Source: Lama glama (taxonomy: Eukaryota). Taken from it: a stretch of DNA of 64,000 nucleotides. Of the stretch, positions 1 to 64,000 are shown in pieces; position 1 is the first letter of the stretch, and each line of letters begins with the position of its first letter. The stretch spans positions 1,426,001 through 1,490,000 of the forward strand of contig JAPYYK010000086.1 in NCBI GenBank assembly GCA_028534125.1. The letters are read 5' to 3'. A program made the translations under genes and the position numbers. The notes beneath the pieces are model-generated. The model was not told the DNA's origin and ran no database searches. It saw only the letters and a program-made list of their open reading frames with translations.

Positions 1-1359
1 AGTGTGCCACATGAGAGCTGCGTGTTTCTGCTCAGCAGGTTGAAACTCTAACAGATGAATTTGGGTTGCAAGTGTATTTTTTTTTTTTAGCAACTTATTT
101 TGTCTTTGGTCTACCATCAAATTGAGGTCTGAAAACATTTCCCAGCAATCAGACATTGGCTAAGCCTTTGCCCCTCTTTCTCACGCAGCAGCCCTCTGGT
201 GATAGTTGAATGACTCAAGGAACTTGACTTTGTTGCACCGTTTCTTGCGGTCATCAGAACTAGTGTTTTCCCATAAGATGAGGATGACGATGGGAGTGAG
301 GAGGGTGAAAGCCACCATTTATTTTACGCTTACTAAGCTGATGGCTTTCCCAACTGTTTTGCATTCTTTATCCTTTCTCCTCCAAGTTACTGACTATCTG
401 TGGTAGGGACTGCTGTTACCCTGCTGAACAGAGGAAAGGGTCGCTTTAGTTAGTGACTCGTCTGTAATTTGAAGCAGATATATCTGATCCTAATGCCCAT
501 GCCTTATGCCTCCCCAAAAGTCTCAGGGGAGTTGGCGCACGGGAAAAAACCTCTATATTGAATTGCTTAAAAACACATCCTGAGGGGTGTCCCAAAACAT
601 TGTAAACACAGGTACAGGTAAAAGCTGCAAACTGAACTGTGGGTACTGGTGTTGGCTTAAAGGGGGGCCAGTAACTCTGTGCTCGAAGCACAAATGTGAG
701 TTGCCTGATTCCCTGTCGACAGTGTTGACTCTGAGGCACTGCTGGTCCCTGGAGGTTCCTCAGGTAGCACAGAAGCACTGGGTGTTTGATAAATGTATCC
801 TGGCAACTTCTGGGGAGGGATCTTGGGTGTCTTGCCCGAGGAATACCTGGGGCATACCTGCTCAATTCACGGAGCTGCGGCAAAGATGCCGTTCGCAGGT
901 TACCCAGAAGCGGACCTTAGCATCTCATCCGAAAGTTCCCAGGGATTGTGAAGCAGAGGTTCCTCACACATCTCAAAATTATTTCTCTTGACTTTCCACG
1001 GTGGGGTCATTCAGCAAGTCTGTGAGGCCCTGGAGAGCATCATGAGGAGGGGGTTGGAATCAGAGACAGATTCTGATGTGGAACCAGTGTCTCCCTTGTG
1101 CTGTAGATGCAATAGATCTAGAAAGTCAAGGACAAGTAACGTACCTTTGAATTGAGCTCTGCAGGGAAGGACTGACAGATGGTTTTCTGTTTTTCTGAAA
1201 TTGATTAGCCCATTTCCCCATGTACATTAATATTTTGGTTATTGCCAAAAATCATGCAAGGTCTTAAATAGGCACCATCTAAACACAGTTGGGATGTGTC
1301 CCACTGAATGGCGTAGGCCATCTCCTCCTGATTGTATTTGTCTCATCTGAAGCTCAGTG

Positions 1360-1452
1360 GGGGTGGGAACTTTGTTTTGTTCACTCTGCTACCCCCAGCT
1401 CTTGTCTCCATACCAAGCACTGAGTAAATGGTTTTTGAATGAATGAATGAAC
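1360..1452 (+). mobile_element. L2 LINE 3' end fragment
   Basis: tttgttttgttcactctgctacccccagc...tgaatgaatgaatgaa, the typical L2 terminus. Confidence 0.65.
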
Positions 1453-1699
1453 AGATAAAAATTAGTGGAAGGATGAGTTTGGGGCCAGGATGGGCTTCTT
1501 AGAAAGAGGGCTGAAGTCATCATCATAGGCTACACTTTCTTAAGAGTGTTCTAAGAAGTGTTCAAGTTTGGTTTGTCTTAAATCAGTTCTTAATTCTGCC
1601 CCAAATCACTGCATTTTAATGTAAGGAAGAGTCTGAACTACACAGCTTTAGATCTCTTGCTCAAAATGTATTGTTCTTCCTTCATCTTACCTGCCTGCC

Positions 1700-1885
1700 T
1701 TCAAGTGCCATTGCTGTTACTTACAAGCTAAGCTGAGTGTCCTTGGACAAGTGACTTCATCTCTCTGCTAATAATCATTACCTTTTCTGTGGGGTTGTTA
1801 AGAAGGTTCAAGGAGATAGTACTGTTAAAGTGTTCAGTGTATGAAGTGTTGGTATGCAGAAGGAATGCAATAAATGTTAGCTGCG
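1700..1885 (+). mobile_element. MIR SINE
   Basis: ccttggacaagtgacttcatctctctg ... caataaatgttagct, matching MIR core and tail. Confidence 0.7.
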
Positions 1886-1924
1886 GTGATTGTAGTTAAT
1901 AAGAGCACTGTTCCATCTTCTTAG

Positions 1925-2115
1925 GGGGAGGTTCCGGGTCCAGCTCCATGAGCAGGGGTGAGATGAGCCTGGCTGAGGTTCAGTGCCACCTCGACAAGGA
2001 GGGCGCCTCCAATCTGGTCATCGATCTCATCATGAACGCGTCCAGTGACCGAGTGTTTCATGAAAGCATCCTCCTGGCCATCGCCCTCCTGGAAGGAGGC
2101 AACACCACCATACAG
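1925..2115 (+). CDS. ITPR1: ITPR1 internal coding exon (window exon 1): [63 protein letters not shown]
   Basis: Acceptor ttcttag at 1924, donor CAG|gtagga at 2116. Translation is recognisable IP3R1. 191 nt, phase 1 to 0. Confidence 0.97.
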
Positions 2116-4489
2116 GTAGGAGGGTGGCTTGGCTGCTGGTGGGCAGCCCTGCTGAATAGGAGGAGGCTCTCCTCTAGGGGCTGGGTGCCCGGGTGGTGCA
2201 CAGACTCTTGCATAGGGGATAGCTCATTCTTAGGGCACAAAATTCTGTTGTTCGAAAAAGCACATTCTATTGAAATCGTACTGTGGCCATTCAGTCATAA
2301 TTCAGGCTTGATTCTAAAACATGGGTTACCTTTGAAAATTTGTAGAATGCTGAGGTTGTGCAAAGCAAGTTGGCCCAGGATTTGGGGCATAATGAGTAAT
2401 CCATAAAGGTTGGTTTGATGAATGATTGAAATGAATTATATGTATAGTTTTTAATCCAAGATCCCAGAGGATCCCATCACAAGATGACCAGAAGGAGTTT
2501 GGACTTTGTGTGCTAATTATATTTGTTACATCTATGGACCCTATAGTTCCTGCTGACTATAAATTTCTCTGCCTTTTAACTGAAAAGCTCAGTACAACTG
2601 AACCAGTTTGAAATAATAGGAACTAACTGGGGAAAGCCAGGCTAGGTGAGTCAAAGATGAGTAATGCCTTTTTGTTGCCTGGGTATGATCCATTTTAGAA
2701 TATAATAACTTTAAATTACTGTTTCAATTATCTTTAATTAAAAATTTAAAAATACTTTCATTAAATTAATATGTAATTAATTTAAAAGTAATAATAGTAA
2801 GTAGAATTCTTAGACGTTCTTAAAAAGCAATTTTAATGAATTTTAATAGTATATACATTTTCATATATAATTTTCATGTATAAATGGCCCTTAAAATGAT
2901 TCCTTTAAATATTTTTAGTATCCCCTTCTTAATGCATTCTTCATTCTTTGCCTCTGCGCAGGGATAACTTTTTCACACACACACATTTTGATAATAGTTT
3001 TTGATTGAGATATAATTTACATGGCATAAAATTCACCTGTATGTATGTATTTGACTTGACCTTATACTCTTGGTCTTGAGTTTAAATTCAGAGTCTGGAT
3101 TAGTGAAGTTTTGGTTCTTGGTACAAATTTTAAAAGGGCGTTTCTTCCTGTTGGCAGATGTGCCCCTAGCCAGGGCTCCTGGGTTTCAGCCCCCGGTCAC
3201 CCTTCAGCCAGGTGCCCTGTGCCCGCCCAGCCTGCACAGTGACTGCGGGGTCCTGTCTCCTCGCCCTCCAGTCCCCACTTGCCCCAACACACACTCTCGA
3301 AGTTCATTATATACGCTGCCCGAAGTTGAATGTTGTGCCTGCGGGAGAGTCTGCTGCATAGCTGAGCTGTCACATGGGCACACGTGACCTGCAGTGTGTG
3401 GGGTTGCTGTTTGATTTCGTCCCACGTGAATCCGTCAGGATTTGCACGCCCACTGCCGTGGTCCTGGCGTCTGGGTGCGCGTGTTGGAATGGAAGCAGGG
3501 CTGGAAAGCTCCTGGTCTCTGTGATTTCCAGTGACTCGAGCAGTCAGACTAAACATTTTTCGAGCACTTTCTGTATACACGGCGCTCTACTGGGGATTTC
3601 AGGTTAGTGGTTTCCAGACACTGGGGCCAATCGGTCTACGAGAATTTTCTCCAGGCACAGCCAAGTGTGGAAATGAGGGCAGTGTGGTCAGTTTTTCATA
3701 AACCAAATATGCCAGTTTGAGGGACCATCTGGCCATTTTATTCTGAAGTTCTATCCTGATCAGTTTTTCTTAGCTCTGATGTCTTTTCTTTGATGAAATG
3801 GTATTGATAGTGGATGGGAGTTGGGGTTTTTCCTCTACTGGCCAAATAAGAAGTTGGAAGCCCTAGGTTATTCCCTCCCTTCCTCAAAAACAAGCAAAGA
3901 AAACAAAACTTTGCTAATTTGAGAAATCACAAAGGCCCAATCTTCAAGAAATTGATGATCTAGCAAAGATTTAAGACTTGGTATGCATGCACGTAGGGAG
4001 CTGTGTCTCCAGAATGATGTGTCATGCCATCCAAGAGGCAGGAAAATTACTGTGGACCCTCCAAGGAAGAAGCAACGACACCTGTGTGAGGCGTTGATAG
4101 GAGGTTTTTTGATGAGGTGGACTTTGAAGAAGGAGTGTGGGGTCTGAAGGGTGGGATTTGGGCACATGGCTGGGACATGGGGAGGCTCGCTCATGGTGCA
4201 TGGGAGAGGAGGCCCAGAGGTGCAGGAGCAGACATGCTCCCACAGCGGGGACTGGGTCCTTTGGGGTGAGCAGAACAGGCAGAGGAGGGTGGAAGGGGGA
4301 CTGGGGATGTGATGGCAGTTGTACACAGTAGCCCAGAAGCACCCCGAGGGGCCTCGGCGCTGTAATGTAGGACTGTAAATCTGACAGATAACTTGAGAAA
4401 AGCAGGTCCTAGAGGGAGGCAGTTCGATAATTAAAAAGTCAATTTGAAATTGTTTAGGAGAGCTAATGAAAGCCTGAATTCAAAATGAG

Positions 4490-4600
4490 TGTATGATAGA
4501 ATTAGTCATCTGGTAGGGGAGGTTACTTTCTAGGAGGGGCAGAAGGGAGCCTTTTGAGGGTTTGGTGCTACATCTTGGTCTAGGTGGTGGTTACATGGGC
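4490..4600 (+). mobile_element. Old L1M 3' UTR fragment
   Basis: aggggcagaagggagccttttgaggg...catcttggtctaggtggtggttacatggg. Confidence 0.5.
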
Positions 4601-6098
4601 AATTAAAAAAAATGAAAAGAAAAATGGGGAGAAAAACTATTCTGAACCTGATTACAGCAGGATGTCATGAATGGAGTCTCTCCAACCCCCACCCCCCACT
4701 CAAGGCTGGTGCCTTAGACCCATTTATAGTTAATACACGTTGGCCAGAGTGTCACCTGATTGGATACTGGAGCCCCAGTTGGCTCTCGAGGCTTTAAAGA
4801 GTCTGGATGACTAGACACAAGAAGACACCGTTAATTAAGGAAGCGTGAAGCGAAGAGAGGGCTCGAGGGGGCTGAGGGCCGCCGGCGCCGAGCCTGGCTG
4901 GCAAGATGAAGTCAGAGATTCTGGCAAGATGCCGTGTTTTTCACAGTGTACCCCTGATGGTGATGGCAAGGCACACAGAAGCTGTTTTTCCTTCAAGTTC
5001 TTTATCTTGTAAAGTAATGGTGAATATTAGTTTCGTGTTTTCACACATTCATTACTCATATGCTCAGGCTGCAGAGGAAATGCCACGAGGGAGTTTTAGC
5101 CGTTGAGCCTCCCGGAGCAGGGCTGTTTTCTGTCGGAGGAGCCCATGTGCTCGTGGGTGGGTGGGTGGGTCTGGGTGTGGTGGCCTGTGGGCCCCCCGCC
5201 AGGGTGGGACGCACCGCCCTGAGTGCCGGCTTGCTTCCCCCATCTCTCCCCTCTCTCCTCCTGTGATCTCAGGGACTGCTGGGAGCATCTCACCCGCTGC
5301 CTCATTAGAGATTTGTGGTTCCAGGAAGATTAATTGTAGCCTGGAGTTGACTTGTGAGATCCCCTTGGCCCCGCGTGTCTCTTTCTCTGGAGAAAATGGT
5401 GAGGAATTCAGGTTGTTTCAGGCCAGTTAAGGACAGACACCCTGAAGCACCAGAGGGAGTGACTCAGTTTCGTCTTGCCTTAGAGAAGCTGGTTCAGAGT
5501 AGTAAACGAGCAGCTGGGGGGTTAGTGCGAGTCGGATTCTGACCGCAGTGGTGGCGGTTACTGATGGCTGAAGTCCTGTCCCAGCCAGGGCTCACTGCCC
5601 GCTCTTGCTTCCTGTTCATCGTCTTGTGTCACCTGCCCAGGGAGGGAGGGCGGTCTGGGCTCAGGTGGGCGCCCCTGGATTCCTGTTTCCCAGTGACAGG
5701 TGGGAAGGGCGGTCGCTGGGGAGTGCAGGGCTGCGTGGTTCCAGAACTGGGCTGCCTGTCCGAGGAGAGGGCTGCAGAAGGGCCCTTGTGCTCACAAACA
5801 CCTCCCCCAGGGTGTGGGGCCTGCTTCCTGCAGAGGAGAAGGGGACTGACACCCGCTTTCCAGCCCGCTTTCGTGTAGGATTTGGAAAGTCATTGCTGGG
5901 TTTCTGTTCCTGTGTCGTCAGACACGAGACACACATACACGTGGACTCCTGAGTTCTTTGACGCTTTGAATCAGGGCTTTCTAGCAATATCCATTGTTTT
6001 CCCAGAAAATCTTAGAATCTAGTAGGTATGGCTAGCCGACTCCACTTCTGAGGTCTTTTCTCCCTGGCTTGTGACAATAATTTTAAATATGGTGATTG

Positions 6099-6258
6099 CC
6101 TACTGTGCAGCACAGGGGACTATCTTCAGCAGCTTGCAGTAGCCTCTAATGACAAAGAATACGGAAAGGAAAAATATGTACGTATAAATGAATCACTGTG
6201 CTGTGCACCAGAGATTAACACATTGTAAATCAACTATACTTCAATTAGGAAACAAAAA
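6099..6258 (+). mobile_element. 5'-truncated cetartiodactyl-type L1 3' end
   Basis: cctactgtgcagcacaggggactat...aatgaatcactgtgctgtgcaccagagattaacacattgtaaatcaactatacttcaatt followed by an A-rich tail. Confidence 0.8.
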
Positions 6259-6645
6259 GGTGATGGACAGACTGTGGTACATCCATACAGCATGAACACT
6301 ACTCTGTGATAAAAAAGGAATGAACTACTGATAAACGTGATAACATGGGGCCCCTCAAAGCGTTATGCTGAGTGAAAGAAGCCAGTCTCAGAGGGTGACA
6401 CCCTGTATGGTTCTATTTGTACGACGTTCTCCAAAGGACCAGGCTGTAGTGATGGAGAACAGAGCAGCGTTTGCCACCATAAGGGTGAGGGGAGAATCTG
6501 ACTGTAAGGGAACAGCACAGAGGACTTTTTTGGGTGATGCCACAGTTGAGTGTCTTGCTTTGGGCATACAAATCTCTACATGCGTGAGAATTTGTAGAAC
6601 TGCACACCAAAAGAGTCAGTTCCACTGTATGATCATTAAGTGAAA
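6259..6645 (+). mobile_element. Old L1M (L1MC-like) 3' region
   Basis: actgtggtacatccataca...aaaaaaggaatgaactactgata...ttatgctgagtgaaagaagccagtctca. Confidence 0.8.
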
Positions 6646-6664
6646 AGCCATGTGATGTTGATGA

Positions 6665-6890
6665 TGACCAGCATTTATTAAGTGCCTACTGTGGACCAGG
6701 AACTGCATGTCAGTGCTCCCCTTGTATCATCTCATTTGGTCCTCACAGTCTCCCTGCCAGGCAGGTGCCACGCTTACCCCTCTACAGGTAAGGAAATGAA
6801 AGCCCCAGATAGTTAAGGAGCTTGCCCCACATCACACCAGCAGTAAGTAGCAGGGCCACGTGGCTTGGCTCCCCAGACTCCTCCTTGCCT
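6665..6890 (-). mobile_element. MIR SINE
   Basis: agcatttattaagtgcctactgtg...tacaggtaaggaaatgaaagcccc...gttaaggagcttgccccacatcacac. Confidence 0.75.
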
Positions 6891-7274
6891 GCAACAGCTT
6901 CATTGCTGAGGATGATGGTGAAGATCGGAGGAGGAAGGCAGGTGCTTGATAAGGAAGACGACTTTCTCCTTTTCACAAGTGAAGTCCTTGTCACCTCCCA
7001 GGACAGAGGCGTGCGTGGGCCAGGGATGGGCCCACGGCTGCAGCGCTCAGTGGGGAAGGCGAGTGGCACTCGCGTCCGGTTGCCGTTGGCTTCTGGTTGC
7101 GAAGCCCTTTCCCTCCGGCTGTGCCGTCTGAGTCTCCAGGCGGGGCTGTGAGGTGTGCTGCGCGTGCGTTCTCCCCGTCACACAGGTGAGGGAACAGGAG
7201 GCGAGCGAGGGGTGGGGCAAAGCCCGAGCTGAGGATCACGTGCCTCTCGTCCCCTCCTCTCCTGCCCCCGGCCT

Positions 7275-7790
7275 TAGTTATCTTACTGTTGAGCTGTTGT
7301 GTTGATCACCTCAAAACTTAATGGCTTGATTAAAGCCATGGCCATCCTGACCCCTGTCCTGTTTCTGTGGGCTTGGGCTCAGCTGGGCGGTTCTGCTCTG
7401 TGTGGTCCCGGCCGGGGCTGCAGTCATCAGGGGCGTGATGGGGCTGGGACGCCCAAGACGACCGCTTGCGTGGCCGTGGCGCTGGTGCTGGCCCTCATCT
7501 GGGAGCTGAGCAGTGGCTGTCGCCTTGGTTCTCCTCCGTGCGGCCTCTCTGTGCGGTGTGGGCTGCTTAGAGGACGGTGGCTGCGTGCTCAAAAGTCGTG
7601 TTTGAGGAGTGGGACGTGGAAGCCACCAGGTGTTTCAGGACCTGGGCTTGGAATCCTTAGTACAACACCGATGCCACATTCTGTCGGTCAGAGCCCGTTG
7701 TGAGCCCAGTTTCAGGGGGAGGGGAGAAGGGTCTACCTCTTGCTTTGAGGTGGGCATGTACACAAAGGAGAGGGAGTTGTGGGGCCACCT
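7275..7790. mobile_element. MaLR LTR (MLT1-like solo LTR)
   Basis: ttagttatctt...atcacctcaaaacttaatggctt ... tgccacattctgtcggtcagag, characteristic MLT1 motifs. Confidence 0.65.
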
Positions 7791-10497
7791 GGGGGGACTG
7801 GCTCCCCCACGGGCACCTGTGACAGTGGATTGAGACCTACCATGGGTCAGCTGAGCCCCTGAGTTGGGTGTTACAGCTGTGCCCAACTGGTGGCACCACT
7901 GTCTCTGCCCTGGAAGCTCAGTCCCTTCTGGGCAGAAGTGTCAACTCATGTCCTTCCCCTTTTGAGGGTGTGTGAAAACCCACACCCTGTCCAGAGGATA
8001 AGGTCACTGGGGACCATGGCTCTTCAGAAGTTCTAAACTTCATGGCCTAGACTTCAGAAAATTCAATTTATGGGAATCCAAAAGTAAGGACCTATGTGCT
8101 TGCTAGGAACCCTCATGCAGAGAATTTGCTCCTTTTTTCTGAAACTGTACAATCTGTCGTGTCATCACGTAAGCCTTGAAGCCCAATTTAGGATATTTCC
8201 TGGCCTGGCATAATGGACTCCTAGGGGCCGTGTCCCCAAGTCTTCCAGTGTCTTCTGTCCCTGCCCTGGCTTCTCTGATGCTGGTAACATCTGAGGATGG
8301 GCACTGCCTCCCAAACTTCTACCCGGGTACCATCGGAGCGGCTCAGGCTTCATGGCAAACCCTCTGCTTCCGGGAGCAACAAGACCACACCGGCACCTTG
8401 GGACCCCCAGGGATGGGTGGCTTTGTCGAGCGGTGGGATCAGGCATCTCCTGAAGAGTAACCCTGCTTTCTTTCTGCACTCTCCAGTGCCACCCACTTCC
8501 TGCCAGCCCCCAGAAGAAATCTTTCCATTCTGCTTGATGTTTTGTAGCCAGTGGGAAACTATAAAATAAGCATTTGCTTATGAATTAATTTTTGGCACAC
8601 GCCAGGCTCAGCCAGTCTCATGGCACTTGCATATCCGTCCTCCGAGTCCTTGCCAACTTCTCTGTTCCTTCCTCCTGAGATGTTCCCACCAGCGCCCGGG
8701 GGAAGTTCCCTCGCTTCCTCTTCCCTGCGGGAGGCCACAGGCCCTTCTCACCTGGAGAAGAGGAGGAGGGTGTATCTCTGAACATACTTCACGTTCGGGG
8801 TTTTTTTTAAGCACACACAGGTGTTTGGGGGTATATGTGCTGACATGATCCTAGAGAACCTCACAGCAAAGGAAGGAGACAGATACAAAAAAATTTTTTT
8901 GGATTAATTGCTTCCGGATTGCAGCAGCACAGTGAATTGTATGTATCGAAAGGCAGCCCACGGCTCTCCCTATGCCAAGTCAAGCCTACAGACACACCCA
9001 AAAAGGATTTTCTTTTCCGCACGTACACAGCGAGAGTTGGAAAATGTGAGAAGTGCTCTGTCAGGAAGCTGGCTTGCAGATTCAGCTGAGAGAGAGAGAG
9101 ATCCCTCGTCCAGGGGCCTTTCCCTCACCACACACTTATTTTTTGAGGTTGGCTTAAGACATCAGCCCACGAGCCAATATTCGATATGAAGTCTCCCAGC
9201 CCTTCCAGAAGAAGTCACCAAGAAGGCCCTGAGGGGGAGCTTGCTGGAGGCCACCTCTGACCCCAGCGAGCAGAGATGGGGGGCGGGAAGGGTAGTTGGC
9301 ACGGACGGCCAGCTGGTGAGGAAGGTCAGCCTTGGTTTGACAGGGCAGCCACCCGGAGGAGGAGGAGGAGGAGATGGGTGTGAGAGCGAGTTACGTAAAA
9401 GGGTGTTGTGTTTGGCAGAGGGGTCAGAAATGAGTCACTTCTGAGCGGTGTTTTCTGACCTCGGGATTTATCCATGTGGGAGAAGAGTGTGGCCAGCAGT
9501 GGGGAAGACTGCTTTCTCCCCGGCCTGGGGGTGTGGGAGCTGATGGCATGAAAATAAGAGGGAGGCAGGTGGCCCGGCCCAGAAGGGTCCGGACGGTGAA
9601 GCCGCCGGCGTGGTTCCGGGAGGGCTGCCCGTCGGTCCTCCCTGGAGAGTGGGTGGCGCGGGGTCAGGGACCTGGGGGGACACTGCCCAGGAGGGAAGGT
9701 GGCGCCGGGGAAGGAACTTGGCCTCCAGAGTGGAAACACCTGGGCTGGATTCTAGCCCTGCCCCAACTAGCGGGGTGACCTTGAACTTACTCAGGATGCT
9801 CAGGAACTCAGTTGGCTCATCTCTGAAACGAGAGTTAGAAGGACTGAGTCCCTTCCTTACTCAGCTGTCGAGAGGACTGACCAGTAAGGTCAGGGTGGGG
9901 CGCACAGCCCAGCAGAGCTGCAGGGATGGGGCCGCGGCCGTGGGGCGGGTTGGTTTGGGAGAGTGAGGGAGGCCCCTCCCCCCGCCTCACCGCAGCCCAT
10001 CTCAGGGCTCCGGGCAGGTCGCTGACCGCCTGGCCCGGCTCCAGGCCCGAGAGCGGCTCAGTGTCATACCCCTGGGGCTCCCGGGACGGGCGGACCGGGT
10101 GACTCACAGAAAGTGCGTCGCTCAGTGCTGGAGTGCGGATGTGAGATCCGCAAGATCTCACAATGAGGTGGCAATTATGTGTATTAATACAATTTTTATT
10201 ATTTAAAAACAGGCTTTGTTTTATTCAGTTTGTTTTCTGTCAAAAATCTTCCTTCTGATACTTTGCTTCTGTGTAGTGGTTTATGATCCAGTCTGCAGTT
10301 ATACGTTTTCACACACAGTTCGCCTGAGTCCCTCTGACTGCTTGTATATTTGAAGTGATTTTAGGGGTCCAGGAGGTTGGGAGACTTCATTGCCTTGGGT
10401 ACCAGCTACTTAAACCGACAGACGTTCTGGGTGAAGCAAAGAGCAGCAGGCAATCCAGTTCACTGCTCCCTGAGCCAGGACATTTTTTTCCTTCTCT

Positions 10498-10499
<2 letters not shown>

Positions 10500-10541
<42 letters not shown>
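10500..10541 (+). repeat. (TTA)n microsatellite, about 14 units
   Basis: Seen directly. Explains the poly-Y and poly-I ORFs. Confidence 0.98.
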
Positions 10542-11372
10542 TGGGGGCCCAAGTCATCCTTTGACAAATGCTCTTCCTCTCCACTCCCAGACAACTGGCA
10601 TGTCACCGAACAGGAGTCTTTTAGGATTATTGGTGTAGATCCAGGTTTTGAAGTGAAAACTCAAGATCCAAAAGTAGTTCCCATGCTTGGGAACACGGGA
10701 CTTGGATGAACTCCCACGGCTCTCTTTGTGGTGCGGGCACCGGATGGTGCGTGGACCCACTGGCACTGGGTTCTGCATTTCAGGGCAGGACGTTACTGCA
10801 AAGATGGTCAGCACGTTCCTTCTCACTTGGGTTCCAGAAGCACCAACCTGTCCACGTGGTCTTAGGGGATAATACGCATCCTGGCTCGTGCTTTTAGAGA
10901 AACAGGAGACCCAGTGTTACTTTTCTTCTTCCCCAAGTAGCAGAGCCAGCAGTTCAGGGAGGAGTGTTCTTCTGGCCTTCCCTAGGAGGGCAGCAGTTAG
11001 GGAGTTGAGGGGAGATCTTTGGCAGGAAAGTGTTAATCACCTTCCATCCTACAAAACCCATAGGCAGGAATTAGTTTCTAAGACATGTCTTCAGCGGAAG
11101 CCTCGGGTTTTCCACAATCTCCAAAACTTGAGTTGGGGGCAGAAAAAAAGTCAGAGAAGACTTGGAAATAGCTGTCAATCGAGCCACCGTTTCATTGTAT
11201 CCTATTAAATCCACAGCAGGTCTAAGTCTTCCTTCTTTCCTTCTCTTCCCTCAGCACCAGCAAGAGGCCTCTGTTCTTCCTAACTTTCCTTAGTGGCTTG
11301 TGAGGATGGAGGGCCTCTTAAACTCCCCAGCTGACACCAAACCCTCCTCTGTTGGCTGATGGTACATTGGTC

Positions 11373-11593
11373 CAGAGGCTGGCGAACTATGGCCGGCGGG
11401 TTGAATCCTGCCGGCTGCCTGCTTTTGTAAATAAAGTTTTATTGGAACACAGCCATCCTGTTCCTGCGGCGCTGCCTCTGGCTGTTCTCGTGCTGCCCAG
11501 GCAGAGCTGAGAAGTTGCACACAGACTGAATGGCCGGCAAATCCTAGAATATTTTCAGCTTGGCCCTTGACAGAAAACCTTTGCCAGCCCATG
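11373..11593 (+). mobile_element. MER58A-like hAT-Charlie non-autonomous DNA transposon, near full length
   Basis: cagaggctggcgaact...ttttgtaaataaagttttattggaacacagcca...cctttgccagcccatg, with degenerate terminal inverted repeats. Confidence 0.85.
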
Positions 11594-12119
11594 TTTGTTG
11601 AGTCTTTGCTGTCTAGATAGGAAAAGAACCCTGTCGTAACCCCATTGCTCTGTGTTCTTTACCCCCTGGTAGGGTGATGATAGATTTGAGGTAAATATCC
11701 ACCAGATGACTAATATCCTAAGACGCAGGAAGTTTGGCCCCCGACTCAGCTAATAAGCGGGAATTCAGGGAAGGAGAGGCCTCTGCATTCTCTTTCCTTT
11801 TCTGGTCGTGGGCTGATCGCCCTTCTTCCTTCACTGCCTGTTTCCCGCCTTTCAGCACAGGTTTGATGGGGAGGCTCGGGGGCGCGTCCCCACAGGGATC
11901 TGTGTGTGTGGCTCAGAGTCTGGAGTTCTCATCCCGGAAGCCCTCTCTGACCATCCTTCCCCAGTGCGCCACATTTTAGGTTAGTCACTTCGCTGAGGCC
12001 TTATGCTGTTCCCTTGTTGAGCTTCCCACAGAGGTTTTCCCTAGTGATGAACACGAGGTCTCCCTGGGGCACGTACAGTTAACCTTCAAAGAGCTGAAAC
12101 GCTGACGCCAGGTCTCCAG

Positions 12120-12480
12120 CCCGGTTACCTTCTTTTTCTCCAAACTCCCTGGGTGATTTCGCCCATTCCCCGAGGCTTCTAGCTATCATTTCTGCCAGCA
12201 CTGCCCAAAGGTACAGCTCCTGGCCCCAGCTCTCTGCTGATTCCCAGATCTCTCTGCCAATCCCTGCTGGGCATCTCCACCTACCTCAGCGTTAACTGTA
12301 AGTTTACATGACCCCCAAGCATGCCTGCCGCCTCCTGTCTTCCACCCCATCTGCCTTTTTGAGGTCTGCGTCTTGGTTGATGGACCCTCACCCCCACCCC
12401 TCCAGTCTCTGAGCTAGAAACCTTGAGGTCCTCGGTCTCCTCCGTCTTGAGTTTTGTCAGGAACTCCTGCTGCGCCCGCT
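12120..12480 (+). mobile_element. L2 LINE fragment
   Basis: ctccctgggtgatttcgcccattcccc...ctgctgggcatctccacc, pyrimidine-rich L2 body. Confidence 0.55.
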
Positions 12481-13699
12481 CCACCTCCCAGCTCTTCATA
12501 GCTGGTACTTAGTTAGGACTTGTAATGAGCCAAACACTTGTCACCTCGAGGCTAAGTGACGTGCCCAAAGCGGCCCCACTGGGGCTGGCGGCGCTGGGAT
12601 TGGAAACGAGGTGCTCTGGCTCCAGACCTCCTGTCCCTGACCAGCACCCTACACCTCCTGCCAGCCTGGGGCCGACTGAGTTCTGAGCCTGATCCTTCCT
12701 CCTGAGATGGGCTCTTCCAGGCCTCCCTGCCCTCCCATACTGCTGTCAGTGGCACCCCCCATGCAGAGGCCGGACCACCATGGTCCCTGTCCTCACAGCC
12801 TTCCAAGGAAGGCAGAATCCATAGCCGCATTGATGAAATCCGCTGGCGCCCCGCCTGGTTCCACCCTCACGCCCGCGCTCATTGTCCTACGGCTGCACCT
12901 GCCGTGGGCCTGTCCCTGGCTGTGTACTCAGATCCCTCTGCTCCGTGTGGGACGTGCCCACTTGCCCTTTTCCTGGCACGTTCCCTGAGCCCTGTTGGAA
13001 ATGCTGCCTGCTCGAAACCTCCTCTGGATCCCCTGAGGCAGAGGCGATCTCTCTGTCTGGGTGGTTCATTGACTGTCGTAATCACCCCACTTTCAGTGGA
13101 GGCTCGCTGTAAGACCCGAGGGGGCAGAGATGAAGTCCGCCTTCCCCCCAGCCCCACAGAGAGGCCTCAGCTGACAGGAGGTCGGCCTGTGCGTAGCGAG
13201 CAGGGCAGGGACTCCTGCTCTCAAGCGCGACAGTGCATGGAAAGCACTCAGCTCGGGATGGTGCCTGATATGCCGTGCCATCGTGGCTCATGGTTACTTT
13301 TGTTGGTGTGTCTTCCTCTCCTCCCCCTCCACCCACCCAACGGTGTGGGCTCTTCCCAGGTCAGGGCTCTGTCTTACCCCAGCGCCTGGACCGCAGTGGG
13401 TGCTCAGTCAGTGTTCCCGGAATGCATGGAAGTCTGGACCCTGTGTGGCCACCATGTTACGTCAGCCTTCTTACCCTTTTGTGAACAGAAACCTGAGGAT
13501 GTGAAACATGAAAATGTGTGATCAACAGCCACCCCCTTTTTAAAGGGACGCCTTCTTCAGGAGCAGGAAGGAGTTCCGTTTATCTGAGCACAAGGGAAAT
13601 CTGTAATGTCAGTTGGGAGAAATCTTTTGATGCCAGAGATACTTGGTGGCGACTTTGGTCTTCTTTTCTTCTTCACGGTCACTATAGCAGTTGGTAATA

Positions 13700-13930
13700 A
13701 TAACCGAAATCAGAGCGCTCGCCTGCCAGGAGCAAGGCTGCGTGCCTTCTCTGCATGATCTCTCTTACTCTTCGTGCTGGTCCTGGTGGGCAGGTAGTGC
13801 CTGCACCCCTTTTTGCTCAGCGGGAAGTAGAGGATCTGAGAGGTCAAGTTACTTGCTTAGGGTCACACAGCTAGCTGGCACTTGTGCCAGGGTTTGTTTC
13901 CTGCAGAGCCTGGGTTCTCAGCCTCTCTGC
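13700..13930 (-). mobile_element. MIR SINE
   Basis: ctgagaggtcaagttacttgcttagggtcacacagctag. Confidence 0.65.
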
Positions 13931-14599
13931 AGTGCTGCCTCCTGTATAAGAAGCTGCCCCCAGTCCCCCTCTGGCACAGGCCCCTCCCTGGGGACCGAGG
14001 AAATGGGCGGTGCACCCTCTTCGAGGGCCTGGCTTCTGTTGGCTGGGCACTTGAGAATCTGTGACTTCACTTTGTTCCTCTTCAGTCAGTGGGCTCATTG
14101 TGCAGGGCGGTCTGCCATCCAGAGAAATCCCAGGTGGCTTGTGCGCTTGGTGTCTTTGCTTTGGTTCTATCACCGGCTGGTGAAGGATGGAGGATGGAAC
14201 TGTGAAAGACTTTACCTTTCGGGCTGGGCATTTGTCAAATAAAAATTATATGTCCTGTACATGTCGCTTCACCTCTAGTGGGTTCCAGGATCTCAGGTCT
14301 ATGAAAGTTCATGGCAAGGAAACTCTCTTGCATAACTTCCTCTCCATGGAGACAGAGAGCGAATCATTTAATTAGGGCTCTTAAGAAAAGTTTGATTATA
14401 TTACTCACAATTTTTGGTTTTCACTTGCATCTAAAGAAGTATATGTACTTTGGTATATAATGCGAAGCTTGTTAGATCTCCGCTTTTGTCCATTTTGCAT
14501 GGAGAAGCTCAGTGCACCAGATTCTCCCCATATTTGAGTCTTTGGCAGGTTGCAGAGTATGTATGTTTTGCAGAAGGAAGAGGCTGGGACTTTGTGCCT

Positions 14600-14770
14600 T
14601 TATAAAGTGCCCATTATGGGGCAGACACAGGGCCTGGTGCTGCTAGGCACCTTATCTGGACTAGGGGAGATAGCCCCAATGACAGATAGGGAAACTGAGT
14701 CTCAAAAGATCAGGGAGGTCTTGCCTAAAGTCACTGGTTAGCAGAGATGAGATTTGAACCCAGATCTCTT
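14600..14770 (-). mobile_element. MIR SINE
   Basis: acagatagggaaactgagtctcaaaa...cttgcctaaagtcac...gagatttgaacccagatct. Confidence 0.75.
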
Positions 14771-16592
14771 TCCCCTAATAGTCTCTCGACTTTTTTCTCA
14801 TGCTGGACAACCTTGAAGTCTCTTGGGTCCAGAGCAGGGAGCAGCTCTGGGCTCTACATCCACCGATGTGAGGTGCTGTACCTCCTCCAGAAGTATCTGT
14901 CTTGTTATTGTTGGGAGTGAGTGGGCAGCCCTGATCATTTGATCTGAGAAGCAAGTACTCACTGCTTGGTTATGCAGTGAATTCTAAGAGTCGACTTAGG
15001 AACCACACAATGGAAGCATGCTCAGTTTTATAATAATGTATAAGTGTGTCTTTAGTTCTCACTGCTGTCCTTTGCATGAGTAGCTTTCTCTGGTCAGGGG
15101 TGAACTTGGCCCTGGTGGATGGGAGGCTGTTGCTCAGCTCTGTTTCTCTGCGTTTTCTGTGATCCATGTTGGGGGAGCAGAGGGGTAGGGGAGGGAAAGC
15201 TAGGGTGCCATGCAGATAGCTGTTGCAAACCCCTGTACGATTTCCAATTAGTGGTTGCATGTGTGACGTGTATGCCTGTCTTATATTTACAAGAGGAAAC
15301 ATCCCGTTTAATTTTATGTTCACACCCAAAACCCAAGTGTTAAGAGAACATGGTGTTTTAACACTCCCTCGGTTATCAGCTGCAGAGCGGAGGTTCTATA
15401 TTGTCACATACAGTTTTCTGAGTGTGTTTCTACATTTGTCACCTGGCAACATCGCTACCTCGGGACACGAAGCTGCGTCGGTTCCTACCAGATCCACACT
15501 GTTTATACTGTCAAAGGTTGAGCCCGTTGTCCTCCTAGGAATTTAGAAGAGGAGCAGGCCCGGGCTGATGGGGCTCGGTTGAGAGACGGGTTGATGTGCT
15601 TCCATGGCTGACCCAGGACCAGGGGTTCCATGGGGGGTGATGACTGGTCCTGCCTGCATTGATGCATTACCGTGTGGTGGGCCACCTGCCAGTTCTGATA
15701 AGGAAGGAAACCCCATGGCAGGGATGCCACAGTACCCCTTGCTGGGGTCACCCTCTGAGCTGCGGATAGCCCCGTGGGGTCTTCTGTGTAGCTGGTAAGA
15801 TGCACTGAAAGCTCTGTGCTATAGAATCTGCATGCCTCGTGGGGCCTCGGGTGATCACACCTTCAGGCTGTCACAGCCTCCCCCACCCATCCCGTGTGAT
15901 TAACCCCGTGCCTTGAGGATATTTGCCTCTGAAACCCTTGCATCATATGTTTGAAAATCCTCTCGGTTGAAGCTGCATGTTCAAAGACTCAGAAAAAGCT
16001 TACTGAGACCAAGGGCATGGAATTCTCCAGCACCTGTGACATTTCTTGAAAAATACTGGAGAGGGGAAAGTTCCCATGGTAACAGCTTTCAAAAGGCGTT
16101 TCGTGGCATCAGTAGATGAGACAGGATATCAGAGTAATGAGGCTTAGCAACGTATCCTATAAGCACAGACTCCTTTACAGCCACCTCCTGGTGTCGACGC
16201 CAGAGCAAGGGCCTGTCCAGAAGGCCCGGGAGCGCTGGGGGCTCTGGCCAGGTCGCGCTGCACGACAGGGCGCTCCGTCCATGTTCCCCTCTGCAGTTCT
16301 CACTTCTGTCGGCCTCTCTAAGGAGGAGGTCTTGCCATCCACTGGACTCGTACTGTCTTGCCTGTTGAGAAAGAAATAGACAACTGAGTATGCCTGGGGG
16401 TGTTTAGAAACCACCAGTCAGCTTCAAAAGTATGTATTTCGAATGCTCCGACCTCCTTTAGAAAAACCCCTAAAAGCAGCCACTGATTTGGTTCAAATGG
16501 TTCTTTGCTCTTGGCTGTTAATATTATTCACAGCAGCATCAGATGTCCGGTGAGAAAACCACAAGATTCCTTAAGGTTTTATTTCGTAGCAA

Positions 16593-16672
16593 GTGTGTGT
16601 ACACATATACATATATACACACACACATACACATACGCATATACATATACACACCCATATACACACACATAT
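16593..16672 (+). repeat. Compound (CA/TA)n microsatellite
   Basis: Alternating purine-pyrimidine tract seen directly. Confidence 0.9.
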
Positions 16673-16842
16673 TACTACTGGAGGAGGACTTGACCCTGAG
16701 GGTTTGGAACTTGGCCGATCCTCCTGAGTCCCCTTCACGTGGAACTCTATATCCTGCTCTTTAAACTTTAAGACGATCCCTGACTGGCTGGAAGTCCTCA
16801 ACCCGCAGGCCCAGGAAAATGTTTCAGAAAAAAACAAGGTCA

Positions 16843-17062
16843 NNNNNNNNNNNNNNNNNNNNNNNNNNNNNNNNNNNNNNNNNNNNNNNNNNNNNNNNNN
16901 NNNNNNNNNNNNNNNNNNNNNNNNNNNNNNNNNNNNNNNNNNNNNNNNNNNNNNNNNNNNNNNNNNNNNNNNNNNNNNNNNNNNNNNNNNNNNNNNNNNN
17001 NNNNNNNNNNNNNNNNNNNNNNNNNNNNNNNNNNNNNNNNNNNNNNNNNNNNNNNNNNNNNN
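16843..17062. other. Assembly gap (220 N)
   Basis: Run of n. Confidence 1.
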
Positions 17063-17571
17063 CAGACTGGTTGCCATGGTGTTCTTTAATTCCCCTGTCT
17101 CTCAGCGATCTCCCTCCCCTCTCCCCGACTCCTTCCTCTCCCCCCACTTTCTTTTCTTTTCTTTCTTTTTTTCCCAATCTCGAAGCTTCCTTGTTTCTCA
17201 CACCTCACCCAGGATTCTTGGAGCTGTCTCCAGAGACGGAATCTTCTCCTTTCCCTCTAAGAGCTCCCCATTGTGTCGTTCTAGGACATCAGAAGGGTTT
17301 TGGCTAAAGTGTCTTTTCCCCCACCCTCCCTTATTTCTTGTCCTTGGACTTTTTTTTTATTATTATTATTACCAGTCCCTCCACTATAGGAGCCTAACCA
17401 GAGGTCTTGAAGTTCACTCTCTGTCCTCGGATTGCCTGCAGACGGGGTGGGTTCTGTTACCAGTCGGGCAGACAGTGGCTCTGCCCCTCAGGGGAAGGGC
17501 TATGTGCATTTCCCTAACCCTCCTGTGTGCCCTTGCTCTGGGTGGGATGACTTCTCCTGTCTCACCTAGCG

Positions 17572-17581
17572 CTTTATAAAG
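17572..17581. promoter_or_regulatory. TATA box in perfect palindrome CTTTATAAAG (candidate antisense lncRNA core promoter)
   Basis: Reads TATAAAG on both strands. -30 spacing to a minus-strand TCA at 17550-17548. Confidence 0.5.
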
Positions 17582-18118
17582 TACAGCCACATGAAAACAA
17601 GAGAACGTGTTTGTCCCACAGTGACAACTCCTAGAGCTTTGGCTACATCTGTTACGTGAAGGTGGCAGGTTGAGATTACTCACCCTGCATTTAAAAAGAA
17701 AAAAAAAAAGGTCTGCTCCATCCTATTCTCAGCAGGAAAGCAAAACTGTCCTTCTGAGAAGCTCCCCTGTGGCAGCCCCGGGAGTGCCCACCTGCACCCT
17801 GGTGGTCTCATGCTTTGGGTTGTTGGCCACATCCCCACGAGAGCAGAGGCATTACCAGACACGAGTATGGAGGTTATAATGCAATGTTCTTAGTAAAGAA
17901 AAAGTGGTTCCCATGAGGACAGGCTTAAAAAAACAGAAAAGCCGAAACCCACCCCTGCCTTGCCCAAGAGTTGTGCAATTCTTAACAGCAGTAGCCTGTT
18001 TGAATAATCAAAGGCGAGCTAACTTCCCCTTAGTAACTTCTGTTAGAGACATCTGCATAAAATATCCCCGGATTCCAGACCGAGAAGGTAACTTTTTTTT
18101 TCCCTCTGAGTAACTGGA

Positions 18119-18128
18119 GGGACTTTCC
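18119..18128 (+). promoter_or_regulatory. NF-kB site GGGACTTTCC
   Basis: Exact match to the canonical Ig-kappa/HIV-LTR kB decamer. AP-1-like TGAGTAA at 18107-18113 is adjacent. Confidence 0.6.
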
Positions 18129-19049
18129 CTTTGGAACTCTTCCAGCCGAGCGAACCTCACGGTGGAGAATCTTCTCTCATTGGAAACTGCCAGCGGCTCG
18201 AGTCTGGGCGTGGGAGCATTAAAGACACCTCGCGCCCAAGCTTGGACCCTGAGCCTCTGAGAACCTACGTGACATTCACAGCTGGCTTTGCCCCTCCTTT
18301 TCACAGAGGAATCTATGCCCACGTGCGCTTCCTGAGTCCTCTGAGTTCCTTTTTGAAAGTGTCAGAGCCTCTCTTGATGTTTCTAGCAGTTTTCCCTTGC
18401 CTGGGTTTTAAACTTGTCATCAAGATGTCCCAGACGCCAAAGGCGATCCCCCTAGAAACCATCTGATGTCTTCAAGCGGCTTGTTTCCCTTTGAATTCAG
18501 GACTTAAGAAAAATTATATTGCTCTTGGAAGAGGCTTTGTTTCAGTTGCCCTCACCATACGGTGTTTGAGAAATGTGTTTTTATTAATCTCCTTGCAACA
18601 CAAGCGCACAAACTGTTCAGCCCAGAGCTTTTAGTTACCAAGTCAGGTTCTGAGGTGGGAGGCCCACCAATAACTGTGCTTCCTGCCCCAAGGCTGATAA
18701 TACAGGTGTCAGCGGGGCCAGAGTGGTTGATGGTTAACTAGACGGATTAGGAGCCCCAGCCAGCCTGAGCCCATCTCCGCGGCCTGTGTGCAGACCCGAG
18801 CAGCCTCTGAGAGGCGAGAACGCCACATCAGCCTCCTTCAGCTGGTCTTTGGCATTTGGCACTGTCCCCGTTTGGCGAGACTTTGCGCTTTCACAGAGAG
18901 GGATCTTCTGGTTATTGAGTTAAACTTCAGCTGCCAGAGATGCAAACCTCGACTCGACTTCAGTTTTTCAGGGTTGCCCCTCCTTCGGGACTGTTGTGTG
19001 TTCATTAGGAGATCAGGTGTTTATGGAGGTGCCCGGCCCCCAGTGGGGG

Positions 19050-19450
19050 CACCACGATACTGTCAGGGATGAGGTGAGATCATGGGTCCTGCCTTCAAGG
19101 TTATATAGTCCAGCAGGGGAAATGAATCATAAGCCAGTTAACAATTAAATAAGTAAACTGGGGGAAGCGTGAAAAGGGAAGCTACCAGGGTCCAGAGTGT
19201 CGTGGAGAAGCCCCTGAGGGTGGTCAGGGGGGCCTTCTCTAGGGAGGTGCCATTTAAGTCCAGACCTAGCAGGTGGGAAGAGAACCAGTCACGTGAAGAA
19301 CAGAGGGCAGGAGTGTGCAGACAGGTTGGCATATTGCAGGAGCCGAAGGAGGCCACTGTGGTTGGAACGGAGCCCTGGGGAGGGGCGGGGGAAGGGAGCA
19401 GGGCGTGAGATGACCGCTCGGCCCAGGTAGTGCACTTGTCACCAGGTGAG
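19050..19450 (-). mobile_element. L2 LINE fragment
   Basis: ggtcctgccttcaaggttatatagtccagcaggggaa...gtggtcagggggccttctctagggaggtgccatttaagtccagacct. Confidence 0.65.
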
Positions 19451-22400
19451 AGGCTGGCCGGGGTGATCTCTGCGGCCCCTGCCAAGCCCTGCTCAGTGCT
19501 TCTAAAGGGCACCAAGTTGGCTCGGGCTGTGACCTGCTTGGATACACGTGACCAGCGCCAAGACCATAGTATATTAAGCAGCACTTACACAGACGAGTGC
19601 TGTGTGATTTCATCCCGCCACCTCCATCCATTTGGCCATCTGTATGTTTTACTGTCAGATCCAAAGGATGTTCTGTGCAGCCATATGGAAGCTACCTGAT
19701 GGGCCAGTACCCAGAGACGTGGGCCCGTGGGGTGGGGAGAAGTGAAAGTCCTGTGACCTGCCCTCTGGGGTGCAGGCTGGGGCTGAGATCTGAGAGCTGG
19801 CCAACTGAGCCGAGGACTGAGGGTGACGGTGGCCCTCCCTCAGGAAGACACTCCTTTGCCTGATGTTTTGCTATTTCCAGCCCGTGACCTTGCCCCCGGC
19901 AGGCCAGAGTATATTTATTTCCCCTTGGATGCTGTAGTCGAGTGGACCCATCAGAGCTAGGTTTGTTGAGAGTGGGGATGAGAGAGTGTCTGGTATAGAA
20001 CAGCTACCAGCGCCGGCCCTGTGCGGGCTTTCCCCGTTACCGCCTCTCCGTCCCACAGCCCCACGGGTGGCTGTTACCCTCCTCCTGCCTCCGTGACAGC
20101 CGAGGAGACTGAGGCTGCAAGTTCGTCGATGCCCTGCCCACAGCCACCCCGTTCCTCAGCCACCCCGTCTGCCTGTGTGTACCCTGCGGAGCGTGCTGAG
20201 GGCTGAGCCCGCTCTCTGGGCCCCTGCTGCTCCCTGTGTAAACACGGCCTGTAGGTGTGCAAAGAATTCTAACTGATGTGGACAGAAAGCTCAAGTTGGA
20301 GGCCCTGAGGAACCTTGGTGCTTTTCGGGCAGGAAAAGTTGGTCAGTGTTGATGGATTGGCCCTCAGGTACCCAAAATGGAAATGAGACCAAAGATCAAA
20401 GGTCTTGCCCTCCGATGCCCATGTCAGGCCTTTCTTGGTAACACAAGGGAGCCGGCTCTATGCAGGGGACCCACCTGCACCCTCCCTGGCAGAGGCCCAG
20501 TGTGCATTTCTTGGTGACAGGTTTCCCAGCACCTCGTGTCTTGCTCTTTTCAGGTCTCATGATACAGGGTGGGGCCTCACTGAGAAGGCTTCTGCCCTCC
20601 CATCACAGATCCCACGGCGAGTCTGTGGGCACAGTGATGCAGGACCTCAGAGTTTCCTATGAACCCCCAGGAGGCACTTTTTGCTGAATCATAGAATCAG
20701 CCCCGGAGGGCACCGTCGGAGGCCAAGTGCCTCACCAGCAGCCCCGGACACGCACTGGAGAATGATTATCATCTTTTTCTTCTAGTTGAGTAGATCTCGG
20801 GGACCAAGACTCTAAACCCTCCCTGAGTGCTTTCACACGAGTCCGTCCTGAGGTCTAAGCGCAGTCTTGTCTGCTACACAGTGCCTTTCTTTTTTTTTTT
20901 TTTATAAGCCCTGTGTTGACTTGAGTAACCAAAGCACCTTCTTGCACTTGAAGAAGATTCCAAGGAGGCCCCTGCCACATTCTATTTCCTGTTCCACTGG
21001 TCGTGGTTGTTTTTTTCTGAAGCCTCCTTTGTTTCCCTGTCTTTTGCTGGGAGAGACAGATGGCTATGTCCATGCACCCCACAGAAGACGCTGGCCTTTG
21101 GCCTCTGTAAGGAGGTTTGAGAACTGAACCGAGAGAAAATTTGGAGCCCACTTCTTGTCCCTGGGTCAGAGGCCTGACCTCCCTCCCTGAAATCTGTGTG
21201 ATTTCACTGTCACATATTGCTAGAGATGTAACTGCTGACAGTTTACCTACACATATAGTTACTTTGTAAGATAATGCCTGTAAACTTTGTTTTTTTTAAA
21301 AAAAAGGAAGTAGAATTTGTTGCTTGAGATGTCATTGATGAGTATGTGAGAAGCTGTTAGCATCCTGATCCACACGGGGGAGGCGCTTACCAGGTAGGGC
21401 AGACTTTCCCAGCAAGAGCTGCTTCTCGTGGGGCCTGGGAGGCAGGAAAGGAGATGTGTGAAGCTCTCAGGTCTCAGAAGAAAAGTGATTCTTAGGAAAC
21501 AGATTGGACTTGGCTGCTTGCCAAAAAAATGAAACAAATTCAACTCGAGAAGCAGCTTGAAGATCCACTGCTTTGGTCTTGACCTTGCAGCTCAGGCCCT
21601 TCCCTAGAGCCCAAGGGCCAGATGAGTTTGAGTGAGGTTCTCCTTGTCCTCCAGCTTGCTCTCAGGCCTTGGGCATCAGCACTGAGCAGAAGGCAGCCTG
21701 GCAGGGCAGAGGAGTTGAAACATGATGTTGATCTGTGGCTTGTCAAGAGATGGCTTTCCGGTTTGGACGAGGTGGGAGCTCTTTTCAGAGGCATGAAGTT
21801 GAAATGTGGATGCCTTTCCAGCCCCTCCTTGCTTCGCTTCGTCACTTCCTTCTTTTCTGCTTTAAAGTTTCTATTATTTCTGACCTCGTTAAGGCTGGTG
21901 GCATCCTCAGAGAGATGGATGAGCTGATAACTTCCAGGTGTTTACTGGTTGAAACCCACCAAACCTTGCTAAAACATGTCCTCCTTAGAGCGAGTGCTAA
22001 CATACACAAGGGGAGTGGTTGGTACTTACTGCCCGCTTCCGTAATTATCATGCATTTCCTGATGTCATGAATAGTTGGAAATATTGAGAAAAAATCACTC
22101 ACGTTGGAAGACTTGGGACTGTCCGAGAGGACGGTCTGACACCAAGCTTATGTTCTGCCGTGGGTAGCGTAAACTTTGAGAAGTGGAAGCCAAAGTATGG
22201 AAGCAAAAAGATTTCTGTCTGTGTCTGAGGGCACCTGAATGGCTTCTGTAACGAGTGAAATTCCAGCTGGACTTGTGTGTTAACTTCCTTCGTTGTGACG
22301 ATTGCTAGGAATTGCTCTTTGTTGTGTTTTTGCCGTCACTTGGCGGGCAACCTTGACCTACCCGTACTGGCTGGAATTGTTCGTCTTTGGATGTTTGAGG

Positions 22401-23124
22401 CACACTGGACTTGGGCCATCACACGACACCCAGCACATTAGTGGACCCACCTGTCTTACCTGCTAACGCCTTTCCTTTGAGAGGGGCATTGACAGATTGA
22501 ACACCTTGAGTTTGAATACTTTCCCATAGCAATCAAAGTGTTTTTCACATGGAGTGTTTCATAACTGCGACCTTGATGGACCCCAGCATCCATGTGATGC
22601 AGACAAGGCAGGTGGTAAGAGACTTGTTTTTCACAGAAGGAGCCCGGGGCACAGATGCGGTTGATGCAGCTTGCCCAAGCTCACGTGCCTGGTTAGAGGG
22701 GAGCAGTGGCTAAAATTGAGGTTTCTAGACCTGCAGTTCTCCAGGCTCCTGTGCCTCAGCCACGTGCATTTTACCACCCAGTTCATGGTTTGTGATCTTT
22801 GGGTTTTGATTATTGTCATGGCTTTCTAAGGAAAGGACTCAAGACCTACAGTGGTTGTTGCATGGCGGTGGTTTGGTTAACAATCTGTAACTCCCAGCCC
22901 TGGCAAAGCTTTGAAGAGCAGAAGGGGCTGGTTTGGGAGCGCATGTTAGCAAGTGCATTGGGCCCATTCACCTGTATTCCTGACACAGCCAGTCTGTACT
23001 GTGAGAAGAGTCTGTGTTTGTGCAGCTGAGAGACGCAGGGTGATTGGTGGGGGAGTGTGTTATAAAAAGCCAGAAGGTGTTTGGAGTTTGACACACTCTG
23101 GCTCAGGTGAGAGGTCCTGAACAC

Positions 23125-23375
23125 AGCAGGGTGGTTGAGGGCAAGGGCTGAAGCGTCAGACGAATGGGGCTGAGTCCTGGGGCACTACCGCCACTTCCGA
23201 GCTGTCTGATTTGGCATGTCATGTGACCTCTCTGAGCCTCAGTGTCTTCATCTGTAAAGTGGGGATAGTAATAGCCCAGACCTCATAGGTAGTTACAAGG
23301 ATTAAGTGAGATACCATGTACAAAGCACCTGGGCAGTGCCTGGCAAATTGGAAGTGTTCCGTTACCATTCACGGT
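23125..23375 (+). mobile_element. MIR SINE, near full length
   Basis: acctctctgagcctcagtgtcttcatctgtaaagtggggatagtaatag...aggattaagtgagataccatgtacaaagcacct. Confidence 0.9.
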
Positions 23376-24704
23376 AATATAATTTACAGAGCAGGACTCC
23401 CCAGGGAGGGGTGAAGTCTCAGGCAGTCACCAGTGTAGGAAGAAAACCCCGCAAGGAAACCCCACACCTCGTGGTTACTCTGTCACCAGCAGAGCATCTG
23501 TAGGAGCTGGGCAGGAATGGGTTTGTCCGGTTGGAGACAAGCCTTCAAGTCCTGGAGAAGGCAGGGCCAGGGCTGAGGTCCTCGTGTGCCAGAGGCAGGG
23601 TGAAAAGAGGAAATTCAGACTCCAGGGAAGAATCTCCATCAGCTCCTGGAAGCACAAGCATTCAGTACCACTCAGCAGTCACATTTTTCAAATTCTTGCA
23701 CATAGTCTGAGAACATAATTCATTCTGCGGCAGATAAGCAGGCACCCAGAGTGGGTGTCATGGGGTGTGTTGGTCAGGGTTGAGTTGTATGAGGCAGTCA
23801 GATAGAAAAGCTCACTCTCCGGATTCTCACAAGGCCCAGCATGGGGGTTTCTAGAAGGTGGACCACCGCAGGGCGGAGATGCTTTCCTCTGGGGAAGGGT
23901 CTGAGTCTCGTAGCTGTCCCAGGAGTGCTGGGGCCTGCCCTCCCCGTACCATCCCTGCTCCTGTCAGGCCCCACCCTGGATCAGAGCTGCTTCTGCTTCT
24001 TGCTTCTGTCCCTTTGTGTAGCCGAGATGCCCGGAAAGGGCTCCTCCCATCACAATGGCCTCATGTCCTTGGAGGTACAGGCTGCCTAGCTCTGGGTTCC
24101 AGGGTTCAAAGCCTGTCTTTCACCCCCTCCAACCCTCGAGCTCGGGGAAGATGGCTTTTCAGTAAGGTGCTCATTCACTCACCTTCCCCGGTGTGTGTCT
24201 GGTGTGTGGGGAGGGCCGGCATCTCCCATTCTTCCTCCCGGACCCCTTCCTGCTCAGGGTGACTGGGGCCGTGACCTCTTCCTCCTAAAGAAAGGAGTCC
24301 ACCCCCAGCTCTTGCACACTTGCGGCCTGTTTTCTGCTGGTCCCTAACCTCAGGCCGCCTCTGGTTTCAGAACCTGGGCGGGCTTGTCATAAATCACACT
24401 CTATTCCTTTGCAAGGACTTGGCTGGGTGTGGTGGGTGCGTGGCTGCCAGGCCAATCAAGGGATATTTTCTTACTTTTAAGAGTGACCCGAAAGGGCGGT
24501 TTCCTTATTATTTTAAACTAAAACCTCAGTTCCTTAATCCCCGTTTAGCTCAAGCAGCCTGAGGGGGGTAAAGCTTGTCCACTTGACAGCTATCTGAGAG
24601 CAAGAGTAAAACTCGGGCCATCCTGTCACCCATCCACCCCTGAGCGTGGTCAGAAGGGACTGGTTTGGGATGTTCTGTGGAGCCTTGGCATTCCTCGGAG
24701 GAGC

Positions 24705-24707
<3 letters not shown>

Positions 24708-24748
<41 letters not shown>
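24708..24748 (+). repeat. (TG)20 microsatellite
   Basis: Seen directly. Confidence 0.98.
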
Positions 24749-24750
<2 letters not shown>

Positions 24751-26429
24751 GGGTGCTGAAGTTCTGGTCCTCCAAGCTGTTGTCATTTTCTCTTCTCATC
24801 GTGTACAAGATACGGCCACTTCCCTTCAGGAGACCAGACCTCTTCCTTCCAGTGTATCTCTGTTGAGCTTCTTGATCAGGAGACTTGAAGCACCACTCCT
24901 GCCTCCCCTCGCTGCTGCACCACCTCCATGGCCTGAGCCTCCCCTGGACGTCTACACTAAGGTGTACCCCGAGTTCCTCGCCCTTGGTCAGCAGTCAGGA
25001 GGGGCTGGCCACTGTGAGCGTTACTGTGACTTATCACCCTGGGGCTCCAGGACCACCCGTGAAGGATGCACCCTGTGATGGTGCCCATCCTGTGGAGGAG
25101 GAAATTTGGGTTTGAGAGACATTGTCTCTTTCTGAGGTGACACTGGCTAGAGTAGTGAGTGGTGTCGCTGAGGCCCGGTCTCTCTGACTCTGGAGACGGT
25201 TCTCACCATGTAGCTGCTCGGGCAGGTGATGACTGCCCTGTGGGGTTTTCACAGGATGGATATGTACGTGATGGTGGGACAGAAACACAGCCAACTCACT
25301 CAGTGGGCACCACGTCAAGAGCTTTGTGTCCACCTCGGCATCCTTCCACATGGGTTCAGAGATGCTGAGTTACTTGCCTGGGGTCACAGAGCCAGTGGGT
25401 AAGAGACCCGAGTCTTGAACCCAGGAGGTCCTACTGGAAAGCCTGCACTACTAACCCCTCCATTAAGAGGCATTTTCCTTCCTTTGAGGCACCAGTGGTA
25501 TCTCTCGTCTTGACTGTTAACCAAGAGGCATGACAGAGTTCACCTCTCTTTCCAGCATGATGGCCGGGAACCTCGGAGCCAAGTCCAAGACTACCCTGAA
25601 TCACTTCTCGTGACTTCCAGTCCCCAACCGTGTTTGATTCCAGTTTTCTGTACTTACTCCTGTCTCGCTATACTCCGCTGTCCACTTGGTTATTTTATTG
25701 ATCACATTTTGTTTATACAGTGGCTTCAAATCCTTGAGGGGCTGAGGACAGTTACAAATAATGCTAAATAAATACACGGCCTGTTGCAGAAGCATATATA
25801 GAAGCATGTAATCCTCAGGCCGTTGCCCTACTCTCATTTCCTGCGAGGTCTCCTTGCCTTGACCCTATCAGTCGACATCCGTTGGGTTTCCTGGCTACAC
25901 GTTGAGCAGTGATCGGCGTGTCTGTTGCACGGTTACAGACGACAGATGGTTGGCTGTAGCTGTGTATTTATTGACTTACTTCCTTTAAGTGCATTCGCTT
26001 TCTTGAATGACCGGACTGTCCACGGATGCTTTTTAAGTTGCCTCCATCCCATGAGAAGACAAATGGGGCAGGAACTGAAGTTAATTGCCCCAAGCAGCCG
26101 CTTTCTCACACAGTCTCCCCGTGACCCCGTGGGGTGAGCTGTTGCATGACTTCTTTTCGTGGAGAATGCCATCACTGCGATGAGGTGGCCGTAGGTCCGT
26201 CTTAGTCCCACACTCGTCTCCTTTCGTCTGTCTGCGGACCCATCGGCTCTCAAAGCAGTGAACCATTGGAACTTGGTTTCTCATACTTGAACAATTTTCC
26301 AGAATTAATCTGTGTTAGGGGTTTATTTCTGCTGTGGCCGCTGAATATAAGCAGAATCTGAGCGGGGTCTGAGGGAGCTGGGGAATCAAGTTCGGAGGAG
26401 CCGTAAAGGGTCGAGTTGTATTTGTTCTT

Positions 26430-26720
26430 TCATCAGATAACGATAGGGCACCTTCTGTGTGCTGAGCCTCATCAGAGGGCTCCAGAGATGGCTGTGAACC
26501 ACACAGGGGAGGCACCTGCCCTCTGAGAGCTTGCACTGTGGCTAAGACAGAGAGTAAGTAGGTGAACAGCAAATAGAAGGGTTGTTTCAGAGGCCAGTTG
26601 CTATGAAGAATAAAACAGAATGTGACTGAGGAGGTGACATGAGTGGTGTAAGTGAAGAATGAGGGTACCCTAGCCATGGGAAGAGCCAGGAAAAGCAAGG
26701 AAGAACAGGGCGGTGGCCCT
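26430..26720 (-). mobile_element. L2 LINE fragment
   Basis: cacctgccctctgagagcttgcactgtgg...gttgctatgaagaataaaacagaa. Confidence 0.6.
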
Positions 26721-28455
26721 GAGTGTCTGCCAGCACCGTTTGCCAGCACTCTGCTAAGTCAGTGGATAAAAGGCTACTTTAGCAGAAGTCTCTAGGGTGA
26801 TTATTGAACAACTGTGTCTTTTCCTTACAAAGCTGCCAGTTCATGGGGGTGTCAAGGTCCAGGCCCCTTTTTGCTCATCATTGTTTCTCCTATGATGGGC
26901 ATAGTGACCAAGTCTTGACAGAGGCACGGTAAATAGTGGATGGATAGATGGACGAAATAGAATCTAAAAGAAAATAAAAGGCAGTGAAGGGCAATGGAGC
27001 ACCCTAAAGACTTGAGCTTGTTCCAGAGTGGGTGTCTTGGAGAACAGCGACACACAGAGTGATAAGTCCAAGCCGTCGTCAGGTGGGGACTTGTCACTGG
27101 TACTTGGGAGTGGTTGGAGGGGAAAAGATAGAACCAGGGAGCACGCGCAGGAAGGATGGATCCTGTGTTGTATGTAAGAAACACCCAGAGGTAAAGAAGA
27201 GCAGGGAGAGGGAGAAGGAAGGGCACAATCAAGAAGTGCTTTGTGGGCAAATGAGGCAGACACCTGTGAGTGTAGCATGCAGGCTAGTGGCTGGAAGGAG
27301 GGCCCCAGTGATGGAGGTGCACGTGGGCAGATGGAAACATGGCGGCTCTCTGGGGTGGGGGGCCTGCTACATCAGGCGCTAGGTGTGGGGAGAGGTTACA
27401 GATGGAGGAGTTAAGGGGCTTGAGGAGGCTGGTAAGATTTTGTGTTTTTTTCTGGGATTACAAGCCTAGGGTTACCTTCTGTAGGGAAATGCCATCTTTC
27501 CAAATGGGGGAGGATATGAAATTGGCAGAAAGATCCAACTGGGAGAAGCAAATATATTGTTTGGAGCTTTGTTTTCTTCCTCTGGAAATTGACCGTATTG
27601 TATTTTTATGTAAATAACTCACAACAGCGTGGTGTTTGCAAAGGGGTGAAAAGAGAATGCTCATAAATGAAGTTAAGACACCATATTGTGTTTTTACATC
27701 AACAATGTATACTATTGCTTGCAGTGGGTCCAAAAACAAAAAATGTGTATCCAAGAGGCGAGTTACCTGTTCATTGTGAGCTGCTTCATCTAACCACCCT
27801 TTACCTGTCCTATAAGACGCGATTTGAAAATCATCTTTTTTCATGAAGATTTTGGGATCACTCCAGCCCCGTGTCATCCTTGCCAGCTCTGAGCTTCTAT
27901 AATATAATTGTCTGTGTAGCTTCTGGAGCACGTTTTACTTATACACTTCAGCCTTACTTCTGCGCGTGCCACCGTAACCCGGTGCGGAGCCCTACAGGGG
28001 CAGGGAGCGCGTCCTACACATCTGTACGTGTCCACAAGGCTGTGCAAGGGGGAGGGCTCACAGAAGTCCTTAAACACATGAGTGGCCGTGGCACAATCAC
28101 CAGAAATACATTCTGTTTCCATTGTGGGTGGGGTTGGTTTGTATGTGTGCAGACGGTCGTGCTTAATTGGCTAAAGGTTGCCTGCCGTGCCTTAGCGTGC
28201 TTCCCAAGCCCAGGTGACTCCAGCTGCTCCAACTGAGACATCCCACAGCAGTGGCTTTAAAGGCTCCATGTAGGAAAACTCAGGCTGTAGACTCCAGAGA
28301 ACAATAGTGCGTGGAACGGTGTTCACCCTTGGTCCGAGCTTAGACCGCTGGTGAGGATTTGTGGCTGGCTCTGCTCTTTGTGAGGTTTCGGTGTCCCAAG
28401 TGGGGTGCAATAACTGGTCTGTCAGTGTTGACTGTCTCTGGGTTCTCGTTGGCAG

Positions 28456-28636
28456 CACTCCTTCTTCTGCCGGTTGACAGAAGATAAGAAGTCAGAGAAA
28501 TTCTTCAAGGTCTTCTACGACCGAATGAAGGTGGCCCAGCAAGAAATCAAGGCGACGGTGACGGTGAACACAAGTGACTTGGGAAATAAAAAGAAAGATG
28601 ATGAGGTGGACAGGGACGCTCCATCCCGGAAGAAAG
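28456..28636 (+). CDS. ITPR1: ITPR1 exon (window exon 2): [60 protein letters not shown]
   Basis: Acceptor ggcag at 28455, donor AAG|gtaaat. 181 nt. Encodes DEVD (28600-28611), the type-1-specific caspase-3 site. Confidence 0.98.
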
Positions 28637-29387
28637 GTAAATCCCCCGTCCCGCATGCAGCCCTTCATCCAGCTGGGCTGTGAACATGCGCGGGATCCCT
28701 GGTTGTCCTTCAGTTTCCACGTGACTTCTCGACTTCACACTGTTCTGATTGGGGCTTTCGGCAGAAGACGCCCCGTCTGATGCAAGTCCTCCTCTGTGCC
28801 CTGAGCCGAATGCCTGCTGCTTGGGAGGCTCCTCATGTTTCATAAATGAATATGCATTCTTCTTGGTCCAGCTCAGGGTGTTATTGACAGGAAATCCATC
28901 AATAATCTTTTCCTGTATAATTTTCCATTTAGTGTTAGAGAAACTTGAAGACAAGCCCTTGAAAACTGGATGTTGTTTTTTTTTTCTCACCTAATTCTCC
29001 CATATTTTCTAAAATATTTGAGAGTTCATAAAGCTTTTTTCCCATTATCTCCCTCAAAGGGAAGTCATCATGGGGAGCAGGTAGACTCAAAAGTGTTGGA
29101 GTCCAATGGCCGTGAGCAGGTTTGACCTTGGTTTTTTAAGTTTAGAGCTGGGCTTCTCAGCCACAGCACACCTGACATCTGAAGAGGGCCGTGCTGTCAG
29201 GGCTGTCCTGTGCATTGCAGGCTCTTCAGCGGCATGTGTGGGCTCCACCCAGCTGGTGCCAGCAGCCCGCCCCCTACTTAAAATAAACCAGATGTTGCCT
29301 GTCATCCCCTGGGTAGAGATGGGGTCAAAATCATCACTCGTTTATAACCACTGGTCTAGAATGGGAATAAAGAGAAGTAAAAGAAGA

Positions 29388-29630
29388 ACAGCTGGCATTT
29401 ACTGAGTTCCTTCTCTGAACCAGGCACTGTCCAAAGTCCTTTACATGTGCTGCTTCATTTAGAACAAGTCATCCCTGCAAAATAGATGAAACTGTTATGC
29501 CCATTTTATAGATGAGGAAACTGAGGCACAGGGGTGGTAGTGAACTTGTTTAGGGTGTGCAGCTAGTAGGCACTAGAGCCAGGGTTTGAAACCAGGAGGT
29601 CTGGCTACAGAGTCTCATGCTCCTGCCCCT
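29388..29630 (-). mobile_element. MIR SINE, near full length (further MIR pieces follow to ~29860)
   Basis: cccattttatagatgaggaaactgaggcacag...agagccagggtttgaaaccagg. Confidence 0.9.
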
Positions 29631-30131
29631 CATGCCCAGTTACCTTACAGAGTTACTCCAAGGATTCGGTAAGATGATACACAGAAAGTGCTTAATCACG
29701 GTGCCTTGGCACTTAGAAAAGGGATCCATCAATTGTCGCTACAGTAACAATTACAATTCGCTTGGCATTATGTTGACCCTCTCGGGAACATTCTGGAGGT
29801 GGACGTCACTGATGCTCTCCCCATTTTAGAGATAAGGAGGCTGAGGCCCAGAGTCATAGATCTGTGAGGTTGACACAATCTGCACTCCTTTTCCTCTAAA
29901 CCACAGGGCAAGCATAGGTGAAATGTTAAGAGCCACGAGCGTGTTTTGGCAGGGCTGGACCCAGTTTTAATCCTGAGGACGGAGGGAAGATGGTGACTTC
30001 TTTGAGTATTTTGCTAACTTGGAGAGGCTGTCTGGTGAATACCAGAACTTAGGTTCTGAACGTCATCTTGGTGTGCTGACTAAGGCTCCTGGGGGTGCAG
30101 CAGCGTTGACCATCCTATGTTTGCATTCCAG

Positions 30132-30385
30132 CCAAAGAGCCTGCGACACAAATAACAGAAGAGGTCCGGGATCAGCTCCTGGAGGCCTCTGCTGCCACCA
30201 GGAAAGCCTTCACCACCTTCAGGAGGGAGGCCGACCCCGACGACCACTACCAGTCCGGGGAGGGCGCCCAGGCTACAGCAGACAAGACCAAGGACGACCT
30301 GGAGATGAGTGCAGTCATCACCATCATGCAGCCCATCCTCCGCTTCCTGCAGCTCCTATGCGAGAACCACAACCGGGACCTACAG
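30132..30385 (+). CDS. ITPR1: ITPR1 exon (window exon 3): [20 protein letters not shown]...[27 protein letters not shown]
   Basis: Acceptor ttccag, donor CAG|gtgagg. 254 nt, phase 1 to 0, in frame with neighbours. Contains the RIH-associated domain start ([12 protein letters not shown]). Confidence 0.98.
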
Positions 30386-33300
30386 GTGAGGGCCGAGGGG
30401 CTGGCAGGGCCGCAGCTCCTCCCAGCTGCCACCACTTCCTCTGACGTCTCAGCTCCATACCCTTCAGCTGGTTTCTCTGAGTTGAGGACCCAGGATGATT
30501 CTCGTTATCTGGGCAACAGAAGTGTTTCTGTGTCTGTCTTCCCCATCATCTCCATGGGAACTGGGGCCAAGACTGTGTCTCTTGCTCACTAGTGTAGGTA
30601 CCACCTGCTCCATATATATTTGTTCTGTGTGTGTGTGTGCGCGCACATGCGCACTCTTGCATGTGTGTATGTGGTAGCCTGCCACTGCTGGACATACAGA
30701 TGCACAGGTAAAACTTGGATGGATGGGTGGATGATGAAATATACTAGACCTACAAAATCTGGTAGTTCATAGAAACTCAGAAAATTCTAATCAAGCATTT
30801 GTTGACTGAATGAAGTGACTTTCTCATGTTACACAAATAAATATTCAAAGATACTTAGCTGGTTATTCCAGAAATTCTTTTTTTGCTTTTTTGTTGTTGG
30901 ATGATGACAGTGGCCAAGGTTTACTGAGCACCTAGAATATCCTGGATGCTGAGTGTTGCCTGTATGATTACACTTGTCATGGATGAAGAAACCGAGATGC
31001 ACAGGACCAGGAAGGGAATGTAGAGCTGGGCCTGGAACCCAGGCGTTCTGATGGTAGAGTTTGTGCTGGCTCCAGAGATACCATTGGTTCTGAGTGGGCA
31101 TAGATCTGCGGGGCCGTCCCTGCCCAGGAGAGGCGCGCTAGGGCACCGGGTCCTTGGCCATGACCTGGTTTTGCTGCTGACTGATGAAGAAAACACCCCT
31201 CTCTGCTTAAAAGGGATGAGGATGAACAAGAAAAGTGTGTCTAAACTCCTCTAAGGTAGAATGTTCTCTCCTAAAATAAGTTGGTGATGGTCGTTTTGCT
31301 TATTTGAATAATGACAGTTTGAAAAGAAAATAATTCTAGTCCAAACATAGCAAGGGGAAGGTGCAGCCTTGAAGTATTTGCACTGCTGACTTTATGCACC
31401 AGGTGATCTGATGGCCTTTCACATGTAGCTGTGGCCAGACCATTCAGTGCCGCCACCATACGTCACTCGCACTGAAAACCTACCACAGAATCTCTGGATA
31501 AGTTGAGTAAGAAATTATGTTGTTTAAACAGGAAGACAGAACAATGAACCAGAAGTGGGTGAATTCTGCAGTATGATACCTTCTGTGCTGATTTTTATTT
31601 TCAGTCAAATTGGTCTAAGAGCCTGGACTTTGAAAAAGCTTCCAGATCCAAGGTCTTCCACTAGCTAAATCTGGCCCACCCTTCAAAATGAAGAGGTGTC
31701 TGTGAGCCCCTCTCCTGGCCAGGCTGGGGCCCGGGCTCTTTCTCCGCTTTGCCGCCCGCTCCCTTCCTCCGTTGACGTTCCTGGCTTGATCCCTGTGCAC
31801 GCTGCAGTGTGCAGTCTTGGCTGTCAGGCTTTTCTTGCCTGTTGCTCAAACATTCCTACCTGGGACGTGGAGCACATTGGCCTGGACTGTCCAGCTCCAT
31901 CAGGTAGAACGGAGCCCTCACAACCCAGAGGTCCGGGATTTGGTGACTATCTCATTGGCTGCTATTTCTCTGTCTGATGGCTGACTGTGTCCCTTCCACT
32001 TTTTCTGTCTATACCATTAATCACCAAGGAGACAGACCAAGGGAGTGTGACAACGTGGGAAGCCAGGCTGTCCCACCAGCAGGAAAACAAAGGCTGCAGC
32101 TCGATTGTGGCATCTTTGTGGGTGGGGCCCCCACCCTGCTGCAGAGGCGGTTTCTAGGCTGACTTTAGAGGTCAGTGGCCTGTATTGGTCCCCTGTGCTG
32201 ATGTCACTGGTCTCTACCAACCTGGGGCTCCAAAGGAGAAGAGGATTGAGATGATGCCTGTGTATGTTCATGTCATCATCTCGGTGAGCACCTGCTCTGT
32301 GCCCGGCACTGGGGCTGATGGAGACTCTACCTCTCCCCTCACAGAGCTGAGCGTCTAGGTAGGAGCCACCTGGCAAGTGGGTGACGGCAGTGCAGCGGGT
32401 CAGTGCTGCAGCGGTGGCATCTTCGGGCTCTTTTGGGTTCCAAGCAGGAGAACCCACACAACGTGCCAGATCCAGGAAGGCTTCTCAGAGAGGCTGATGG
32501 CTGCTGAGTTCTGAACTAACAAAACTCAAGGCTACCTTGAGTAGAGTCCATCCGTGAATGTCAGAGGGGTGGTCCTGATGGGCTTGTTTCCTGAGCCTGT
32601 TTCTGGGGTCACAGACCTGTTCTGCCTTCCGTCAGCCCCCTTGACCTCCCTCCTTCACTGTGCACCCAGTGTCCGCTGTGCAAGCAGAGTGTACGAGTTC
32701 ACCACTTATTGGAAGTCTTCACCATCTTTTCCTGGTACCTTAGCTCTTTGCAGAACTCTGCTTTGAATTAATTCCCTAAGAACCCTGTGGGCAGACGCAC
32801 CTTTTAATGGATCCTTCTAAAACTCTATTCTCCAATACACCACTCTGTGGAAAACCATGGTATTGGGGGAAGAGGGCGTGTACCGTATATTGTAACAGAT
32901 TTTTTTTAAAAACTTGGCAGCTTAACCTTTGAAGGTACCATAAAGCCAGTGGCTTTAAACTTTTTTGTTTGGAGCTGCAGAATCGTTTGAACATCTGGGG
33001 CAGAAGTGTACTACATAAAGCAGACGAGGGTTGCTTTGTTCAGAGTAGAAACTACTGAGTAGAACTTTCCTTTCCTCCCTCACCTGCAAGAACCCTGGGA
33101 GGTGGGGCATTCCAGGGGTCCTCCAGGGTTGTGCAGGGTCTCCCAGTTGGAAAACCAGTGATCTGGACAGCGGTTCACAACAGTGAAGGTCGCTTGCATC
33201 TTTAAAGATACCCACTAAATCAGACACACTGAAGTAGTAATAAAATTGCTCTGAGAAGATGATGTTGGTAGGAATCTGGATCTCAAGATGCTGGTTTTAA

Positions 33301-34495
33301 GTGAGACTCAACTACTATGAACTCTGCGTGGTTGGCAGTTTTGTGGAACAGATGGTGGATCTCTGGGTCAGGGTTTCCTTGCAGATCTGAGGGAGAAGAC
33401 TTTCTCACCAGGAGAGAATTATCGGCTCCCTGGAATAAGGAAGTGTGTGGATAAGGTCAGAGAGAGCAGGAATTCAGCCTTTTGAAGTTGCCCAAAGTTT
33501 CTTGTCATATTTACAACCTTAGCTTTCCTGTTGGTGAGTGCTCAGTAGAGATAAAGCACCACGTTTGATTTGGCCCCACAGGCAGTTGTTACCTTTAGTG
33601 AGCTTTGTTCGCAGCAGTGAGAAATGTGATGGGAAGGACTGTTCTTGAACCATTTTCCATGTGCTTTTGAACCATCACCTGGGAGGCTGTCTTGCCTTTC
33701 ACCTTGGTTAAGGAATGCGGGTCCTGATCTCTCTCCACTGAAGTCTGTATGAGTGCAGACTTGAAGTCTTTGATTTCCTTAATCGGCTCATCTTGACTTG
33801 ATCACCAGGCCTCCAAGGAAGACCACAGGAAGAACTGGATTTCTCTAGCCTGGACAAGCTGGGCTGGGCGGTGTGTGCTCAGGGTGAACTCTATGCCTTG
33901 AGCACAGAAGGAGTTCCTTTGGCCCTTTAGCCAGTGGCGTGCCTCTGTTTGTCGTGGACAAAAGAAAATGGATCTTACTCAGGAAGGAGAGATTCTAGCT
34001 AGATACTCTGCAAAACCTGTGAGAAATGGGAGAGACTTTCACGACACGGCAGCCACGATCCTTCCTGGGGCGTTTGAAACATATCAGCCTTGATGGCTTC
34101 CCAAGTCCCCCTTCCTCCATTCGTTTGGTTTAGTTCAGACATTTCAGCCAGTGTGTATGAAGCACCTGGCCTGAGCCAGTCCCCGTGCTGGCTGCCGGTC
34201 ACCTGTGCTGTCAGCACGGCAATGGGCAGAGTAGGCAGACATCCCTAAGTGCAGCACTAAGGGTGAGGCGGGCTGCGAGAGGGGGTGTGGTGCTCCCATC
34301 TCACTGGAATCAGGATGGAGGAGCAGGGAGGGCTTCCTGAAAGAAGTGACTGAGACCCCATCCTGAAGGAAGAGTAAGTAATCAGGGTGGAGACAGGGAG
34401 AGAGTGACAGGCAGAAGGAGTAGTGGGGCGGAAGCCCTTGAGATGAGAGAATGAAAGGTGCTTAAAGAGCAGGGAGAAGTTTGTTCCTCCCAGAC

Positions 34496-34620
34496 AGAGA
34501 GGGGCATGATGGGAGAGATGACGTCACTGAGTAGAGAGAGGCATGATGGGAGCGATGATGTCACTGAGCAGAGGGGGGCATGATGGGAGAGATGACGTCA
34601 CTGGGCAGAGAGGACATGGT
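34496..34620 (+). repeat. 37-bp minisatellite, about 3.4 copies (AGAGAGGGGCATGATGGGAGAGATGACGTCACTGAGY)
   Basis: CATGATGGGA recurs at 34505, 34542 and 34579 (period 37), with a degenerate fourth start at 34615. Confidence 0.92.
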
Positions 34621-35129
34621 GAGAATGGTGACACAGGAGTTGGAGAGGCAAATGGAGAGAGCCATGCTTCGAATTTGAGCTTTGGACAGCCAGGCCCTCT
34701 CCTGCCTCTTCCTGAGTACTCCTCCACCCCGCGGCTGCAAGGTGAGGGGCTCCACCAGGTCCCCGGTCAGGTAGCATCTTTGCTGAGCGGCTGGAGCCGG
34801 AAATGCTGTGGAACTCTCCTCTGGCTTCCTGTGGCCCTTAGAAAAGTGGTCACCTTAGGAAAGCACACTTGGTCCCAAATCACCTGTCCCCCTACCTCCC
34901 ACCCAGACCTGAATGATTGTTCAGTTTTTAGACTAGTTCGGAAGGCTTGACCATAAGGGACTGAGGTTAACTTGGGGTGGGAGTAGTGCTGGGGGATGGT
35001 TAGTTGGATGTTGAGTCAAGCATTAAATTGGATTACCAGCTCTTAATGTGTGCATTTATAAAGGTTTTAATTATCCAAGGAATGCATGGATATACTGTTT
35101 TTCTGTGAAGGTTTAAATGAAAATAAGTA

Positions 35130-35600
35130 TTTAGTATAGAAAACTGTCTCTCTCCCCATCCCTACTTCTCACCCAGAGAAAACTGTCATTGGTTTGGACA
35201 GTACCCTTCCTGTCCTTGTTCCATATATTTGGATGGAAGCATTGGATACATACTGACCTACTATTTGCCTTTTTGATTTTTTAACTTAACAGTATATCCC
35301 AGAGATCTTTCCACATTGGCACATTTGGACCTGCTTCAGTGTTTCCAATTTGTAATATTAACCAATGTTGGTACACTGTAATTTGTTTACTCCCCAGCCG
35401 ATGGGCACTTAGGTTGTCTTCAGTTCTTCACTCTCAGGCACAGTGTGGTAGTGAACATCTAACACACAGCTTGTGAGTAAAAGTCACTGTTTCATAGAAG
35501 TGGAATTACCAGGTCAAAAGTTACACTGTTTTATCTTCTGATTACCTCTTTTTTATAGTACCAATTTTCTGTAGTAAACATGTGTAACTTTTATGACTAT
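35130..35600 (-). mobile_element. Old L1M (L1ME-like) 3' region
   Basis: gatgggcacttaggttgtcttcagttc...tagaagtggaattaccaggtcaaaag. Confidence 0.7.
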
Positions 35601-36328
35601 ACACAGAAGAGTATTTGTAGTTTATTTTTGCTTTTTTAAGGAGTCTGTGACCAAATATCTCGTCTTCATCACAACAGACTCTGCGTTATGAGGTGGTTGA
35701 ATGTGACTTGCTTTATTTTATTGAGGAAGTTCCTGCTCTTTGGTCTCTTGTTAACATTACAAAATCACCCAAGTACCTCCTTGGGCACACAGACAAGCAT
35801 ACATACGCTTACCCACATTTATTTCTTCCTTTAATAATGGAAATGGCCTCACAAGATAATCCAGGTTCCTGCCATGGCAGTAGGCTCAGGCCAGCCTGCA
35901 GCCCTTTATTTTGTGATGAACCATCCTCAGTACGAGGACCTGAGGATCTGGGTGTTCAGCGGCCAGACCGCACCATCGTCTCTTAAATGTAACCACTGCC
36001 CTGGGAAATGTCAACAGACCCTGAACTTAACATGTGGTAGATGCAGAGGTGGTCTGGAGTGGGAAAGAGTGAAATGAGAATTTTAAAAGTTTATGGGAGT
36101 CTAATGTGGGTTGTCAAAGAGGAGCTCTCCTCCACTGCATCCCAGATAAAAGCACCTTGGAGAACAAGCCGCAGCGTTGGTGGCCATTGCTGTAGACCGC
36201 GTCCCCGGGTGACCATCGTGGGGGCTGACCCTTCTGTTCAGCGATGCATTGTCTAAATGGCAGAATAAATGACCTTTTCCCCCTTCTCCCGCCTCTGCTC
36301 CCCGACCCTGGGACCTGCCCAACTGCAG

Positions 36329-36529
36329 AACTTCCTTCGTTGCCAAAATAACAAGACCAACTACAATTTGGTGTGTGAGACGCTGCAGTTTCTGGACTGC
36401 ATTTGTGGAAGCACAACCGGGGGCCTTGGGCTTCTGGGGCTCTACATAAACGAGAAGAACGTGGCCCTCATCAACCAAACCCTGGAAAGTCTGACCGAGT
36501 ACTGCCAAGGACCTTGCCATGAGAACCAG
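36329..36529 (+). CDS. ITPR1: ITPR1 exon (window exon 4): [67 protein letters not shown]
   Basis: Acceptor ctgcag, donor CAG|gtaatt. 201 nt. GGLGLLG (ATP-B motif) at 36419-36439 and TEYCQG. Confidence 0.98.
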
Positions 36530-37719
36530 GTAATTCCATGTTTATTTGGGGTGGGGGAACAAAGGTTTGTCATATTGAAACGTTGTTGACCGTTGCTTAG
36601 CATCTGCCTGTCGACCTAAGGACTCAGTTGAACCGGGGGCCCTTCTGCAGCAGTGAGGAGGGAGTTCTCGGGTTTTATGAAGCTTCAGATGTGACCTAAT
36701 CATGGGCATCCCTGGGTGTCCGTGCCCAGCTTTGTTGGTTTGAATGGTCCAGCTCTAACTGAACTAGGGATACACACTAAAGTTGGAGCTCATAAGACCT
36801 GAAGTCTGGGCTCTGTTTTTAAATTCTGGGAAGTGGCTACTTCATGGAAGGAGGTTTCAACTTAGCTAGAGAGAAAAACCTCACTACACGCGGGACAGCT
36901 TGAAAATAATCTGAGGAGAGGTAGGGCTGAGGCTTTGGCACCACAGACATTGAGAGAAGAAAACAGCCCGTCAGTCTTGACTTAGGCCTCTCAAGAAGTA
37001 TATTTTTGGAGCAGAACCCAGTGGTTTCTTGAGTAGAGTCATTGCTTATCCATGACGTCTTCAAGACTTTGTGAGTTTTTGCACAGATGCTAGAATGAGT
37101 ATGATTTTTCACTCACATTATGGTTACATCCTGGCTGGAGAGGGCAGGCCAGTGCTTACACGGCCCATTGTAAACTCTGGCCAGGGAAGGTGTGGTAGGC
37201 TTTGTTTCTTGGGAAGCAAGGCCAAAACCTTCGCCAAGAGGAGAACGGCTTACGAGAGGGACAACTCGCTGTGTATTAACAACCTGACCTTAGTTGCCCA
37301 CGAGTATGACACTAGCATTTTGTTAGATCCACTTTTCCTCTCCTGGTTTCCAGGCGAGATAGATGGCGTAGTCTGAGTTAAAGTAAAAAGGAACAAAAAA
37401 AATTGACAACAGGTTTGTGGGGAAAGGCTTTATCTGACATCTAAGCGAGTTTCCTTATAACCTCAAGGCAGAGGTCTGTGGAAAGGAGCAGGCTGGAGTG
37501 GCTTCTGCTGCACATGGGGATCTTACCTGGGGGAAGGTGATTGGTTCTGATATCGTGTGAATTAAACAGGAAACTTGCTTTCCAAGCTTGAGCTTTAAGC
37601 CAGAGTATGCAATACGAAAACCAAGTGATGTAGAGAGAATGGAACACACCTTTAAAGGGGAAAAGGCACTCAGAACCCAGAATCAGTCACACACTGTGTT
37701 TTCCCTTAAGAACAAAAGC

Positions 37720-37891
37720 NNNNNNNNNNNNNNNNNNNNNNNNNNNNNNNNNNNNNNNNNNNNNNNNNNNNNNNNNNNNNNNNNNNNNNNNNNNNNNNNN
37801 NNNNNNNNNNNNNNNNNNNNNNNNNNNNNNNNNNNNNNNNNNNNNNNNNNNNNNNNNNNNNNNNNNNNNNNNNNNNNNNNNNNNNNNNNNN
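37720..37891. other. Assembly gap (172 N)
   Basis: Run of n, ending 81 nt upstream of exon 5. Confidence 1.
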
Positions 37892-37972
37892 GCCTCGTGT
37901 TGAAATAGCAGCTCAGCATGCTGGCCTTTGACGTCTGATTTATGACCAGTGTCCGTGTGTCTCTTTTCTCAG

Positions 37973-38083
37973 AACTGCATAGCCACCCATGAATCCAATG
38001 GCATTGACATCATCACAGCCCTGATCCTTAATGACATCAACCCTCTGGGGAAGAAGAGGATGGACCTTGTGCTGGAACTGAAG
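37973..38083 (+). CDS. ITPR1: ITPR1 exon (window exon 5): [37 protein letters not shown]
   Basis: Acceptor ctcttttctcag. 111 nt. Frame continuity with the next exon (LK|NNASKLL) requires the non-canonical donor AAG|gcaagt. Confidence 0.95.
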
Positions 38084-40313
38084 GCAAGTAGGAACTGAAA
38101 GCAAAAGACAGTAGTAGCCTTCGGAAGGAGTCGCTTTTGTGTGTTGCCGCCACACGTGACACGGTCAGTGTTGTGCAACTAAATATAAAAGACTGTTCTT
38201 TGAAACTAAATGAATGAGACACATAGCAAGTTCTGACTAAAATGCAGAACTTCGGTGTTTCCCTTCCCACCCTTAGGACAGGCTACCAGCTCTTCAGTCT
38301 CAGGTCACAGGAATGAGAGCTCATCACTCAAACTTCAGACGCGCGTCTGAACAGCAATCCAAGAACTCAGAGCCTTGATTCTGAAAGCCACAGCCAGAGA
38401 AACAGTGGGAACTCCACTCCCTCTGTGGTCTCTGACTTTACTCCCATTGAGGAAAAAGGGCCGGGTTGAAGAATAGTAGCAGTAAACCTATCTAGGACCA
38501 AAAAAAATTCTATTTGTACATTATCAGGGAAGATCTTTTTTCTGTTCTGTTGTTGATTTAGCAGAAGGGAGGTTCCTAAATGTTGGGTTAAAATAGGGAA
38601 GGTTACACTAGCCAGTATCGTGCCTCCAGGCCTCTGATGAGTTTCTTTGCATCGTGTACAATCAGTGGATGACAGATGACTAATGTAGAAACACCGTCGA
38701 CCTGCTGACTCTCTCGAGTACCAAAATAGTTTTATGGGGTGAAAGCAGTGACTTCAAGGTGCTTAAGCTGCTGGGTTTACAGTCCGGCCTCTTGGCTATT
38801 TGAGAAGCTGGTACACCACCCCCAATGTTGACTTCTCGAGCATACCAAAATAAATGATTTAAAAAATAAAAATAAACAAACAAAAGACCCTCCCTCTTAC
38901 TGAGGGGTTCCAAAGATTCTCTAAGGGTCCACAGATTCAATTCTGAGAATTGAACTGGGAGCCCATCCTGGTGCCTAAAGTGTATTTTGAAACGTGTGAG
39001 CTTCCCTGAGCGCATTTCCTTCCTCGCTGTTCACATGTTGGGGCACGATGAGATCTGCCCTGCATCTTAGCCCAGACGCAGCACTGAGCCCTTTATCCCT
39101 GTTGTGGAAGAGCCTGGAACTACAGGGTTCAGCCAAAAAGTCGATCTGTATTTATGGCATCTCTGATGTTGTAGGAAAGGAAGGTCATTAGGGAAGGTGA
39201 TACCACGGAAACCCACAGGAACAGCACATTTGTTTCTGTTTTGATTTTTGTGTGTCAAACTGAGAGTCCAAACTCATAGTTGGTTGGGGCGCATAGTTTA
39301 AATGGAATTTTTTAATTTTTAATTTTTTTGTTGCTATTTTTAACTCCTCTTTTAACAAATCATGTTGTAGAAGCAACCCAAAGATCATTCAAGCTCCTGT
39401 CCCTGGCTCCCATTTATCAGACTGTCTGTGCTGAGAGCCTGAAAGAAACTGAGAATTTCTTGCACTCCTGGTCAGCATTTCAGTGGCTTTTTCACCTAAT
39501 CCAGTAGGTTATTATAGAAATTTCTGCCTTGTGAAAAGCCACCATTTGATAGCACAGCCACACAACTGAACTGCTGTGATCTGTGCTTGAGGAGGAAAAA
39601 TACCCTTCTCACCCAAAAGAGTAAGTGTGGAGTCTCAGACACAAAGAAGCATGCAGATGGCCATAGGTCTGGGGCCTAAAGTGATCTCAAGCCAAGACGT
39701 GCAGGGTGTGGGCCCATGACAACTTTGAAAGTAATGAGAAAGTATGGTTTGGCAAGGACACCGTCCTCCCTTGGATCACTTTTGTTAACTGGTGTCGGCT
39801 GTATTCTCATAATAATATGAGGGGTTAGGAGAGCTAATAGCAGTATTTCAAGACAGGGGGGAGTTAGCCTCATTGCCTGCCTTCTCTGGCCTGCAAGACT
39901 GAATAACGGTGTTTGTAATCACCCACCTCTGCCCCCTGGAGGGCGTCATGGGTCTAAACAGCAGGTGCTTCCTGACCACTGTCGTCATGAGGGCCACAGC
40001 AGACCCGTAAGCACCCACGTTTCAATGTCCAGTTTCCACCAGGACGCGTACCAAGTAACATTATGGAGCAGCTATGCCCAAATAGGTGCCTCTTTGACCC
40101 TCTTGGATCAGATTCTGCGGAAAGATCTTGGGGGTCTAAGTGGCACGGTCTCTGTAGGGTGAGGCTGGTTTGGGACACCCATGACCCTCCTGTGGGGCAG
40201 ACCTTCTGTCTGTTTAGCCGGGATGCAGCCCTCGGTGAGCAGGGCCGGTGACTCAGGGCAGCCGCCCCCAGCAGCGCCTCTCCATTTCCCCCTCCCTTTG
40301 TGTCTCCAATCAG
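38084..40313 (+). other. GC-AG intron of ITPR1
   Basis: Begins gcaagt after exonic AAG, ends aatcag. Required for reading-frame continuity. Confidence 0.9.
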
Positions 40314-40409
40314 AACAACGCTTCGAAGCTGCTCCTGGCCATCATGGAGAGCAGGCACGACAGCGAAAACGCCGAGCGGATACTCTACAACATGCGGCCG
40401 AAGGAGCTG
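40314..40409 (+). CDS. ITPR1: ITPR1 exon (window exon 6): [32 protein letters not shown]
   Basis: Acceptor aatcag, donor CTG|gtgagc. 96 nt. Contains the conserved Ca2+-sensor Glu of AIMESRH (codon 40347-40349). Confidence 0.98.
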
Positions 40410-42788
40410 GTGAGCCGGGTGGCGGGCCCCTGGCCGCGGCACCAAGCGCAGGCGGTCGGCTTCCTTGAGCTTCCTTAACAATGCCGACAATCCGAAGTGT
40501 AAAGAGAACATCAGATTGAGGCCTCTGACTAGGGTAGAGAAGTCAGGCCTGCGTTGAATAAGTGTCCTCTGCCTTCGGCATGGCCGCACCTGGAAGCCTG
40601 GCTCGCCCGTTTCCCTCCCGGGGGGCAGCAGGGACCAGGTCTGGGAGCCCGTGACTGGCACGCACATCCCTCGCTCCGCCCCTTTTCTGGGTCACCCTGG
40701 CACGCACGGGAACTCCCTGAGCCGCGGGCGGTGATAACGTCACCCAGTCCAGAGGGCTGCTGCGTAGACTGGCCAGGAGGATCCCACGGCGCCCTTAGCC
40801 CGGTGCCCGCGGTGACCCGCCTGAGTGCAGTGCCACCTCCTCTCACTGCCCACTCGCGGCTCTGTTTGCCGTGTCTTTGTCCAGGACTCAAGAATTCACA
40901 TCTCTTCTTGCTGCCGATAGTCTGGGCAGCAGAAGAGTGTTTCGGGGGTGCCGATGTTTTAGGGTTTTTTTTTTTTTTAAAGAAAACACAATCCTGTTTA
41001 ATTTCTTCGGGGTGTTGTTCACAATTGCCAGTGACTTCCAGGCAGGGAGTCAGGGCTGCGAACCGTGAGATAGGAGCTATCAGAGACGGTGAACCGAGCT
41101 GAGGACCGAGCTCTGTTTGGACTTTTTCCCACGCAAATAAACCTTAACTGACAGACCTAAATGAGGGCACTAAAACTTCCCTGCCGCCTGGCGATCCGGG
41201 TGCACTCGAGGCCGGGCTCAAGTCCCTTTATGTGCTCCTTTAAATAAAGTTAGCAGCCAGCCAGTGCTTTGATCTCCCAGGTCAGGAGTGAGTTCTCAGC
41301 CTGGGATGGAAAGTCCTCTCTGAGTTTACGTAACAGCTTATGTAACTGCGGCTGGGGGACTGGCGAGCCCAGGATCGGCTGCACTCGAGGGGGCACTGAG
41401 TGACTTTGCAGAGACCCCACTCCTGTTCCCAGGAGCACACCCCAGGCTTGGGTGAGGGAAACAGCAGCACCCAGGGCTCTGGGTGCCACCGGCCCCCAGG
41501 TCGCCCCCTTGTGGTTGAATAGTATCATTCCCAGCTGATGGGGAGGAGTCTAAGGCTTCTTGGACCAAACTCGGTTCTGAGAACCCACGTAGCGGAGATG
41601 TTCTTGTGTCCGGAACATGTGTGTACATATGTGTGCACGTGTAACGTGTGTATTTCTGGCCCCCACGTCTGTTCAGTCTGGTATTAGAAAACAAACTCAG
41701 CAAGGGTCTTGCCTTTAAAATTATTTCCAGGGCCTGACCTGGTGTGAGTACAGAAGCATGTGGCCCTCTGCATGCTTGATCCGGGATAATGAGAAATAAT
41801 TCAGGGTAATGGCCTCGTGGCAGTGCAGGAAGCAGAAACGCCTTCTGAATCATCAAAGAAAATAATTAATTTTTAGTACAACTTAGGGGTTGGAGGCACT
41901 GTGTTCTTGTTCTTGGAATGATTAAATCTTGAATGGTATGTTTGTTTGATAAATACTGGCCGGGCCCTGCTTTCTCCGGGATGTTGTGCTGGGCATCATG
42001 GAGGGACTGAGAAATGGGCAGAGCCTCCCTGCTCGGGGAGCGGAGATAGTGGGAGCAGGACGGCGGGCGCAGGAATGCTGGAGGTAACGTGCTCTCAGCG
42101 TGAGACGGTGAGGTCAAAGCTCAGCTCAGCAGCCGTGTGAACAGAGGAACACCCTTTTACCTCCCCAAGTCTGCTTCCTCATCCATAATCAGTGGGAGTC
42201 TTTGACACCTCATAAAATGTTTATGAGCCTCAAATATTCTGAAACAATGACAAAATACTGAACACGGAGCTTGGCACAATGTTGGTCAACGTCACTGGTT
42301 AATGGTACTCTTTATGTAGAGTAGGTTGTGGGGGACAGGAGAAAATCTGGAGTCAGAAAATAGTTTCACCAGCTCTTCTTAAAGGCTGATGGCTTTCTAA
42401 AGTGGCAGGGTAGCAGGTGGGAAAAGTCGGGACCAAGTAGAGGGAGAGAAGTCTGGCTTCTGGCCTTCTTTTTATCATATTGTTGTTCGTGGGCACTTTA
42501 CTAGCCATCGTCCCCTTCTAACGTGGAAGGACATGAGCATCCAGACAGTGTCTCTTGGTCTAAGGGAGAGCACCTGGGTTTCACTCCTCATGTCGGTGCA
42601 GGTTCACTGGCAGCAACTGCCTGTGATCGTGTTGAGAAGGATTCTAAGGCTGTGTGCACTCCTGGTAGAAACGTGAACTGAGCAGCGTCTGCCGCGAAGG
42701 GGAGGTACATAGTGTCTGTGTTGTTGTTGCCAGTCCCGTGTGGGTCTTCCTTGAAACGGGAGCTTTGTTCTCTTGGCCCTTCTTGCAG

Positions 42789-42911
42789 GTGGAAGTGATC
42801 AAGAAAGCCTACATGCAGGGCGAAGTGGAGTTTGAGGATGGAGAGAACGGCGAGGATGGAGCCGCCTCCCCCAGGAACGTGGGGCACAACATCTACATCT
42901 TGGCGCACCAG
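42789..42911 (+). CDS. ITPR1: ITPR1 exon (window exon 7): [41 protein letters not shown]
   Basis: Acceptor ttcttgcag, donor CAG|gtacga. 123 nt. Confidence 0.98.
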
Positions 42912-43939
42912 GTACGACCTCTGCCCCGGGCACCCTGCCAGGCGTGCAGTGCCAGAAGTCCACGCTGGGTGTGCCCGAGACTTGGTTTTCCTTTGAGGTT
43001 TTAACCAGGGGTGGTTTGGGCTTACGGGCACTACTGGCCACCTGACCCAGTGTCCTGAGATCTCAGGCATTCCGTTTTTCCACTCCGGTGGGGTCATGTC
43101 CTTGGAAACCCCCACATCTGTTAAAAGCGTTCCCCCTGAGCAGTGATACTTGCGGAGTTTATGATTGTGCCTCAAGACAGTTGAAAGGAGGCTTAGTCTG
43201 TTCGTAAATATTGAGGAGTCTATCTTAACAATCTAAAGAAATAAACCTCAGCTGCCTGGCCTATCGCACTTGGAAATCTTTGGGAACTTGTCATGATGAC
43301 TTCTTTTTGTTTGCCTTTTGAGCGATGTAGTAATACTTCTTACCCTGGCACCAAAATGCCCTGTTTCATAACTCTCTTCCCAAGTGGCTGGGCTTTTGAA
43401 GACACTTCCTCTTTCTGGAGGTTGACGTGCCTTGAGCGGGCTGTGTGTGTGGGCAGTGGTGGCTGCTGCAGGCTGGTGCTTCCTGTCCCGGGCACCCCGC
43501 TTAGGTAGAGGCGTGAGATGTAAGCCATGATGGTACCAGGCCGGAGGGTGGCGGTCCCTGGAGGCAGACTAGAAAACTGTCTCCTGCCCTTGATCTCGTC
43601 TGTTCCTGGCATGGAGCCACTGAGCAGTCTCGGGACATTCCAAACAGAGGCTCTGTGAGGCTGAACAGGAAACCCCACCCCCCTCCCGCCTGGCTAAAGA
43701 CTTCGGGGGAAGGTGGGACCTCTCGTGAGCAGGCGTTGTCCGTGCTGCTCTGCCAAGTGCCCAGAATCGCATCTGTGCAGCGCGCACCTTGATGGAAAGC
43801 AGTGGGCTCCTGCCCCGCCCACCACCTCTAGCTTTGCCTTGGTTATTCTGCGTCTTTTATACCCAGAACGGGAAAGGGGCTTGTATGTTCCTGTTGCAAA
43901 GAGATGTCGACTCCCCTGTTTTCTGTACTTGTGTTCTAG

Positions 43940-44044
43940 CTGGCTCGGCATAACAAGGAACTTCAGACCATGCTGAAGCCTGGTGGCCAGGTGGATGGAG
44001 ACGAAGCTCTGGAGTTTTATGCCAAGCACACGGCCCAGATAGAG
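43940..44044 (+). CDS. ITPR1: ITPR1 exon (window exon 8): [35 protein letters not shown]
   Basis: Acceptor gtgttctag, donor GAG|gtaaaa. 105 nt. Not in the supplied ORF track in this frame; translated by hand. Confidence 0.97.
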
Positions 44045-46419
44045 GTAAAAGCAGAGTAGACACCGGGCTTGGGCGTGCGGCGCCTCAGGCTAGGGCTGGG
44101 CTGGGCTTGCCTTCAGTCATTCATCTGAGCTATAAAGATGCGGCGAGACAGTCTTGAGGCCTACTTAAAGCCTTGTAAGGAGGCAGACACAGAGCAGGTC
44201 CACATGAGAAGACGCGTTACAAGTTCCAACCAGGCCATGAGGGCAAGCAGAGGTGTTGTGAGGAGGTCCAGCAGGGGGCCTGCCAGGGACTACAGTGGTC
44301 AGGTCTGAACAGAGAGACCTCAGCACAGACCTTAAGGAAAACAGGAATGAACGGTCAGAGCCCGGAGGGAGGATCTCTGGGAGACAGGGAGTCATGGCAG
44401 GCTGAGGCCCTGGGGGGAGGCAAGAGTGGGGAGCTGGAATTGAGTGAGCTTAAGGGAGAGCAGCACACAGTCAGAAAGGCAGGTAGGCAGCCCCGAGCCT
44501 GCAGCATCCTGTCAGCCATCTGCGTCCCAAGTCTGGACTTGACCCTGGCAACACTGTCTAGAGTTTTACACAGACGAGCGATAGGACCAGATCTGCATTT
44601 GCAGGACACACACATAACAGACCGCCCTCATCCTCTGGGAGCCCGGTGGGATTGTTTCCGTCTTGCAGATGGGAAAACTCCGAAGTAGGACTCAGGGAGG
44701 TTGTGTTGCTTATCTAGTTATCAGTGGTGGGGCTGCAATTTCCATCCAGGTCAGGGTAACCCAGAGCCCATGGGTACTTTTTATGTGACCTATGTTGTCT
44801 CCTAGGGGCCGGGAGAACACAGACTTAGGTCTGCAGGCTCTGGGCAATGAGGGATGGTATATTCTGTTTGGCTAAGGAGGAAATGTACAAATTCATGATC
44901 GGAGTCAGAACAGAGATACTGAAGACCCCTGGGGCCCCATGAGATGTTCAGGCTGGAGACTTCTAAGAGTATATCCTTGCTCGATGTCTCAGGTCTTTGG
45001 GCTGTCCTAATAAAATGCATCATTTCACTGATTATATTTGACCATAACAGTGTGTGTGAACACATATTCCTGATTTATTGTGACTGACTAGAATGGCCAT
45101 GGTCAGTGGTGATGGAAGGGCCAGCTCTGTCCTCTGGAGCGCTTAGAAGACAAGCTTCAGGGGTTCACGGTGTGGAACGCCAGGGGAGAAGGAGCCTTGG
45201 TTCCCAGGGCGGCAGACTGAAGCAGGAGGCTGAGAGACGTGAGCAAGTTCACCCAGCCCGTTAGAGGTCGGAGAAGCACTGAGATGGATTCTGATTTCCA
45301 ATTGGAAGTTTACTGAAAAAGAGGCATGGGTCCATCTTCAAGGATGGAGAGAAGAGGCCAGGCATGGTGTCCCGAAATCCTGTTCCTTGCAGCCTTTATC
45401 TTCCAGTTTCCCAGGGAATGACCTGTGCGGAGCCAGAGAGCACTGTCGCTCCCTGGGGCTCCTGCAGACCCTGGTGCCTTCACTCTGGTGACTTGGGCTG
45501 GGCAGCCCTGGAGTCTGGTCATTAGTTCTTGGCAGGAAGCCTCCTGTCTTCTCCTCCATTGCCTCCTGAGCCCAGCCACACTTCTCAGATCCCATTCCTT
45601 CCATATCAGGAGGGACTGATCCAAAGCCCACGTGACTGTGAAGCAGGCCTCCTCTTGACAGCAGAAGGCTACCGGGTTGGTCCCTAAGCCTGTGTGTGCA
45701 CCAGCGTTACCAACCCCAGCTCCACGGTTCCAGTTAAATGAGGTTGGCTTATGAACCATTGTCGGTATGATAAGGAAGCTTCCGTAACCTGAGCTTCACC
45801 TTGATTTGGAAACCACTGGTCCAGAGTCTCCCAGAATTTATGGAGGCAGAGCTGTGGGAACCTGTCTGACCTCTAAGAGAGTTTCCCATTACTTGACCTG
45901 AGTCACCTCTCTGGCTGCATTGGGAACAGTGCTGAGAGAATGTGGCCCAGGTCTTCTAGTAGAGGGCATTACCCTGGGCCTCCCCTGGCTTCTCTAGGCT
46001 CTGGGGAGGAAGACTCGAGAGAGGCCAAGCCCCTTCCCTACTGCAGCCTGGACCCCTTTTGAAATCTGTCCCCCCAGGAGTGTGACTCAGTGCAGTGTCC
46101 TAAAATTTGAATGATCTCAACCAGACTCCTCTTTCTGGGGATCGAGGCAGTCTAGGAAGGGCACGGAGGAAGCCTGTGAGGTGTCCACCCCGGGGCCCAG
46201 AAAAGCTCATTTAAAGAACAGTGAGAGCTGTTGCTACAGCATCCAGCGGGCGATGGGTTCGTGCGTCGTACGTGTTTGATGCTACGACAAGTCAGAAGTA
46301 GGAGGTCGCTGCAACCGAATAAACCACAGATCTCCTTTTAAAGTTCCTAGCAAGTAAAAGTAACCCAGTTTTGAGCTCTGAGACAGGGTGTTAGGTGAGA
46401 TTTGTCCCACAGCCTAGCG

Positions 46420-46595
46420 CCGCCCTGTCCCATAGGATGGCCACTAGCCACATTTGGCTGTTTACATCCAAATTGTACTAGCCACACGTGCCCGGACTCA
46501 GTGGCCACAGGTGACCAGTGACTCTCCGTTTGGACAAGGCAGCCACACAGATACAGAACCATTCCCTCATTACAGAAAGTTCTGTTGGACAGCCC
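46420..46595 (-). mobile_element. MER3/MER33-like hAT-Charlie DNA transposon
   Basis: gccactagccacatttggctg...cattacagaaagttctgttggacagc, with degenerate TIRs ctgtccca / ttggacag. Confidence 0.75.
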
Positions 46596-46892
46596 AGAGC
46601 CTCATCTGAATATGTACACAAAACACACTTTAAGTTGTTCCAGATAAAACGTAGTCACAGTAAAACGAATGGGTCTGAAGTTAGAGAAATAATCTTATAG
46701 ACTTACCAAAACTGTGTTCTGTGGAGCTGTAGGAGACACAGCCCAGTCTGGGGATTAGGTAATCAGAGAAGACCTCAGAGCAGACCTGTTACTAGCCCTG
46801 GTCTTGAACACTGAGCCCATGGCTGCTGCAGAGAGCCTGAGTAAAGGGTTTTTGAAGATAACTATTTAACCTCATCCATGTCTTCACCCTAG

Positions 46893-47085
46893 ATTGTCAG
46901 ATTAGACCGAACCATGGAGCAGATCGTGTTCCCCGTGCCCAGTATATGTGAATTCCTAACCAAGGAGTCAAAACTCCGAATATACTACACTACCGAGAGG
47001 GACGAGCAAGGCAGCAAGATCAACGACTTCTTCCTGCGGTCCGAGGACCTCTTCAACGAGATGAACTGGCAGAAGAAGCTGAGAG
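46893..47085 (+). CDS. ITPR1: ITPR1 exon (window exon 9): [64 protein letters not shown]
   Basis: Acceptor cttcaccctag, donor GAG|gtgggt. 193 nt, phase 0 to 1. Confidence 0.98.
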
Positions 47086-50000
47086 GTGGGTCCGCGACGC
47101 CTCCACGATGCTCCAGAGAGACATGGTTCTGGGGTTGCATGGACCTGGATGATGGGTGCGAGGACCTCCGAGTAGGAGCAGAGCTGGGGCAGTAGGGTTC
47201 TTGTCCCCTCTGAGCACCAGGAAGACCTGGGCACCTTCAAGGATGAACCTGAAAATGAGCTCCAGCCTCAGGCATCTGAAGGCTCCCTTCCAGCAGCCTT
47301 TGACCTGATCTGATTGGAGAGCCCCAGGGACGGCTCAGAATGCCTTTTTTGGTTATCTTGAGGTAGAAAATAAAAGGAATGAAGAGCAGGCAGGCCTGGA
47401 GCTCGCAGGATGATGCACTTGAGCAGGAAATCCAGCCCCCTTGAGTGCTCGTTTACGAGCACACCTGCTCAGAAGACGCCGGTCTCCCCCTTTTATAGGG
47501 TAGCTCAGATTTTAGACTCTGGTGTCATTTTATAGGCAGTGGAATCATTTGCCACATACGATATGCTGTTGCTCATCAGCGAGTCCCCTTGCAAAGCCCA
47601 GCCAGGCAGGTCGAAATTACTCGTCTAAAACACTTTTATAGGGCTGTCCCCGAGGGCTTCTCCACTCCTGGTTTTCATGAGGGTTTAATGTGATCCTTCA
47701 GTACCGACCGTATGCTCGGCACCAACTGTTGTGACCAACTTAGGAAGGATGGTGCTTTATTCCTGTCTGCTAGTCAGGAGACGGGTTTTTAATTGGAAGC
47801 CCTGGATTCCAGCTACAGTGGTGATGACTGGGCTCTTGTGGCAGGGCGGGGCCGCGGGAGGGGACGCTGGGTTGGAGGTCAGTTTCTGGGAGCTTTTGTC
47901 CTCTGGTTCCCGCACCAGCCTGAGCCGGAGCAGACCAGCCTCCTTTACTGCCTGTTGCTCCCACTTCATCGCTCCCTCCCTCCCTCCCTCCCTGCACACC
48001 TAGATTCAGTCAGGTTCGTGGTGGAGGGGGTTGTGCAAGCAGGTTGGCCAGCAGGTGCTGCTCTTGCCCCTCCCCCACTCCATCCTCTCTCGTCTCTAAG
48101 GGGCACCTCATCGCCCAGCACTTTAAACATTAAAAAATGTTTTGCTGAAGCAACCCATTCCTCACTCAGCCCCATGCTTGGTGTCTGGCAGACACTGTCC
48201 GCCTCTAGCACACTTGTCTTCCTTGGTATGGACCTCAGAAGACATAGCAGACAGGTTTCCCCGCTATCAGTGTCCTCGGAGCCCACTGTGGACTCCCACC
48301 TGAGCTCCTCCAGCCCAGCCGTCATGAGTAACGTTGAACATCTACACAGCACCACGTTTGTGCAGTAAGAAAAAAGGTACCAAAAAAGGTAGACATAGAC
48401 CCCCATCCATTGTGTACTCTTGTATTTTCAGCCCTTATGTTGAATAGAAGAGAACTTACTTCCTCTTATTTGTTGATTTTGCTCTTCACTGAGATAGTCC
48501 ATGATTCCAGCTTGAAGGGATAATCGTAAATTCATGTCTCCAAGCTTCCATAGTAGTTACTAAAACTGTGATTTCACCCTTACCAGTGTATGAGTCTACT
48601 AAGTCCTAAGACTGGTCAAATCTATTCTTTTTCTCAGATTTGTGTTCTCATGTATATATGAGATATATTTGAGAGAGATATATATATACATATAAAAAGT
48701 AGGTTCTTCGAAGGGCTTACGAATTGACAGAAAGCTTTTCACCTTTGGTGCTGAGGTGAGATACCTTGTCATCCCTCTTTCTGAGCCGTTGTCTTCAGTC
48801 TGGTGTCGTAAGATCTCAGCCCCAAGAGGTAGGGGATCTGAGTTCCATTCTGCTTCTGCCCGCCCGCCAGCTCTGTGGCCCCGTGCAGATGACTTAGCCT
48901 CTCCTAGGCCCTCACCTGTGAAGTGGGGAATTACGACAGCCTGATCGATCGATTGGTTGACTGCAGAATGGTCATCTCATCGTTCCAAGGTTGACGTTGC
49001 CTTGTGGCTAATACTTTCTCTTATTTGACCTGTCTCTGTTTCAAAAACAGTTTTTGTTTCAGAGAAACTTAAACACAGCTATAGTTGTCAACTGAAAGAT
49101 GTTAATTGGCTTCAAAGCTTTCTGCTGGTAAGAGAAAAATTGAAAGTACTAACTGAATTAAACATGATTTGCATATTTAGGGTAGGGAGAAATGTACCCA
49201 TTAGAAGTGTAATTAAAATGAAACACATTTTGCCCTCTAAGTAGTCTCTTTCTCTTCTAATACATCTGCAGAAAAGATTTCTCTGGTTTATGCATGAAGC
49301 TGTGTTATTTCCTGCAAGTCTCGCAGAGAATCATCTGTGCTTTGGTGAATCTGTAGCTTGGGCTCAGATACACACTGAGGTCTGTCGGAGATTCACGCTC
49401 TTAATATTTGCTTCTGCGAGTGTTAAGATATTCAGCTCCTGTGCTCTCCAGAAGACCTCTTCCTTGCTCTACTCACACCTTATACACGTACACACATACA
49501 CACACAACGTGCACACACACCCTTCTGTGTGTCCAGATCCTCTCTCCACTGTGCCTCTCTGACATCTTCCCCTGAAGATCCTAGCCCAGCAAAGTGAAAA
49601 CTCTGGGCTTAGAAAACTGGAAGATGGTGAAGAGAAACTGAGTTAGAGTTGCATATGCAGACACTGCGTTACTGGCGGTTTACCCTCCTGGTTATCACGC
49701 TCAGCAGAATACAGTGGGAAATTCTGTTGCTGGATGCATGTGGAGCCCAGGTCCTCAAGCAAGCCCCAGGTAGGTCCATTTTAAAAAAAAAAATTAGGGA
49801 AGAGGGTTACCAAGAGACGCGCTGGGTGCAGATACTTAAATTGCCCTGCCCATCTGCGCTCATGGTACCCTGTCTTCTTGCACCTGCCTAGATACCCAGT
49901 TGATTTGAAAGGCTGGATGTTGGTTCATACTCAGAATGACACTACAATTTCAGTGCAGCGTTAGCTTTACAAAAAGATTTGTGAACTGCATGCTGTAGTT

Positions 50001-51760
50001 GAAGACCATTCATTACAGTTATATTAAAGCTTCATACAGTGGCTCCAGTCACACTTGATGTAGAGAGCTGCCCCCCTGCCCCCGAAGAGAATCCTGACTT
50101 ACCGAAGCATCGCTGAGCTTCGCCATTTCCTGCCTTTTTTCCTTTGAACTTCTTCTTATGAGCTCTTTGTACACACCTTACTGTGAGAGTGATGTACCCA
50201 TCACTCAGCTGCAGCAGCTCTCAGCCCTTTGCCCTTTCTGCCGTCTGTCTCCTCTGTCCTCTCTGGAGTTTTCATACTCAGATCAGAAATGCGCTCCAGT
50301 CCCAGCAGAAACACCAATCGCTATTGTTGCCAGAATGGGTGGTTTCTCATCTTAAACTTACTCTATAAGAAAGCCAGTCATTAACTATAGTTTGACTGAT
50401 TCCTGTTCGGCTCCTCTATTAAATGGTGACATGAGCCACTTAACTTTGTCCCTGTCACTCCCCCAGAGGGTCTCTGACCCGGGTGATGAGATCTCCACGG
50501 CTTCTATCCTCTGCGGGGCCTCGGTTTCCCTCACTGATAAAGTGATCATGTTTACAGCTCCAAAGCCCTACGGTTTGGAAACATGGCCTGTTGCCAAGTG
50601 CAAACATGAAATGAGCAATTATTCAGTTATCTGGGGCTTTGTTGAATTGTGCCATAACTTGACTTTGGATTGAAGCATCCAAAGGCTTGGCTACCTCTAT
50701 AGGCATCGTTATAGACTCACTGGGTCTGTCATTGGCTTGCTGCCCTGAAGTTAAATGATGACTTCACTGGGAAGGGGAAATACACACTGGAGACCCATTT
50801 TCACATACTCCACGCTTCCCTTTGGAGGAGGATAACGCTGAGTGAGACTCTCTTTTGGAAACTTTGCCTCTGGCGTGGAGATGGAAGTTATTCCTGCCGT
50901 GTCTGTTTCTGAGCATCATCCTAAGTGTAAGGCACCACTGAAGAATTCAGAGGAACAGGAAGGACCTGCGCACACAGTGTGGTCCCCGACTTACTGTCCT
51001 CATGCTGAGGGTGCAGCCTGCGTGGCCTCACCAAAAGGGTCGCTGGCCCTTTGCGATGGCTTTGGTGCCACTTCTCCACTGTAGCTGCTGCTGACCATCC
51101 AGGCTGCGGCTCTGGCTCCTAGATGCTCTGCCCCTCAAAAGTCCTGACCAGACTTCAGGAAAACGGCAGGTGACTCCATGTCAGGACAGGGATCGTTGTC
51201 TTGCTTGTCAGCACCAGCGAGTTGGTATAGAATTTTGCGCAAGGGAGGTATATGGAAGTATAGCATTCCTAGTCTGGGGCCAGCTGCGCCAACTCTGAAT
51301 GCTGTGTGTCACCCCCTGCCAGTGGCCCACACTTCTAAAAGGCTCATTGAGTTCTCGGGTCTGCTTGGGCATCTCCTCTGGTCCCAGAACTCTGGGGGGA
51401 ACTGAGGACACAGCACGTGAACTCTGGGTAACCCCCAGATTCCAGAGCTGATGGTGTTGACAGGGGCAGGCAGGGTTTTTAGATGCTCCAACTTTTCCCC
51501 TTTCTCCTCTTCCTTGTCCCCAAATACATCCTCTGTTCCAGTAAGGACTCCAAACAGAAATAAACCAATCTCATGTCATTAAGAGCCTATGAGTCAGCTT
51601 CAAAACAAATGATCGTTTTTCCTCTAGCAGTAAAAAAAAAAAAAAAACTGGGAACAAAAGTGGACTTTGAGGGGCAGAGCGGGAGGGAGGGTGGTGTGGA
51701 GTTCCCAGCGTCCTGACTTGCGGTCTGGAACCTCACACGGCTCCGACTTTGTCTCCGCAG

Positions 51761-51883
51761 CCCAGCCCGTCCTGTACTGGTGCGCCCGCAACATGTCTTT
51801 CTGGAGCAGCATCTCCTTTAACCTGGCCGTCCTGATGAACCTGCTGGTGGCCTTCTTCTACCCATTTAAAGGAGTCCGAGGAG
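51761..51883 (+). CDS. ITPR1: ITPR1 exon (window exon 10): [41 protein letters not shown] (first TM helix)
   Basis: Acceptor tttgtctccgcag, donor GAG|gtactg. 123 nt, phase 1 to 1. Hydrophobic segment. Confidence 0.98.
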
Positions 51884-54404
51884 GTACTGCCCTATCTTTC
51901 ATTTCAAGGGAACTACCAGAAGCAGTAGGAAGGCTGTGACTTACAGCCTAAGTGATCTCTGAAAATGTTGGTGCAATTTACCTGTTTTCAGACAAGATGA
52001 GCTTTTACCATGGGTTTCCTTTGAAATCTAACTTAATTAAATACAGACACACAATTTATATTATCTTACCAGGAAAGAAAGAGAAGAAGCTATAGACAGA
52101 GATCATCTTGGTCAGCCTCCGTGTTTTCTACATTGGGAAAGTGTGTCTCAGAGAGGTTGAGAGACTGAGCCAAAGTCACACAGCCATTAGCAGCCGAGCT
52201 AACCCTAGAGCGTGGATACTTTGATGCTCGGTCCAGTAGATTTTGTTTCCCACGCCATACTTGAGGAATTGATTTCAGACCAAAGAATTTGTAAGAAATC
52301 CCTGGAATTTAATTCTTTTTTTTTTTTTTTGGCAAGAGGTGCATGGAGGCAGGGTTTGAATGACTGCAGACTGGATGTCCCTGGCTGTTTAGTTTATGAA
52401 GAGTTACATGCCATCATTCACATAGAAAAACATGCTGTCTGTGGTCTTTATGGACTTCCCCCCCGGCCCCCCACCAGCCCAGCACTCCTTCCAGGCATCT
52501 GTATGCATGTTCCACATATTTTGCTGGGAACAGGCAACCCATCCAGGAGAGGCATTTTTCTGTTTGGAGCTCCTCGGTTTGCTTAACAGCTTTCTGGAGG
52601 CCTTCACACCTGTGGGGTTCTGGGGGCCACAACAGAAGCTCTTCTATTAAACGTCCACGGCCCAGTTTTTTGACACCTGCTGCAGCCTCCTGGGAGGTCT
52701 GCTTTTCAGCTAAATTTTCACCAGAGCTTTTTGGCAGATCACCTCCCATGTATCTGCCACAACCTGCCTGGAGCCACCTTGTGTGAAACACACTGAGACA
52801 CAGAGCCCAGAAGGAAGACACAAGAACAGTGCGGGAGGAAGTTCTGGGCTCAGCTCTCGAGTTTAATAATGCAGATGTGTAAGCGTGATCGAAGTAAATG
52901 CGAGATCCTGTTTGAGTGTGACGATGTGTCCTATGATGTGTCTAACTTCTTCATTTGAGGAGCTATTCTTTTCTGTTTAGCCTTCAGCTGTGTTGAAGGC
53001 TCCACTTGAATGGCTCCCCCCTCCCCAAAGCACTACGTAAACACGAGCCCAAGGAGGTTTTCCTTTGAAATGCAGTGTCAGGAATCATAGGTGTCCCTGT
53101 CTACAAAGTTGGGCAGGTCCTCGGAGCTGCAGGGTGTCCTCGGGGAGGATGTCTGTCTGGGCCGGGCTGCCAGTCAGCAGAGTCGCGTGTGACGCGCTCG
53201 GCCAGGAGCTCAGGCAGAGGTTACCGAGCCCAGGCCTCCTTTCGCCTCTGGGAAGTTGTCACACCCATCATAGCAGATTCTCTTCAGTTGTTACTTTGGA
53301 TCTGTTTTCATTTACCCTCCACTTCTTTAAAAGACATTTAAAATGGATTTTTGTTACATACCTTGACCATTTTCTTCACTGGTCACTCGTGGCAGTTTGG
53401 AGGCCAGTGTCTGGGGACAGTTTGTTGACAGCTCCGGTCACCTCCAGTGATGAGCCTCATCCAGTGGAAGAGCTAGACTTACCGAGTCTGGACTTGGTGT
53501 CCGGGCCTGGCTCAGCCACTCATCTGCTGTGTGACTCGGGGCAAGCCACTTCAGTCAGTCCACCTTATCTTCTCCATTACGAGGTGCTTAAATCGAGCCA
53601 GAAGTTCTGATACCTAGGTGTGGATTTGGAAATTTCTGAAGAGGTCAGGGGGAGATAGTCACTGACCCAATCAGGATCTCTGGAGCATCCTCTTTCCTAC
53701 CTGTGCACGTTCCTGCCCATACGTCCTGTGTGAGGTGATTGTTAAAGGTCCTTCCAACTTGACAGTGATGGCTCTCAAGGTGGCATCGACTCTGGCTGAT
53801 CCGTGCAAGTCCAGGCTCCCTGTTTTGGCCTTGTGGGCTTTAGAACTTCATACTGATGGACTGAACAGAAAGCGTAATTACATGTCCTCGGAGAAAAGGA
53901 GGATGATCTGACCTAAGGAAGCCCTTTTCGTTATATGGTGACTGATACCACCTCAGACATATCAGCTCACTCAGAGGGATTTTTTTTTTCTTTTTCTTTT
54001 GAAGATGTGTTGGTGGCATCTTCTATACTCACTGTTCACCATCTTCAAGAGGAAGGCTGGATTAGTCCTTCCTCGAAATGAGATCTGGTTGGCTCCCTGA
54101 AAGTGTTAGTTTGAGATCGATATTTGTTCTTGTTGGATCCTAAAACCAGGATACCCAGTGTCCCTCTTGCAGGTGTGTAATGACCTTGCAAAGGGTGCTG
54201 ATGTGGCTCTTTGACTTGGAAGGCTGGCAGCTGCCAAGGACACTGTGGCCTTAAAAGCTCCTTTTCAGAAGTATGGTTCTCTCCCTTTATCTCAGAACTG
54301 ACGAGTCACACAGTCTTTGAAAAGTATGAAAATTAGGCAGCTTCAGATTTCTTACTGAATTTGTAAGCATGCCATGGTAATTAAGGCAAATGAAGTACTA
54401 CTTT

Positions 54405-54780
54405 TAAAACTTTCTTACTGTTGAAATTTTCAAGTATACACACCAGTAGAAAGAACAGTATAATACACTGCCATACACCCATCAGCCCAGCTTTAGCAAT
54501 TATCAGCGTTTTGCCAGTTTTGTTGCATTTGTATTTCTGTGGTATTTTCTGCAAAAGTTTAAAGAAGTCTAGGCAAGTTGTTTCATCCATAAATATTTCA
54601 CTGGGCTGTCCCTAACTTCTGAGAATATTTTAAAATATGTAAAATCACCATACCATTATCATGTCTAACAAAAACTAACAGGAAGTCCTGTAACAGCCTG
54701 TCCATATGCAGGTCTCGCCAGTTGTGTCTCAAAGAGATCTTTCAATAGTTGTTTCTTTGGAACCTAGCATGAATTTTTAG
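54405..54780 (-). mobile_element. Old L1M 3' fragment
   Basis: tgaaattttcaagtatacaca...ccatacacccatcagcccagctttagcaattatcagcgttttgcca. Confidence 0.7.
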
Positions 54781-54899
54781 CTCTGCTTTTACGATGGGAA
54801 GGCAGCAGGTTTTTACATTGTCCCCTTCAGGACTCGGGCACATGCATTGTGCTGGCCACGATTATTATTCTGAGATCTTAAAAGGCAGTTTAAGATGAT

Positions 54900-55870
54900 G
54901 ATTAAGCACTTAAGAAAGTGAAAGGCAAGCCACAGGCTAGAAGAAAATATTTACAAAACGTGTATCAGACAAAAGGCTTAGAATATACAAAGAACTCTTA
55001 CAACTCAGTAATAAAAAGCTACCCAATTAAAACAATGGGCAAAAGATTTGATCAGATACTTTCTACCAAAAAAAGATATATGAATGGCCAGTAAGCACAT
55101 AAAAAGATACTCAAAGATATTCAACATCAGTAGTTATCAGAGAAGGGCAAATGAAAACCACAGTGGCGCCCCACTAGAAACCTGCTCGAACGGCTGCAAT
55201 CGCACCAACTGACATTCCTGAATACTGGCGATGATGTGGAGCGAATGGAACTCACACGTATTGCTGATGGGAAGGGAGAATGGAACCATCATTTTGGAGA
55301 ACTGTATGGTTAGGTCTTCTCAAGTCCGCTCAGTGTCCAAAAGTCTACTTCCATGTATTTGTCCAAGAGAAATGAAAACATACACCCACTCCCAGATGTA
55401 TGCTTGAACATTCCCAGTAGCATTATTCGTAGTAACTCCAAACTGGAAACGACCCAAATAACCATTACTTGTTGGGTGGATAAATAAATGGCGGTATTAT
55501 CCACATGATCGAATCCTACTCAGCCAATAGAGAGAATAAAATATTAATAGATACAATACCCTGAATGAGTTAAACCTTTTGCTGAGCGAAAGAATTAAGA
55601 AGACTACCTACTTAGAAATAAGATTAGTTTTCTCCACTTTTTATGAAATTCTGGAAGATGCAAAGCTCCAGGGATAGAAAGCAGATCTGTCGTTGTGATG
55701 GGAGTGGAGATGGGGCCAGGCATCCAGTGCTAAGGGCCCGGGGAGACCTTTTGTGTGATAAAAATGTTTATATCTTGATTGTGTTGGCAGTTACATGTGG
55801 TTATGTGACTGTATAAACTGCCAAAAGTCATCAGACACTTAAAATGAATGGATTTTTTTAATAAATGATA
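54900..55870 (+). mobile_element. Old L1M, decayed ORF2 end plus 3' UTR (~1 kb)
   Basis: agaatatacaaagaactcttacaactcagtaataaaa...aatgggcaaaagatttga...gaaatgaaaacatac...ttatatcttgattgtg. Confidence 0.88.
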
Positions 55871-57204
55871 GTCAAGGACTGTCTGCTTCGGGGGCATATA
55901 TAAAAGCCGTGTGCTGGGTCACCTTGGCAAGATGCATAACCCAAGAGTCCGTTTCCTCTGGAGTAGAAAGCAGATGATAATAGCAGCCTCCTAGGGTGGC
56001 CAGAGGATTAAGTAAGTGATAATCAACGTAAAGGCCTTGGCACAGTATCGCACAACTGTTAAATGCACGGGAAGGGCCGCCTCTGTCTCTGTAGCTACTT
56101 CTTCCTGAATTTCAGAAAAGCCTGTGCCTCTTTGGGCCCGTTCTTAATCGGGTGTTCCCTCTGAAGGATATCAAGGGGGGGAGGAGGTGAGTGGCTGGGG
56201 CTAGGGGGTCAGTTTTCAGAGAGAAAGTGAGTCTCGGCAGGTGTGGACGAAGTGAACCAGGGCGGCCCGCGGGCTCGTGGAAGAGCTGTAACCGGCAAGG
56301 GTGTCTCTTCCCTGGGCGACGCTGCGATGCCAGCCGTCCTGGAGAAGTGAAACTCCTTTATGTAAGTGGCCTTAATCGTGGACTGGTGCTTGTTTACATC
56401 TGAAGGAAACTCAAAATGTGACAGCATTTGAAATAGGGGTGTTTTTTTTTTTTAATGAGTGTTTTACAGAACCTTATTTTTAGCCATGTTGGCTCGTGTT
56501 ATATAACCAAGCCGTCTCGTGGGACACCCTAAATAGAACTTGCAATAGCGAGAGATGACAAAAACTGGTATAAGCTCTTTGACTACAAGGATAATCTAAT
56601 TGTAGGATGATGCTAATGATACGGAAGTCGCCTTCCTTCTTCCCTTGAAGAAATCTGATTCAGGCAGGGGACCTGCAATTTTCCTCTGCATCCTTTTAAT
56701 AGAAAGGAGAAGTTTGGTCTTCCAGTATGCCTTCCTTGAGAGTGAAGTGTGACCCATGTACGAGTTTTGTTTATTGAACAAACTCATTTGATGGCTGCCT
56801 CCTGGGGGCAGGCGCTTCCCTCGGGGAGCTTGGAGCCTAGTGGGAGTGGGGCTTGGGGAGGGAGGCACTGACCACCAGAAAACAGTGTCTGATAAGGATG
56901 ACCGGGGTACCAAGAATCAGAGAAGGAAGGAGCATCAGGCGTGTTTTGGGAGGAGGAAGAGATGACTCTAAGGTAAGACCTGAGATGAACAGGAAAGGGA
57001 GAATTTGCTGGGTAGGAGGAGCAAGTGTTGGAGGTAAGAAAACATGGATGTGACTGGTTACGTCTGGGGCAGAGAACCGGAGGTGAGGGTTGGGACCACT
57101 CAGGCCAGAGAGGTGGTTAAAGAAGGTACCACTTAGCGCGGGTTGGTCTGTACCTGTCCTCGGTCGAAGCCCTGTTCTGTGAGAGCCCCGCCTTGTCTTT
57201 CCAG

Positions 57205-57380
57205 GAACGCTGGAGCCGCACTGGTCGGGACTGCTGTGGACAGCCATGCTGATATCTCTGGCCATCGTCATTGCCCTCCCCAAGCCCCACGGCATCCGGG
57301 CCCTAATCGCTTCCACAATTCTCCGCTTGATATTTTCCGTCGGGTTACAGCCCACGTTGTTTCTTCTGGGAGCTTTCAAC
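57205..57380 (+). CDS. ITPR1: ITPR1 exon (window exon 11): [59 protein letters not shown]
   Basis: Acceptor tctttccag, donor AAC|gtaagt. 176 nt, phase 1 to 0. Membrane-region sequence. Confidence 0.98.
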
Positions 57381-58439
57381 GTAAGTGTGCGTGCCTCCCC
57401 AGCCACTCTTCTGTGGACACGCAAAGAGGAATGCCTCCCATCCTCCCAACAATCTGGGCCTGTGCTTTCAGTGCAGGAAAATGCCGTCTGGGTCAACTGT
57501 TAAAGGAGCAGGAGCAGGAAAGCCGCAGCTGGCCGTCTCCCTCTTCACCTCCTCACCGTGCCGTGCCCTCTGAACGCTTTATCCAGGCATCAACAGTCTC
57601 ATTTTCAGGCAATATTCGGAATTAGGCAGGGCCAGGAAGGAAGTTAAGACTTGGGTCGGTTTTGCTCATCAGGTTCAAAGTGTGCTCGGACAGGATGTTT
57701 TAGCCAGCAAGTGGAATGAGCACGTGTTACCACGGCACCCACTTGTGGTGAGGACCACAGAGAAGAGTGGGGAGAGGGAAGAGGAGCTGGTCACAGAGAG
57801 GGAGCAGGTGGAGAGGTGGGAGGAGAAGCGGGGAGAGCGGCCTGCACGAGTCGGCAGTGACGTGTGAACACGCGACTGCACTGCCGTCCAAGGGTGGGTG
57901 CCAGCTGCGTCTGCAGACTCCACAGAAGTGGAGGCAGCTGATAGATGACCGTGAAGTTGGAGAGGTTTCCTGGTGAAAGGAGGGAACAACTGTGGACACA
58001 GGAGGCGCTGTGGGGGTCTAAAACTGCCTTCCAGAAATTCTGCCCTGAGCATATCAGGAAGCTAAGATCACTGTACAAAAATGGAAGTGATGTTGCAAAG
58101 CAAGGTGACCATAGTGATTTCGTGCAATAATAAATGTCCCCAGATGGGTATTCAGATGGCAAGGGCATTAGGGGAGAGGAGACCACTTCAAGATGACAAG
58201 CTTAAGGGGAGGAGGCAGGGTTTAGGTTCTGTCTTAAAGAATGGAAAAAATCGAGCCAGGAAGCCCCCATGGGCCAGAGCAATGAGCCATGCCAGGACAT
58301 GCGCAAGGGACAGTCACCAGCTGCGTTTCACCTCCTGTGTGGTTCGTGTAGTGACTTGTAGGGCCGGGTCCACGACAAGTCCTGGGGCCCCTGAATTTTA
58401 GGATTCCACACTGGGTTTCAGCCTCCAGGTCAGCTTCTC

Positions 58440-58700
58440 CAAAGCATTCCAAGTTGATAAATCTTAAGTGAAAAGGGAGTTCCTGGGTCAAATCAATGTG
58501 GGAAATGCTGGGTTAAACAAAACGAAAGGAATTTTTTTAACCCCAGGATTCCTGAGACATTAACATGCTGATACAGGTTATGAATCTCCAAGAAAGGAAA
58601 ACTAGGTATTCATATTTCCCAAACTTAAGTTGCCTAGAGCTTTTGTAAAGTATCACTTGGAATCAGTGTTGCATAGAACACAGGCTGAGAAACTCTATTC
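58440..58700. mobile_element. Probable hAT-Charlie-type DNA transposon fragment
   Basis: gggaaatgctgggttaaacaaa...tgaatctccaaga...tttcccaaactta resembles ancient Charlie-family MERs. Subfamily uncertain. Confidence 0.5.
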
Positions 58701-60374
58701 CCAGTAATGGGAAATGACTCAAGATTTTTGAGCAAAGAAATGGTGTATACGAAGAAATATTCTTGAGAAAATTCACTTGGTAATGGCGTGTTACACAGAT
58801 TCAGGTGGGAGGGATGGGGGCCCAGGGGACCAGTTAGGGCCCCTAGCAGACCTTTTGATGACATGTGACAAGCCTGCTTCTTGGTCATAGTGTAGAAGGA
58901 TGGTACAGATACCAGAGCTTCAAAAGTAGTGGCAGGTGACAGGTGTAGGGGCCGAGCCTTACACCTGAAAGCAATGGAGGACTTGGTCTGAGTCCCTTTC
59001 TCCAGGCAAGGAAGGTACTACTGTCTGGATTGGGTGGTAAAGGAGGCATGTGTGCCTCTGGAGAACAGTGCAGGAGACTGGGCGGAGAGGGGTGCAGCCA
59101 GCCACAACACAGTCATGCAAGACCTGGTTTTCAGGGTGAAAATACACCTCAGCTGTTGACTTACTGGGCTGGCGGTGACAAGTCGAGCTATTAATGTTCG
59201 GCCGTGTGCTTAGAAACGCATGACCCAAGTGGCCGAGACACGTCCGCTTTGAAGGAGGGAATGCAGGCACCACCTGCAGTGAGAGGAAACTGTTTAAGAA
59301 AGAAACACAGAAGGAACAAAGAAACAAAAGGGAACAAAAAAATGCCCAACATTTCAGAGACTATCTCCTAGGGCTGTCACATTCTTCTGTTTTCTCTGGC
59401 CTTTGGTCATTCCACGGTTCTCAATTCTTTAACATAAATTGGTTAGGGAAAGACTCCATTTGGATAATTAATTACCATTTATAATAACATGAGGGGGATA
59501 AAAGCTGAAACAATAAATAATAAGTTATCATTTGGAGGGAATAAAAAAATGTTCCGCACCCACATGAAGCATGTGGGAGAAAGAGCAGCTCTGGACACAC
59601 AGAAGAGGAGCCTTGGAAGAGCTGGTGAGGCCGCACACGGAGGGGTCCCAGAAACCAAGCTCGGTGAGGGGGCTACAAAGGATGCTCAGGGCTGGGGTTC
59701 GGTGCTCAGGGCAGAGGAGAGCCGGGACCGAAAGCCAGATCTGAGGCCAGCCAAGCCGGGTCCACGGGAAGTGGGCACAGCAGACTAAGACCGTGCGATG
59801 CAGTGGAGAGATGTCGGGCAGACGTTAAAGGGGAGAGCGCAGTCACATGAAGCAGACTGCTATGTTGTGAAGACCGCAGCTGCCTGGGCGCATTGGAGAT
59901 CCTAGAATGTCACCGAAAGCTTGGCCTTTTCTTTCTTTCTTTTTTTTTTTTTCCCTCGCTCTGAAACCCCAGCAGCACAGTTCATTGAGAGTCGCTGATG
60001 CTTTCTCACCCTCTGAAAGAGCCAACGCTGGCAAAGGTTAGAATATCAGGGGGAAAAAAAAGAACGGGTGGATTGAAAGTTGAGCCCGTCTGATACGGCG
60101 AACCTTCCCCGTGGGTGTTGGCTCCCTCACTTATCTGACTGCCCAGAAGCTCGCTTACCCTGACCCACCAGATTAGCTGGCAGGTTTCCCTGGCACCTGT
60201 GGCCTGGTTTGCCAGGGTAGCGGGAGCTGGGGTTACCAAGTGCAGCTGAAGAGTCTCATCTCCAGCTCTCTCCTGATTCAGGGTTGTTTTTTTTTTTCTT
60301 TCCTATCAGCACATTGCTAGAAACAGACTTCTCAGCGTGGGGTTTCTATCAAAGGTGCGACTATGTTATACAGT

Positions 60375-60830
60375 AGATCAGCCTTCAGTTGCAGAGGGTT
60401 ATAAAACCTAACCCAGTTTAAACAAGATGTGTTGGTTCACATGACTGAGAATGAAGGGCCCAGCTTCAGGTATAGCTGAATCCAGGGGTCCAGAGAGTGG
60501 CATCAGGGCTCCGTGTCTCTTTTGGCTCTGCACCAGTGGTACCCTAGGGCTCCATGTGACCACAGGATGGATGCTGGCAGCTTCACAGCTCACTTTCTCT
60601 CAGGTTCAAGGTCAGGGGAGAAAATAAAATTGTCTTATGCTGCAGCCCCAGGAAAGATCTCAATGGGTGTCATTGGCGCCATTTGGTCACGTGCCTATCC
60701 CTGAACCAAACATTGTTGCCAGGGAAATACAACATTCTGATTGGCCAGGGTGGAGCCCCCAAGGACCGACACGTGGGCAGGGATGGATCCCCCAAGGAAA
60801 GTTAGAAGTCATTCCCAGAAGGAAGGGGCA
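60375..60830. mobile_element. MaLR LTR (MLT1J/K-like)
   Basis: ttggttcacatgactgagaa...gcttcaggtatagctgaatccagggg...ggtcacgtgcctatccctgaaccaa...tctgattggccagg. Confidence 0.7.
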
Positions 60831-61338
60831 GGGGAGCAGATCTCATCCTGAGGTCCCTTATTCCCCACCCCTAAGAAACTTATCATTTTCCCTGGGAAAT
60901 TTGGAGCAAGGGAAGGCAAGAAATTCAGAAAATACTCTTAATCGTGCTGAGCACAGGGTTCAAGGATTGAGGTGACTTCTGTATTTGACTAACTCATGTA
61001 AGAATGTTAGAAATGATTCATCTCTCATCTTGAAAATAATCATTTCAGTATGTGTTTATTTTGTTTTAGTCATCTACAAACGCCACTTGATTACTGTTGC
61101 ACACGAAGTTCTCTGGCTGTCACATTAACTGGTAACGTGCCTGAAAAGCAGAGGAATGAAATGACTTAGGTCCGCAAAACAATTCTTGGCACGTTCAGTG
61201 GGCATTTGGTGCAACAGGAGGCTTTCACTGGGGCTCGGGCATGGAGAGACGTCTGAGTGTCCATCGCCCTGAGCTCCCACAGAGAGTCTGAAGTTTGGCA
61301 GTGTCCGTGCTTGTCTGACTGGCTGTCCTTGTTCTCAG

Positions 61339-61503
61339 GTCTGCAACAAGATCATCTTTCTGATGAGCTTTGTGGGCAACTGTGGAACATTCACCAGAGG
61401 CTACCGAGCCATGGTCCTGGACGTGGAGTTCCTGTACCACTTGCTCTATCTGCTGATCTGTGCCTTGGGGCTCTTCGTCCACGAGTTCTTCTACAGTTTG
61501 CTG
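61339..61503 (+). CDS. ITPR1: ITPR1 exon (window exon 12): [55 protein letters not shown]
   Basis: Acceptor ttgttctcag, donor CTG|gtgagt. 165 nt. Translated by hand. The gene continues beyond the window. Confidence 0.98.
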
Positions 61504-64000
61504 GTGAGTTGCTGGTGCTGAGAGATGTTGCAGATGGAAAACCCGGCGAGCATCCGGTGTCCTCTCATCACAGACCCCTCCCTTTCACGGTGACTGGTGT
61601 GCCTGCTCTAACAAGATCATAGCCCTCCCTGGACGCAGCGTGTGGACTATGTGAAGGGGAAAGCTGGCCAGGGAGCAGGCCAGCTTTTTGGAGCCCAGGA
61701 GGTGACGATCACACTGTGTGTGGGCACCTGGTCACGTCTCAGGAATAGCCGCTGCCTGCAGTCTGGGTCAGATGTCTCCTCCACGTGCACCTTTGTTTTT
61801 CCTTTTTTTTCTTGGACTTACCACTTACCAAAGAGAGTGTTTTCACAACTGTCACCTCCTAAAAGTTCTCATGGGATCCCTGTCCCAGGGAAACGTGTAG
61901 TGACAAGAGCAGGAGCTGTTTTCAAAGTCCCCAGATCCATGACAATAAGCCTCGTAGATTCATTGATCCAGGAGACCTTTCCCATGGAGGTTGTTTCCCA
62001 GTCTGAGCTGAGTGGTTCAGTGCTGATAGTACAGTAAATCCGTCACCATCCCCCCGAGCAGGCTTTTAAATTACAGGCCCTGATCTGCTGGTTCTCCTGT
62101 CATTACAGGGAACCTAGACCTAGAGAGTTATAGACAGAAAACCGTTTCCGTGTGCCTACATCAGAGGACAAGAAGTGTCAAACTGACCTTTCTGCAGCAG
62201 AGCCATCCATAAAGGGACCAGAAGAAGTGCTAGGATGTTTGTGAGGATAAAAAAGGGGTCGAGGGCTCAGTGCTGACTTAAGACGAGGGACGTAACTTGG
62301 AAAAGGCAAAGGAAGGCAAGGTCTTCCAGAAGGTGCCGTCCACGTGATCCCTTCACTGTCGACTGAACTGCTGTGCCTCAGTTTCCCCGTATGCACAATG
62401 CGGGCAGTCTGCCCCCCTGCAGGCCCATCACAGGGATTATGCGCAGCTGTGCGTGTCGGAGTCTGAGAATAGAACTGTCCCCCGGCAAATGCTGAGCGGT
62501 GGCTGGCTCTTGTTACCGTCCTTGTCGCCCGACTCCCTCTCAGTCCAGGGCACCGTGGAGAGTGCGCTGTTCAGGCCATCGGGATTAGCTCGTTCCACTA
62601 GTGCTGGGTGCTGGCAGGCTTGTCCCTCATTTTAAAATAGATCTGGCTCTTCCTCGAGCTTTCAGGCAGAGCGGTCTCGCATACACTGGGATTGCCACTC
62701 TGGGCCCTGCTGTGGGCACTGTCAGAAACCTTTAGAGTTTGGTGTGTACTTCTGAGCCTTTTGTCTCGTGCACGAACGCCCCTGGATGGATTTCAGTTTG
62801 TGAGTCAGGGGACCCAAGTCTGGAACCCTCCCAATTCCTGTCGCCCCTGGGCAGGGAGGCCGAGTTCAGGCAGAGGGTCTGTTTCATCCGTGCAGAGGGG
62901 TCTCTCCTGGGAGACAGGGGCTTTCCTACAGTCTCCATCCCATCAGCTTTTTTCCCTCTTCTGTTCATTCAAGTCCTCTTCTCTTGGTCATGGGCAGTGC
63001 CAGCCGGTGCCACAGCTAGACGCGGGGTGTTGTGGTGAGACTAGGCCGTGTGGTGCCCGCTCTCGCGGGCCTCACAGCCTAGACCAGCACAGTTAGCGTC
63101 ACCCTGTGAAGGTCTGCCAGGTGCCTTTCCGTGGCCTCCCACCACTGCCTTTGAGGGGGATGATCTGTCCACGTTTCCGCCCTCGAGACCGAGGCTTGGT
63201 GAGTCAGGTCACTTGCCCCAAGTCACATCACGAGTGAGTGGCCGGGACAGGACAGGGACACAGCCCTGTGGATGCCCCACTCTGACTGCACGAGCACAGC
63301 CCCGAGCTGCCTGTTGTTGGAGACTGTGGAAAAGTCCCTGCTTCGGTGAAACTAGTATTTCACGTCGCAGTTGGCATTCATGCTTTCACACCTCTCACCT
63401 GTCACAGGATGATAAGAGAGACTCAGAGCTGCCAGGGATGTTAGCTCAGCTCAGTGCATTTTCAGAAAAACTTACCAGAATCAGATGAGACTGCGGCTGG
63501 ACGTCTCTCAGATGTGCTTCTGGGACTTTTCTAAGCCACGTGGGCCTTGACTTTCTGTGACCTCAAGCGATATGTTCCTTTGGTGTCACAAGCAGTATTT
63601 AATGTGTCCGTTGAGAACCGCAGACGAGATCCTGAAACCGTTCACATAATCCCACAAACGCGGAAAGCCGGTGACGGAAAGGAACTGGAGAGAGGCCTAT
63701 AGCAGGGAGAAACCACATCTCACTGGGTGTGATAGCTCCGCGCCAGCAAGCCACAGAGGCAGAGGGGGTGACTGTGGCCTGACTGAAGTGCTGGGGCCCC
63801 CAGGACTGGCCAGACCCAGTCCTGGGCCTGAATTCAAGTTGTGTCCTTAGAAAACTGGTCACATCCCGAGAAGAAAACGTGCAAAGTTCGTTGGCAGGCA
63901 GGAAACAGAAGGAGAAATCCAGATGGTCAGTAAACCTAGAGAGGTGTTTGTCCCTAATGTCAAGCAGTGACATACGAACTGAAACACCAGTGTCATCCAG

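Follow-up and report, generated by a model that had tools for sequence, protein, structure and literature searches.

From position 17973 to at least position 15648, the minus strand of an ITPR1 intron in Lama glama appears to be orthologous to human EGOT (eosinophil granule ontogeny transcript, NR_004428, hg38 chr3:4,749,192-4,751,590), a reading to which we give a probability of about 0.97 from sequence homology. All positions refer to the window, the whole 64-kb stretch of DNA that was analysed. A sequence-only reading of this DNA had named a probable EGOT orthologue from a chain of promoter, splice and poly(A) motifs on the minus strand, with a start at 17548, a donor at 17208, an acceptor at 16362 and an end near 15290. 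The ordered homology to NR_004428 bears out its identification, and its strand is correct, since the human EGOT pieces all match the minus strand; the 5′ half of its gene model has to be redrawn.

Homology to human EGOT

The human reference was NR_004428 as printed in Table S2 of PMC6471868, which by our own count is ~1,460 nt long without its A tail. Three pieces of this RNA, lying more than 600 nt apart, each found one place in the window, in order and on the right strand. Human nt 1-29 matched 17973-17945 (-) with 3 mismatches (26/29), and human nt 1340-1360, the target of an shRNA in PMC6471868, matched 15668-15648 (-), also with 3 mismatches (18/21). Both were the sole matches in the window, and for either piece 0/100 shuffles held one.

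The third piece was the exon junction. A 40-nt motif (human nt 633-672) was split at every position and tried on every GT/AG pair that the host intron offers. With 33/40 identical, the top placement was a split after nt 645 that uses GT 17372 and AG 16362, and the runner-up reached 31. Since the split was chosen freely, it agrees independently with the exon-1 fragment described in PMC6471868, which ends at nt 645.

The remainder looks colinear with the human RNA from nt 1 to about nt 1360 by eye. Within it, human nt 921-1056 and llama 16083-15948 are identical at 115/136 positions without a gap (85%; hand count), an upper figure because the block was picked for looking best. The comparison is with one other species, represented by the human RNA, and was made mostly by eye outside the matched pieces. 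Intron DNA that evolves without selection should still be alignable from one mammal to another. Exact-pattern scans of metagenome contigs for orthologues in other mammals returned 0 matches.

HGNC, which judges by synteny and sequence similarity, treats mouse Egot as an orthologue, and the llama locus is one more such case beside mouse Egot and the other placental orthologues. The similarity consists of the identities above at three ordered places; synteny, viewed over one ITPR1 intron, is seen in the position of the EGOT matches on the minus strand in the middle of the host intron, antisense to ITPR1.

Genomic context

The 64-kb window carries the 3′ half of ITPR1, read from its plus strand. 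Two consecutive IP3R1 exons (Table 1) enclose a host intron of 26,340 nt (2116-28455), in agreement with the 26-kb ITPR1 intron of the sequence-only reading, and in protein comparison IP3R types 2 and 3 score far below type 1 for these flanking exons. More ITPR1 coding exons on the plus strand start at ~28456, 36329, 37973, 40314, 42789, 43940, 46893, 51760, 57207 and 61339, and another ends near 30385. The exon at 28456 also has a 75% identical match at G000:C19:15,539,731-15,539,883, which is likely a paralogous ITPR gene.

Genome searches returned a second copy of the locus, 100% identical and inverted, on the same scaffold (G000:C916804, 4,532,028 bases). When stretches of this scaffold were compared pairwise from the ends to the centre, 7/7 pairs, covering a sample of ~36 kb of each half, were identical in inverted orientation without mismatch, and the halves meet at a 100-N run in the centre (2,265,965-2,266,064). 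The 4.53-Mb scaffold is likely a scaffolding artefact in which one 2.27-Mb sequence is followed by the reverse complement of itself, and a true inverted duplication of the EGOT locus was rejected on the mirror identity of the sampled halves.

Rose and Stadler reportedly claimed a sense-strand ITPR1 cassette exon in the EGOT region. Candidates for such an exon, scored with the N run left out, rank 7, 10, 50, 58, 62 and 72 of 82 in the host intron. On the sense strand (+), a donor of 8.3 bits follows 16549 and could pair with acceptors at 16297, 16462 or 16534; these candidates rank 7, 50 and 72 of 82, not above background, and all three resulting exons would shift the ITPR1 frame.

Revised gene model

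A two-exon layout with splice sites at the human junction is obtained with the donor at 17372 and not with the donor at 17208. The exon 1 end at 17372 is identical to the human one at 10/13 positions, a level reached by 3 of the 1,202 GT sites, among which it is the sole one near the acceptor; for 17208 the figure is 5/13. The exon 2 start at 16361 is 23/27 identical to human and is the only one of 2,027 acceptors reaching 18, and the spacing of exon 2 is kept within 1 nt over 715 nt. Like human EGOT, the llama locus lies antisense in an ITPR1 intron, with ordered similarity from nt 1 to ~1360, GT/AG at the junction and comparable exon sizes (Table 1). Unlike it, the llama has a longer intron (the human length being the 2,399-nt span less the RNA length), an exon 1 shorter by ~45 nt and an AATAAA just inside the intron.

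Measured against this model, the two-exon structure and the acceptor of the sequence-only reading stand, as the human junction motif picks the same AG. Its start has to be shifted, with human nt 1 mapping 425 nt upstream of 17548, and its donor is replaced by a GT 164 nt upstream; the expected alignment with the human junction is thus seen at the acceptor and not at the donor. Because the human junction maps to 17372, the 340-nt exon 1 it proposed combines 176 nt from the 3′ end of the exon-1 orthologue with 164 nt of intron and would cross AATAAA 17361. Its small intron of ~850 nt, said to include a gap, compares with 1,011 nt for the orthologous intron; the N run there does not mark a gap in the assembly, since both genome loci carry letters at that place with the length unchanged. 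The spliced length of ~1.4 kb does agree with human in total, by coincidence.

Table 1. Coordinates of ITPR1 exons, EGOT-orthologous parts and candidate signals in the window
Feature	Position	Strand	Remarks
ITPR1 coding exon (3′ part), 5′ of the host intron	1960..2115	+	52/52 aa identical to IP3R1 residues 1788-1839 of 5gug_A; donor CAG/GTAGGA at 2116
Next ITPR1 coding exon, closes the host intron	28456..28636	+	60/60 aa identical to IP3R1 residues 1840-1899 of 5gug_A
Putative EGOT exon 1 orthologue	17373..17973	-	601 nt (human 645); 5′ end by nt 1-29 match, 3′ end by junction motif, middle by eye
Putative EGOT intron orthologue	16362..17372	-	1,011 nt (human ~940); GT 17372, AG 16362
Putative EGOT exon 2 orthologue, human nt 646-1360	15648..16361	-	714 nt (human 715)
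Perfect NF-kappaB-type site (presumed), GGGACTTTCC	18119..18128	+	candidate; 146 nt 5′ of the position that matches human nt 1
TATAAAG with TCA	17548..17578	-	within putative exon 1; no more than an internal-promoter candidate
TATAAAG	17578-17572	-	present
TCA	A at 17548	-	30 nt from the first T of TATAAAG
Donor of the sequence-only reading, TGG/GTGAGG	17200..17211	-	GT at 17208; 6.85 bits; in the intron of the orthologous model
Branch-point-like TACTCAG	16384..16390	-	present; position fits a branch point, candidate only
Acceptor AG	ends at 16362	-	12.7 bits
ATTAAA	15312	-	first AWTAAA after the acceptor
Candidate poly(A) signals	15290..15647	-	TATAAA 15507; AATATA 15402; CATAAA 15318 overlapping ATTAAA 15312

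The donor at 17372 is weak (5.72 bits, rank 78 of 1,202), and seven GT sites in 16420-18000 score higher. The AATAAA at 17361 (17361-17345, minus strand) closes an (AAT)n run 11 nt into the intron and precedes a run of A. If the weak donor is skipped, an unspliced short RNA of ~630 nt could end there; the site could also serve for internal oligo(dT) priming. An imperfect TG/TA microsatellite occupies 16579-16665 of the EGOT intron. The donor at 17208 is a possible alternative donor within the orthologous intron.

EGOT RNA is probably made and spliced in the llama. The competing explanation that survives best is that the EGOT-orthologous DNA here amounts to an intronic enhancer or a neutral remnant and no more, any RNA being an unstable by-product and the splice signals leftovers. 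This would fit the weakness of the donor, the AATAAA that follows it after 11 nt and the fading, by eye, of the similarity in the final 100 nt of the human RNA, and the reviews, too, class EGOT as enhancer-derived. Folding of the whole exons against 20 shuffles each likewise gave no signal (z -0.70 and +0.83), with the reservation that single-sequence folding cannot test local conserved structure; conserved secondary structures in EGOT are reported in the reviews. We nevertheless consider the remnant explanation improbable, given that both splice dinucleotides are kept at the human positions, that the acceptor ranks 4 of 2,037, that the exon-2 block is 85% identical without a gap, and that the reviews describe conservation across placentals. 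A strong acceptor would be expected to decay if unused, which supports its use.

Chance level of the motif chain

All six minus-strand motifs of the sequence-only reading are present where it placed them (Table 1), and the spliced product of its model would be 1,412 nt. Scored with weight matrices, the acceptor at 16362 ranks 4 of 2,037 minus-strand AG sites in the host intron, and the donor at 17208 ranks 39 of 1,202 GT sites. TATA followed by TCA at 28-33 nt occurs as 5 pairs in the window (4 minus, 1 plus); 5/5 extend to a full chain of donor, acceptor and poly(A) signal at an acceptor cut-off of 9 bits, and 2/5 do so at the score of acceptor 16362. With the 16362 site excluded, 706 of 1,156 arbitrary minus-strand starts complete the chain at a cut-off of 9 bits; the number falls to 284 when 11 bits are required and to 0 when 12.69 bits are. 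The motif chain thus commonly arises by chance, and the acceptor alone stands out. It is the homology to the human RNA, not the motif chain, that identifies the locus as EGOT.

The same figures bear on whether the TATA start at 17548, the donor at 17208 and an end near 15290 could describe the main form of the RNA, which we regard as highly improbable. The llama TATAAAG is nearer to the consensus than its human counterpart (TATAACG at nt 417 of the human RNA, by eye), the spacing to TCA is kept (30 vs 29 nt, the human A being at nt 446), the donor at 17208 outscores that at 17372 (6.85 vs 5.72 bits), and ATTAAA 15312 is the first AWTAAA 3′ of the acceptor; yet human exon 1 ends at 17373 rather than 17209 (10/13 vs 5/13), the human RNA starts 425 nt farther upstream, the exon 1 of this form crosses the AATAAA at 17361, and comparable chains arise readily by chance.

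Promoter elements and 3′ end

Upstream of the human-matching 5′ end stands a perfect GGGACTTTCC, which we take to be an NF-kappaB-type site. It is the only exact copy in the window; 37/100 shuffles contain one somewhere in 64 kb and the site was noticed after the fact, so it is notable for its position alone. CACGT-type elements are seen by eye near 18270 and 18325, also in the stretch 18119-18330 upstream of the mapped 5′ end.

The TATA/TCA arrangement inside exon 1 is common to human and llama and could be an internal promoter. That EGOT has a second conserved core promoter within exon 1, made up of TATAA and an initiator-like TCA 29-30 nt behind it, seems to us rather unlikely on this sequence evidence.

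For the 3′ end, the last 100 nt of the human RNA have by eye no clear match here, and would end at ~15550; the llama 3′ end may therefore differ. The human RNA ends on CATAAAAT, and the same 8-mer stands at 15318, so that an end at ~15290 may be orthologous across an insertion of ~250 nt. The candidate 3′ ends are ~15490 and ~15290, the latter being the end of the sequence-only reading, which is possible.

Coding potential and searches for RNA signals

The sequence-only reading found no credible ORF, and we concur. The longest ATG ORF of its spliced model is 57 aa, a length reached by 202/300 shuffles, and none of four splice models rises above its shuffles. That EGOT RNA encodes a small protein is hardly credible: the ATG ORFs of 50-57 aa in the four models are equalled in length by 189 to 245 of 300 shuffles per model, and the 57-aa ORF has its start close to the RNA's 3′ end.

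An EGOT model exists in Rfam. At the gathering score, Rfam gave 0 hits in the window and 0 in both genome loci. Nine weak hits in 13000-20000 were all far below threshold; 7 of them are miRNA models on the TG/TA microsatellite, where the best reaches 44.5 bits against a cut-off of 90.

Shares of the words of 14800-16840 were compared over 24 listed sequence runs, the figures leaving out 4 raw-read runs: 0.33-0.38 for the 8 runs recorded as RNA (2 studies), 0.22-0.31 for 6 guessed to be RNA and 0.91-0.95 for 6 unlabelled runs. The share of 0.33-0.38 is close to that of exon 2 in 14800-16840 and was rejected as evidence, as the contigs are strandless and a related species or ITPR1 pre-mRNA would fit equally well.

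Discussion

EGOT is already known, and the llama locus is a known gene in one more mammal. It was to be expected, because EGOT has already been reported across placental mammals: reviews place it in all of them, citing Rose and Stadler 2011 (Front Genet 2:69), who may already list the llama and these sites. A literature search on the evolution of EGOT start sites and splice sites yielded nothing useful.

In the reviews, human EGOT is a nuclear, polyadenylated RNA with enhancer marks, whose induction by RNA viruses and TNF runs through NF-kappaB; it is also reported to be hypoxia-induced. According to PMC6471868, it pairs with ITPR1 pre-mRNA, binds hnRNPH1 via nt 324-645 and raises ITPR1. Unpublished data cited in a review have EGOT depletion leaving ITPR1 unchanged, and because of these two accounts the function is disputed even in human. 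Further EGOT-related literature comprises PMC5820368, PMC5625025, PMC7503479, PMC13154789, PMC7073466 and PMC12025276.

A second antisense lncRNA in ITPR1 introns, BRRIAR, is described in PMC12777463. Compared by description, it is alike in being spliced, polyadenylated, antisense, enhancer-derived and linked to interferon signalling; unlike EGOT, it comes from another locus ~36 kb from human EGOT, has three exons and is poorly conserved.

For the llama EGOT orthologue we propose that Pol II would start near 17973 from an enhancer-like, NF-kappaB-responsive promoter at ~17970-18130, that the RNA would likely be spliced from 17372 to 16362, and that polyadenylation would take place somewhere from ~15490 to ~15290, the predicted product being a noncoding RNA of ~1.45-1.7 kb. 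Llama G-runs at 17617 and 17379 lie, by eye, at places matching G-runs of the human fragment 324-645. By analogy with human, we put forward only tentatively that this would be a nuclear, stress-induced RNA acting mainly in cis, either by pairing with ITPR1 pre-mRNA and binding hnRNPH1 via the G-runs of exon 1 or through enhancer transcription itself.

Two cautions of a general kind come with this locus. Motifs that line up tidily from TATA through donor and acceptor to poly(A) signal can point to the correct gene and still give the wrong exon. Loci on the mirror scaffold would show twice, and any "inverted duplication" there is suspect.

If the internal promoter were real, it would give a shorter RNA with a 176-nt exon 1 spliced at 17372, which would be without the first portion of the fragment for which hnRNPH1 binding and a rise in ITPR1 are reported. 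If each promoter has its own product, this could explain why EGOT knock-downs disagree between cell types on ITPR1 and interferon genes. The gain from this locus lies in corrected exon boundaries for annotation and in another data point for the retention of the EGOT junction.
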